Shown: positions 1 through 32,000 of the stretch, one piece after another | Layout: every line of letters starts with the position of its first letter | How positions within the stretch are numbered: the first letter of the stretch is position 1 | NCBI RefSeq assembly: GCF_030813365.1 | Contig: NZ_JAUSUC010000012.1 | Span: 1 to 32,000 of the forward strand | DNA from: Oikeobacillus pervagus | Lineage (GTDB): Bacteria > Bacillota > Bacilli > Bacillales > DSM-23947 | Length of the DNA stretch: 32,000 bases | Direction of reading: 5' to 3' | Notes under the pieces: model-generated | What the model was told of the DNA's origin: nothing | The model's database searches: none | Seen by the model: only the letters and a program-made list of their open reading frames with translations | Program-made: the position numbers and the translations under genes

Positions 1-62
1 AAAACATTAATTCAAAGTCAACTCGAACAGTGGATCGATGGCCTTCCTAGTTATATCAAGGC

Positions 63-1523
63 TTATTTGCCGATATCACTCTGCGAAAGTTGAGTAATAT
101 ATTTTAATGCGGTTTGTAATTGTAAATCATTTTCTTCCTTTTTCACTGTTTCGATGATTTTAAGCTCAATTCTCTCCGCCGTTTTCGAATCAATTTCACC
201 CGTAACCTTTAATTTATTTTGTATTTGAAAGGCTTTAACTGCTTTCACTGTTTGATCGCTAAAATATCCATCTGTTCTCCCAGGTCCATATCCTAATCCC
301 TTCAACATTTCCTGAGCATTTTTCACTTGATCATTATTCATTTCCTTTTTTAATGGTTGATCGATTTGTAATGGATGAGCATAAAAATAATTTGGTTGTT
401 TCACTTTAATGGTCGGTTTAATCCCCTTATGATGAATCCAATTGCCGTCAGGAGTTAACCACTTATAAGTCGTTAATTTAATATTACTTCCATCTCCCAA
501 TGGAATCGATTGTTGAACCGTACCCTTTCCGAATGTTTTCTGCCCAATTAGTGTATGGTGACCGGCTTCTTTTAAAGCACCAGCTAAGATTTCTGAAGCA
601 GATGCACTACCTTCATCTATTAAAACAGTAATAGGATACTCTTTCCCTTTCTTTTTCGTTGAAGAGAATGGAACTTTAGCTCCCGACCGCTCCTCTATTT
701 GTAAATAAGGCTTATTATCAGAAAGCAACTCTCGTAAGATTTCCTCCACACTCGGCAAAAGTCCCCCAGGATTTCCACGAACATCAATGAGTAAACCTTC
801 AATCTTCATTTCTTCTAACTTTCTTAATTCATGTGTAAAATCCTTCCCTGTCTTTTCTGCGAATGAAGTAATTTGTATATACCCTATTTTTTTCTGATCC
901 TCACTTTTTATCTTTGCGTAAACCGTATCGATTGGAATTTTGTCCCGCTTCACTTCTACATTAATCGGCTTTGAAAGTCCTTCCCGCAAAATACTCAGTG
1001 TAACAGTTGTTCCCTTTTTTCCACGTATGAGCTTTGTTGCTTTAAACACATCATATCCCTGTACATTTTTCCCATTAATTTTAATAATTTGGTCATGTGG
1101 TTTTAGTCCTGCTTTTTCCGCAGGGGAATCTTTAAATGGAGATACGATTAATATTTTCCCTTCCTTTTCGGTTATTTCTGCACCAATCCCTTCAAATGAA
1201 GATTCCAATGAATCATTAAAATGGTTTACCGTTTCTGCATCCATATAGACAGAATAAGGATCTTCCAACGCTGTTAACATCCCCTTAATAGCCCCTTCTA
1301 CAAGTTGACCACTTTTAATCTTTTCTACATATTTATCAGAAATTAAATCATAAGCTGTTTGTACCTTATGAAGTTCGTCTGGAAGTTTGTACGACTCCTT
1401 TTGTTGTTCATTAGGGATTACCATTTGCTCTTGTCCATCTAATGTTTTCACTCCAACATACGTTCCGCCCGCACCTGTGAGAAAAGAACAGGCAGCGACT
1501 ACAGCAATCCATCTACGCTTCAT
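63..1523 (-). CDS. Carboxy-terminal processing (S41) serine protease with PDZ domain and C-terminal peptidoglycan-binding repeat (CtpA/CtpB-like)
   Basis: ORF 63..1598 trimmed to ATG 1523 (MKRRWIAVVAACSF anchor), which is preceded by a GGGGAGG SD. S41 motifs DVRGNPGG, GSASASEI and FGKGTVQQ are present. A PDZ-like segment and a C-terminal GYFSDQTVKAVKAFQ PG-binding-like repeat are also present. Confidence 0.9.
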   Translation of the reverse strand: MKRRWIAVVAACSFLTGAGGTYVGVKTLDGQEQMVIPNEQQKESYKLPDELHKVQTAYDLISDKYVEKIKSGQLVEGAIKGMLTALEDPYSVYMDAETVNHFNDSLESSFEGIGAEITEKEGKILIVSPFKDSPAEKAGLKPHDQIIKINGKNVQGYDVFKATKLIRGKKGTTVTLSILREGLSKPINVEVKRDKIPIDTVYAKIKSEDQKKIGYIQITSFAEKTGKDFTHELRKLEEMKIEGLLIDVRGNPGGLLPSVEEILRELLSDNKPYLQIEERSGAKVPFSSTKKKGKEYPITVLIDEGSASASEILAGALKEAGHHTLIGQKTFGKGTVQQSIPLGDGSNIKLTTYKWLTPDGNWIHHKGIKPTIKVKQPNYFYAHPLQIDQPLKKEMNNDQVKNAQEMLKGLGYGPGRTDGYFSDQTVKAVKAFQIQNKLKVTGEIDSKTAERIELKIIETVKKEENDLQLQTALKYITQLSQSDIGK

Positions 1524-1670
1524 TAAGGTTGTCCTCCCCTTGCGTCTATATATGCAAATTCTTATCCTTGTCCAATTTTCACGAATAAAAAAATACAACT
1601 AAAAAACCCAACTCTTTTCATACAACATTTATATGTAAGAAATGAACACGTTATGATGCTTTTTTTATTA

Positions 1671-1772
1671 CAAAAGCGGAGGCGCCTGTTCATCGGCGTA
1701 TGAATTTCGCAGTCTTTGACTGAGATAAAGGAAACACGGCGAGGAACTCCACGAGCCGATGTTGACTCATCG
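1671..1772. repeat. Type-A structured intergenic repeat, copy A1 (about 80% identical to 16707-16810 and 16863-16966)
   Basis: CAAAAGCGGAGGCGCC...CATCGGCG...GACTGAGATAAAGGAAACAC...GCCGATGTTGACTCATCG aligns base by base with the two tandem copies at 16.7-17.0 kb. It has internal inverted pairing (CATCGGC/GCCGATG). Confidence 0.8.
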
Positions 1773-1783
1773 TATTCCTAACC

Positions 1784-1815
1784 AATAAAAAAGAATAGCC
1801 ATCGTCTGACTATCC
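1784..1815 (-). terminator. Rho-independent terminator of the thioredoxin-like gene
   Basis: Minus strand reads GGATAGTCA-GACGA-TGGCTATTC followed by TTTTTTATT. The stem is 9 bp with two G-U pairs. Confidence 0.6.
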
Positions 1816-1828
1816 TCATATATCCATA

Positions 1829-2416
1829 TTATTCCATTTCACTCACTGCATTCTCCATCAGTTCTTCATCCATCGGTCCTACAATTTTTTGATAGATCGT
1901 TCCATCTGTTTGGATCATATAGGTAGTTGGAATCGTAAACGCTTGGTAACCTGGGCCAATTTCACCTTCTTCATCCAGAGGAATGGGGAAGGTCAGGCCA
2001 TATTCCTTTACAAAGTCTCGAATCTTTTCAATCCCTTTATCATTTTTAGTTAAATTAACCGCTAATATTTCTACATTTTGGTCTTGCGCCTGTGACTCAT
2101 AATAATTCTGCATATGTGGCATTTCTGCTTTACAAGGAGGACACCAGCTTGCCCAGAAATTTAAGATTACTTTTTTCCCGCGGTAATCTTTTAAAGATAC
2201 CGACTTTCCATCTAGTGTATTTAATTGGAAGTTTGGGGCTACACTCCCCACTTCTAGGCTATTTTCCATTAATTTATCTCGATCCTCCATTATTTCAACA
2301 GTTGGATTTTCCTCTTTTTCCTTTGCAAACTTTTCCTTAGAATTATTCACGATATTCACAACCACGATCCCTAAGAGGAACAATATTAAAATCAAGCCAA
2401 AAATCTTTTTACTCAC
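1829..2416 (-). CDS. Membrane-anchored thiol-disulfide oxidoreductase, TlpA/ResA-like thioredoxin fold
   Basis: 195 aa with an N-terminal TM segment and the active site WASWCPPCKAEMP. GTG start preceded by an AAGGGAGGG SD. The start overlaps the upstream gene stop (GTGA). Confidence 0.88.
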   Translation of the reverse strand: MSKKIFGLILILFLLGIVVVNIVNNSKEKFAKEKEENPTVEIMEDRDKLMENSLEVGSVAPNFQLNTLDGKSVSLKDYRGKKVILNFWASWCPPCKAEMPHMQNYYESQAQDQNVEILAVNLTKNDKGIEKIRDFVKEYGLTFPIPLDEEGEIGPGYQAFTIPTTYMIQTDGTIYQKIVGPMDEELMENAVSEME

Positions 2417-3018
2417 CCGTTTCCCTCCCTTTTATATACGAAAATGATGATAACCAAGAAGACGACATATGTTAGAGCAGTGATTGAAGTTAATGTCCCC
2501 TTCATAGAAAAAATAAGGAATTGAAAGAAGATTAATAACACAATGAACTGTGTGAGCAATCTTCCCTCACGTAGCTTTTTCCAAGAGAGTAAAATAAATA
2601 CGCTATTGATTGCAGTCTGGATAATAGCTACTACAGTAAAATCTTGATTTAGTATGGAGGAAAACCCTTCATATAAATAGATTATAAGCCCACATGTGAA
2701 GATGAGATAAAGGCGATCTTCTTCCCACTTTCCTTTCATACACAAATAAATGATCACAACTATAATCGCGAGCCAATATCCTTTCATTCCTCCATTAAAA
2801 TATAAAATGGATAGTGGATAGGCGATCACATTTTTAAAATCAAATAAAATCACACTAAATTTCCAAGTGATAAGAAACAAAAATACAGCGTTTGCATAAA
2901 GGTCCTGGAAAGAGGAGTCCCGAGCAATAAACTTTAATAGGAGCCCAATGATTAAGAAAGTGACTAATAAGGCAATCCATGAACCTGGAATGGTTAAAGA
3001 GCCAAAATTGTACCACAT
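2413..3018 (-). CDS. Polytopic integral membrane protein of unknown function, translationally coupled to the thioredoxin-like gene
   Basis: 201 aa, about 6 hydrophobic spans, AAAGGA SD before ATG 3018, and a 4-nt overlap with the downstream gene. No family recognised with confidence. Confidence 0.7.
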   Translation of the reverse strand: MWYNFGSLTIPGSWIALLVTFLIIGLLLKFIARDSSFQDLYANAVFLFLITWKFSVILFDFKNVIAYPLSILYFNGGMKGYWLAIIVVIIYLCMKGKWEEDRLYLIFTCGLIIYLYEGFSSILNQDFTVVAIIQTAINSVFILLSWKKLREGRLLTQFIVLLIFFQFLIFSMKGTLTSITALTYVVFLVIIIFVYKREGNG

Positions 3019-3205
3019 ATATATTTCCTTTTGCGAATTTTACTCAAGGGGAAATCTCCCTTCTCATTAAAGGTAACATGAACCACCTTTATTGAGTATA
3101 GTCAAAATGATGAACATTTTTCTCCTGTTTTCATACCTATTTGGGTATATCATAACGAAATATTGTTTTAGAAGTCAACCTTTTAACCCCTTATTTAACC
3201 CTAGA

Positions 3206-3243
3206 AAAAAATAAAAAATGGGATATCCAATTATGATATCCCA
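3206..3243 (-). terminator. Rho-independent terminator downstream of the YjcZ-like genes
   Basis: Perfect 9-bp stem TGGGATATC / GATATCCCA with a 7-nt loop. On the minus strand it is followed by TTTTTTATTTTTTT. Confidence 0.8.
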
Positions 3244-3263
3244 TTTTCATCATCATTTTATAC

Positions 3264-3410
3264 TTAGCAATAAGCTGCTCCAACAATGATAAGAAGGATG
3301 AATAATACGACGATTAAAACAAAGCCACCACCGTAACCACATCCGTAACCGCCTCCATAACCTGCACCGCCGACATAGTTATTTTGACCACAACACCAAC
3401 CAAATCCCAT
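3264..3410 (-). CDS. YjcZ-family tiny sporulation membrane protein (48 aa)
   Basis: Hand translation gives [57 protein letters not shown] lies 7 nt upstream. The Gly/Tyr-rich head plus [18 protein letters not shown] tail is the signature of the tiny-TM Bacillus family. Too short for the ORF track. Confidence 0.8.
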
Positions 3411-3441
3411 AATATTAGCCTCCTTTTAATTTAAAATTGGA

Positions 3442-3540
3442 TTAGTATCCTCCACCTACATAAGCTGCACCGACAATGATTAATAGAATGAACAGGACAA
3501 CGATCAACGCGAAACCTGCTCCATAATTTGATCCACTCAT
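3442..3540 (-). CDS. YjcZ-family tiny sporulation membrane protein (32 aa), tandem paralog
   Basis: Hand translation gives [32 protein letters not shown], with a GGAGGTG SD upstream. It shares the identical core [16 protein letters not shown] with the neighbouring gene. Confidence 0.8.
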
Positions 3541-3724
3541 GAACAACACCTCCAATTTTGTCTACATTAGTACTGTATTCAGGAGGAAAAAAGATGGTAA
3601 GGGCAAATGACTATATTTTTTTAATTAAAAGTCGGGGAACAAACAGTCGTAAGTCTCTCCAAATAGTATTGAACATCCTTATTAAAAAAAATCTTTTCTC
3701 AAGACAGGTAGTGGAATTATTTAC

Positions 3725-3762
3725 AAAAAAAAAAAAAAAGACAACCCACGTAGAGATTGTCT
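3725..3762 (-). terminator. Terminator of the M23 peptidase gene with a 15-nt T tract
   Basis: AGACAA/TTGTCT stem. On the minus strand it is followed by T15, which is A15 at 3725-3739 on the plus strand. Confidence 0.6.
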
Positions 3763-3780
3763 CTTTAACATAATAAAAAA

Positions 3781-5040
3781 TTAAAAGTTTATATATTTAG
3801 TAGGGTTAACCGCATTGGATTTTGCCATATTCCAAGGACCTTCGTGGATTTCAAAATGTAAATGTTGTCCATAAGATTGTCCCGTATTCCCCATATATCC
3901 GATGACTTGGCCTTTTGAAACATGTCCTCCTTGAACAACACGTTGTGACATATGTGCATACACAGTTGTAAATACTTTTCCATTGATGGAATGAGAAATG
4001 AAAATAGCGTTACCATATGATGAAGAGTAATATGAACGAATCACAACACCATCTGCAGCTGCTACAATCGGAACACTTACACCATTCGCAATATCGATTC
4101 CTTTATGATCTCCTAAGTCACGAGCTCCAAAGCCTGATGATACTCTTCCTGCTGCTGGACGAGTAAATGTACCAGAAGAAACGGCAGGTACATCATGGCT
4201 GAATTGACTTGGAGTAGACGGACGACTTGAAGAACCAGGTGCAGTATAGGAAGGTTTAGCTTGGTTTTTCTCAGCTTGGATGGCTTGTTTAATCGCCATT
4301 TCTTGGGATTTCAATAGATTTTCTTCTTCTTCAAGGCTAAGCTTATCCTTTTCAATTGATTTTTCTTCTTTTTCAAGTTTCTTCATGATCGCATCTTTTT
4401 CAGCCTTTTTCTTATGTAAATCAGCTTTTAACATTTCAAGCTCTTGTAACATTTTTTCTAAATTATGAAGTTCGTTTTCTACCTTTTCTTGATTTTCTTC
4501 TAATTTTTCCTGATCCCGTTTCTGCTCTTCCATAATTGTTTTATCCGCATTGACTAAAGTTGTAACTGCGGTAGCACGTCCAATAAAGTCACTAAAGCTA
4601 TCCGCTCCTAATACCACATCAAGATAACTTGCAGATCCACCATTTTTTTGAATGGAACGAGCACGATCCCTTAATACTTCTTTTCTTTCCGCAATGCGTT
4701 TCTTTAATTGTTCAATTTCGCCCTTTAATTTTTCAATTTCCACTTTTGTTTCAGAGATTTGTTGTTCTTTTTCCCGTATGTTTGATTCAGCATCACTTAC
4801 TGCTGAATCAATTTTTTCCATTTCAGCCGTAATTTGATCTTGTTCTTTTTGAATTTGATTTATTTTATTATTTTTTTCTTTAATATCGTTATGAATATTG
4901 GAACGTTTATTTTCGATTTGTGATTGTTGATTCTCTAAATCTGATAGTTTGGAAGCGAAAGCCTCGCTTGGAAGTCCCAACGTTCCCCCAAACCCAAGTG
5001 AAGCAGCTAACGCAACCGATAGCATAACCTTTCTTTTCAA
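3781..5040 (-). CDS. Secreted coiled-coil M23 (LytM-type) peptidoglycan metalloendopeptidase, EnvC/PcsB-like partner of FtsEX
   Basis: Signal peptide KRKVMLSVALAASLGFGG..AFA, then about 230 aa of heptad-rich coiled coil. The C-terminal LytM domain has intact HKGIDIA (HxxxD) and HLHFEIH (HxH). I prefer TTG 5040, which has a GAAGGAG SD 8 nt upstream, over ATG 5058, which has no SD. Confidence 0.88.
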   Translation of the reverse strand: MKRKVMLSVALAASLGFGGTLGLPSEAFASKLSDLENQQSQIENKRSNIHNDIKEKNNKINQIQKEQDQITAEMEKIDSAVSDAESNIREKEQQISETKVEIEKLKGEIEQLKKRIAERKEVLRDRARSIQKNGGSASYLDVVLGADSFSDFIGRATAVTTLVNADKTIMEEQKRDQEKLEENQEKVENELHNLEKMLQELEMLKADLHKKKAEKDAIMKKLEKEEKSIEKDKLSLEEEENLLKSQEMAIKQAIQAEKNQAKPSYTAPGSSSRPSTPSQFSHDVPAVSSGTFTRPAAGRVSSGFGARDLGDHKGIDIANGVSVPIVAAADGVVIRSYYSSSYGNAIFISHSINGKVFTTVYAHMSQRVVQGGHVSKGQVIGYMGNTGQSYGQHLHFEIHEGPWNMAKSNAVNPTKYINF

Positions 5041-5082
5041 CGGTAAAACTCCTTCCATTAAAACTACTTACAGCAAAAGTAT

Positions 5083-5967
5083 TTATATTTTCAAGAATTT
5101 ACGTACAGAAATAAAACTACCCCACATCCCAATAAAAGCACCGATCAATAATAAAATCGAGCTAACTTGAAGAACAAATGGGAAATAATCAAGCATTTGA
5201 ACAAAATGACCTTGTAAACGAGTGGCCATTGCATTGGAAATAAAATTATAACCGACTGTAACCACAATAATTGGGATAATAGAACCTAATAATCCTAACC
5301 AAAGTCCTTCAAGGATAAATGGCCAACGAATAAACCAGTTTGTTGCACCTACTAATCTCATAATTTCAATTTCTGTTCGTCTAGCAAAAATCGTGATTTT
5401 AATCGTATTAGAAATTAAAAACATCGCAGTAAACAGTAATCCAATAATTAGAACCAATCCGACATTTCGGCTTGTTTCTAGAAAACGAAACAGTTTATCA
5501 ACCTTTTTCTCACCATAGATTACTTTTTCCGTATAATTAAACTTCTCTATTTTTTTAGCCACTTTTGGTGTATCTTGGGGGTTTTTTACCTTAACGATAA
5601 AAACATCATATAAAGGATTGTCTTGTTTAAATAACTCGAAATCCTCCCCCATATCTTTGATTAATTTTTGAAGTTCCTCTTTCTTGGATGAGTATTTGAT
5701 GGATTCTACTTGAGGAAGATTCTTTATTTGTTTTTTCAAAATATCTTTCGCTTCATCTGTAGCTGACAGTTGAATATGAACACGGATTTCAACATCTTGT
5801 TCAATATCATTGGCCACTTTGTTCATATTAAATAAAATGACCAGAAACACACCGACTAATAATAATGTGACAGTGACCGCCGAAACAGATGCAAAGGTCA
5901 TCCATCCATTACGACGGATGCTTTTAAAGCTTTCCCGGAAATGACGCTGGATCGTATTAGCTTTCAT
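5083..5967 (-). CDS. ftsX: Cell-division ABC transporter permease-like protein FtsX
   Basis: MKANTIQRHFRESFKSIRRNGWMT N-terminus, four TM segments, a large extracellular loop and the FtsX C-terminal domain. ATG 5967 has a GAGGTGA SD and overlaps the ftsE stop. Confidence 0.92.
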   Translation of the reverse strand: MKANTIQRHFRESFKSIRRNGWMTFASVSAVTVTLLLVGVFLVILFNMNKVANDIEQDVEIRVHIQLSATDEAKDILKKQIKNLPQVESIKYSSKKEELQKLIKDMGEDFELFKQDNPLYDVFIVKVKNPQDTPKVAKKIEKFNYTEKVIYGEKKVDKLFRFLETSRNVGLVLIIGLLFTAMFLISNTIKITIFARRTEIEIMRLVGATNWFIRWPFILEGLWLGLLGSIIPIIVVTVGYNFISNAMATRLQGHFVQMLDYFPFVLQVSSILLLIGAFIGMWGSFISVRKFLKI

Positions 5968-6643
5968 ATCCGTAATCACCTCGCTGTTCATCACGTACAA
6001 TCTGTCCATTTTCGATGGCAATCACACGATGTCGAATCGTATTAACGATGTCTTTATTATGAGTAGCCATCACAACGGTTGTCCCTCTTGAATTGATTTC
6101 TTCAAAAATATTCATAATATCCCAAGATGTCTCTGGATCTAAGTTACCTGTTGGCTCATCCGCAATCACCACTTTAGGGGTATTGACGATCGATCGTGCA
6201 ATCGACACACGTTGTTGCTCACCACCAGATAATTCGTCAGGAAACATTCTCGCTTTCGGTTTTAATCCAACTAGCTCAAGAACTTCCATTACTCGGCTTT
6301 TAATATTTTCTGGCGTTTCTTCTATTACTTCCAACGCAAAAGCCACATTTTCATAGACAGTTAGTTTTGGCAAAAGTTTGAAGTCTTGAAAAATGACTCC
6401 AATATGCCTTCTTAAAAAGGGGACCTTGTGATCCTTCAAAGTCGATATATTCATTCCGTTAATTAAAATCGTCCCTTTTGTTGGCTTTTCTTCACGATAC
6501 ATCATTTTTATAAAGGTAGATTTCCCTGCACCACTAGGACCTACCACATAAACGAACTCACCTTTATTAATCCGTACATTAAATCCATTAACGGCCATAA
6601 CTCCATTTGGATACATTTTTTGGACATCCTTCATTTCAATCAT
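5957..6643 (-). CDS. ftsE: Cell-division ABC transporter ATP-binding protein FtsE
   Basis: 228 aa with Walker A GPSGAGKST, signature LSGGEQQRV and Walker B VVIADEPTGNLD. AGGTGG SD upstream. Lies immediately upstream of ftsX. Confidence 0.95.
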   Translation of the reverse strand: MIEMKDVQKMYPNGVMAVNGFNVRINKGEFVYVVGPSGAGKSTFIKMMYREEKPTKGTILINGMNISTLKDHKVPFLRRHIGVIFQDFKLLPKLTVYENVAFALEVIEETPENIKSRVMEVLELVGLKPKARMFPDELSGGEQQRVSIARSIVNTPKVVIADEPTGNLDPETSWDIMNIFEEINSRGTTVVMATHNKDIVNTIRHRVIAIENGQIVRDEQRGDYGYES

Positions 6644-6901
6644 TTGTAACCACCTAATCTATAAAACTTCTTTTTTTGTCAATAGGAGAAAAAATGTGGG
6701 TCGTAATTTGTAGAAAAAATAGGTTTTTTATCGATTCAGAACCCAAGACACATTATAACATTGAATAGGTCAATATTAATGGAAAAGTATATTACAATTT
6801 CATTTCAACGTTGTAATAATATTTCAAAGGTTAAAAGCTTGTCGAATGGAGCCGAATCTAAACGTGGGCAACATTGAAAATTTTGTCGTTTCTTGACAAT
6901 G

Positions 6902-6929
6902 AAAAAAGACTGACTTTTTAAAGTCAGCC
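6902..6929 (-). terminator. Terminator of cccB
   Basis: Minus strand reads GGCTGACTT-TAAA-AAGTCAGTC followed by TTTTTT. Confidence 0.75.
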
Positions 6930-6961
6930 CCGTGATTTTTTACCTATTTTTTATTTCTATT

Positions 6962-7321
6962 TTATTTTTTATTTGCTAACCATTCTGCGATTTGATCAGC
7001 TTCATCGCCTTCTACTACGTTCGCTGGCATAGCGCCCTTACCATTTTCTAAAACATTTAAAATTTCATCTTTACTCAATGTAGATCCAATTTTATCTAAT
7101 GCTGGCCCAACTTGACCTTTTAGGTTTTCCCCATGGCAGCTTAGGCATTTGTTATCATAAATCTTTTGTGCATCTCCAGCATCAGCTGTTTCAGTTGTGT
7201 TTGTTTCATTATTATTTGCAGGTTCTTTCTTAGTATCATCTGTCGCATCTTCTCCGCCCCCACAGGCTCCAAGCGCTAGGGATGATCCTAGTAGTAATGC
7301 AAGTAACTTTTTCTTCATCAT
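6962..7321 (-). CDS. cccB: Cytochrome c-551 lipoprotein
   Basis: 119 aa with lipobox LALGAC, a low-complexity linker, heme-c site CLSCH and a distal Met region. Its position after yvjA and before ftsE matches B. subtilis. Confidence 0.88.
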   Translation of the reverse strand: MMKKKLLALLLGSSLALGACGGGEDATDDTKKEPANNNETNTTETADAGDAQKIYDNKCLSCHGENLKGQVGPALDKIGSTLSKDEILNVLENGKGAMPANVVEGDEADQIAEWLANKK

Positions 7322-7614
7322 ACATCCTCCTCAGAAAATAGTTCATACACGAGTAAATTATACCAGTTTTGTGCTTTTTTGAAACCCTCTTCAAGCACCT
7401 TTGATTTGTCCATTTTGACAACAAATGCCGGTGGATCAATCATTTTCACTAGTTGTTTCAATTTTGTGAACTCAGTTTGATCAACGACATACGTCATAAT
7501 AGGACTCCCATCATCAGTATAATCTCCGTATGCTGATAGTTTTGTCACATCATGGTCAATTTTATACAAAATTATATAGCGAACTTTTTCATAATAATTG
7601 GCAATGATCCTCAC
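7318..7614 (-). CDS. DUF2179-only fragment of a YitT/YvjA-family membrane protein (probable 5'-truncated remnant)
   Basis: The 98-aa ORF matches only the soluble C-terminal domain (..YTDDGSPIMTYVVDQTEFTKLKQLVKMIDPPAFVVKMDKSKVLEEGF). It has a GTG start with a weak SD and an in-frame TAA three codons upstream. The about 410 nt upstream is AT-rich and stop-filled with no TM-coding frame. Confidence 0.6.
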   Translation of the reverse strand: MRIIANYYEKVRYIILYKIDHDVTKLSAYGDYTDDGSPIMTYVVDQTEFTKLKQLVKMIDPPAFVVKMDKSKVLEEGFKKAQNWYNLLVYELFSEEDV

Positions 7615-8027
7615 CTTTTTGACTTACTTCCACTCAAATAAGGTCCATCTAATCCCATAAAGACTGTTAAGATCATATAGATGATTCTTCATATCCAAGA
7701 CAAAAGTTTGACATCCCCCTCACCCTATTAATTAATACCATAGATTTTCTTAGTGAAATATTTGTAAACTTATGGACACATTCGAATCTGAAACCACACC
7801 AATTTACCGAATAAAAAAACTAATAACGAGAAATTTCTCGTAAAACAACCCGATATATGAAAAAGAAATATCCCTATACAATCATTAGCAAAAAATTCGC
7901 ACCCATTGATAGAAGACAAACTTCCATCCTAAAGCTCCTTGTATGTAAAATAAAAGCCATATGATTAACAAATTATAAAAAATGGATTCTATATAAGTGT
8001 ATCAACCCTCACAAAAATTATGTAAAG

Positions 8028-8143
8028 AAAAGCGAAGGCAACTTTATAGCGGTGACAAGCAAATGAGCGACCTTGGCGTGGCGCTTTTTGCCACAGAAAG
8101 GGCGATCATTTGACCTCGAACCGCTAGGAGCCGTAGCTAGACC
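8028..8143. repeat. Type-B structured intergenic repeat, copy B1 (related to 13478-13575)
   Basis: AAAAGCGAAGGCAAC...AGCGGTGACAAGCAAATGAGCGACCTTGGCGTGGC-GCTTTTT-GCCACAGAAAGGGCGATCATTTGACCTCGAACCGCT...GGAGCCGTAGCTAGACC. It forms a long imperfect hairpin (GTGGC/GCCAC, CAAATGAGCG/GCGATCATTTG, AGCGG/CCGCT). Confidence 0.75.
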
Positions 8144-8173
8144 AAAAAGAGCCTTCCATCTTGGAAAGCTCTT
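8144..8173 (-). terminator. Terminator of prfB
   Basis: AAGAGCCTTCC-ATCTT-GGAAAGCTCTT hairpin flanked by A5/T6 runs, 12 nt after the prfB stop. Confidence 0.8.
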
Positions 8174-8184
8174 TTTTCACATGA

Positions 8185-9283
8185 TTAGATACGAGAGCGT
8201 AAGTAAGCATTAATAAATTGGTCAATTTCACCATCTGTTACTGCATGGACGTTCCCAGATTCTGTGTTTGTACGATGGTCTTTTACCATGGAATACGGAT
8301 GGAAAACGTAGGAACGAATTTGACTGCCCCAGCCAATTTCTTTTTGTTCCCCACGAATTTCAGCTAACTCTTGCTCTTGTTCTTCAATTCTCTTCTGATA
8401 AAGTTTTGCTTTTAACATACTCATTGCCTGTTCCCGGTTTTTAATCTGAGAACGTTCTGACTGGCATGTCACAACGATATTGGTAGGTAAATGAGTAATA
8501 CGTACAGCAGAGTCAGTTGTATTAACATGCTGCCCACCGGCCCCACTGGAACGGTATGTGTCGATTTTTAAATCTTCTGAGCGAATGTCAATATCAATTT
8601 CGTCATTAAATTCCGGCATCACTTCACAAGAAACGAAAGAGGTATGACGGCGACCTGAAGAATCAAAAGGTGAAATCCTAACAAGACGATGGACCCCTTT
8701 TTCCGCTTTTAAATATCCATAAGCATTATGCCCTTTAATTAGTAGGGTCACACTTTTAATCCCCGCTTCATCTCCTGGTAAATAATCCAATGTTTCAACT
8801 TTAAACCCTTTTTTCTCCGCCCAACGAGTATACATTCGAAGTAAAATAGAGCCCCAGTCTTGCGATTCAGTCCCACCAGCACCAGGATGTAGCTCTAATA
8901 TTGCATTGTTTTTGTCATATGGTTCACTTAAAAGAAGCTGTAATTCATAATCATTCAAACGCTTCATTAATTCTTGTAGTTCTGCATCCAATTCGGCATG
9001 TAGATCTGCATCATCTTCTTCTTTCACTAATTCATGAGTTAATTCAAGATTTTCCTGTGTTTCAAGTAAATCCTTATATTCATTTACAAGATCTTTTAAA
9101 CCATTGGCTTCATTAATGACGGTTTGTGCCGCTTGTTGATCATCCCAAAAACCTGGTTGCAACATCACTTCATCTAATTCAGCAATTCGTGCCTCTTTAT
9201 TCTCTAAGTCAAAGAGACCCCCTAAAGTCCGCTAATTTCTTAGCCGTTTTATCTAGTTCATTTCTAATCTCAAATAATTCCAT
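8185..9283 (-). CDS. prfB: Peptide chain release factor 2, expressed through a programmed +1 ribosomal frameshift
   Basis: Frame 0 runs ATG 9283 [24 protein letters not shown] then TGA (9209-9211). The +1 frame continues [24 protein letters not shown]... into the 327-aa ORF, which carries SPF and GGQ ([12 protein letters not shown]) motifs. AGGAG SD before 9283. Confidence 0.95.
9208..9223 (-). promoter_or_regulatory. RF2 autoregulatory +1 frameshift site
   Basis: Minus strand reads AGG GGG TCT CTT TGA C. This is an internal SD-like AGGGGG three nt upstream of the slippery CUU-UGA-C, the same arrangement as in E. coli and B. subtilis prfB. Confidence 0.93.
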
Positions 9284-9367
9284 GTTTTCACTCCTACTTC
9301 TTTCCACTTGAATGTTTTACCAAAATTATGATCATAAATTGAAGATTTGTGTATTTCTCAAGGGGGG

Positions 9368-9467
9368 TCGCCTATTTCCCTTTAGCTTTTGCATATTTTC
9401 AGGGAAATTTGCATATTCCCCAAGATTTATGCATATTTCCTGAGATTTTTTGCACGTCTCAATAATT
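9368..9467. repeat. Degenerate 20-nt periodic direct repeats in the secA-prfB spacer
   Basis: Units TTTGCATATTTTCAGGGAAA / TTTGCATATTCCCCAAGATT / TATGCATATTTCCTGAGATT / TTTTGCACGTCTCAATAATT. GCATATT occurs at 9391, 9411 and 9431, exactly 20 nt apart. A weaker unit precedes them. Confidence 0.7.
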
Positions 9468-9478
9468 TTCTCGTAAAA

Positions 9479-11992
9479 TTAATTGGTTATTTTTCCACAA
9501 CAATTTTTATATTTTTTCCCGCTTCCACATATGCATGGATCATTTCTACCGACATTCACTTTTTTACGAACAGGTTGTTTTTTTGGTTTTTCACCGTCTT
9601 CTTTCGGGTTCACCGCTTGGCCTTTCGCCACTTCCTGACGTTCTAAATTATTTCGGATTTCTGCTTTCATAATATATTTGGCAACTTCTTCATTAATCGC
9701 CGCCACCATTTCTTCGAATAAGGCAAAGCCCTCATTTTGATATTCGCGTAGTGGATCATTTTGCCCATAAGCACGTAAATGAATTCCTTGACGTAGCTGA
9801 TCCATCGTGTCAATATGATCAATCCATTTTGAATCTACTGCACGAAGAAGAATAACTTTCTCGAACTCGCGCATCTGTTCTTCGCCAAGTTGCTCTTCCT
9901 TTTCATTATATCGCTCTGTTACTTTGGCAAAAATAAGCTCTGATATTTCATCAGGTTCTCTTCTCTCAAAATCATTAACGGAAAGATCCCCTTCAATAAG
10001 TAAGTTCGCATGGCAATAGTCGACGATTCCTTGTAGGTTCCATTTTTCTTCATCTTCACTCAATGAAGCATGAGAAGAAACCACTTGGTCAATGACTGTT
10101 TTGATCATTTGTTCAATGATTTCACGCAAGTTTTCTGATTCTAATACTTCATCTCGTTGTGCGTAAATGATTTCACGTTGTTGTCGTAATACATCATCAT
10201 ATTGAAGCAAACGTTTCCGGGAATCAAAGTTATTTCCTTCCACCCGTTTTTGAGCAGACTCAACGGCGCGTGTGACCATTTTACTTTGGATTGGTTGAGA
10301 ATCATCCATACCAAGTCTTTCCATCATCGATTTCATATTATCTGATCCGAAACGACGCATTAATTCGTCTTCCATCGATAGGTAGAATTGAGTTACCCCT
10401 GGATCCCCTTGACGACCTGAACGTCCACGGAGCTGGTTATCAATTCGGCGAGATTCATGGCGTTCTGTTCCAATTACAGCTAGACCACCAATTTCTTTTA
10501 CTCCTTCGCCAAGTTTAATATCCGTTCCACGACCCGCCATGTTGGTCGCAATCGTGACGGCCCCTTTTTGGCCAGCTTCTGTAATAATATCTGCTTCGCG
10601 ACCATGGTTTTTGGCATTTAATACGTTATGCCGGACCCCTCGTTTTAGTAAAAGCTTCGAGATTAGTTCTGAAGTTTCAATCGCAACTGTCCCAACAAGC
10701 ACAGGTTGTCCTAATTGATGGCGCTGATGGATGTCATTGACGACTGCATTGAACTTTCCTTCCATCGAAGCATAAATTAAATCAGGACGATCATCACGCG
10801 CAATAGGTTTATTCGTAGGGATGACAATAACCCGCATATTATAAATATTACGGAATTCCTCTTCTTCCGTTTTGGCTGTCCCTGTCATTCCTGATAGTTT
10901 CTCATACATCCGGAAATAGTTTTGGAACGTAATCGTAGCCATTGTCATGCTTTCGTTCTGAATTTCTACGCCCTCTTTTGCTTCAATCGCTTGGTGTAAG
11001 CCATCACTATAGCGACGTCCTTTCATTAAACGACCGGTAAACTGGTCAACAATGATAATTTCGCCTTCTTGTACAACATAATCCACATCTCGGTGCATAC
11101 TAACTTGTGCTTTTAATGCTTGACCAATATGATGGTTTAATGTGACATGGGTTAAATCGAATAAGTTTTCGATTCCAAAAGCCTTTTCCGCTTTATTAAT
11201 CCCACTTTCCGTTAGTAATACCGCTTTTGTTTTTTCATCGTACGTATAATCCTCATCTTTTTTCAAAGTACGAGTGAAGGCATTCGCTTGAATATATAGC
11301 TGTGTGGACTTTTGGGCTTGGCCTGAAATGATCAGTGGTGTACGTGCTTCATCAATAAGAATGGAGTCGACCTCATCTATGACTGCGTAGTAAAGTGGAC
11401 GTTGTACTTTATGTTCCTTATACAACACCATATTATCTCGTAAATAATCAAAACCAAATTCATTATTTGTCCCATACGTAATATCAGCCTCATATGCCGC
11501 CTTCTTTTCTTCTTTCGACATACTGTTTAAATTTAACCCGACTGTTAACCCAAGAAATTCATAAAGTTGACCCATTTCAGTTGCGTCACGGGAAGCTAAA
11601 TATTCATTGACTGTAATAACGTGGACACCTTTTCCTGAAAGGGCATTTAAATATACGGGCATGGTAGCTGTTAAAGTTTTCCCTTCCCCTGTCTTCATCT
11701 CGGAGATATTTCCTTCATGAAGGGCAATTCCCCCCATTAATTGCACTCGGAAAGGATACATTCCAAGAACACGGCGAGCTCCTTCACGAACAACAGCGAA
11801 AGCTTCTACTAACAACTTATCCAATGATTCTCCATCTTTATATCGTTGTTTAAAAATTTCCGTTTTTTCACGAAGCTGATCATCTGATAGTTTTTCCATT
11901 TCTGAACTTAGTGCTTCTATTTGATCAGCCTTCTTCTCCAACTGTTTAATTTCACGCTTATTTGGATCAAACAATTTATTTAACAATCCCAT
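9479..11992 (-). CDS. secA: Preprotein translocase ATPase SecA
   Basis: 837 aa with motor motifs MKTGEGKTL and [19 protein letters not shown], and [11 protein letters not shown]. The C-terminal zinc-binding tail is [19 protein letters not shown]. Confidence 0.97.
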
Positions 11993-12273
11993 GAAATTTG
12001 AACGCTCCTTTTTTTACTTACTAAAGCACTTCCTGAATGAGAGCTTTTAATGAGAATTTAAGTTCTAATATAACACGATCAAAAACTCAAATAATTCTGT
12101 TCACTTACGTTATTTTCCTATCCCATATTACCATTATACACGTTTTCGTGACAACTAACGGCCACTAGTGTAAGCTCATTCTTGTAAAAAAACGTCCAAC
12201 TTGATCCCACCAAAACGAATTCCGTCATTCCATCGTAAAAATGGCTTATTTCGCCTATTCCATCCTTTGTATG

Positions 12274-12299
12274 AAAAAAAGGCCCTTCTTAAAAGAGCC
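12274..12299 (-). terminator. Terminator of the SEC-C/HTH gene
   Basis: Minus strand reads GGCTCTT-TTAAG-AAGGGCC followed by TTTTTTT. Confidence 0.7.
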
Positions 12300-12306
12300 G
12301 TTACAA

Positions 12307-13404
12307 TTAAACAGGTTTTGTTTCTAATTCCTTCGATTGTTCCACCTCAGCAGCCTCTTGTCCTGCCTTAAGTTGTCCTTCCAATATTTTTTCCATCTCA
12401 TGTGCTCGTTTTGAAATGCTTTGAGCAGATACTTTGAATCGTTCGGCAAGCTGTGAATAAGGATAGGATGGAGATACAATATCGTAATCCCCCAAAATCG
12501 AATACATAGCTGCCACATAAATTTCTGGTTTCCGAATGGTCGGTTTCTTTTTATGACAATACATATTCCAAAGCAGTATTCCTGTTTCAATTCGCAAATC
12601 TTCCACATTTTCTTCTTTCATAAACTCTCTTAATTTTTCCGCTGTTTCCTTTTGCGATTCAGATTCCCAGGAAAGATCCAGTTCTTCTTTTTCCACTTTT
12701 TCAGTCTGATCCTGCTCGTTGTAGAGGTAAAAAATATCATTTAATAATTGCAAAAAGGAATGCTGATAAAACGGTTGTGGATCCTTAAATTCTGATTGTT
12801 CAAATTGATCCTTCAACCAACTTTTGGCTAAAGCCGTAAGCTGTGAATCATAATGAAAATCAATCATAAACAATGTATGCTCTTTTTCAAAAGGAAGAAG
12901 CGCTCCGAACATTAATACATCTTCTTCTTGATTATGTTCTCTTACAGCAATCGTATATAATTCATTTGTTAAAACATCTCGAAGTCGGAAGCTAGTTTTC
13001 TCACATTTCTCAATAATTCCCCCAACAAATGTTACATTTGGCCACTCAGCGAAAATACGTCTTGTACGTTCACGTGGTACCGAATCCTTTCTCATCTCGA
13101 CAAATTGCTCTAAAATCGTTTGATGATTTCGATCCCGAAAAGAGGTAATATACCACACTTCAAAAGCAACTAAATATGCCCGGGGATCTTTGCGAAGTAT
13201 TTCATAATCATGCATCATGACTTGAAAATGTTGTTTCATTTTGTAAGAATGCTGTTTTAAAGCATACTCTATTAATTCCCGTTGAAGATGCTCTAACTCT
13301 TCTAAAACTAAAAAGTGAATGGGTGCCCCTTCTATTTTCCCACAACATTTTTTATATTTTTTTCCACTACCACATAAACAAGGTTCATTACGGCCAATTG
13401 TCAT
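12307..13404 (-). CDS. SEC-C motif (SecA-tail-like zinc finger) protein with a C-terminal HTH-like segment
   Basis: The N-terminus [23 protein letters not shown] is almost identical to the SecA C-terminal tail. The C-terminal YSQLAERFKVSAQSISKRAHEMEKIL looks like an HTH. ATG 13404 with an AAAGGGG SD is preferred over TTG 13407. Confidence 0.8.
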   Translation of the reverse strand: MTIGRNEPCLCGSGKKYKKCCGKIEGAPIHFLVLEELEHLQRELIEYALKQHSYKMKQHFQVMMHDYEILRKDPRAYLVAFEVWYITSFRDRNHQTILEQFVEMRKDSVPRERTRRIFAEWPNVTFVGGIIEKCEKTSFRLRDVLTNELYTIAVREHNQEEDVLMFGALLPFEKEHTLFMIDFHYDSQLTALAKSWLKDQFEQSEFKDPQPFYQHSFLQLLNDIFYLYNEQDQTEKVEKEELDLSWESESQKETAEKLREFMKEENVEDLRIETGILLWNMYCHKKKPTIRKPEIYVAAMYSILGDYDIVSPSYPYSQLAERFKVSAQSISKRAHEMEKILEGQLKAGQEAAEVEQSKELETKPV

Positions 13405-13477
13405 CAATGAAGCCCCTTTCTATTTCTTTAGTTGATTGAATGACAAGCATAAGGGATAGTTCTTCGCTAGCGATGGT

Positions 13478-13575
13478 AAAAGCGAAAGCGACTGCCCAGG
13501 AGCAGCAAGTAAAGGAGCAGCCTTGACGTGGCATTTTATTGTCACAGCAAAGTTGCACTTTTGACCTCGGGCACC
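13478..13575. repeat. Type-B structured intergenic repeat, copy B2
   Basis: AAAAGCGAAAGCGACTGCC...AGCAGCAAGTAAAGGAGCAGCCTTGACGTGGCATTTTATTGTCACAGCAAAGTTGCACTTTTGACCTCGG aligns with 8028-8125 at roughly 70% identity. It has the same hairpin architecture but lacks the 3' tail. Confidence 0.65.
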
Positions 13576-13808
13576 AAAAAAAATGTAACTGGGCAATATT
13601 GTATGTAAATGAATCCCCTCTCTATTTCACTTTCATGATCGTTTCTAGCGATAGAAACCCATTTAAAAAAACACGATTCTTGTATTATATCAGTCTATTT
13701 TATCTTAACACGCTAAATTTCCCCTTACTACCCATCTTCATCATACAACTTCTGTGAAAACACGACAAAGGCCGCCAAGATTTGGCAGCCTATCATTTAA
13801 GTTTCACT

Positions 13809-14339
13809 TTATCTTATGAAAATAGCCCCATACACAAGCGCTCCACTAATCACATAAACCGGATGGAACTTCCATCTTTCCAACATCAAATAACTAAGAA
13901 TTGCAATGACGATTGTTTGAATCCACCCTACTCCCTCCTCGGATTTCAGTAAAAAGTCAAATGTTAAGACACCGAGTAAGACGGCGATGGTGGGCCGGAC
14001 TAAATACGTCATTTTTTTCACTTTTGGCGACTCTTTATGTTTCATCAAAAGTCCTAACAAAGCGATCATTAATATAAGCGATGGGGCAATCGTCGCAAAG
14101 AGCGCAACGATAGAGCCTAATATTCCCCCTTGCATGTAACCGATGTACCCAGCCATTTTCGTTGATATAGGGCCTGGGAGGGCATTTCCCAGTGCCAAAA
14201 CCTCACTGAACTCTGATGTAGTTAACCAACCATACCGGGTGACTACTTCATGTTCTACTAATGGAATAGACGAAGGGCCCCCGCCATAACCTAAAATACT
14301 AGGGATAAAAAATGCCCAAAAAATATGCCAATACTTCAT
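13809..14339 (-). CDS. Chromate transporter (CHR family) half-size subunit, YwrA-like
   Basis: 176 aa, polytopic, with ILGYGGGPSSIPLVEHEVV and LALGNALPGP motifs. Overlaps its partner gene by 4 nt. Confidence 0.85.
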   Translation of the reverse strand: MKYWHIFWAFFIPSILGYGGGPSSIPLVEHEVVTRYGWLTTSEFSEVLALGNALPGPISTKMAGYIGYMQGGILGSIVALFATIAPSLILMIALLGLLMKHKESPKVKKMTYLVRPTIAVLLGVLTFDFLLKSEEGVGWIQTIVIAILSYLMLERWKFHPVYVISGALVYGAIFIR

Positions 14340-14899
14340 GCAGATTTCTCCTTCTGCTCATTGCTTTTCTCTTTATATAAAAGGGCATACACAAGCAAGC
14401 CGATAATTAAAATAGCCGGATGGAGATGGAAGAACTCTAGCAAGATAATACTAGCTAGTATGAGCCACAATGTTTTTCCCCATCCTAATGTGCCTTTTGA
14501 TTTTTTTACAAATTCCCATGTAAGGACTCCCATCATGACGAATACAACAGGAACAACTGCCTGGGACATTCCGTAAACCCATGGACGGTCTTTATAAGCA
14601 TTGAGAACCGTTAATAATAAAATCATCGCAATGACGGTCGGAACTACAGAAGCAAAGATTGCGATACACATTCCGATATAGCCACTCACTCGATAACCAA
14701 TATATCCTGACATTTTCGTATTAATCGGACCTGGTAGTGCATTGGCTAACGCTAACACATCAGAAAACTCATCATCATTCATCCATTTAAAATTTTCAAC
14801 AACTTCTTTATGAACTAGGGGAATAGACGAAGGTCCTCCACCATATCCAAGTATTCCCGAACGAAAAAAGGCAATAAAAATATTTATATAAGTCCTCAA
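14336..14899 (-). CDS. Chromate transporter (CHR family) half-size subunit, YwrB-like
   Basis: 187 aa, paralogous to the downstream half (GILGYGGGPSSIPLVHKEVV, LALANALPGP). TTG start with a GGTGGTGA SD. Confidence 0.85.
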   Translation of the reverse strand: MRTYINIFIAFFRSGILGYGGGPSSIPLVHKEVVENFKWMNDDEFSDVLALANALPGPINTKMSGYIGYRVSGYIGMCIAIFASVVPTVIAMILLLTVLNAYKDRPWVYGMSQAVVPVVFVMMGVLTWEFVKKSKGTLGWGKTLWLILASIILLEFFHLHPAILIIGLLVYALLYKEKSNEQKEKSA

Positions 14900-14996
14900 G
14901 CCAAAATCACCACCATTATTCTAATAGTACATTTTTCAATATGAGGGGATAGCTGGGAGAAATGGAAATTCCCCCAGCTATGTAAAAACATTATCG

Positions 14997-16610
14997 TTAC
15001 CAAGCGGCAATCGATCCATCTGTTCTCGATTCTGTTCCGCCAAAGAGTACACCTGTTTTAGTGTCTCTCCATATGATTTGCCCTCTACCAAATTTGGCGT
15101 TATCAACATTTATTTGTATATCATGCCCTTTTCTAACTAAAGCTTCCGCAATATGTTTCGGAAAATTCATTTCTACCATAATCTTTTTTCCTTCAATCCA
15201 TTGCCAACGCGGGGCATCAAGAGCTGCTTGGGGATTTAAGTGGAAGTCAATCATATTTGTTATCACTTGGAATTGGCCCTGTGGTTGCATATATTCTCCC
15301 ATAACTCCAAAAGGACCGATTGCTTCACCATTTTTTGTGATGAACCCTGGAATAATGGTGTGATACGTCTTTTTATGTGGAGCTAGGCAATTCGGATGAG
15401 TTGGTTCTAGTGAAAAATCGTATCCACGGTTTTGCAAGGCAATTCCCGTTCCCGGTATGACAATCCCTGATCCAAATCCTTTGTAATTACTTTGAATGAA
15501 AGAGACCATATTTCCCTCATGATCAGCAGTCGCTATATAGACTGTTCCGCCTTTTGGTGGACAATAAGGTTCAGGCATGATAGCAACTTGATTGATTTTT
15601 TTCCGTCGTGTACTTGCAAACTCTTCAGAAAGCAATGTTTCAACTGTAAGTGGCATACAGTTTTCCTCCGCAATAAATGCTTTGCCATCCGTGAAAGCAA
15701 GTTTCATCGATTCAATATGTTTATGATATGTATCCACTGATTCCTTTTCATAAAAATCGAAACCTTTCGCGATATTTAATGCCATTAGAGCAACAAGCCC
15801 TTGTCCATTCGGAGGAATCTCCCATACATCATATCCCCGGTAATGAACCGAGATAGGCTTTACCCATTGGGGATGATAGATGGCTAAATCTTCCTTTGTA
15901 AGGAAACCACCGTATTGCTCTATATATTTACTCATTTTCTCAGCTATTTCCCCACGGTAAAAGCTTTCACCATTCGTCTTTGCAATCGACTGTAGAGTGC
16001 TTGCATGGCATGGGGAACTCCACATTTCACCGATTTCCGGAGCACGACCGTTCGGAGCAAATATATCAAACCATGGCTTGAACTCTTCCGAAATCAAACA
16101 TTCCTTATAACTTACAAATGCTTCATGCCAATTCTTCCCTAATACAGGTGTAATTGGATACCCCTCTTTAGCGTAACGAATGGCTGGCTCCAGTACTTCG
16201 GAAAATGGCAATTTCCCAAATTTCCTCGATAGCTCTGCCCAAGCAGATGGGGCACCTGGAACCGTAATCGGAACCATTCCATGCATCGGCATTTGTTCAT
16301 ATCCCTTTTCCTTCACTGCTTCAACTGAAATGGATGATGGAGACGGTCCACTAGCATTTAACCCGAATAATTCCCCCTTCACCCATACAAGCGCAAAAGC
16401 ATCTCCCCCGATCCCGTTCGATGTGGGTTCAACGACGGTCAATGCTGCGGCAGTTGCAACGGCGGCATCAATTGCATTCCCACCCTTTTTTAACATATCT
16501 AACCCCGCCTGTGCCGCCAAAGGTTGTGAAGTAGCCACCATTCCATTGCGAGCAATCACTGTCTGCCTTTGCGAAGGATAAGGCTGATATAAATAATCAA
16601 AGTTTTTCAT
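14997..16610 (-). CDS. Gamma-glutamyltransferase family protein without a signal peptide (YwrD-like)
   Basis: GGT-family motifs GGNAIDAAVA, GIGGDAFA and a KGGTVYIATAD autoprocessing-Thr region. ATG 16610 (MKNFDYLYQPYPSQ) has a GGGGGAG SD and is preferred over ATG 16640. Confidence 0.88.
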   Translation of the reverse strand: MKNFDYLYQPYPSQRQTVIARNGMVATSQPLAAQAGLDMLKKGGNAIDAAVATAAALTVVEPTSNGIGGDAFALVWVKGELFGLNASGPSPSSISVEAVKEKGYEQMPMHGMVPITVPGAPSAWAELSRKFGKLPFSEVLEPAIRYAKEGYPITPVLGKNWHEAFVSYKECLISEEFKPWFDIFAPNGRAPEIGEMWSSPCHASTLQSIAKTNGESFYRGEIAEKMSKYIEQYGGFLTKEDLAIYHPQWVKPISVHYRGYDVWEIPPNGQGLVALMALNIAKGFDFYEKESVDTYHKHIESMKLAFTDGKAFIAEENCMPLTVETLLSEEFASTRRKKINQVAIMPEPYCPPKGGTVYIATADHEGNMVSFIQSNYKGFGSGIVIPGTGIALQNRGYDFSLEPTHPNCLAPHKKTYHTIIPGFITKNGEAIGPFGVMGEYMQPQGQFQVITNMIDFHLNPQAALDAPRWQWIEGKKIMVEMNFPKHIAEALVRKGHDIQINVDNAKFGRGQIIWRDTKTGVLFGGTESRTDGSIAAW

Positions 16611-16706
16611 CGTTATCTCCCCCTTGTACAAGACATTCATCCCCCGATATTAGCCTTATTATATCGATTATTCCCCCTAGTTAGAAGAGAAAACTGAATA
16701 TTCCCT

Positions 16707-16992
16707 CAAAAGCGGAAGCGCCTTGCACATCGGCGTACGGATTTCGTAGTTTCCGACTGAGATAAAGGAAACACAGCGAGTCGGTTTTCCGAGCTGATGT
16801 TGACTTATCGGAGGGAGAAAACGGAGAAATACGCTAGACGATAGGCGCTGAAGCTGGATGAACAAAAGCGGAAGCGCCTTGTCCATCGGCGTACGGATTT
16901 CGCAGGTTTCGACTGAGATAAAGGAAACACAGCGAGACGGTTTTCCGAGCTGATGTTGACTTATCGGAGGGAGAAAACGGAGAAATACGCTA
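16707..16992. repeat. Two tandem type-A structured repeats (A2 16707-16862, A3 16863-16992; period 156 nt)
   Basis: The two units are about 95% identical over about 130 nt (CAAAAGCGGAAGCGCCTTG..CATCGGCGTACGGATTTCG...GACTGAGATAAAGGAAACACAGCGAG..GGTTTTCCGAGCTGATGTTGACTTATCGGAGGGAGAAAACGGAGAAATACGCTA). A2 additionally carries a 3' tail GGCGCTGAAGCTGGATG that is inverted-complementary to the AAGCGGAAGCGCC head. Confidence 0.9.
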
Positions 16993-16999
16993 TAGATGT

Positions 17000-17032
17000 A
17001 AAAAAAAGCAAACCTTATCCTCTAAGGCTCGC
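17000..17032 (-). terminator. Terminator of the HesB-like gene
   Basis: Minus strand reads GCGAGCCTTA-GAGGA-TAAGGTTTGC followed by T8. Confidence 0.75.
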
Positions 17033-17044
17033 CCTATGTTGTTC

Positions 17045-17335
17045 TTAACAATTTGATCTTGGTCCATTTCGGAGAACAAGTTGTTTGAAACCAAGAAATT
17101 TAAATAAACCTACAACATATTTCTCAGATACCGTCTTTAAGCGCGGGTCAATGACCGTTTGGATCCCATCAATTTCTTCAATCCTATCATTTGAACGTGG
17201 TTCATCCAGAACCACGGAAATCATTGGCCCTCCTCAACCAACACCTGAAACAGCTACACGCAACACTATTTCCCGTTTGCTTTTTTGGATTTTTTCACGA
17301 ATATATTTCTGAGCATCTTCTGTTATGATCATCAT
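17045..17335 (-). CDS. HesB/IscA-like small protein with an in-frame TGA at codon 34 (candidate selenocysteine; otherwise a pseudogene or split gene)
   Basis: Hand translation gives MMIITEDAQKYIREKIQKSKREIVLRVAVSGVG-[TGA 17234-17236]-GGPMISVVLDEPRSNDRIEEIDGIQTVIDPRLKTVSEKYVVGLFKFLGFKQLVLRNGPRSNC*. A GAGGTGA SD, its own promoter and its own terminator are present. The TGA aligns with the conserved Cys of the GGGCSG HesB motif. Absent from the ORF track. Confidence 0.6.
17189..17221 (-). promoter_or_regulatory. SECIS-like hairpin 12 nt downstream of the in-frame UGA
   Basis: Minus strand reads AUUU-C-CGUGGUUC-[UGGAU]-GAACCACG-UUC-AAAU. It has an 8-bp perfect upper stem and a G-containing apical loop starting 26 nt from the UGA. 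Confidence 0.45.
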
Positions 17336-17357
17336 GAATCACCTCGCATTCTTAACA

Positions 17358-17401
17358 TATACCTATATAGGTATAATACAAAAGAATGATGCTTTTCTCA
17401 A
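17358..17401 (-). promoter_or_regulatory. Sigma-A-type promoter of the HesB-like gene overlapped by an 18-bp perfect palindrome
   Basis: On the minus strand: -35 TTGAGA (17396-17401), 17-nt spacer, -10 TATTAT (17373-17378). The palindrome TATACCTAT|ATAGGTATA lies at 17358-17375 and overlaps the -10/+1 region. Confidence 0.5.
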
Positions 17402-17440
17402 CTTAAAAGACGAAATCATTTTCCTTTAGTTTACTCCGCT

Positions 17441-17476
17441 AAAAAAGAAAAACCCTGCAAGCATCTAATTGCAGAG
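17441..17476 (-). terminator. Terminator of hpf
   Basis: Minus strand reads CTCTGCAA-TTAGATGC-TTGCAGGG followed by TTTTTCTTTTTT. Confidence 0.75.
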
Positions 17477-17517
17477 ATTTCCAAACATTCAATCGGCCTT
17501 TATTTTTTTAAAATCAC

Positions 17518-18063
17518 TTAGTTGGTTTCGATTAAGCCGTATTTTCCATCTTTGCGTTTGTATACGATATTTGTGTTATTAGAATCAGCGTCTGTGTAAA
17601 TAAAGAAATTATGACCGAGTAGATTCATTTGAAGAATCGCTTCTTCACTGTCCATCGGTTTCAAATCAAATTGTTTTGTACGGACGACTGGAAGTTCAGT
17701 CTCTTCTTCTTCTGCTGCAGCTCCATTCACTGTAGCAAATAATTCTTTCGTACTTCCTTGTTCACGGAATTTACGATTAACCTTTGTTTTGTGTTTACGA
17801 ATTTGTCGTTCTAACTTATCAACGATTAAGTCTATTCCTGCATACATATCTTCATGACGCTCCTCTGCGCGTAAAACAAGATTTGGAAGAGGAATCGTTA
17901 CTTCTACTTTAGATGTTTTATCAGTATACACTTTCAAGTTGACGTGTACATTTGCGTTAGGAGTTTCATTAAAATAACGCTCTAATTTTCCAATCTTTTT
18001 CTCGACGTATTCACGAATCGCCGGAGTTACCACAATGTTTTCACCACGAATGTTATAGTTCAT
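17518..18063 (-). CDS. hpf: Ribosome hibernation promoting factor, long form (YvyD)
   Basis: 181 aa. The N-terminal S30AE/RaiA domain begins MNYNIRGENIVVTPAIREYVEKKIGKLERYF. The C-terminal dimerisation domain includes FFIYTDADSNNTNIVYKRKDGKYGLIE. GGGGGAG SD upstream. Confidence 0.95.
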   Translation of the reverse strand: MNYNIRGENIVVTPAIREYVEKKIGKLERYFNETPNANVHVNLKVYTDKTSKVEVTIPLPNLVLRAEERHEDMYAGIDLIVDKLERQIRKHKTKVNRKFREQGSTKELFATVNGAAAEEEETELPVVRTKQFDLKPMDSEEAILQMNLLGHNFFIYTDADSNNTNIVYKRKDGKYGLIETN

Positions 18064-18102
18064 AATGTAAACTCCCCCTTAACTTAAGTACTATACTTAT
18101 AT

Positions 18103-18128
18103 ATTCTGTTGTTCCCTTTTAAAATCCT
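18103..18128 (-). promoter_or_regulatory. Possible sigma-H-type promoter for hpf
   Basis: Minus strand reads AGGATTT-N14-AGAAT, about 40 nt upstream of the ATG. This matches the sigma-H consensus RWAGGAxxT-N14-HGAAT, and B. subtilis yvyD is known to have sigma-B and sigma-H promoters. Confidence 0.35.
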
Positions 18129-18390
18129 GCTTATCCCCTTAAAATAATTTGTCGTTTTTTTTACAAAAATAGGTCAAAATGTTGAACAGGATCGAATGAT
18201 TAAATATAATTCATCTTCATCACCTTTTTCAGGGCTATCCCCTCTTATGCTTCAAGCCTTCCTCTATGGTTTCCCCTTCAGTTGGTCCACATCTATTCCT
18301 TTTTTATCAAAAAACTTCCAGCAAAAAGAAGGAAATTCCTAATTAATAATGTATACTATAGTAATAGTAAATTAGAAGGAGGATTTATGA

Positions 18391-18570
18391 ATGAGTGTTA
18401 TTAGTGGTGTCGGAGAAGGCCCTGTTTCGCAATTTGTCATGCTAAATAAACAAAACGCAGAACAAGTAATTCAAGAGCAAATCAAAGAAGTGGTAGAGGA
18501 CCCAGCGAAGCGAATTAAAGAACTACAACAACCCTCCCCTTTTTCACAATTTTTAGATATAAAAATATAA
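18391..18570 (+). CDS. YjfB-family putative motility protein (59 aa)
   Basis: Hand translation gives MSVISGVGEGPVSQFVMLNKQNAEQVIQEQIKEVVEDPAKRIKELQQPSPFSQFLDIKI. A GAAGGAGG SD lies upstream. The size and the C-terminal ...LDIKI ending are typical of YjfB_motility proteins. Below the ORF-track cutoff. Confidence 0.65.
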   Translation: MSVISGVGEGPVSQFVMLNKQNAEQVIQEQIKEVVEDPAKRIKELQQPSPFSQFLDIKI

Positions 18571-18599
18571 AGCACCATTGGATTTAAGGTGCTTTTTTT
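18570..18599. terminator. Bidirectional terminator between the yjfB-like gene and the fliS paralog
   Basis: AAGCACC-ATTGGATTTA-GGTGCTT followed by TTTTTTT on the plus strand, with an A-rich 5' flank serving the minus strand. Confidence 0.7.
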
Positions 18600-18996
18600 A
18601 TATTTTGTTTTTCTTAAAGTACATGTTCCGGTAATGTCGGTAACCATCTTTCCACATAGAATATAAATGACATACGTATTCTTCAATTTCATCAAGAAGG
18701 GCGAAACTCTTCTCTACATTCGCTTCAATGATTTTGCGGTGAATAAAATCATACAAAATGAATAAATTTTCCCCTTCTTTTTCTTCTAAATTCACCATTG
18801 CAGCTATTTCCAACATGATCTGCTGTGCCTTTTTTAATTGAGAATTGATGTCTCCTATATCATCAGCCATCATAGCTTCTTTTGCTTTTTCAATCGTTTT
18901 CATGCATTCCTGTAAAAGCCTAATCGTCCATTCTACAGGTGAAGTCGTCGAAGTCTTTGTTTGATTATAAATATTGATCACTTTTTGTTGTCTCAT
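18598..18996 (-). CDS. FliS-family flagellar export chaperone, second divergent copy
   Basis: 132 aa, collinear with the canonical FliS at 20400-20801 (SPVEWTIRLLQECMKTIEKAKEAM.. / NLFILYDFIHRKIIEANVEKSFALLDEIEEYV vs MMSLYDYMNRRLIEANLKNDLAILHEVEELV). GGGGTGAG SD upstream. Confidence 0.8.
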   Translation of the reverse strand: MRQQKVINIYNQTKTSTTSPVEWTIRLLQECMKTIEKAKEAMMADDIGDINSQLKKAQQIMLEIAAMVNLEEKEGENLFILYDFIHRKIIEANVEKSFALLDEIEEYVCHLYSMWKDGYRHYRNMYFKKNKI

Positions 18997-19042
18997 TTCT
19001 CACCCCGGTTTATCCTTAAAGATTATCCCCTTCCATTTTCCT

Positions 19043-19068
19043 TAAAAAAATGCTTAAAATGACGATAT
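19043..19068 (+). promoter_or_regulatory. Sigma-D-type promoter of the flagellin paralog
   Basis: TAAA-N14-GACGATAT compared with the sigma-D consensus TAAA-N15-GCCGATAT. It lies 40 nt upstream of the start codon. Confidence 0.6.
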
Positions 19069-19107
19069 TAACAATGACATAATTTTTCCTAGAAAGAGGT
19101 GATGACA

Positions 19108-19917
19108 TTGAAAATCCAAAACCAAACCATGATCGCATATTCTGTCAATCGTTACCAAAGAAACGACAAAATGATTGGAAAATCCATTGAGAAATTATCC
19201 TCTGGCATCAAAATAAATCGAGCTAATGATAATGCATCTGGGCTCGCCATCTCAGAAACGATGCGTGCTCAAATGCGCGGAATCTCCCAAGCACAAAGAA
19301 ATATGCAAGATGGACTATCCGTCTTACAAGCTGCAGACGAAGGTCTCAGTCATGTGAATGGATTATTACAAAGAGCCCGCGAGCTCTCCGTGATGAATGC
19401 TAGTGATACACTCACACATGAAGATCGACAAGCTAGCCAAATTGAACTGAATCAATTAATGGAAGCAATAAATGATACTGCAGACAAACTTGAGTTTAAT
19501 ACGAAGAAAATTCTTGGGGAAAATACTCCTCTTGAATTAATGGTTGGATCCAATCCTGGGCAAAAAATCACAATAAACCTTATGGATGTTAGTACAGAAG
19601 CACTCGATTTACAAAATGTCTCCTTATTAACCCAAGAAAATGCAGAACAGCTCATAAAGAAAATGGATAAGGCCATTACAACGATCACGGGCCATTTAAC
19701 GAAAATCGGCTCGTACTATGAAGCAGTCGAACATCATATTAAAAATGCCATAGTATTCGAATCAAACTTAACGACATCTATTTCCATGCTAAAAGACACT
19801 GAGATGGCGAAGGAAATGACCCATTATACGAGTTTAAGTATTCGTCAAAAAGGGGATCAACTATTAGTTGCAGAGGTCAATAATAGCGTAAAAGAAATCT
19901 TGAATTTATTATCTTAG
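19108..19917 (+). CDS. Short divergent flagellin-family protein (269 aa)
   Basis: The flagellin N-domain KIQNQTMIAYSVNRY..IEKLSSGIKINRANDNASGLAISETMRAQMRGISQAQRNMQDGLSVLQ is present, as is the C-domain DTEMAKEMTHYTSLSIRQKGDQLLVAEVNNSVKEILNLLS. TTG 19108 is preferred (AGAGGTGA SD 5 nt upstream, giving MKIQNQ like the canonical MRINHN). GTG 19099 and ATG 19102 are alternatives. Confidence 0.85.
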   Translation: MKIQNQTMIAYSVNRYQRNDKMIGKSIEKLSSGIKINRANDNASGLAISETMRAQMRGISQAQRNMQDGLSVLQAADEGLSHVNGLLQRARELSVMNASDTLTHEDRQASQIELNQLMEAINDTADKLEFNTKKILGENTPLELMVGSNPGQKITINLMDVSTEALDLQNVSLLTQENAEQLIKKMDKAITTITGHLTKIGSYYEAVEHHIKNAIVFESNLTTSISMLKDTEMAKEMTHYTSLSIRQKGDQLLVAEVNNSVKEILNLLS

Positions 19918-19967
19918 TATGTTATTTCTCGATGAAATTCAAGAAAATGTGGATCATTCATACTCGG

Positions 19968-20005
19968 GAGAACACGACTTTATGCGTAAAGCCGTGTTCT
20001 TTTCC
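19968..20005 (+). terminator. Terminator of the flagellin paralog
   Basis: GAGAACACG-(16-nt loop)-CGTGTTCT followed by TTTCC. Confidence 0.55.
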
Positions 20006-20049
20006 TTGATCTATTATTGCCTATTTCGTCATTTAGAAACAAATATTTT

Positions 20050-20400
20050 CTAATTCCTCCTGTCGTAAAATACCCCATCTGACTGAAGGGATTTATAGGG
20101 ATTCACATACTTTTGAACAGAGGTTTTCTTTTTCTTGACCTCTTGCATATCAGCTTGAATTTGCAAACGAATTTTTTTTAGATGTCCATCCAAAAGACGG
20201 TTCCATGCCATTATTTGTTTTCCCATCCGTTCTTCCTCTACCGTAAATGGTGGCTGGATTTTAGGAAGCAGATCCTCTCTTTTCTCCAACAGTCTTTCAA
20301 TCTCATCCAAGATTTCTTCCCGTTCCGTTTCGTCGATAGGTCTTTGGACAAGGTCAAGCAATTGTTTTGTAACAATCAAACATTCTTGGACGACTGACAT
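20050..20400 (-). CDS. fliT: Flagellar export chaperone FliT
   Basis: 116 aa from ATG 20400 (MSVVQECLIVTKQLLDLV...). The start overlaps the fliS stop as TAATG. The protein is helical, and its size and position after fliS match B. subtilis fliT. The 136-aa track ORF is an N-terminal over-extension into fliS. Confidence 0.8.
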   Translation of the reverse strand: MSVVQECLIVTKQLLDLVQRPIDETEREEILDEIERLLEKREDLLPKIQPPFTVEEERMGKQIMAWNRLLDGHLKKIRLQIQADMQEVKKKKTSVQKYVNPYKSLQSDGVFYDRRN

Positions 20401-20801
20401 TAAATTTGGCCACCTTGACCATATTGTTGCTTGCGATTTAGCTGAATGACTTGTTTCCAAGTATCACGAAATTCTATCACAAGCTCCTCCACCTCATGTA
20501 AGATGGCGAGATCATTTTTTAAATTCGCTTCAATGAGACGGCGATTCATATAATCATAAAGTGACATCATATTTTTAGAAACTTCCACATCCATATTTAA
20601 CGTCACCATTAATTCAGATACGATATTTTGTGCCTTTTGGATATTCGTATTTTTAGATTCAATATTATGATCTTCTATCGCTTTTTTCGCTTGATGAATA
20701 AACTTTAAGCAACCATTGTATAGCATAAGTGTCAGTTCACCTGGTGATGCTGTTGTTACCGTGTTGTTCTTGTATGCTTGATATGGATTATTTAAGGCCA
20801 T
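20400..20801 (-). CDS. fliS: Flagellar export chaperone FliS
   Basis: 133 aa with NPYQAYKNNTVTTASPGELTLMLYNGCLKFI and LYDYMNRRLIEANLKND. AAAGGAGAG SD upstream. Confidence 0.93.
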   Translation of the reverse strand: MALNNPYQAYKNNTVTTASPGELTLMLYNGCLKFIHQAKKAIEDHNIESKNTNIQKAQNIVSELMVTLNMDVEVSKNMMSLYDYMNRRLIEANLKNDLAILHEVEELVIEFRDTWKQVIQLNRKQQYGQGGQI

Positions 20802-20840
20802 TTTTTATCGTCTCTCCTTTAAATTTTACAATTTACCAAA

Positions 20841-22937
20841 TTACATACCGCCGCCAAACTGCTGCATTAAATACATCATTTGTTGATTGGAACGTTGTAT
20901 CGCTTTCTCCATTGCATTGAATTGTTTCCAGTAGCGATCTTCTACATACTTTAAGCGATCTTCAAAGCTCTCAATTCGATCTCCAACATTGTTCAATTCC
21001 CGTCCAATGGCAAATTGATGATTCACAGAAAATGATTTTCCTGCTTTCTCGTTTAATTGATCCATCGTTTTGCTAACCGTATCATAAAGGCGATGAATCA
21101 CTCCTTTTTGAGAATTTGTTGCACCATCCCCTCTAAAGAAGTTTTCAATTGCCTGTGGATCTTCTTCAATCGCTTTTTTCAATTTTGCTTCATTAATTTC
21201 AAGTTTACCACCCTCTAAATAATTGGACGTGGTCGTAATTCCTATTTTGGCAAGCTGATTAAATAATGAAGCCCTATCGTTTAACACCGGCTGTGAGAAA
21301 TCCATCCGCATTTGGGTGAGTATACTACCAAGTATTGGATCGCGGCGAAGCAATCCGCTTTTCGCTTTTTCCTCCCATTGTTCCTGCTGTTTATCCGAAA
21401 GTTGTTCCCGCTGTTCATCCGTTAGGGGCTTGTATGAGCGATATCGTTCCTCACTTGTCTTTTTCTGAATTTTATCAATGATCTCGTTGTAATTTTTCAC
21501 AAATTCCTTAATGTTTTCGAATACCTTTTCACTGTCGTTATGGATGCTGATCGATACAGGCGATATCGTTGTATCTGTTATTGAATCAAACGTTTGTTTT
21601 AAAGTAAAAGTCACACCGTTCATTTCAAAAGTGTTTGAATGTCGATTTGTTTCCAAGCCATTGATCGTAAATTTTGCATCCTTCGCTACTTGAGTTACAG
21701 ATGCTTCGCTAAATCTTAAAACATCTCGTAAAAAGCTATTCGAATCATCCGCAAGATTTAATAAAATTTCGTCCCCCTTTTTATTAAAATCTCCCGTTTC
21801 ATTTCTAGTCATAGTCATCTGGCTTGTGACATCGTCATAAAACATCGTGACACCTAGACTTGAACTATTGACTTTATTGACAATTGTATTCATGGAGTCT
21901 CTTCCGTCAATTAAAAAGGATTCGTACCTTTCCCCTTTGGAAGTATGAGTTTCCATGGACATCGTGGTGTATTTTGCATCATCAGATTTATATGTTATTT
22001 CTAGGCTGACCGTTTCCTTTGAACCATCGGGCAAGAGAATACTTTTACCTTCGTCAGTAAATGTAATTTTCCCATCCGGGTCTAAGGTGCCAAGTTTCTT
22101 TCCATCTTTTGAGATTTCCCCATTACTGACTGTTAAATCGCTGATATTCTCTCCATTTTTCAACTTTAATGTAACATCTGCTACATTCCTATATGATAAT
22201 TTCCATTCATTCGTATCCTTGCTTAATGTTAAGGTTTCAGTTTTCGTTTCAGAAATATATCCTACACGGACAATGCTATCTTTTGCCAACTCATGATTAA
22301 AGGTGAGTTCCCCCGTAGTGGAATCAATCATCACCTCTTTTAAATTCGAGCCTTCAGAATTTGAAAACTCAGACACAACCTTATACCCTACACCATTTAC
22401 TGTGACAGTCCAGTCGCCAATACTATCCGCTTTTATATTTTGCAATCCTAAGTCCATTTTTTTAGTTGCCGATGTCGTATTTTTTTGTTTACTTTGAACA
22501 AATCCGTCTTTCCACATCCCACTAACACCTTGATAGGTAAACGAATCTTTTTGTTTGTACAGCCCTTTGGTAGCATCAAATTCTTTATCATTGGCAATGA
22601 TGCTCCCTCCATTTCTCTTGGTTTCAGCAGTCGCTAATTGCGAAACTTGCGAAATAGAATAAGAAGATTGTCCAGCAGCGCTAGTTGCTGTTGCTGTCAC
22701 ATATGATTCATTTGTAGATGAAGTTGTTCGCACTCGATAATTCGTTGTTAGTTTCATTTGAGTGAGCTGGGAGCGAAAATCTAATAGAAGTGAATTTATA
22801 GACCGATAATCATCTCGCTGCCATTCTAATATTTGTTTCTTTTGTTTTAATTTATCAAGCGGCATTCTTTCCGCTTTCATTAAGTCCTTAACAAGTTGGT
22901 CAATATCCATCCCACTTGCTAAACCACCTATTCTCAT
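20841..22937 (-). CDS. fliD: Flagellar filament cap protein FliD (HAP2), enlarged 698-aa form
   Basis: N-terminus MRIGGLASGMDIDQLVKDLMKAERMPLDKL and C-terminal FliD domain (..RYWKQFNAMEKAIQRSNQQMMYLMQQF). GGGGAG SD upstream. Confidence 0.93.
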   Translation of the reverse strand: MRIGGLASGMDIDQLVKDLMKAERMPLDKLKQKKQILEWQRDDYRSINSLLLDFRSQLTQMKLTTNYRVRTTSSTNESYVTATATSAAGQSSYSISQVSQLATAETKRNGGSIIANDKEFDATKGLYKQKDSFTYQGVSGMWKDGFVQSKQKNTTSATKKMDLGLQNIKADSIGDWTVTVNGVGYKVVSEFSNSEGSNLKEVMIDSTTGELTFNHELAKDSIVRVGYISETKTETLTLSKDTNEWKLSYRNVADVTLKLKNGENISDLTVSNGEISKDGKKLGTLDPDGKITFTDEGKSILLPDGSKETVSLEITYKSDDAKYTTMSMETHTSKGERYESFLIDGRDSMNTIVNKVNSSSLGVTMFYDDVTSQMTMTRNETGDFNKKGDEILLNLADDSNSFLRDVLRFSEASVTQVAKDAKFTINGLETNRHSNTFEMNGVTFTLKQTFDSITDTTISPVSISIHNDSEKVFENIKEFVKNYNEIIDKIQKKTSEERYRSYKPLTDEQREQLSDKQQEQWEEKAKSGLLRRDPILGSILTQMRMDFSQPVLNDRASLFNQLAKIGITTTSNYLEGGKLEINEAKLKKAIEEDPQAIENFFRGDGATNSQKGVIHRLYDTVSKTMDQLNEKAGKSFSVNHQFAIGRELNNVGDRIESFEDRLKYVEDRYWKQFNAMEKAIQRSNQQMMYLMQQFGGGM

Positions 22938-22951
22938 CTTTACAACTCCCC

Positions 22952-23299
22952 TTATATTTTTTTATCTACTAATAAGCCTAAATACTCCGTCATGGACGCA
23001 TATAAATCTAATAATTTCTTGGGTGGAATTTCTTTTATCACTTCGTTCGTTTGATCATCCACAATCGCTACATAGTATTCTTGCAATTTTTCATGGAATT
23101 CGAATTTTAAATGAGTATTAGAAGGTTTTAAAAATTCATTCATACTATTGATGACTTTATCAACCTTTTCCTTTGACTGTGCTCGTTGAAGTAGATCCTG
23201 TTGTTCAGCTATTTGCTCTTTCATCTTAGCTGTGATTTCCAATTTTTTCACTTGTACATTCGCGAGTGGATGTATAGGATTTGACACCTTCTCCAACAT
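22952..23299 (-). CDS. flaG: FlaG family flagellar protein
   Basis: 115 aa with LKFEFHEKLQEYYVAIVDDQTNEVIKEIPPKKLLDL, typical of FlaG/YvyC. GAAGGAGG SD upstream. Lies directly upstream of fliD. Confidence 0.88.
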   Translation of the reverse strand: MLEKVSNPIHPLANVQVKKLEITAKMKEQIAEQQDLLQRAQSKEKVDKVINSMNEFLKPSNTHLKFEFHEKLQEYYVAIVDDQTNEVIKEIPPKKLLDLYASMTEYLGLLVDKKI

Positions 23300-23336
23300 T
23301 TTGCAAAGCCTCCTTCAGCTTACATCTCTATTTCTT

Positions 23337-23363
23337 TTATCGGTAAAATAATAGGATTGTTTA
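23337..23363 (-). promoter_or_regulatory. Sigma-D-type promoter of the flaG-fliD-fliS-fliT operon
   Basis: Minus strand reads TAAA-N15-ACCGATAA, about 38 nt upstream of the flaG ATG. Confidence 0.6.
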
Positions 23364-23510
23364 TAGTGAGCCCTTGGAAAGGAAAGGGATATATTGTTGG
23401 ACATATCAATAGGAATAAAAAAAAGAACCTACTAATGTAAACTTTTGTTTGGGAGGCTCCATATGGAAAGGTTTGCTGGAATAATAAAGGATATTTCTTG
23501 GGGTTAACAA

Positions 23511-23888
23511 CTAAAGGAAAGAAAGTTTTGAGGTGTCTTGATCTTTTTGTCTTTGCAAGCGCTCCACTTCTACCTCTAATGTGTAGAGACGTTTGTTTAA
23601 TGCTGATGTTTTCACATCAACATGCTCGATTATTTTATCTGTATATAACCCAATACTTTCTATCATGTTTTTTTGGAAACGTTCCTGACCCTCTTTCAGT
23701 CCAATAAGTTCATGACGCATTTCCTTTTGTTGCTCTTCTAAATTCATTTGGCGAATTTCTAAGTTTTCTTGCCTTTTTTCGAGGTTTTTCTGTCTATCCT
23801 CTAGGTTCTTTTGCCCCTCTTCAATTTTCCCCAGTCGAGTATTCACATGTTTCATTTCTTGCAAAATTTGTTTTAACGTATTCTCCAC
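23511..23888 (-). CDS. Coiled-coil protein with five tandem heptads, unknown function
   Basis: GTG 23888 (VENTLKQILQEM...) has an AAGGAGG SD 7 nt upstream. The core is EGQKNLE-DRQKNLE-KRQENLE-IRQMNLE-EQQKEMR. No TM segment or signal peptide. Confidence 0.65.
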   Translation of the reverse strand: MENTLKQILQEMKHVNTRLGKIEEGQKNLEDRQKNLEKRQENLEIRQMNLEEQQKEMRHELIGLKEGQERFQKNMIESIGLYTDKIIEHVDVKTSALNKRLYTLEVEVERLQRQKDQDTSKLSFL

Positions 23889-24144
23889 TTTGCGACCTCC
23901 TTTCATCTTTCCCCCATTATAGCATGACTATTTTTTAGAAACGATAGAGTGATTTTTTTACAAAAGCTTATCCATCTCATACAAATATCATATTTTTGTA
24001 AATATAGTTACAAAAATGTAATATTTCATTTCCCGAACACTATGATTATGCTAAACTATTAATAGTCTTTTACAATAATCTGGTAAAATATCCATTAGAT
24101 TAGCAAAAATTGAGATATTATGTTGTCTACGAGGAGGATAAGCA

Positions 24145-25341
24145 ATGAAAAAGAAAAAATGGATCATGATAATAGCGGCTATTATCGTTATAGCCGTATT
24201 AGGTATAGGGAGTTTCCTTTTCTTTAATAAAGGTTCGGATGAAGCGATGGGAAACGGCGAACCAATGCCTATTCAAGTTAGAGAGTTAAGCAATGGTGTA
24301 AGTGCAAATGGACAATTGTTCGCAGGGGTTGTAGAACCGAAAGAAACACAAAAAATCATGTTGGAGCCAGACCGCGGAAAGGTCGCCGAAATATTTGTTA
24401 AAGAAGGCGATGAGGTAAAAAGTGGGACAAAACTTTTCTCCTATAATAACCAAGAAGGCCAACTACAATTAAAGGAAAAGTCAATTAATGTAGAAATGTC
24501 TGCCGTTACGATTAATCAAAAGAAGAAAGAAATGGCTTCCTTCCGTCAACAAATTAATAAGGCAGCATCCGATGAAAAAAAAGAGCTTCAACAACAATTG
24601 AGCCAATCTGAAGTCGATTTAAAAGTAGCTGAACTTGAAGCACAAAAAGTAAGAATGGATTACGAAGAATTCAGAAAAAAAATGAATGACAATATTGTAA
24701 CAGCAAAAGTAAATGGAATTGTCCAAAAAATTGACGTAGAACAACAAAAACAAGGAAATGAAGAAAATGGACAAGCAACTGCTGGGAGCTTCATGCAGAT
24801 CGTGAATACGGAAAACGTGTATGTAAAAGGAACTGTGAATGAATTAGTAAAAGATGAACTAAAAATCAATCAAAAAGTCAGTGTCGTAAGTCGTAAGGAT
24901 CCAGAGAAAAAATGGTCGGGTAAAATTGTGGAAATTGGTAAATTGCCTTCCGAAGAAAATGCAGGTGACCCTTCTATGGATTTTCAAGATCCAACAAACC
25001 CAACTGCCTCAAATTATCCATTTAAAGTTCAGTTAGACGACCATGAAGGCTTGGATTTTGGGTACCATGTCTTTATCGAATTAACAGATCAAGCCGGTGA
25101 CAAACAAGAAGTCGTCCTTCCATCAGACATCATCGTGCATGAAGATGACCATGCCTATGTGTGGAAAGTAAAAGATGGAGCTCTCATGAAACAAAAAGTT
25201 GAATTGGGGAAAGAGATGGAAGATGGAATGATGGTTGTAATTCAAAAGGGACTTTCATTAGATGACTATATTTTATTCCCGGAAGATTCTTTAAAAGAGG
25301 GAAAGAAGGTAACAATCGATGATTCAATTGAAGAACATTAA
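24145..25341 (+). CDS. Efflux transporter periplasmic adaptor (HlyD/MFP family; MacA/YknX-like)
   Basis: 398 aa with an N-terminal TM anchor, a lipoyl-like hairpin flanking a coiled coil, and beta-barrel domains. GAGGAGG SD upstream. First gene of a three-gene overlapping operon. Confidence 0.85.
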   Translation: MKKKKWIMIIAAIIVIAVLGIGSFLFFNKGSDEAMGNGEPMPIQVRELSNGVSANGQLFAGVVEPKETQKIMLEPDRGKVAEIFVKEGDEVKSGTKLFSYNNQEGQLQLKEKSINVEMSAVTINQKKKEMASFRQQINKAASDEKKELQQQLSQSEVDLKVAELEAQKVRMDYEEFRKKMNDNIVTAKVNGIVQKIDVEQQKQGNEENGQATAGSFMQIVNTENVYVKGTVNELVKDELKINQKVSVVSRKDPEKKWSGKIVEIGKLPSEENAGDPSMDFQDPTNPTASNYPFKVQLDDHEGLDFGYHVFIELTDQAGDKQEVVLPSDIIVHEDDHAYVWKVKDGALMKQKVELGKEMEDGMMVVIQKGLSLDDYILFPEDSLKEGKKVTIDDSIEEH

Positions 25342-26005
25342 TAAATCATATAAACAAGGAAAAGAGGAAATCCCTATCCTCCACCATATCAATCTTTCCA
25401 TTGAACAGGGAGAATATGTCTCAATCATGGGACCTTCTGGTTCGGGAAAATCGACTCTCATGAATATTATCGGCTGCTTAGATACCCCCACTTCAGGAGA
25501 ATATACATTAGAAGGAAAAAACATGTTAGCTGGAAAAGAAAATGAATTAGCGGCCATTCGCAATCAATTTATCGGGTTTGTCTTTCAAAGCTTTAATTTG
25601 CTCCCTCGTTCCACCGCGTTGGAAAATGTCGAATTACCACTAATTTATGCAAAAGTGGAGAAAAAAGAAAGGAGAAAGCGGGCTATTGAAGCTTTAACAA
25701 AAGTAGGTTTAGCGGATCGCCTTCATTTTAAACCTACACAACTTTCCGGCGGACAAAAACAACGTGTCGCAATAGCAAGGGCCATCGTCAATCAACCGAA
25801 ATTCGTACTAGCTGATGAACCAACCGGGGCATTAGATTCTAAATCAAGTGAACAAGTCATGGATATTTTTACAAAACTGAATCAAGAAGGGGTTACCGTT
25901 GTTTTAATTACCCATGAGCAGGAAATTGCTGACTTTACAAACCGAAAAATCTTTATTCGCGATGGACAAATTATGGAAGATGAAAGGAGAGTTGTGAATG
26001 TTTGA
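25319..26005 (+). CDS. ABC transporter ATP-binding protein, MacB/YknY-type
   Basis: 228 aa with Walker A GPSGSGKST, signature LSGGQKQRV and Walker B FVLADEPTGALD. Confidence 0.93.
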   Translation: MIQLKNINKSYKQGKEEIPILHHINLSIEQGEYVSIMGPSGSGKSTLMNIIGCLDTPTSGEYTLEGKNMLAGKENELAAIRNQFIGFVFQSFNLLPRSTALENVELPLIYAKVEKKERRKRAIEALTKVGLADRLHFKPTQLSGGQKQRVAIARAIVNQPKFVLADEPTGALDSKSSEQVMDIFTKLNQEGVTVVLITHEQEIADFTNRKIFIRDGQIMEDERRVVNV

Positions 26006-27239
26006 TCATATTAAACTTTCCTTTCAATCAATCTTTGCTCATAAAATGCGTTCGATTTTAACCATGCTAGGAGTTATTATTGGGATTGCTGCGATTATCG
26101 CGATTGTCTCGATGATTGAAGGGCAAAAGGAAAGCTTAAAGTCAGAAATGATTGGTACTGGAAACAATTCTATTACGGTCATGTTCCAATCCGACAATCA
26201 ATCTGGTATGCCTGGGGAGTATATTGGGGAAGTAGTAGAGGACCCACCTCCCAATGCCCTCCCTCCCATCACGAAAGAGCGACTTGAAGAGGCGGCTTCA
26301 ATGGATTTCGTCAAAAATGTCGCTGTGTTCTATCAAAATTACGCTCAAGTGTTTCATTTAAATAATTTCTCAGATACTGAAATTTACGCAATGGATGAAA
26401 ACTATCTTTCTTCCTTCCCTATACAGATCCTAGAAGGAAGAAAAATTACTAGAATCGAATATGATAAAGGCTTTCAAGTCACGATGATTAATGAAACGAC
26501 AAAGAATCAGCTATTTCCTGATGGTGAAGCCATTAATCAGTTCATCGAAGTGAACTCGATCCCTTTCCGAGTCATTGGGGTCTATAAAGAAAAGAAAAAG
26601 AAAGAAAAGAATTTAATGATGACGGATTTTGAACAAGGAAAGATGCTGATTCCGACTAAAGCTTGGCCTTATTTAGGCAGTTTTAATGATATGCCGCAAA
26701 TTATTGTGCAAGCCAATCATTCTGACGAGTTAGAAGCAGCTGGTCAATCAGTTGCCACCGTGTTAAATGAAGATATTCCCGAAGAGTCAACCTGGCATTA
26801 TAGCATCCCTAACCTAGATGATATTATGGCAGATCTAGAGGAATTCAACCGTGCCTTTTCATTACTTTTAGGAGGGATTGCAAGTATTTCCCTATTAGTA
26901 GGGGGAATCGGGGTAATGAATATTATGCTTGTTTCCGTCACAGAGCGGACACGTGAAATCGGGATTAAAAAAGCATTAGGAGCAAAACGTCGGATTATTT
27001 TAGCTCAATTTTTAACCGAAGCTGCAGTTCTAACAAGTATTGGCGGAATTATCGGCATATTAACTGGTTTAGGAGGAGCAAAAGCAATTGCTCATTTTGC
27101 CCATTTACCATTTGCTGTACCCGTTCCAGCGGTCATCGGTTCCGTCTTATTTTCCATGGCAGTCGGGATTATCTTCGGGCTAATCCCATCCTTAAAAGCA
27201 GCAAAAATGAAACCGATCGATGCTCTACGTTACGAATAG
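25998..27239 (+). CDS. ABC transporter permease, MacB/FtsX-type (YknZ-like)
   Basis: 413 aa with an N-terminal TM, a large extracytoplasmic MacB-PCD-like domain and a C-terminal FtsX domain (TREIGIKKALGAKRRIIL). AAAGGAGAG SD upstream. Confidence 0.9.
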   Translation: MFDHIKLSFQSIFAHKMRSILTMLGVIIGIAAIIAIVSMIEGQKESLKSEMIGTGNNSITVMFQSDNQSGMPGEYIGEVVEDPPPNALPPITKERLEEAASMDFVKNVAVFYQNYAQVFHLNNFSDTEIYAMDENYLSSFPIQILEGRKITRIEYDKGFQVTMINETTKNQLFPDGEAINQFIEVNSIPFRVIGVYKEKKKKEKNLMMTDFEQGKMLIPTKAWPYLGSFNDMPQIIVQANHSDELEAAGQSVATVLNEDIPEESTWHYSIPNLDDIMADLEEFNRAFSLLLGGIASISLLVGGIGVMNIMLVSVTERTREIGIKKALGAKRRIILAQFLTEAAVLTSIGGIIGILTGLGGAKAIAHFAHLPFAVPVPAVIGSVLFSMAVGIIFGLIPSLKAAKMKPIDALRYE

Positions 27240-27303
27240 CTATTATATAGGGATATCTCAAAACAGTGGGATATTCCTTTTTTCCCGTTTGAACAGGTAC
27301 AGA

Positions 27304-27750
27304 TTATTTAAGTTTCTCCTCTTTACTATCAATATAGCTTTGATATTCTTCAATATATTCTTGTTCCTTTTTCAGCCTTTTCACCTTCTTGATTCCTTTT
27401 TTATATACAAAAAAATAGGGAATCAAGCCGAGCTTTGGTGATTCAGGTAAAGAGTTCATCCATTTGCGATAACGAGACCTATCCACAAATTGCATTTGCT
27501 TCTTTGAACGACAATGTGGACAGGAATGCTCAAGATCTGAGACTCTCCCTCCCCCTTTTTCCAATTGATGAAGAATGAGTTGGTATTCTCTACTATATTG
27601 ACCACATTTTTTACAGAAATATAGATGATTTGCCTTACTCCATCCAGCAAACGGAATGAAATGATTCCACGAATCCTCATAAAATGAAACAACCATAAAT
27701 GCCGCAAACAAAGGAAATGTTATCGCCAAAAGTAAAATGACTAATTCCAT
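27304..27750 (-). CDS. Membrane-anchored CxxC...CxxC zinc-ribbon-like protein, unknown function
   Basis: ATG 27750 (MELVILLLAITFPLFAAFMVV TM) has a GGGGTG SD-like sequence upstream. FCKKCGQ...SCPHCRS are present, with a Lys-rich C-terminus. The 185-aa track ORF probably over-extends the N-terminus. Confidence 0.55.
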   Translation of the reverse strand: MELVILLLAITFPLFAAFMVVSFYEDSWNHFIPFAGWSKANHLYFCKKCGQYSREYQLILHQLEKGGGRVSDLEHSCPHCRSKKQMQFVDRSRYRKWMNSLPESPKLGLIPYFFVYKKGIKKVKRLKKEQEYIEEYQSYIDSKEEKLK

Positions 27751-27920
27751 TTTGACACCCCATTTTTTTGAATCATTACTATCCTCATTTCCACCGACAC
27801 GCCTCAGTATATATTTTATCAAAAATGGGGGGAAATGGTTGGCTATAAAGTGAAACTTCATTCAGTGGGGGTTTTCTTCATCCCCCACTAAAATGTTAGT
27901 TGACCTTATCGGACCTTTAG

Positions 27921-28032
27921 GGGCAGTTATCCTCCACCTATCTTCTTTGTTTCCAAATCATTTTGAGGTGGAGGTTTTACTGCCCGTTAAGGCGGGATAA
28001 ACGATATCCCTGTGACGTTTCTCACAGTTTTT
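27921..28032 (+). ncRNA. Unclassified structured RNA candidate ending in an intrinsic terminator
   Basis: A long hairpin GGGCAGT-TAT-CCTCCACC ...28 nt... GGTGGAGG-TTTT-ACTGCCC is followed by hairpin GGGATA-AACGA-TATCCC, then CTGTGA-CGTTTC-TCACAG plus TTTTT. An alternative CCCG/CGGG pairing bridges the first two helices. No convincing promoter or ORF was found. Confidence 0.3.
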
Positions 28033-28147
28033 AAAAAGATAATATGATACAGTTTTTCATTAGAATCCAACATTGATGGTCTATTGTTAACAAATTGTAG
28101 AAATATGTGGAAATATGTTAAGTTTTGTTAAGTTTTGTTAAAAAACG

Positions 28148-28175
28148 TTGTCGGAATTGAGTGATTTGTGATAAT
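28148..28175 (+). promoter_or_regulatory. Sigma-A promoter with extended -10 driving the riboswitch leader
   Basis: -35 TTGTCG (28148-28153), 16-nt spacer, then TGTGATAAT (TG-N-GATAAT, 28167-28175). Confidence 0.6.
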
Positions 28176-28199
28176 TTAGTACCATAATTAAAAATCTAA

Positions 28200-28306
28200 T
28201 CATCCAATATAACTGTAGATAAAGGCAAACTATTCGAAAGGATAGGACGCAAAGCCTAGGGTCTAAGGTTTAAAACTATGATCGCCTGGCTACCAACATT
28301 GATGGT
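28200..28306 (+). promoter_or_regulatory. c-di-GMP-I (GEMM) riboswitch aptamer
   Basis: AAAGGCAAAC-UAUUC-GAAA-GGAUAG-GACGCAAAGCC-UAGGGUCUAAGG...GAUCGCCUGGCUACCAA matches the GEMM-I core: GGCAAAC, a GAAA-capped helix, GACGCAAAGCC, and the AGCCUAGG/CCUGGCU helix ending in CUACC. The closing P1 is AUC(C)AAU / AUUGAU. Confidence 0.85.
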
Positions 28307-28327
28307 CTATTGACGATCTAATATTTG

Positions 28328-28356
28328 GCTATTCTAAAAATTAGAATAGCTTTTTT
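28328..28356 (+). terminator. Riboswitch expression-platform terminator
   Basis: Perfect 10-bp stem GCTATTCTAA-AAA-TTAGAATAGC followed by TTTTTT, 60 nt upstream of the regulated start codon. Confidence 0.85.
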
Positions 28357-28416
28357 ATTTTGTATACAAAACTGACTGATAAAAGCATTGTAGATCAAAA
28401 GGAGGATGTACTGTAA

Positions 28417-28989
28417 TTGAGCAAACAATGGAATCTCGATGAAATCGAATATTTGGAAGAGAATATCGGTTTTTATAAAGTTTCAACCATCGCTGAAAAA
28501 ATGGGACGTACATATGAATCCGTAAGAATTAAGATGAACCGTTTAGGAATTGCTAACACGAAACAACAAACAGGACTTGTCACCATCGGAGAGCTTGCAA
28601 ATATTTTAAAAGTTGAACGAAATACAGTGAAATGGTGGACACAAAAACACGGATTACCTTATCGAAAGAAAATCACAAAGAAATCGAAAATCTTTTATTT
28701 TATTGACCCTACTAAATTTTGGACATGGGCTGAGAAAAATAAATCAAAAATACAGTTTTTAAATATAGAGCCTCAATCCTTACCTCCAGAACCAGATTGG
28801 GTTGCTGAAGAAAGGAGAAATGAGAGAGAAAAGAAAGTGAGAAAAAAAAGAGTATATCAACAATGGACAACGAAAGAAGATCAAACCCTTTTGGAATTAA
28901 GAAATGAAGGTCTTACTTATGCAGAAATCGGTGAAATAATGGATCGTAGCGTAAACAGTATTGTTCGCCGATATAAACGAATTATCTAG
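28417..28989 (+). CDS. DNA-binding protein with two Myb/SANT-like repeats flanking an excisionase/MerR-type HTH
   Basis: 190 aa. The N-terminal repeat is WNLDEIEYLEENIGFYKVSTIAEKMGRTYESVRIKMNRLGI. The central HTH is VTIGELANILKVERNTVKWWTQKHGLPY. The C-terminal repeat is WTTKEDQTLLELRNEGLTYAEIGEIMDRSVNSIVRRYKRI. TTG start lies 11 nt after AAAGGAGG. Confidence 0.75.
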   Translation: MSKQWNLDEIEYLEENIGFYKVSTIAEKMGRTYESVRIKMNRLGIANTKQQTGLVTIGELANILKVERNTVKWWTQKHGLPYRKKITKKSKIFYFIDPTKFWTWAEKNKSKIQFLNIEPQSLPPEPDWVAEERRNEREKKVRKKRVYQQWTTKEDQTLLELRNEGLTYAEIGEIMDRSVNSIVRRYKRII

Positions 28990-29075
28990 AAAATCCTTGA
29001 ATCATGGGTCGCCCTCTTTCTTCCCTATTGAAAGGATTACTTTTGAAATTTAAATATGAAAGTTCAGCTTTAGAT

Positions 29076-29107
29076 GAGTGGGAGTAACAAACTTCCACTC
29101 CTTTTTG
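29076..29107 (+). terminator. Terminator of the Myb-like gene
   Basis: GAGTGGGAGT-AACAA-ACTTCCACTC followed by CTTTTT. Confidence 0.75.
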
Positions 29108-29266
29108 GTTGGAATCCCCATCTAAGCATGTATTTTCAAACCCTCCTTGTTTTGTTCCACAGTATTTAAAAAGTCAATCGCTGTTCTCATTTTCCCACCA
29201 TGTATATTTTACTTTTGATTAAATTATACTCTTGAATGAAATATATAATTTTGTTAAGTTTATTTT

Positions 29267-29608
29267 ATGGATAGAACAAGTTTAATTAAAGGTCATTTAG
29301 AAATGTGTGTATTAGCCATTTTGTCTAAGGAAAAAAGTTATGGTTATGAAATTATGAAAGAACTTGAAAAATACAATTTAAAATTGAAAGGAGTAGGGAG
29401 TATTTACCCGATTTTGAATAAACTCAAGGACCAGGAATGTGTTGATATGAACCGGGAGATGACAGAAAATGGAAAAGTTCGGGTTTATTATGAAATCAAT
29501 GAAACAGGAAAAATATACCTACAAAATCAAATCAATGAGTGGCTAGGGTTACAACAGGATATAAAATCCTTATTACAAAACAGTTTGAAAGGAGTTCCAT
29601 TGACATGA
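29267..29608 (+). CDS. PadR family transcriptional regulator
   Basis: 113 aa with KGHLEMCVLAILSKEKSYGYEIMKEL...GSIYPILNKL...RVYYEINETG, a winged-HTH PadR pattern. No obvious SD. Confidence 0.85.
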   Translation: MDRTSLIKGHLEMCVLAILSKEKSYGYEIMKELEKYNLKLKGVGSIYPILNKLKDQECVDMNREMTENGKVRVYYEINETGKIYLQNQINEWLGLQQDIKSLLQNSLKGVPLT

Positions 29609-30117
29609 ACTTGAAATTGACGATGAAAGAAAAACAGTTTTTAAATGAAGTTCTTGAAGAATTAAAGCAATATCAAGTTAGTTCAAAAAGCCGAAACAAT
29701 ATTAAACAACAGATTTTAGAGCATATACAAGAAGCTCGCGAACATGGCCAAGATAGCCTTCATGAATTAGGCGATTCAACAACATTTGTGAAAGACTTTT
29801 TAGATATTAATGGAATAGATCTGCACGCCAAAATGACAAAAATGCGGAAATCCGATAAGAGGATGGGGATTTTACTTTTGACCGGATCCCTCTCGTTTAT
29901 TTTCACCTATCTTGCCTCTCAACTCATCTTATCGATGTTCTTAACGGAATCCTTTAACCCGCAATATACGAATCGCTCATTTGATTATCATATCTTTTAT
30001 CAGATATCTGACCATACATGGTGGAATTTCATGCTTATCATCATTAGTTTTTCTACTGCTCTTTTAGTTTCCGTGCTTACCGTAAAACTTTTTGTTTCAA
30101 AAATAAGAGGTTGGTGA
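29605..30117 (+). CDS. PadR-associated membrane protein (DUF1700/HAAS-type sensor)
   Basis: ATG 29605 overlaps the PadR stop (ATGA). The helical N-domain is EKQFLNEVLEELKQY...IKQQILEHIQEAREHG, followed by TM segments. The 192-aa track ORF over-extends into padR. Confidence 0.75.
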   Translation: MNLKLTMKEKQFLNEVLEELKQYQVSSKSRNNIKQQILEHIQEAREHGQDSLHELGDSTTFVKDFLDINGIDLHAKMTKMRKSDKRMGILLLTGSLSFIFTYLASQLILSMFLTESFNPQYTNRSFDYHIFYQISDHTWWNFMLIIISFSTALLVSVLTVKLFVSKIRGW

Positions 30118-30122
30118 ACAAT

Positions 30123-31571
30123 ATGATGAAAATATTAACAGCGACATCGAAAGTTATGTTGGTATGCCTATTGTTGCTTTCATCCCTATTTTTCCCTATT
30201 TCACAAACCGCAGCAAAACAAGACATGAAGAGTACTATAGACACCTATATCGAAAATTTTTTAGAAGAACATCACATTCCAGGTGCTTCTGTTGCGATTG
30301 TTCATGAAAACGATCTCTTCTATTCTAATTCATGGGGTGTAACGGGAGAATCGAAGGAAAAGGTAACGACCCAAACCCCCTTTACGATCGGATCGATTAG
30401 TAAATCATTGACAGGTCTTGCCATAATGAGATTAATCGATGAAGAAACCATCCATCTAGAAGATCCAATCAAAAAATATCTTCCTTGGTTTACACTAAAA
30501 GACCAACAAGCCACATCTCAGATTACCATCAAACATTTACTCACCCATACAAGTGGAATCAGTACTTATTCCGGTTTGTCCATATCAGACAAAGAATCTA
30601 AAGAATCCGATGCGATCCAAAAGAATGTAAAAAGTCTATCAAATGTTAAGCTAACCGCTACACCTGGAGAAAAATATCAATATAGTAATGCTAATTTCCT
30701 GATTCTCGGTGCTTTAATTGAAGAGGTTACCCATCAAACCTATTCTAAATACATGGAACAGCAAGTATTTTTACCATTAAATATGAAGAATGCAGCAGCT
30801 GATCATCATTCGGCCTATAAAAAAGGATATCTAGCTGGTTATCAGTCTTGGTTAGGAATCCCTCGAAAAAGTTCTATCACATATGATACGAGCGGAGCAC
30901 CATATGGATATATTGCCGCAAGTGTAGAAGATATGGCCGAATACATTCAATTCCTTAGTCAGCATGATCATAATCAATTTTTAACGGATCCTAATATGCA
31001 TCTTTATATATCCTCTCATGTTCAAACAGATGAAAATCGTTATTATGGCTTAGGTTTAAGGATTACAAATCTAGACCTAGGAGGAAAAATGATTTGGCAT
31101 TCAGGGTCTACCCCTGATTCACGCGCAGAATTATTCGCCATTCCAGAAACTGGTTGGGGTGGAGTCATCCTTACAAATAAAAATCATATTCTAGAGGAAG
31201 CGGCATTGATTCATCTTAGAAACGGGATCATTGATATTTTGAATGGGGAGAAACCAGCTGATATTCCAAAAAGTCCCCCTTATACTCAAATCGTAGTTAT
31301 GGGGATCATTGGTCTTCTTTTTGTATTGTTCGCTACCCTTCTAGTACAGATTCAATCGAAAAAAATTCATAAAAGAAAGGCATGGCGTATATTTGGGATC
31401 GTTTTGCTCATTTTATCCATTTCCATGATTCCATCGCTCATCTATCGTGTGGGAACCCCTTGGCATACGTTAAAAGTATTTGCTGCCGACATTGCATTTC
31501 TAACCATCCTAATGGTGATTCTTTTAGCATTGAACGGTATATTATCCATCTATCATTCCGTTAAACGATAA
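30123..31571 (+). CDS. Serine hydrolase of the beta-lactamase / PBP4*-like family with C-terminal TM segments
   Basis: Signal-like MMKILTATSKVMLVCLLLL, an SxxK motif (GSISKSL), a YxN motif (YQYSNAN), and two to three C-terminal TM helices. ATG 30123 is preferred over TTG 30111. Confidence 0.85.
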   Translation: MMKILTATSKVMLVCLLLLSSLFFPISQTAAKQDMKSTIDTYIENFLEEHHIPGASVAIVHENDLFYSNSWGVTGESKEKVTTQTPFTIGSISKSLTGLAIMRLIDEETIHLEDPIKKYLPWFTLKDQQATSQITIKHLLTHTSGISTYSGLSISDKESKESDAIQKNVKSLSNVKLTATPGEKYQYSNANFLILGALIEEVTHQTYSKYMEQQVFLPLNMKNAAADHHSAYKKGYLAGYQSWLGIPRKSSITYDTSGAPYGYIAASVEDMAEYIQFLSQHDHNQFLTDPNMHLYISSHVQTDENRYYGLGLRITNLDLGGKMIWHSGSTPDSRAELFAIPETGWGGVILTNKNHILEEAALIHLRNGIIDILNGEKPADIPKSPPYTQIVVMGIIGLLFVLFATLLVQIQSKKIHKRKAWRIFGIVLLILSISMIPSLIYRVGTPWHTLKVFAADIAFLTILMVILLALNGILSIYHSVKR

Positions 31572-31717
31572 ATAGTACAATCGCAATTAACATATTCATG
31601 ATCCACATTTTGATGATAAAATATGATCGAAAGAGTAGTTCATCTATGAGACTCTTGATATAGTCGGAAAGACATGTTCATTAATAGAAAGGAATCATAT
31701 TTAAAGGGGAGAAAAAT

Positions 31718-32000
31718 ATGTTTTCAAACGAAGAGAAAGAAGCCATCTATAAAGTGATTTACAACAGGAGAGATATCCGCAGTTTTTTATCCACTCCTAT
31801 TCCCAAAGAAACTTTATATAGAATATTGAATGCAGCCCATCATGCCCCTTCCGTAGGTTTTATGCAACCTTGGAATTTTATCTTAATTTCCTCAGACGAT
31901 ATTAAGGAGAAATTGGCATGGGCAGCTGAAAAGGAACGGCAGGCATTAGCGATTCACTATGAAGGAGAAAAAGCCACAAAGTTTTTGGACTTAAAAGTCG
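31718..32000 (+). CDS. bluB: 5,6-dimethylbenzimidazole synthase (BluB, nitroreductase fold), 5' part; runs off the window
   Basis: MFSNEEKEAIYKVIYNRRDIRSFLSTPIPKETLYRILNAAHHAPSVGFMQPWNFILISS matches the BluB-type RRD[IV]R.F and HHAPSVGFMQPW region. AAAGGGGAG SD upstream. Confidence 0.7.
   Translation, partial: MFSNEEKEAIYKVIYNRRDIRSFLSTPIPKETLYRILNAAHHAPSVGFMQPWNFILISSDDIKEKLAWAAEKERQALAIHYEGEKATKFLDLKV

Follow-up and report, generated by a model that had tools for sequence, protein, structure and literature searches.

Gene locus and annotation

The window, i.e. the whole stretch of 32,000 nucleotides analysed, harbours on its minus strand a 96-codon frame (17335-17045) located between hpf on one side and a gamma-glutamyltranspeptidase gene on the other. 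Its translation reads MMIITEDAQKYIREKIQKSKREIVLRVAVSGVG, an internal stop, GGPMISVVLDEPRSNDRIEEIDGIQTVIDPRLKTVSEKYVVGLFKFLGFKQLVLRNGPRSNC and the terminal stop. The sole internal stop is TGA 17236-17234 at codon 34, which is preceded by VAVSGVG and followed by GGPMISVVLDEP, with SNC directly before the terminal stop. The translation agrees with an earlier note on this DNA, made from the sequence alone, in which the frame was described as broken only by this TGA. The following features were assigned to the locus, listed in the direction of transcription.

17476-17453, minus strand: terminator of hpf, just upstream of the promoter-like site (terminator scan)
17373-17401, minus strand: promoter-like TTGAGA-17 nt-TATTAT (consensus scan, 10 of 12 positions match)
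17339-17345, minus strand: Shine-Dalgarno sequence GAGGTGA, 5 nt upstream of the ATG (direct sequence reading)
17335, minus strand: ATG start codon of the HesB-like frame (sequence reading)
17237-17335, minus strand: N-terminal coding part, codons 1-33, MMIITEDAQKYIREKIQKSKREIVLRVAVSGVG (translation, ORF list)
17234-17236, minus strand: in-frame UGA, proposed Sec34, motif G-V-G-U-G-G-P (conserved column in relatives)
17189-17221, minus strand: whole SECIS-like element with possible lower stem AUUU/AAAU (sequence reading)
17196-17216, minus strand: SECIS-like upper stem and apical loop, CGUGGUUC-UGGAU-GAACCACG (minimum free energy, MFE, structure)
17048-17233, minus strand: C-terminal coding part, codons 35-96, last residue Cys96 (translation, ORF list)
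17047-17045, minus strand: TAA stop of the HesB-like frame (translation)
17005-17035, minus strand: intrinsic terminator-like hairpin, then T8 run (terminator scan)

The Shine-Dalgarno sequence and the T8 terminator named in the earlier note were both found. The promoter proposed alongside them stands as a consensus match only, which on its own is not significant (one match in the region versus 2.1 expected from shuffles). Judged from its own promoter-like site, its own terminator and the hpf terminator upstream, the HesB-like unit looks monocistronic.

The mechanical ORF list splits the locus into a 33-aa and a 59-aa ORF and additionally contains an antisense ORF of 75 aa. The antisense ORF had previously been taken for the only one listed here; it is indeed present, together with the two halves. 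As anticipated, annotation pipelines mis-call the gene: the protein called in the database is the 59-aa half alone (P0001), and an exact look-up of P0001 gave no match. The same gene including the TGA occurs in an independent Logan assembly (L001, SRR30801594), where a single base differs, located in the upstream spacer; a sequencing error is therefore unlikely. The window was also screened for other UGA-interrupted ORFs, which gave no credible candidate.

Genetic code and selenocysteine machinery

Of the 31 ORFs in the window, 6 end with TGA, Pfam-supported genes among them, and prfB possesses the canonical +1 frameshift site AGGGGGTCTCTTTGAC at 9223-9208 (minus). UGA is thus an ordinary stop codon in this genome, which uses the standard code. 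The prfB gene itself comprises 8185-9168 and an upstream part from ~9282 (minus); because of the programmed +1 frameshift, the ORF list shows its downstream part of 327 aa only.

Within the 32-kb window, neither sel genes nor a gene for tRNA-Sec were detected, and the window contains no tRNA gene at all. We infer that selA, selB, selC and selD are present in the source genome. An earlier survey reported three selenoproteins in Bacillales (PMC1794560), and the HesB-like selenoprotein was subsequently recorded in 86 bacteria (PMC5029168) and appears among the 'experimentally verified' entries in Table 1 of PMC9312934. According to the supplement of PMC5029168, many Bacillus-type species, e.g. 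B. azotoformans, B. bataviensis and B. oceanisediminis, possess SelA, SelB and SelD together with 2-8 selenoproteins. The view that the HesB-like family occurs 'mostly outside Bacilli' hence overstates its rarity there. The Sec trait is already documented in Bacillaceae, and the decoding biology is known; the locus adds a new divergent member to the family.

Family assignment of the product

For family searches of the product, U was read as C. The top NCBIfam match was TIGR01911 (HesB_rel_seleno; 2e-12, 47.6 bits), i.e. the HesB-like selenoprotein family named in the earlier note, followed by NF038090 (IscA_HesB_Se; 3.9e-12, 46.4 bits), with both scores below the respective cutoffs of 66.35 and 85. 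The match to PF01521 was likewise sub-threshold (20.9 versus a Pfam gathering score of 26.3), and a weak PF01521 match was also obtained with the N-terminal part alone. Searched singly, the N-terminal and C-terminal halves reached ~15 bits each, so that the family signal needs both halves. The close homologues P0002 and P0003 score 48-50 bits and are also under the family cutoffs, while some UGA-containing metagenome members pass them (NF038090, 111.8 bits; TIGR01911, 74.4 bits).

A likeness to the CC/Se motif family (NF041239 Moor_selen_rel, PF28096 CC_Se_fam) consists in a weak, essentially full-length NF041239 match of the product (26.1 bits versus a cutoff of 40, 6.9e-6, residues 4-87 of 96) and in a precomputed PF28096 match of P0003. 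The NF041239 match is below cutoff and weaker than those obtained with the two HesB-like models; its probable source is kinship between branches of one superfamily.

With the HesB-like selenoproteins (TIGR01911/NF038090), the product shares the fold, the G-V-G-U-G-G-P motif, in which UGA occupies the first-Cys column, a downstream hairpin at the same position over the L-D-E codons, and a C-terminal Cys. In contrast to them, it scores below both curated cutoffs and belongs to a small divergent clade, recognisable by V/A-I-D-P and by S-N/S-C at the C-terminus, which was met only in uncultured Bacillaceae-type sequences. Furthermore, the product has one terminal Cys, whereas many family members carry Cys-rich tails, and its apparently monocistronic gene adjoins hpf.

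The UGA column and the IscA-type fold

A profile search retrieved 20 proteins with the motif AGVG[W/C]GGP. Six of these relatives (P0010, P0012, P0017-P0020) have Cys in the UGA column, consistent with the equivalence of UGA and Cys that the earlier note had proposed to confirm by alignment with Cys-containing homologues. Among relatives, the column alternates between UGA and Cys only, the W of database entries representing TGA translated under code 4. At the DNA level, the metagenome pattern GxG-TGA-GGP-x5-LD was found at no fewer than 120 loci. Among the matches listed, ~115 of 120 are HesB-like ORFs with GVG-UGA-GGP, which have a conserved N-terminal part and Cys-rich C-termini.

When compared with the PDB, the family profile matched the IscA-type entries 1nwb (3.4e-16), 2apn, 1s98, 1x0g and 2d2a. 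In this profile search, the U column aligns with the first conserved Cys of IscA in the GGCSG motif (1nwb, 2apn), which is the invariant-Cys position to which the UGA had previously been assigned, and the terminal Cys aligns with the CGC motif of IscA-type proteins. The AF2 (AlphaFold) model of homologue P0003 (pLDDT 88) has IscA entries as its best structural matches, with TM values of 0.62-0.69, of which 0.69 is that to 1x0g. As predicted by this model, the IscA fold spans both halves of the protein; profile and model thus both bear out the proposed resemblance of the two halves to a single HesB/IscA fold.

The A-type Fe-S carriers IscA, SufA and ErpA (PF01521; 1s98, 1x0g, 2d2a, 1nwb, 2apn) share this fold with the product, its Sec column corresponding to Cys35 of GGCSG and its last residue to the CGC motif position. 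The three-Cys pattern of these carriers (C...CGC) is not found in the product, which differs by a predicted Sec in place of the first Cys and by having one of the two C-terminal Cys. Moreover, it falls short of the Pfam gathering score, and the gene is located outside an isc/suf operon.

The genomic neighbourhoods of family members are mostly lineage-specific. Recurring neighbours among the matches listed are an ArsR-type regulator upstream (at least 13 loci) and a thioredoxin downstream (at least 8 loci), neither of which is present in the window. By analogy, these neighbours provide hints of a redox role of the family.

Close homologues and selection

In a word-indexed protein search, the U-to-C product retrieved its own 59-aa fragment only, likely because Sec-containing relatives are uncalled or called with W. 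An exhaustive HMMER scan, for which the 62 residues after the UGA served as query, revealed only two close homologues, P0002 (53% identical) and P0003 (45%). The protein entries of both print W in the UGA column, where their DNA has TGA; this W is an artefact of code-4 gene calling on short contigs. On the P0002 contigs, the end of hpf is located directly upstream, as in the window. A scan of 185,579 species genomes with the subfamily-motif pattern, in which any TGN codon was allowed, matched one genome, the MAG 'uncultured Bacillaceae bacterium MFD08669.bin.3.115' (CAVVKR01) from which P0002 originates and in which the gene order is hpf, HesB-like gene, secA, prfB. The same pattern gave no match in JGI metagenomes, and across both collections the narrow Bacillaceae subfamily yielded no member with Cys at the UGA position.

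The TGA is kept in the same alignment column in L002-L007. Rather than showing varied disruptions at this locus, the three aligned lineages (45-53% identical) retain the TGA in place, conserve both of its flanks and have no other stop or frameshift. All three end in Cys, the terminal Cys being invariant in the subfamily. The N-terminal part shares 47-52% identity with the L002/L006 homologues (pN 0.32-0.34, pS at least 0.72) and the C-terminal part 45-53% with P0002/P0003 (pN 0.31-0.38, pS saturated). Over both halves, pN amounts to 0.28-0.45 versus a pS of 0.59-1.1, with synonymous sites saturated, and judged from these substitution rates both halves are under purifying selection. In a substitution-only simulation at 40% divergence, the TGA was kept without any new stop in 0.6% of trials. 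The conserved TGA column, the conservation on both of its sides, pN far below pS and the simulation together argue strongly against a gene in decay or one recently struck by a nonsense mutation.

Several observations concern the homologues themselves. In the MAG contig L007 (CAVVKR010000006.1, 2497-7655), hpf, secA and prfB are split into several ORFs by apparent frameshifts, a pattern typical of long reads assembled without correction. The small selenoprotein gene remains whole on this contig, and four further assemblies contain it in identical form. The MAG homologue (L002 348-365 / L007 3265-3282) has no in-frame ATG, GTG or TTG between an upstream TGA and the conserved N-terminus. A well-placed Shine-Dalgarno sequence, AGGGAGGGA, is followed by ATT, which suggests the use of a non-canonical ATT start. 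The P0002 entry carries a spurious N-terminal extension of 22 residues that reads through the upstream TGA. Many database proteins of the family (P0002-P0016; loci L002-L006) carry W at the Sec position because short contigs were gene-called under a code with TGA as Trp, and the same artefact probably affects selenoproteins generally in large metagenomic protein sets.

Hairpin downstream of the UGA codon

The 51 nt that follow the UGA have the hairpin CGUGGUUC-UGGAU-GAACCACG as their MFE structure, and the apical loop of this hairpin starts 26 nt after the codon. Position and G-containing loop agree with the SECIS-like hairpin described in the earlier note. Of the 'stable upper stem' also claimed, the stem itself is part of the MFE structure, but its folding energy is within chance (z = -1.6 to -2.1 versus shuffles). 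Since the energy is not significant, the evidence for the hairpin is the comparison with relatives. The lower stem AUUU/AAAU is not conserved in the family, and its being part of the element is uncertain. The UGGAU loop also occurs in L002 (GUAGCCC/GGGUUGC stem) and in L006 (GGCUC/GAGCC stem), for the latter of which MFE favours a different fold.

Family-wide conservation was assessed from a gap-free alignment of 96 distinct sequences from the UGA onward. Between columns 22-28 and 34-40, 79% of the cells are paired, with the caveat that columns 28-33 are fixed by the search pattern and that the conserved L-D-E codons force part of the stem. The covariation score is 0.338 versus 0.162 in shuffles; 0.338 was reached by none of 500 shuffles, and slid controls attained at most 0.167. 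Pair 25-37 is G-C in 42, A-U in 23, U-A in 17 and G-U in 11 sequences. At pair 26-36 (C-G 69, U-A 7), a base at a second codon position changes in concert with the synonymous third position of the Glu codon. Column 27 falls on the third position of its codon where this encodes Ala, Thr or Val, and has U in ~79% of the sequences. According to this alignment, the hairpin is positionally conserved and covarying across the family, synonymous sites included.

Consensus features of bacterial SECIS elements in bSECISearch-type searches are an apical loop 16-37 nt from the UGA, an upper stem of at least 4 bp, and a loop of 3-14 nt with a G in the first two positions. By reading, the hairpin in the window falls within these limits, with a 25 nt spacer, an 8-bp stem and the loop UGGAU. 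Rfam covariance models run on 16600-17500 with E up to 10, i.e. the Infernal-type check suggested in the earlier note, returned noise only and no SECIS family. Like the E. coli fdhF SECIS, the hairpin is located directly downstream of the UGA and inside the coding sequence. Set against fdhF and the bacterial consensus, it has a stem of 7-8 bp and a 5-nt loop with G at positions 2-3. It differs from fdhF in that the loop is UGGAU instead of the GGUC type and that no bulged U is obvious.

At the protein level, the residue preceding Leu-Asp varies in step with the one following Glu (Ala/Pro, Thr/Ser, Val/Gln) in alignment A4 (columns 25-27 and 34-39; L008-L127, among the matches listed). This amino acid covariation arises because the RNA stem forces it, and a protein-only analysis could misread it as a structural contact.

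Interpretation of the locus

The locus is very probably a genuine, mis-annotated HesB/IscA-like selenoprotein gene, a divergent Bacillaceae member of a known family. We are confident, if short of certain, that 17335-17045 (minus) constitutes one monocistronic gene for a 96-residue selenoprotein of the HesB/IscA fold, the UGA at codon 34 of which is decoded as Sec. Arguments for this reading are the integrity of the gene, the conservation of the UGA, the Sec/Cys column, the fold, and the conservation and covariation of the hairpin; Sec insertion at codon 34 is what we infer from them. The mechanism would be the standard one that depends on SelB and a SECIS. In the role of the bacterial SECIS, the hairpin formed by the codons of the conserved V-L-D-E-P stretch would bring SelB-GTP-Sec-tRNA(Sec) to a ribosome pausing at the UGA, where it would compete with RF2.

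If a TGG or TGY codon had mutated to TGA, the locus would represent a pseudogene or split gene, i.e. the remains of a gene in decay or two small ORFs that have nothing to do with each other. Such an origin could account for the splitting by gene callers, for the 59-aa half as the only database entry and for scores under all curated family cutoffs. It is nevertheless very unlikely, given a TGA in the same column of three lineages that are 45-53% identical and have no other stop or frameshift, purifying selection on both halves, the identical TGA in independent assemblies, a UGA common to ~115 family members among the matches listed, and an intact promoter-like site, Shine-Dalgarno sequence and terminator. 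Still less probability attaches to termination and reinitiation, by which a 33-aa peptide would end at the UGA and a 59-aa protein would start at ATG 17224-17222. The earlier note had raised this possibility in view of the sequence GGAGGG, which lies 5 nt upstream of this in-frame ATG and could serve as its Shine-Dalgarno sequence. However, the ATG is not conserved (GUU in L002, CAA in L006, variable across the family), and the Gly-Gly codons vary as well (GGC GGC, GGU GGG and others), so that there is no conserved Shine-Dalgarno sequence. Moreover, neither half alone makes the IscA fold, in which the N-terminal helix, a strand and the Sec loop belong to one domain.

Read-through of UGA by near-cognate tRNA-Trp has been described for Bacillus subtilis. 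A conserved UGA could accordingly be read through here by near-cognate tRNA-Trp or by Cys insertion, with no Sec machinery involved, to yield a product with Trp or Cys at position 34 or only a low, regulated level of product. The great rarity of the subfamily, the pattern of which matched 1 of 185,579 species genomes, would fit such a mechanism. We regard it as improbable, because the column is that of the ligand Cys of the fold and only UGA and Cys alternate there, because a family-wide covarying hairpin is what SelB-dependent decoding needs but has no role in simple read-through, and because many Bacillaceae have the Sec trait (PMC5029168 supplement). A rare Bacillaceae clade might also keep UGA and hairpin without selA, selB and selC and recode the codon differently, e.g. 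by Trp or Cys read-through that the hairpin stimulates and that serves as a regulatory device beside hpf. This we consider highly improbable; with Sec machinery absent, it is the only reading that would make the locus remarkable.

Under Sec decoding of UGA34, Sec34 in the G-V-G-U-G-G-P loop would stand where A-type Fe-S carriers have their first cluster-ligating Cys, and Cys96, as the single conserved last residue, where they have the C-terminal CGC motif, so that both would occupy ligand positions of these carriers. We take the product to be most likely a dimeric protein that employs a Sec/Cys pair in redox chemistry or in the handling of metal/Fe-S (or selenium).

Implications for annotation

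The result corrects an annotation: where a 96-residue selenoprotein is very probably encoded, present entries show a 59-aa fragment or none at all. As the divergent Bacillaceae clade lies below the NCBIfam cutoffs, pipelines that rely on cutoffs likely miss it, and in large protein collections the code-4 calling of short contigs turns many Sec codons into Trp. The understanding of selenocysteine decoding is unchanged by the locus. A small, apparently monocistronic copy in a Bacillus-type organism could serve as a model for the role of the family.

Other elements in the window

The region between the terminator of the selenoprotein gene and the gamma-glutamyltranspeptidase gene contains two copies of a 130-nt intergenic repeat (16707-16836 and 16863-16992), which are tandem-spaced, 95% identical and 156 nt apart. 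A third copy (1671-1772), 81% identical, is located 15 kb off. The repeat matched no Rfam family at the gathering threshold and appears to be a dispersed element specific to this genome. On the plus strand, a c-di-GMP-I riboswitch (RF01051, 83 bits) was detected at 28214-28297, ~120 nt upstream of ORF 28417-28989, the product of which has matches to HTH and sigma-70 region 4.

Follow-up and report, generated by a model that had tools for sequence, protein, structure and literature searches.

A c-di-GMP-I riboswitch of predicted OFF type precedes a gene for a three-module DNA-binding protein in Oikeobacillus pervagus

The C. difficile element Cd1 (Cdi-1-3) is an OFF riboswitch of the c-di-GMP-I class that precedes the sigD-containing flgB operon, and both a transcription regulator (SigD) and motility are there under direct control of a c-di-GMP-binding RNA (PMC6366702). 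In V. cholerae, the c-di-GMP-I riboswitch Vc2 lies upstream of the tfoX-family gene VC1722 (tfoY) (PMC1950547), whose product is a regulator tied to motility (PMC1950547; Pursley et al. 2018). The Bacillus element Bc1 binds c-di-GMP without regulating its gene, owing to the arrangement of its terminators (PMC11218506), so that an intact aptamer followed by a terminator is no guarantee of switching.

A leader of the same class precedes a gene for a 190-residue protein in Oikeobacillus pervagus (contig NZ_JAUSUC010000012.1, positions 1 to 32,000; this stretch of 32,000 nucleotides is referred to as the window, and related loci by numbers prefixed with L). The best overall explanation, to which we assign a probability of roughly 55%, is that the leader would act as an OFF riboswitch, with a pairing between the aptamer tail and the terminator arm as antiterminator, gating a regulator of the low-c-di-GMP programme. 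The sequence elements are as follows, and they are not a chance pattern.

28148–28175, + strand: candidate sigma-A-type promoter with the hexamers TTGTCG and GATAAT 16 nt apart and a TG preceding the −10 element; 9 of 12 positions agree with the consensus, in addition to the TG.
28214–28297, + strand: c-di-GMP-I (GEMM-I) aptamer (Rfam RF01051).
28230–28245, + strand: GAAA-capped hairpin CUAUUC-GAAA-GGAUAG, P1 in Weinberg's naming.
28287–28296, + strand: 3' strand of the second aptamer helix and tail, UGGCUACCAA, including C28293 (the C92 equivalent); candidate antiterminator strand.
28301–28318, + strand: spacer hairpin GAUgGUC-uauu-GACgAUC between aptamer and terminator, identified by folding.
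28327–28356, + strand: intrinsic terminator of the expression platform, GGCUAUUCUAA-AAA-UUAGAAUAGCU followed by U6, identified from its arms and T tract.
28397–28405, + strand: Shine–Dalgarno sequence AAAGGAGG, read directly, containing AGGAGG, 11 nt before the TTG start.
28417–28989, + strand: open reading frame with a TTG start, encoding the predicted three-module DNA-binding protein of 190 residues.
29076–29110, + strand: terminator ending the monocistronic unit, with a 10-bp stem including five G-C pairs, followed by CTTTTTGGTT.

The leader RNA is, on the evidence of its sequence, a c-di-GMP-I riboswitch and a routine instance of this well-known class. The cmscan match to RF01051 covers model positions 1–87 of 87 and scores 83.2 bits (E = 3.4e-15), far above the gathering score of 35, and our own covariance model (R1) scores the aptamer at 91.1 bits, which establishes directly the identity that the original prediction had read from the letters. 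All the core elements that it named are in place: GGCAAAC (28224–28230), the GAAA-capped helix, GACGCAAAGCC (28246–28256) and CCTGGCTACC (28285–28294). None of the positions G11 (28224), A38 (28251) and C80 (28293) varies among 21 related aptamers, and the G at position 11 fits specificity for c-di-GMP (compare the G20A cGAMP variants). In Bc1, the residues G11, A38 and C81 have been mapped as the equivalents of Vc2 G20, A47 and C92 (PMC11218506), and the three invariant positions correspond to these contacts by that mapping. The GAAA loop (28236–28239) is accompanied by UCUAAG ... UAUGA, which aligns with the receptor-like consensus CUAAg ... uAuGa; a GNRA tetraloop on hairpin 1 together with a tetraloop-receptor-like motif in hairpin 2 is a feature of GEMM-I (PMC1950547). 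Helix covariation was seen across 12–21 related aptamers. In 12 related leaders, the helix of the GAAA hairpin (helix 2) is 100% paired with compensatory changes at three pairs, and the aptamer helices are 96–100% paired with compensatory changes; none of 500 shuffles equalled the observed pairing and compensation. The AAA junction between the two adjacent hairpins is present in the window (GACGCAAAGCC). Aptamer and terminator taken jointly are 95.3% paired with seven compensatory pairs, again reached by 0 of 500 shuffles. A sub-threshold Rfam scan of 27240–29300 returned nothing further except a chance-level match to the L20 leader.

Like Cd1, the locus belongs to a Firmicute and has an intrinsic terminator after its class I aptamer; the ligand response and the OFF behaviour have been shown for Cd1 and are predicted here. 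Cd1 controls a 23-kb flagellar operon in which the regulator is one gene among many, whereas the sole target here is the 190-residue helix-turn-helix (HTH) protein. With Vc2 the leader shares the class I aptamer, the GAAA tetraloop and receptor, and the G20/A47/C92 contacts. However, the host of Vc2 is Gram-negative, TfoY resembles the 190-residue protein neither in sequence nor in fold and, to our knowledge, Vc2 does not use a simple intrinsic terminator as its expression platform. Bc1-mcpE of the B. cereus group also comes from the Bacillaceae, and has a class I aptamer with GAAA tetraloop and receptor, a long expression platform with the terminator(s) wholly downstream of the aptamer, and a chemotaxis context; MCP genes flank many orthologs of the 190-residue protein. 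It differs in possessing two terminators, in showing no in vivo response to c-di-GMP and in having an MCP as its target (PMC11218506).

Transcription is predicted to start at approximately 28182–28185, giving a leader of approximately 230 nt, and orthologous leaders carry a −35/−10 pair (GTTGAAT ... TATGAT) at an equal distance from the aptamer. The terminator, which lies between the aptamer and the start codon and is kept in 12 leaders, begins 30 nt past the end of the aptamer, without overlap (5 nt in L070). Its arms (28328–28337 and 28341–28350) are 10 nt long and 100% complementary, exactly the perfect 10-bp terminator with T6 that had been proposed, extend to 11 bp with G28327·U28351, and are followed by the T6 tract at 28351–28356. 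Among the 12 leaders the stem is 99% paired with one compensatory change, and the arm sequence GGCUAUUCU/AGAAUAG is near-invariant across different genera, in contrast to the divergent loop and spacer, which argues for a second pairing constraint on the terminator arm. Within the spacer, the hairpin shows paired changes between L002/L003 and L006 (GATGGA..TACCAT versus GATAGA..TCTATT); the remainder is very variable among leaders and is almost gone in L070. A 20-nt direct repeat has only two copies in the window; its interpretation as an operator or a duplicated riboswitch end was rejected, as it is absent from all orthologous leaders.

The aptamer has two candidate partners for the terminator arm, its 3' strand and tail on the one hand and the 3' strand of P1 on the other; most leaders could form either pairing, and covariation is seen in neither. 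The candidate partner of 28287–28296 is the terminator-side segment 28324–28331. In the minimum free energy (MFE) fold of the nascent transcript (−30.7 kcal/mol), 28287–28292 pairs with 28326–28331, opening the base of the second aptamer helix; the transcript without the terminator arm, in which the aptamer is kept intact, folds at −26.7 kcal/mol. The tail-to-arm pairing is short in the window, comprising either 6 bp with two G·U pairs or the 4-bp core CCAA:UUGG, which is pairable in 11–12 of the 12 leaders, and in L026 it forms a duplex of 11–13 bp (−16.4 kcal/mol, z = −5). No covariation was detected for this pairing, a test made uninformative by the invariance of the terminator arm. The MFE fold of the full-length leader contains the terminator whether or not the aptamer folds, so any switch must be kinetic.

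The original prediction placed the antiterminator at P1, whose 3' strand AGGAUAG (28239–28245) would exchange onto the arm segment CUAUUCU (28329–28335), with the same OFF polarity. Such a duplex can form: it has 7 bp with one G·U pair in the window (−7.2 kcal/mol, z of approximately −2.4 against shuffles), occurs equally in seven other scored leaders of the window's sequence type, and is pairable in 95.2% of cells across the 12 leaders, and the near-invariance of the arm is compatible with a P1-strand partner as well. The same mimicry is present in an independent sequence class, L009 and L047, which combine a CCAAC/GGUUGG hairpin with terminator arms AUCCAAC/GUUGGAU (L047: z = −3.2). However, it is not the preferred fold, the nascent transcript reaching only −26.4 kcal/mol when the exchange is forced, against −30.7 kcal/mol unconstrained, and it must open a local GNRA-capped 6-bp hairpin that forms first and belongs to the apo and bound aptamer alike. 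Covariation is zero, as the 3' partner never varies, and the exchange is absent in L018, L034 and L016. It is also lost in L026, in which the hairpin has become CUUAUU/AAUAAG, leaving a duplex of −1.2 kcal/mol (z = +1.7), and the tail pairing is strengthened. We regard the P1 exchange as doubtful as the operative mechanism. Judged by these leaders, the tail-to-arm pairing is at least as good a candidate, and it alone survives in L026.

Bc1-mcpE of Bacillus thuringiensis provides a precedent for an aptamer that binds c-di-GMP and does not switch in vivo (PMC11218506), in which case the terminator here would be a constitutive attenuator or be governed by another factor. The antiterminator candidates of the window are weak, and the terminator is the MFE structure in every full-length fold, as this reading would lead one to expect. 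Against it, there is a single terminator here, compared with the dual terminator held responsible for the silence of Bc1, and conservation across genera extends to the aptamer, the spacing and the terminator-arm sequence. Moreover, the leader is reused before EAL, CheX and HTH genes, which argues that the whole leader has been selected as a unit. An absence of switching is improbable on this evidence, and we retain the OFF riboswitch with tail-to-arm antitermination.

The product of the gene is, as judged from sequence profiles and a structural model, a small DNA-binding protein of three HTH modules without a sensor domain. Its open reading frame is conserved, aligning from residue 1 with orthologs that start at ATG. 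Residues 1–45 form a divergent Myb-like three-helix module, residues 55–107 a winged HTH of the Xis/MerR/BldC type and residues 148–190 a Myb/sigma-70 region-4-like module. Pfam HTH_17 (PF12728) matches residues 55–86 (28.4 bits, cutoff 27), and Sigma70_r4_2 (29.4 bits, cutoff 25.7) and Myb_DNA-bind_6 (PF13921; 24.6 bits, cutoff 22.9) match residues 150–188; PF00249 falls just below its cutoff on the C-terminal module (23.4 against 24.4). The N-terminal 48 residues of the window protein match no Pfam family, and those of 4 out of 14 orthologs match PF00249 with a best E value of only 0.11. The relationship between the N- and C-terminal modules is visible only by profile–profile comparison (hhalign E = 4.5e-5, probability 69%), BLASTP between them being not significant. 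The AF2 model (mean pLDDT of 84) shows three helical modules, of which the central one matches BldC (Foldseek probability 0.96, TM to target 0.67). This is the only meaningful structural match; whole-chain matches are poor (TM of approximately 0.2) owing to the flexible linkage of the three modules. Pfam, AF2 and hhalign thus support the arrangement of Myb-like, excisionase-type HTH and Myb-like modules that had been read from the translation.

Assignment to three known classes was rejected. The excisionase equivalog TIGR01764 scores 16.2 against a cutoff of 28.8, though PF12728 exceeds its own, the fold type being common to both. A sigma factor is contradicted by the presence of region-4-like matches only (154–188), with no Sigma70_r2 and with TIGR02937 at 19.4 against 42.9. 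The protein is 100% identical to an O. pervagus entry that NCBI names 'DNA-binding transcriptional MerR regulator'; in a MerR-family comparison, MerR_1 matches the HTH only (56–88), the module is internal, and the AF2 model has neither a MerR-type dimerisation helix nor an effector domain. The resemblance to BldC/Xis/MerR-type binders is thus confined to the central module (approximately 55–107), which matches HTH_17 and MerR_1 and superposes on BldC; BldC is single-domain, whereas the 190-residue protein adds two flanking Myb/sigma-r4-like modules, and MerR-type binders have the dimerisation helix that it lacks. No characterised relative was found in NCBIfam, by PDB sequence search or by whole-chain Foldseek, and a literature search found no publication combining c-di-GMP, riboswitch and Myb-like, in agreement with the original prediction, which did not recognise the protein as a characterised regulator. 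Publications naming O. pervagus, among the matches listed, concern by title taxonomy, probiotics or the microbiome. The PADLOC scan for defence systems gave only a weak HTH match (mad1, 21 bits). With respect to the presumed DNA targets, a search for a shared 9-mer (one mismatch) upstream of 17 riboswitch-linked promoters reached 15 loci, against 13–16 in shuffles, and yielded no motif above the AT-rich background and no binding motif for the HTH protein.

Orthologs were compared at 66 genome and 7 metagenome loci. Of approximately 52 Bacillaceae loci, 18 have the ortholog behind a GEMM-I riboswitch; the leader is not a constant companion of the gene, the answer to a check that the original prediction had proposed. 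The linkage is either direct (the window, L001–L004, L006, L010, L016, L021 and L070) or by way of a co-directional gene, with RF01051 upstream of an EAL–HTH pair (L009, L018 and L041), a CheX–HTH pair (L071 and L072) or a small-protein gene plus the HTH gene (L026 and L034). In approximately two-thirds of the orthologs the gene is not preceded by a riboswitch, and a sensitive covariance-model search of the 66 genome loci found no further convincing aptamer (the sole extra match, in L015, scored 24 bits), so these orthologs truly lack GEMM-I within 3 kb. In approximately 38 of these approximately 52 loci, the ortholog adjoins a riboswitch, an EAL/GGDEF gene or an MCP/Che gene. The recurrent neighbours are stand-alone EAL phosphodiesterases (PF00563, E = 3.6e-42), GGDEF-EAL proteins, methyl-accepting chemotaxis proteins (MCPs; PF00015) and CheW/CheY/CheX; at least 12 loci have a stand-alone EAL gene next to the ortholog or in one transcription unit with it, and the neighbouring EAL proteins keep most catalytic motifs. 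In the protein tree, all linked loci fall within one Bacillaceae clade, and distant phage and plasmid relatives have no riboswitch, EAL or chemotaxis links. The family comprises 258 clusters at 50% identity (E ≤ 1e-30).

In the window, the unit is surrounded by genes for a MacB-type ABC transporter, a PadR regulator and a β-lactamase-fold protein, which are neither c-di-GMP nor chemotaxis genes, and has no adjacent EAL gene. The flagellar cluster expected near the gene is present, with flagellin, FliS, FliD and FlaG at 18.6–23.3 kb of the window and a TAAA-N16-CCGATA match upstream of flaG.

The match of residues 1–88 to the phage regulators of PHROG 323 (E = 2.8e-22) raises the alternative of a leftover mobile-element DNA binder (for instance a recombination directionality factor, a phage late/middle regulator, or an accessory protein of replication or packaging) that came to stand behind the riboswitch by chance and is no transcription factor of the c-di-GMP pathway. 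Phages of Bacillus, Lysinibacillus, Clostridium and Streptococcus carry homologs, as do Priestia and B. thuringiensis plasmids, and the central module is of the Xis/MerR type. However, the phage and plasmid copies fall outside the chromosomal Bacillaceae clade, the neighbours of this clade are the EAL, GGDEF-EAL, MCP and Che genes described above and not phage genes, and the recurrence of the riboswitch ahead of members of the clade and the TIGR01764 score below cutoff also speak against this origin, as does the absence of an integrase near the gene in the window. We consider a chance placement quite unlikely. From domain content and neighbourhood we infer instead that the protein serves the low-c-di-GMP (motile/chemotactic) programme as a transcription regulator, on the grounds of its recurrent adjacency to, or co-transcription with, genes for EAL, GGDEF-EAL, MCP and CheW/CheY/CheX proteins.

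In the preferred reading, a monocistronic unit would be transcribed from the sigma-A-type promoter, with the c-di-GMP-I riboswitch as its leader. With c-di-GMP bound, the aptamer would keep its own 3' strand, including the C92 equivalent, and the downstream segment UUUGGCUAUUCU would be free, so that the terminator hairpin completes and transcription stops at U6. In the ligand-free state, the 3' strand and tail UGGCUACCAA would pair with the base of the terminator 5' arm UUUGGCUA, delaying the terminator and allowing the polymerase to enter the gene. A transcriptional OFF switch, with expression at low c-di-GMP, is most likely, since the terminator does not overlap the aptamer, and the polarity originally proposed is kept on this ground. 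An ON switch inducing the gene at high c-di-GMP has a Bacillus class I example in Bc2-cap (PMC6366702) but is highly improbable, because in ON-type GEMM leaders the 5' arm of the terminator overlaps the 3' side of the second aptamer hairpin (PMC1950547), whereas here the terminator is entirely downstream, and because every alternative pairing found sets aptamer nucleotides against the terminator arm, which is OFF logic.

As the protein has no sensor domain, its activity would be set mainly by the amount made, that is, at low c-di-GMP. [quoted passage not shown] More speculatively, the phage-derived three-HTH clade of the Bacillaceae might be an unrecognised master transcription factor of the low-c-di-GMP (motile/chemotactic) state. 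Where a single OFF riboswitch would drive the factor jointly with an EAL phosphodiesterase (L009, L018 and L041), the two could form a riboswitch-gated positive-feedback, potentially bistable switch, and the EAL protein might act on the factor directly in the manner of a trigger phosphodiesterase; we regard this as a tentative possibility.

The wiring of the family to riboswitches, EAL proteins and chemotaxis makes it a good candidate regulator and not a new kind of system. The novelty of a transcription-factor tier under direct c-di-GMP RNA control was overstated in the original proposal, since Cd1/sigD and Vc2/tfoY precede it. Control of a c-di-GMP-degrading enzyme by a c-di-GMP riboswitch is uncommon, and the riboswitch–EAL–HTH operons provide examples of it. 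The effectors through which c-di-GMP reaches transcription in the Bacillaceae are poorly known. The only visible input of the Bacillaceae clade is a c-di-GMP riboswitch, co-expression with phosphodiesterases and chemotaxis proteins, or both, and the protein family represents a concrete candidate for the missing transcriptional tier.

The leader of the HTH gene, which encodes a 190-aa DNA-binding protein of three modules, carries the sole match above a gathering score in an Rfam cmscan of the whole window. The match is to the c-di-GMP-I family (GEMM-I; RF01051) at 28214–28297 on the + strand and scores 83.2 bits (E of 3.4e-15, model positions 1–87) against a gathering score of 35, which bears out the original prediction; every sequence element named there was found in the window. 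A permissive Rfam rescan of 27240–29300 returned nothing further credible. The transcription unit comprises the following features.

28148–28175, + strand: predicted sigma-A-like promoter, TTGTCG-16-(TG)TGATAAT, by sequence match
28230–28245, + strand: first aptamer hairpin, GAAA-capped, CUAUUC-GAAA-GGAUAG
28328–28337 and 28341–28350, + strand: terminator, a perfect 10-bp inverted repeat (11 bp with the closing G.U) followed by T6
11 nt 5′ of the TTG start, + strand: AGGAGG, preceding the 190-aa ORF
28417–28989, + strand: HTH gene, ORF of 190 aa with a TTG start
29076–29100, + strand: second terminator, ending the monocistronic unit

The −35/−10 pair recurs in orthologous leaders at an equal distance from the aptamer. 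In the alignment to RF01051, the joining AAA and the tetraloop-receptor-like UCUAAG...UAUGA of the second hairpin agree with the consensus. Residues G11, A38 and C80 (window aptamer numbering) are invariant in 21 related aptamers from orthologous loci, and correspond, through the mapping of the B. cereus group riboswitch Bc1, to G20, A47 and C92 of V. cholerae Vc2, the positions equated with c-di-GMP contacts in the Bc1 study (PMC11218506). The RNA belongs to RF01051 by every feature open to computation.

Short tandem repeats lie immediately 5′ of the −35 hexamer (28100–28147, + strand; GAAATATGT twice, then GTTAAGTTTT at a 10-nt period), and look like phased A/T tracts of the UP-element or curved-DNA type rather than a protein-coding or RNA feature. 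Promoter and aptamer are flanked by the two copies of a perfect 20-nt direct repeat, CCAACATTGATGGTCTATTG (28067–28086 and 28293–28312, + strand, 226 bp apart), the first approximately 60 bp 5′ of the −35 hexamer and the second running from the CCAAC tail of the aptamer into the spacer hairpin. No further copy is present in the window (chance expectation 0) or in any orthologous leader; the repeat could be a pair of operator sites, the footprint of a duplication, or a substrate through which promoter and aptamer might be deleted. Between the divergent gene 27304–27861 (− strand) and the riboswitch promoter, the intergenic stretch 27862–28030 (+ coordinates) is highly structured (MFE of −65.9 kcal/mol, z of −4.9), with a long hairpin, GGGCAGTTATCCTCCACC...GGTGGAGGTTTTACTGCCC, a G5/C5 hairpin at 27864–27890, and a terminator-like hairpin at 28010–28027 followed by T5, which has no obvious + strand gene to terminate. 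This stretch has no Rfam match at E ≤ 1.

The ORF product matches, at 100% identity, a protein of Oikeobacillus pervagus named 'DNA-binding transcriptional MerR regulator' by NCBI. Twenty further proteins (55–66% identity) can be aligned with it over their whole length, and 32 columns are invariant, so the gene is real and under purifying selection. Pfam assigns HTH_17 and MerR_1 to residues 55–88, and Sigma70_r4_2, Myb_DNA-bind_6 and Myb_DNA-binding to residues 149–189, with nothing significant for the N-terminal module. An AlphaFold2 model built on the alignment (mean pLDDT of 84) comprises helical modules at residues 7–43, 57–107 (with a beta-wing) and 152–189, and a charged helix at 127–139. 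The whole chain has no Foldseek match; the central module superposes on BldC (probability of 0.96). The N- and C-terminal modules align in register at the profile level (E of 4.5e-5) and share the motif W..E..L....A/G..R.S..SV...R, so the proposed Myb-like, excisionase-type HTH and Myb-like architecture is sound. Region 2 is absent and TIGR02937 is far below its cutoff, which rules out a sigma factor. The internal position of the HTH and the lack of a dimerisation helix or effector domain exclude a strict MerR-family regulator; the excisionase equivalog is likewise rejected (NCBIfam). The 190 residues contain no sensor, receiver or ligand-binding domain, and since the protein consists of DNA-binding modules only, its level is the obvious point of control.

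An exhaustive profile search places the protein in a family with 258 clusters (50% identity) at E ≤ 1e-30; with the threshold relaxed to E ≤ 1e-10 the count is 1803, and additional repeated modules are present in many of these. Residues 1–88 match PHROG 323, 'transcriptional regulator, D5-like' (E of 2.8e-22). Full-length relatives (25–38% identity) are encoded by phages of Bacillus, Lysinibacillus, Clostridium and Streptococcus, where the genes sit between the modules for replication and packaging, and by Priestia, B. thuringiensis and Clostridium plasmids; every one is annotated as a hypothetical protein, a SANT-domain protein or a 'sigma factor-like HTH' protein. No characterised member of the family was found, and a literature search returned no paper tying c-di-GMP riboswitches to a Myb-like protein.

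Loci carrying orthologues (designated L plus a number) were compared: 66 from a scan limited to one genome for each species, and seven metagenomic. GEMM-I aptamers were placed by Rfam gathering-threshold scans and our own covariance model, and neighbours by ORF clustering and Pfam.

Position of GEMM-I relative to the HTH orthologue
Directly 5′ of the orthologue: window, L001, L002, L003, L004, L006, L010, L016, L021, L070
5′ of a stand-alone EAL gene, then the orthologue: L009 (2008–2943), L018 (1620–2583), L041 (2015–2951)
5′ of CheX, then the orthologue: L071, L072
5′ of a small gene without assigned function, then the orthologue: L026, L034
627 nt upstream: L047
Tandem pair immediately downstream of the orthologue: L027, L035

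A riboswitch stands upstream of the HTH gene in 18 of approximately 52 Bacillaceae loci, and by our count a GEMM-I, EAL/GGDEF or MCP/Che gene lies within 3 kb in approximately 38 of the same 52. The commonest neighbours are methyl-accepting chemotaxis proteins (17 genome loci) and a stand-alone EAL protein of approximately 240 aa (13 genome loci; PF00563, E of 3.6e-42), which keeps most catalytic motifs and whose gene usually abuts the HTH gene. Metagenomic loci add further EAL, PAS-GGDEF, GAF-PAS-GGDEF-EAL, MCP and CheX neighbours. In a neighbour-joining tree, the linked loci all fall in one Bacillaceae clade, its deep branches included; Clostridia and Paenibacillus copies (in phage-like context, with SSB and C5 methylase) and plasmid copies fall outside it, and none of these has a link to GEMM-I, EAL/GGDEF or MCP/Che genes. 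In the Bacillaceae clade the association with riboswitches for c-di-GMP, EAL phosphodiesterases and chemotaxis genes is systematic.

Several loci carry additional elements. A small protein family of approximately 80–96 aa (for example VLFGTVEYFREEILK...), with no Pfam match, is encoded between GEMM-I and the HTH gene in three genera (L016 1841–2131, L026 2498–2737, L034 2669–2947), and is followed in L016 by a DUF2187 protein. The tandem aptamers just 3′ of the HTH gene (L027 3568–3866, L035 3572–3919) are followed, after the second aptamer, by a CGGACUCCG hairpin beside a GGAGG ribosome-binding site and a small ORF beginning MRKVYYRMKYNWH / MKRIYFRIKYNWH (approximately 54 aa in L027; in L035 the reading ended ahead of the stop codon), which suggests translational control of a small-protein family. 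L071 has two extra GEMM-I aptamers on the − strand, one (590–673) facing an MCP gene (1–433, − strand) and one (1448–1531) with a terminator-like hairpin and an uncalled reading frame approximately 80 nt downstream; with the CheX-HTH leader, this makes three c-di-GMP riboswitches within 2.5 kb. L016 also has three.

In the window, the HTH gene has no EAL or MCP neighbour, and is flanked by a MacB-type ABC transporter, a small membrane/zinc-ribbon-like ORF, a PadR regulator, a DUF1129-like protein and a beta-lactamase-fold protein. The flagellar cluster noted originally does lie approximately 5 kb upstream, with the late genes for flagellin, two FliS, FliD and FlaG. Directly upstream of flaG-fliD-fliS, a TAAA-N16-CCGATA match (23338–23363, − strand) resembles a sigma-D promoter of the B. 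subtilis consensus; none precedes the riboswitch-controlled HTH gene, and the two matches in the window are not significant alone (13 of 100 shuffles reach two).

The terminator begins thirty nt 3′ of the aptamer and does not overlap it, in contrast to ON-type GEMM leaders, in which the second hairpin shares its 3′ side with the 5′ arm of the terminator (Weinberg et al., PMC1950547). Every alternative pairing found sets aptamer nucleotides against the terminator 5′ arm, which argues for OFF logic. With the nascent transcript folded to the end of that arm, the MFE structure (−30.7 kcal/mol) opens the base of the second aptamer helix and pairs UGGCUA 28287–28292 with UGGCUA 28326–28331; with the aptamer intact and the arm not yet made (transcript to 28326), the energy is −26.7 kcal/mol. 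The orthologues have an equivalent competitor, the aptamer tail (U)GCCAA against UUUGGC at the terminator base. In an alignment of 12 related leaders, TTTGGC(T/A)ATTCT and AGAAT(A/T/G)G are almost invariant, and the spacer (approximately 1 to 40 nt) and terminator loop diverge; the conservation of the arm therefore implies that it has another pairing partner as well, within the conserved aptamer.

The original prediction, also OFF, had named that partner as the first hairpin, with 28239–28245 pairing with 28329–28335. This pairing is possible, and its helix is pairable in 95% of alignment cells, against 11–12 of the 12 leaders for the CCAA:UUGG core; neither can covary because the arm never varies. 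Another sequence class favours it: in the leaders of L009 (after 2094) and L047 (after 2373), terminator arms AUCCAAC/GUUGGAU copy the strands of the hairpin CCAAC/GGUUGG. However, forcing the pairing in the window gives only −26.4 kcal/mol, and a local GNRA-capped hairpin must open. In L026, where the hairpin has become CUUAUU/AAUAAG and the arm GGCAAUUCU, the pairing is destroyed (−1.2 kcal/mol) and an 11–13-bp tail:arm duplex, UUGCCAAAAAA:UUUUUUGGCAA, is gained instead (−16.4 kcal/mol, z of −5). On these grounds the putative antiterminator formed by the aptamer 3′ strand is ranked first and the hairpin exchange second; both predict OFF. The copying of GNRA-capped hairpin strands by terminator arms is seen in two independent sequence classes, that of L009 and L047 and that of the 12 leaders (hairpin CUAUUC/GGAUAG, terminator GGCUAUUCU/AGAAUAG), and may reflect strand exchange or a terminator born by hairpin duplication. 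Since full-length folds always hold the terminator in the MFE structure, the switch must be kinetic. The B. cereus group riboswitch Bc1 is a case in which intact aptamer and terminators do not ensure regulation (PMC11218506).

An OFF riboswitch would have the HTH protein made at low c-di-GMP. The same leader type, with the GGCUAUUCU terminator, precedes EAL-HTH (L041, which shares GGCUAUUCU with the window) and CheX-HTH (L071, L072) in other genera, and orthologues are embedded among MCP, CheW and CheY genes. From domain content, leader reuse and gene neighbourhood, we infer that the protein is a transcription regulator of a low-c-di-GMP, motile or chemotactic programme; no shared DNA motif emerged. 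Where an OFF riboswitch precedes the EAL phosphodiesterase gene, low c-di-GMP would, judging by this gene order, reinforce itself in a positive feedback.

A transcription factor under direct c-di-GMP RNA control, originally proposed as a regulatory tier, is not new in principle: precedents are Cd1-flgB...sigD of C. difficile (PMC6366702) and Vc2, which lies in front of tfoY (VC1722), a tfoX-family gene of V. cholerae (PMC1950547). The finding would carry greater weight only if the protein proved to act as a master regulator or to belong to a bistable loop of riboswitch, phosphodiesterase and transcription factor. What is new is modest but concrete: a phage-related three-HTH family without a characterised member has a riboswitch-linked clade in the Bacillaceae.
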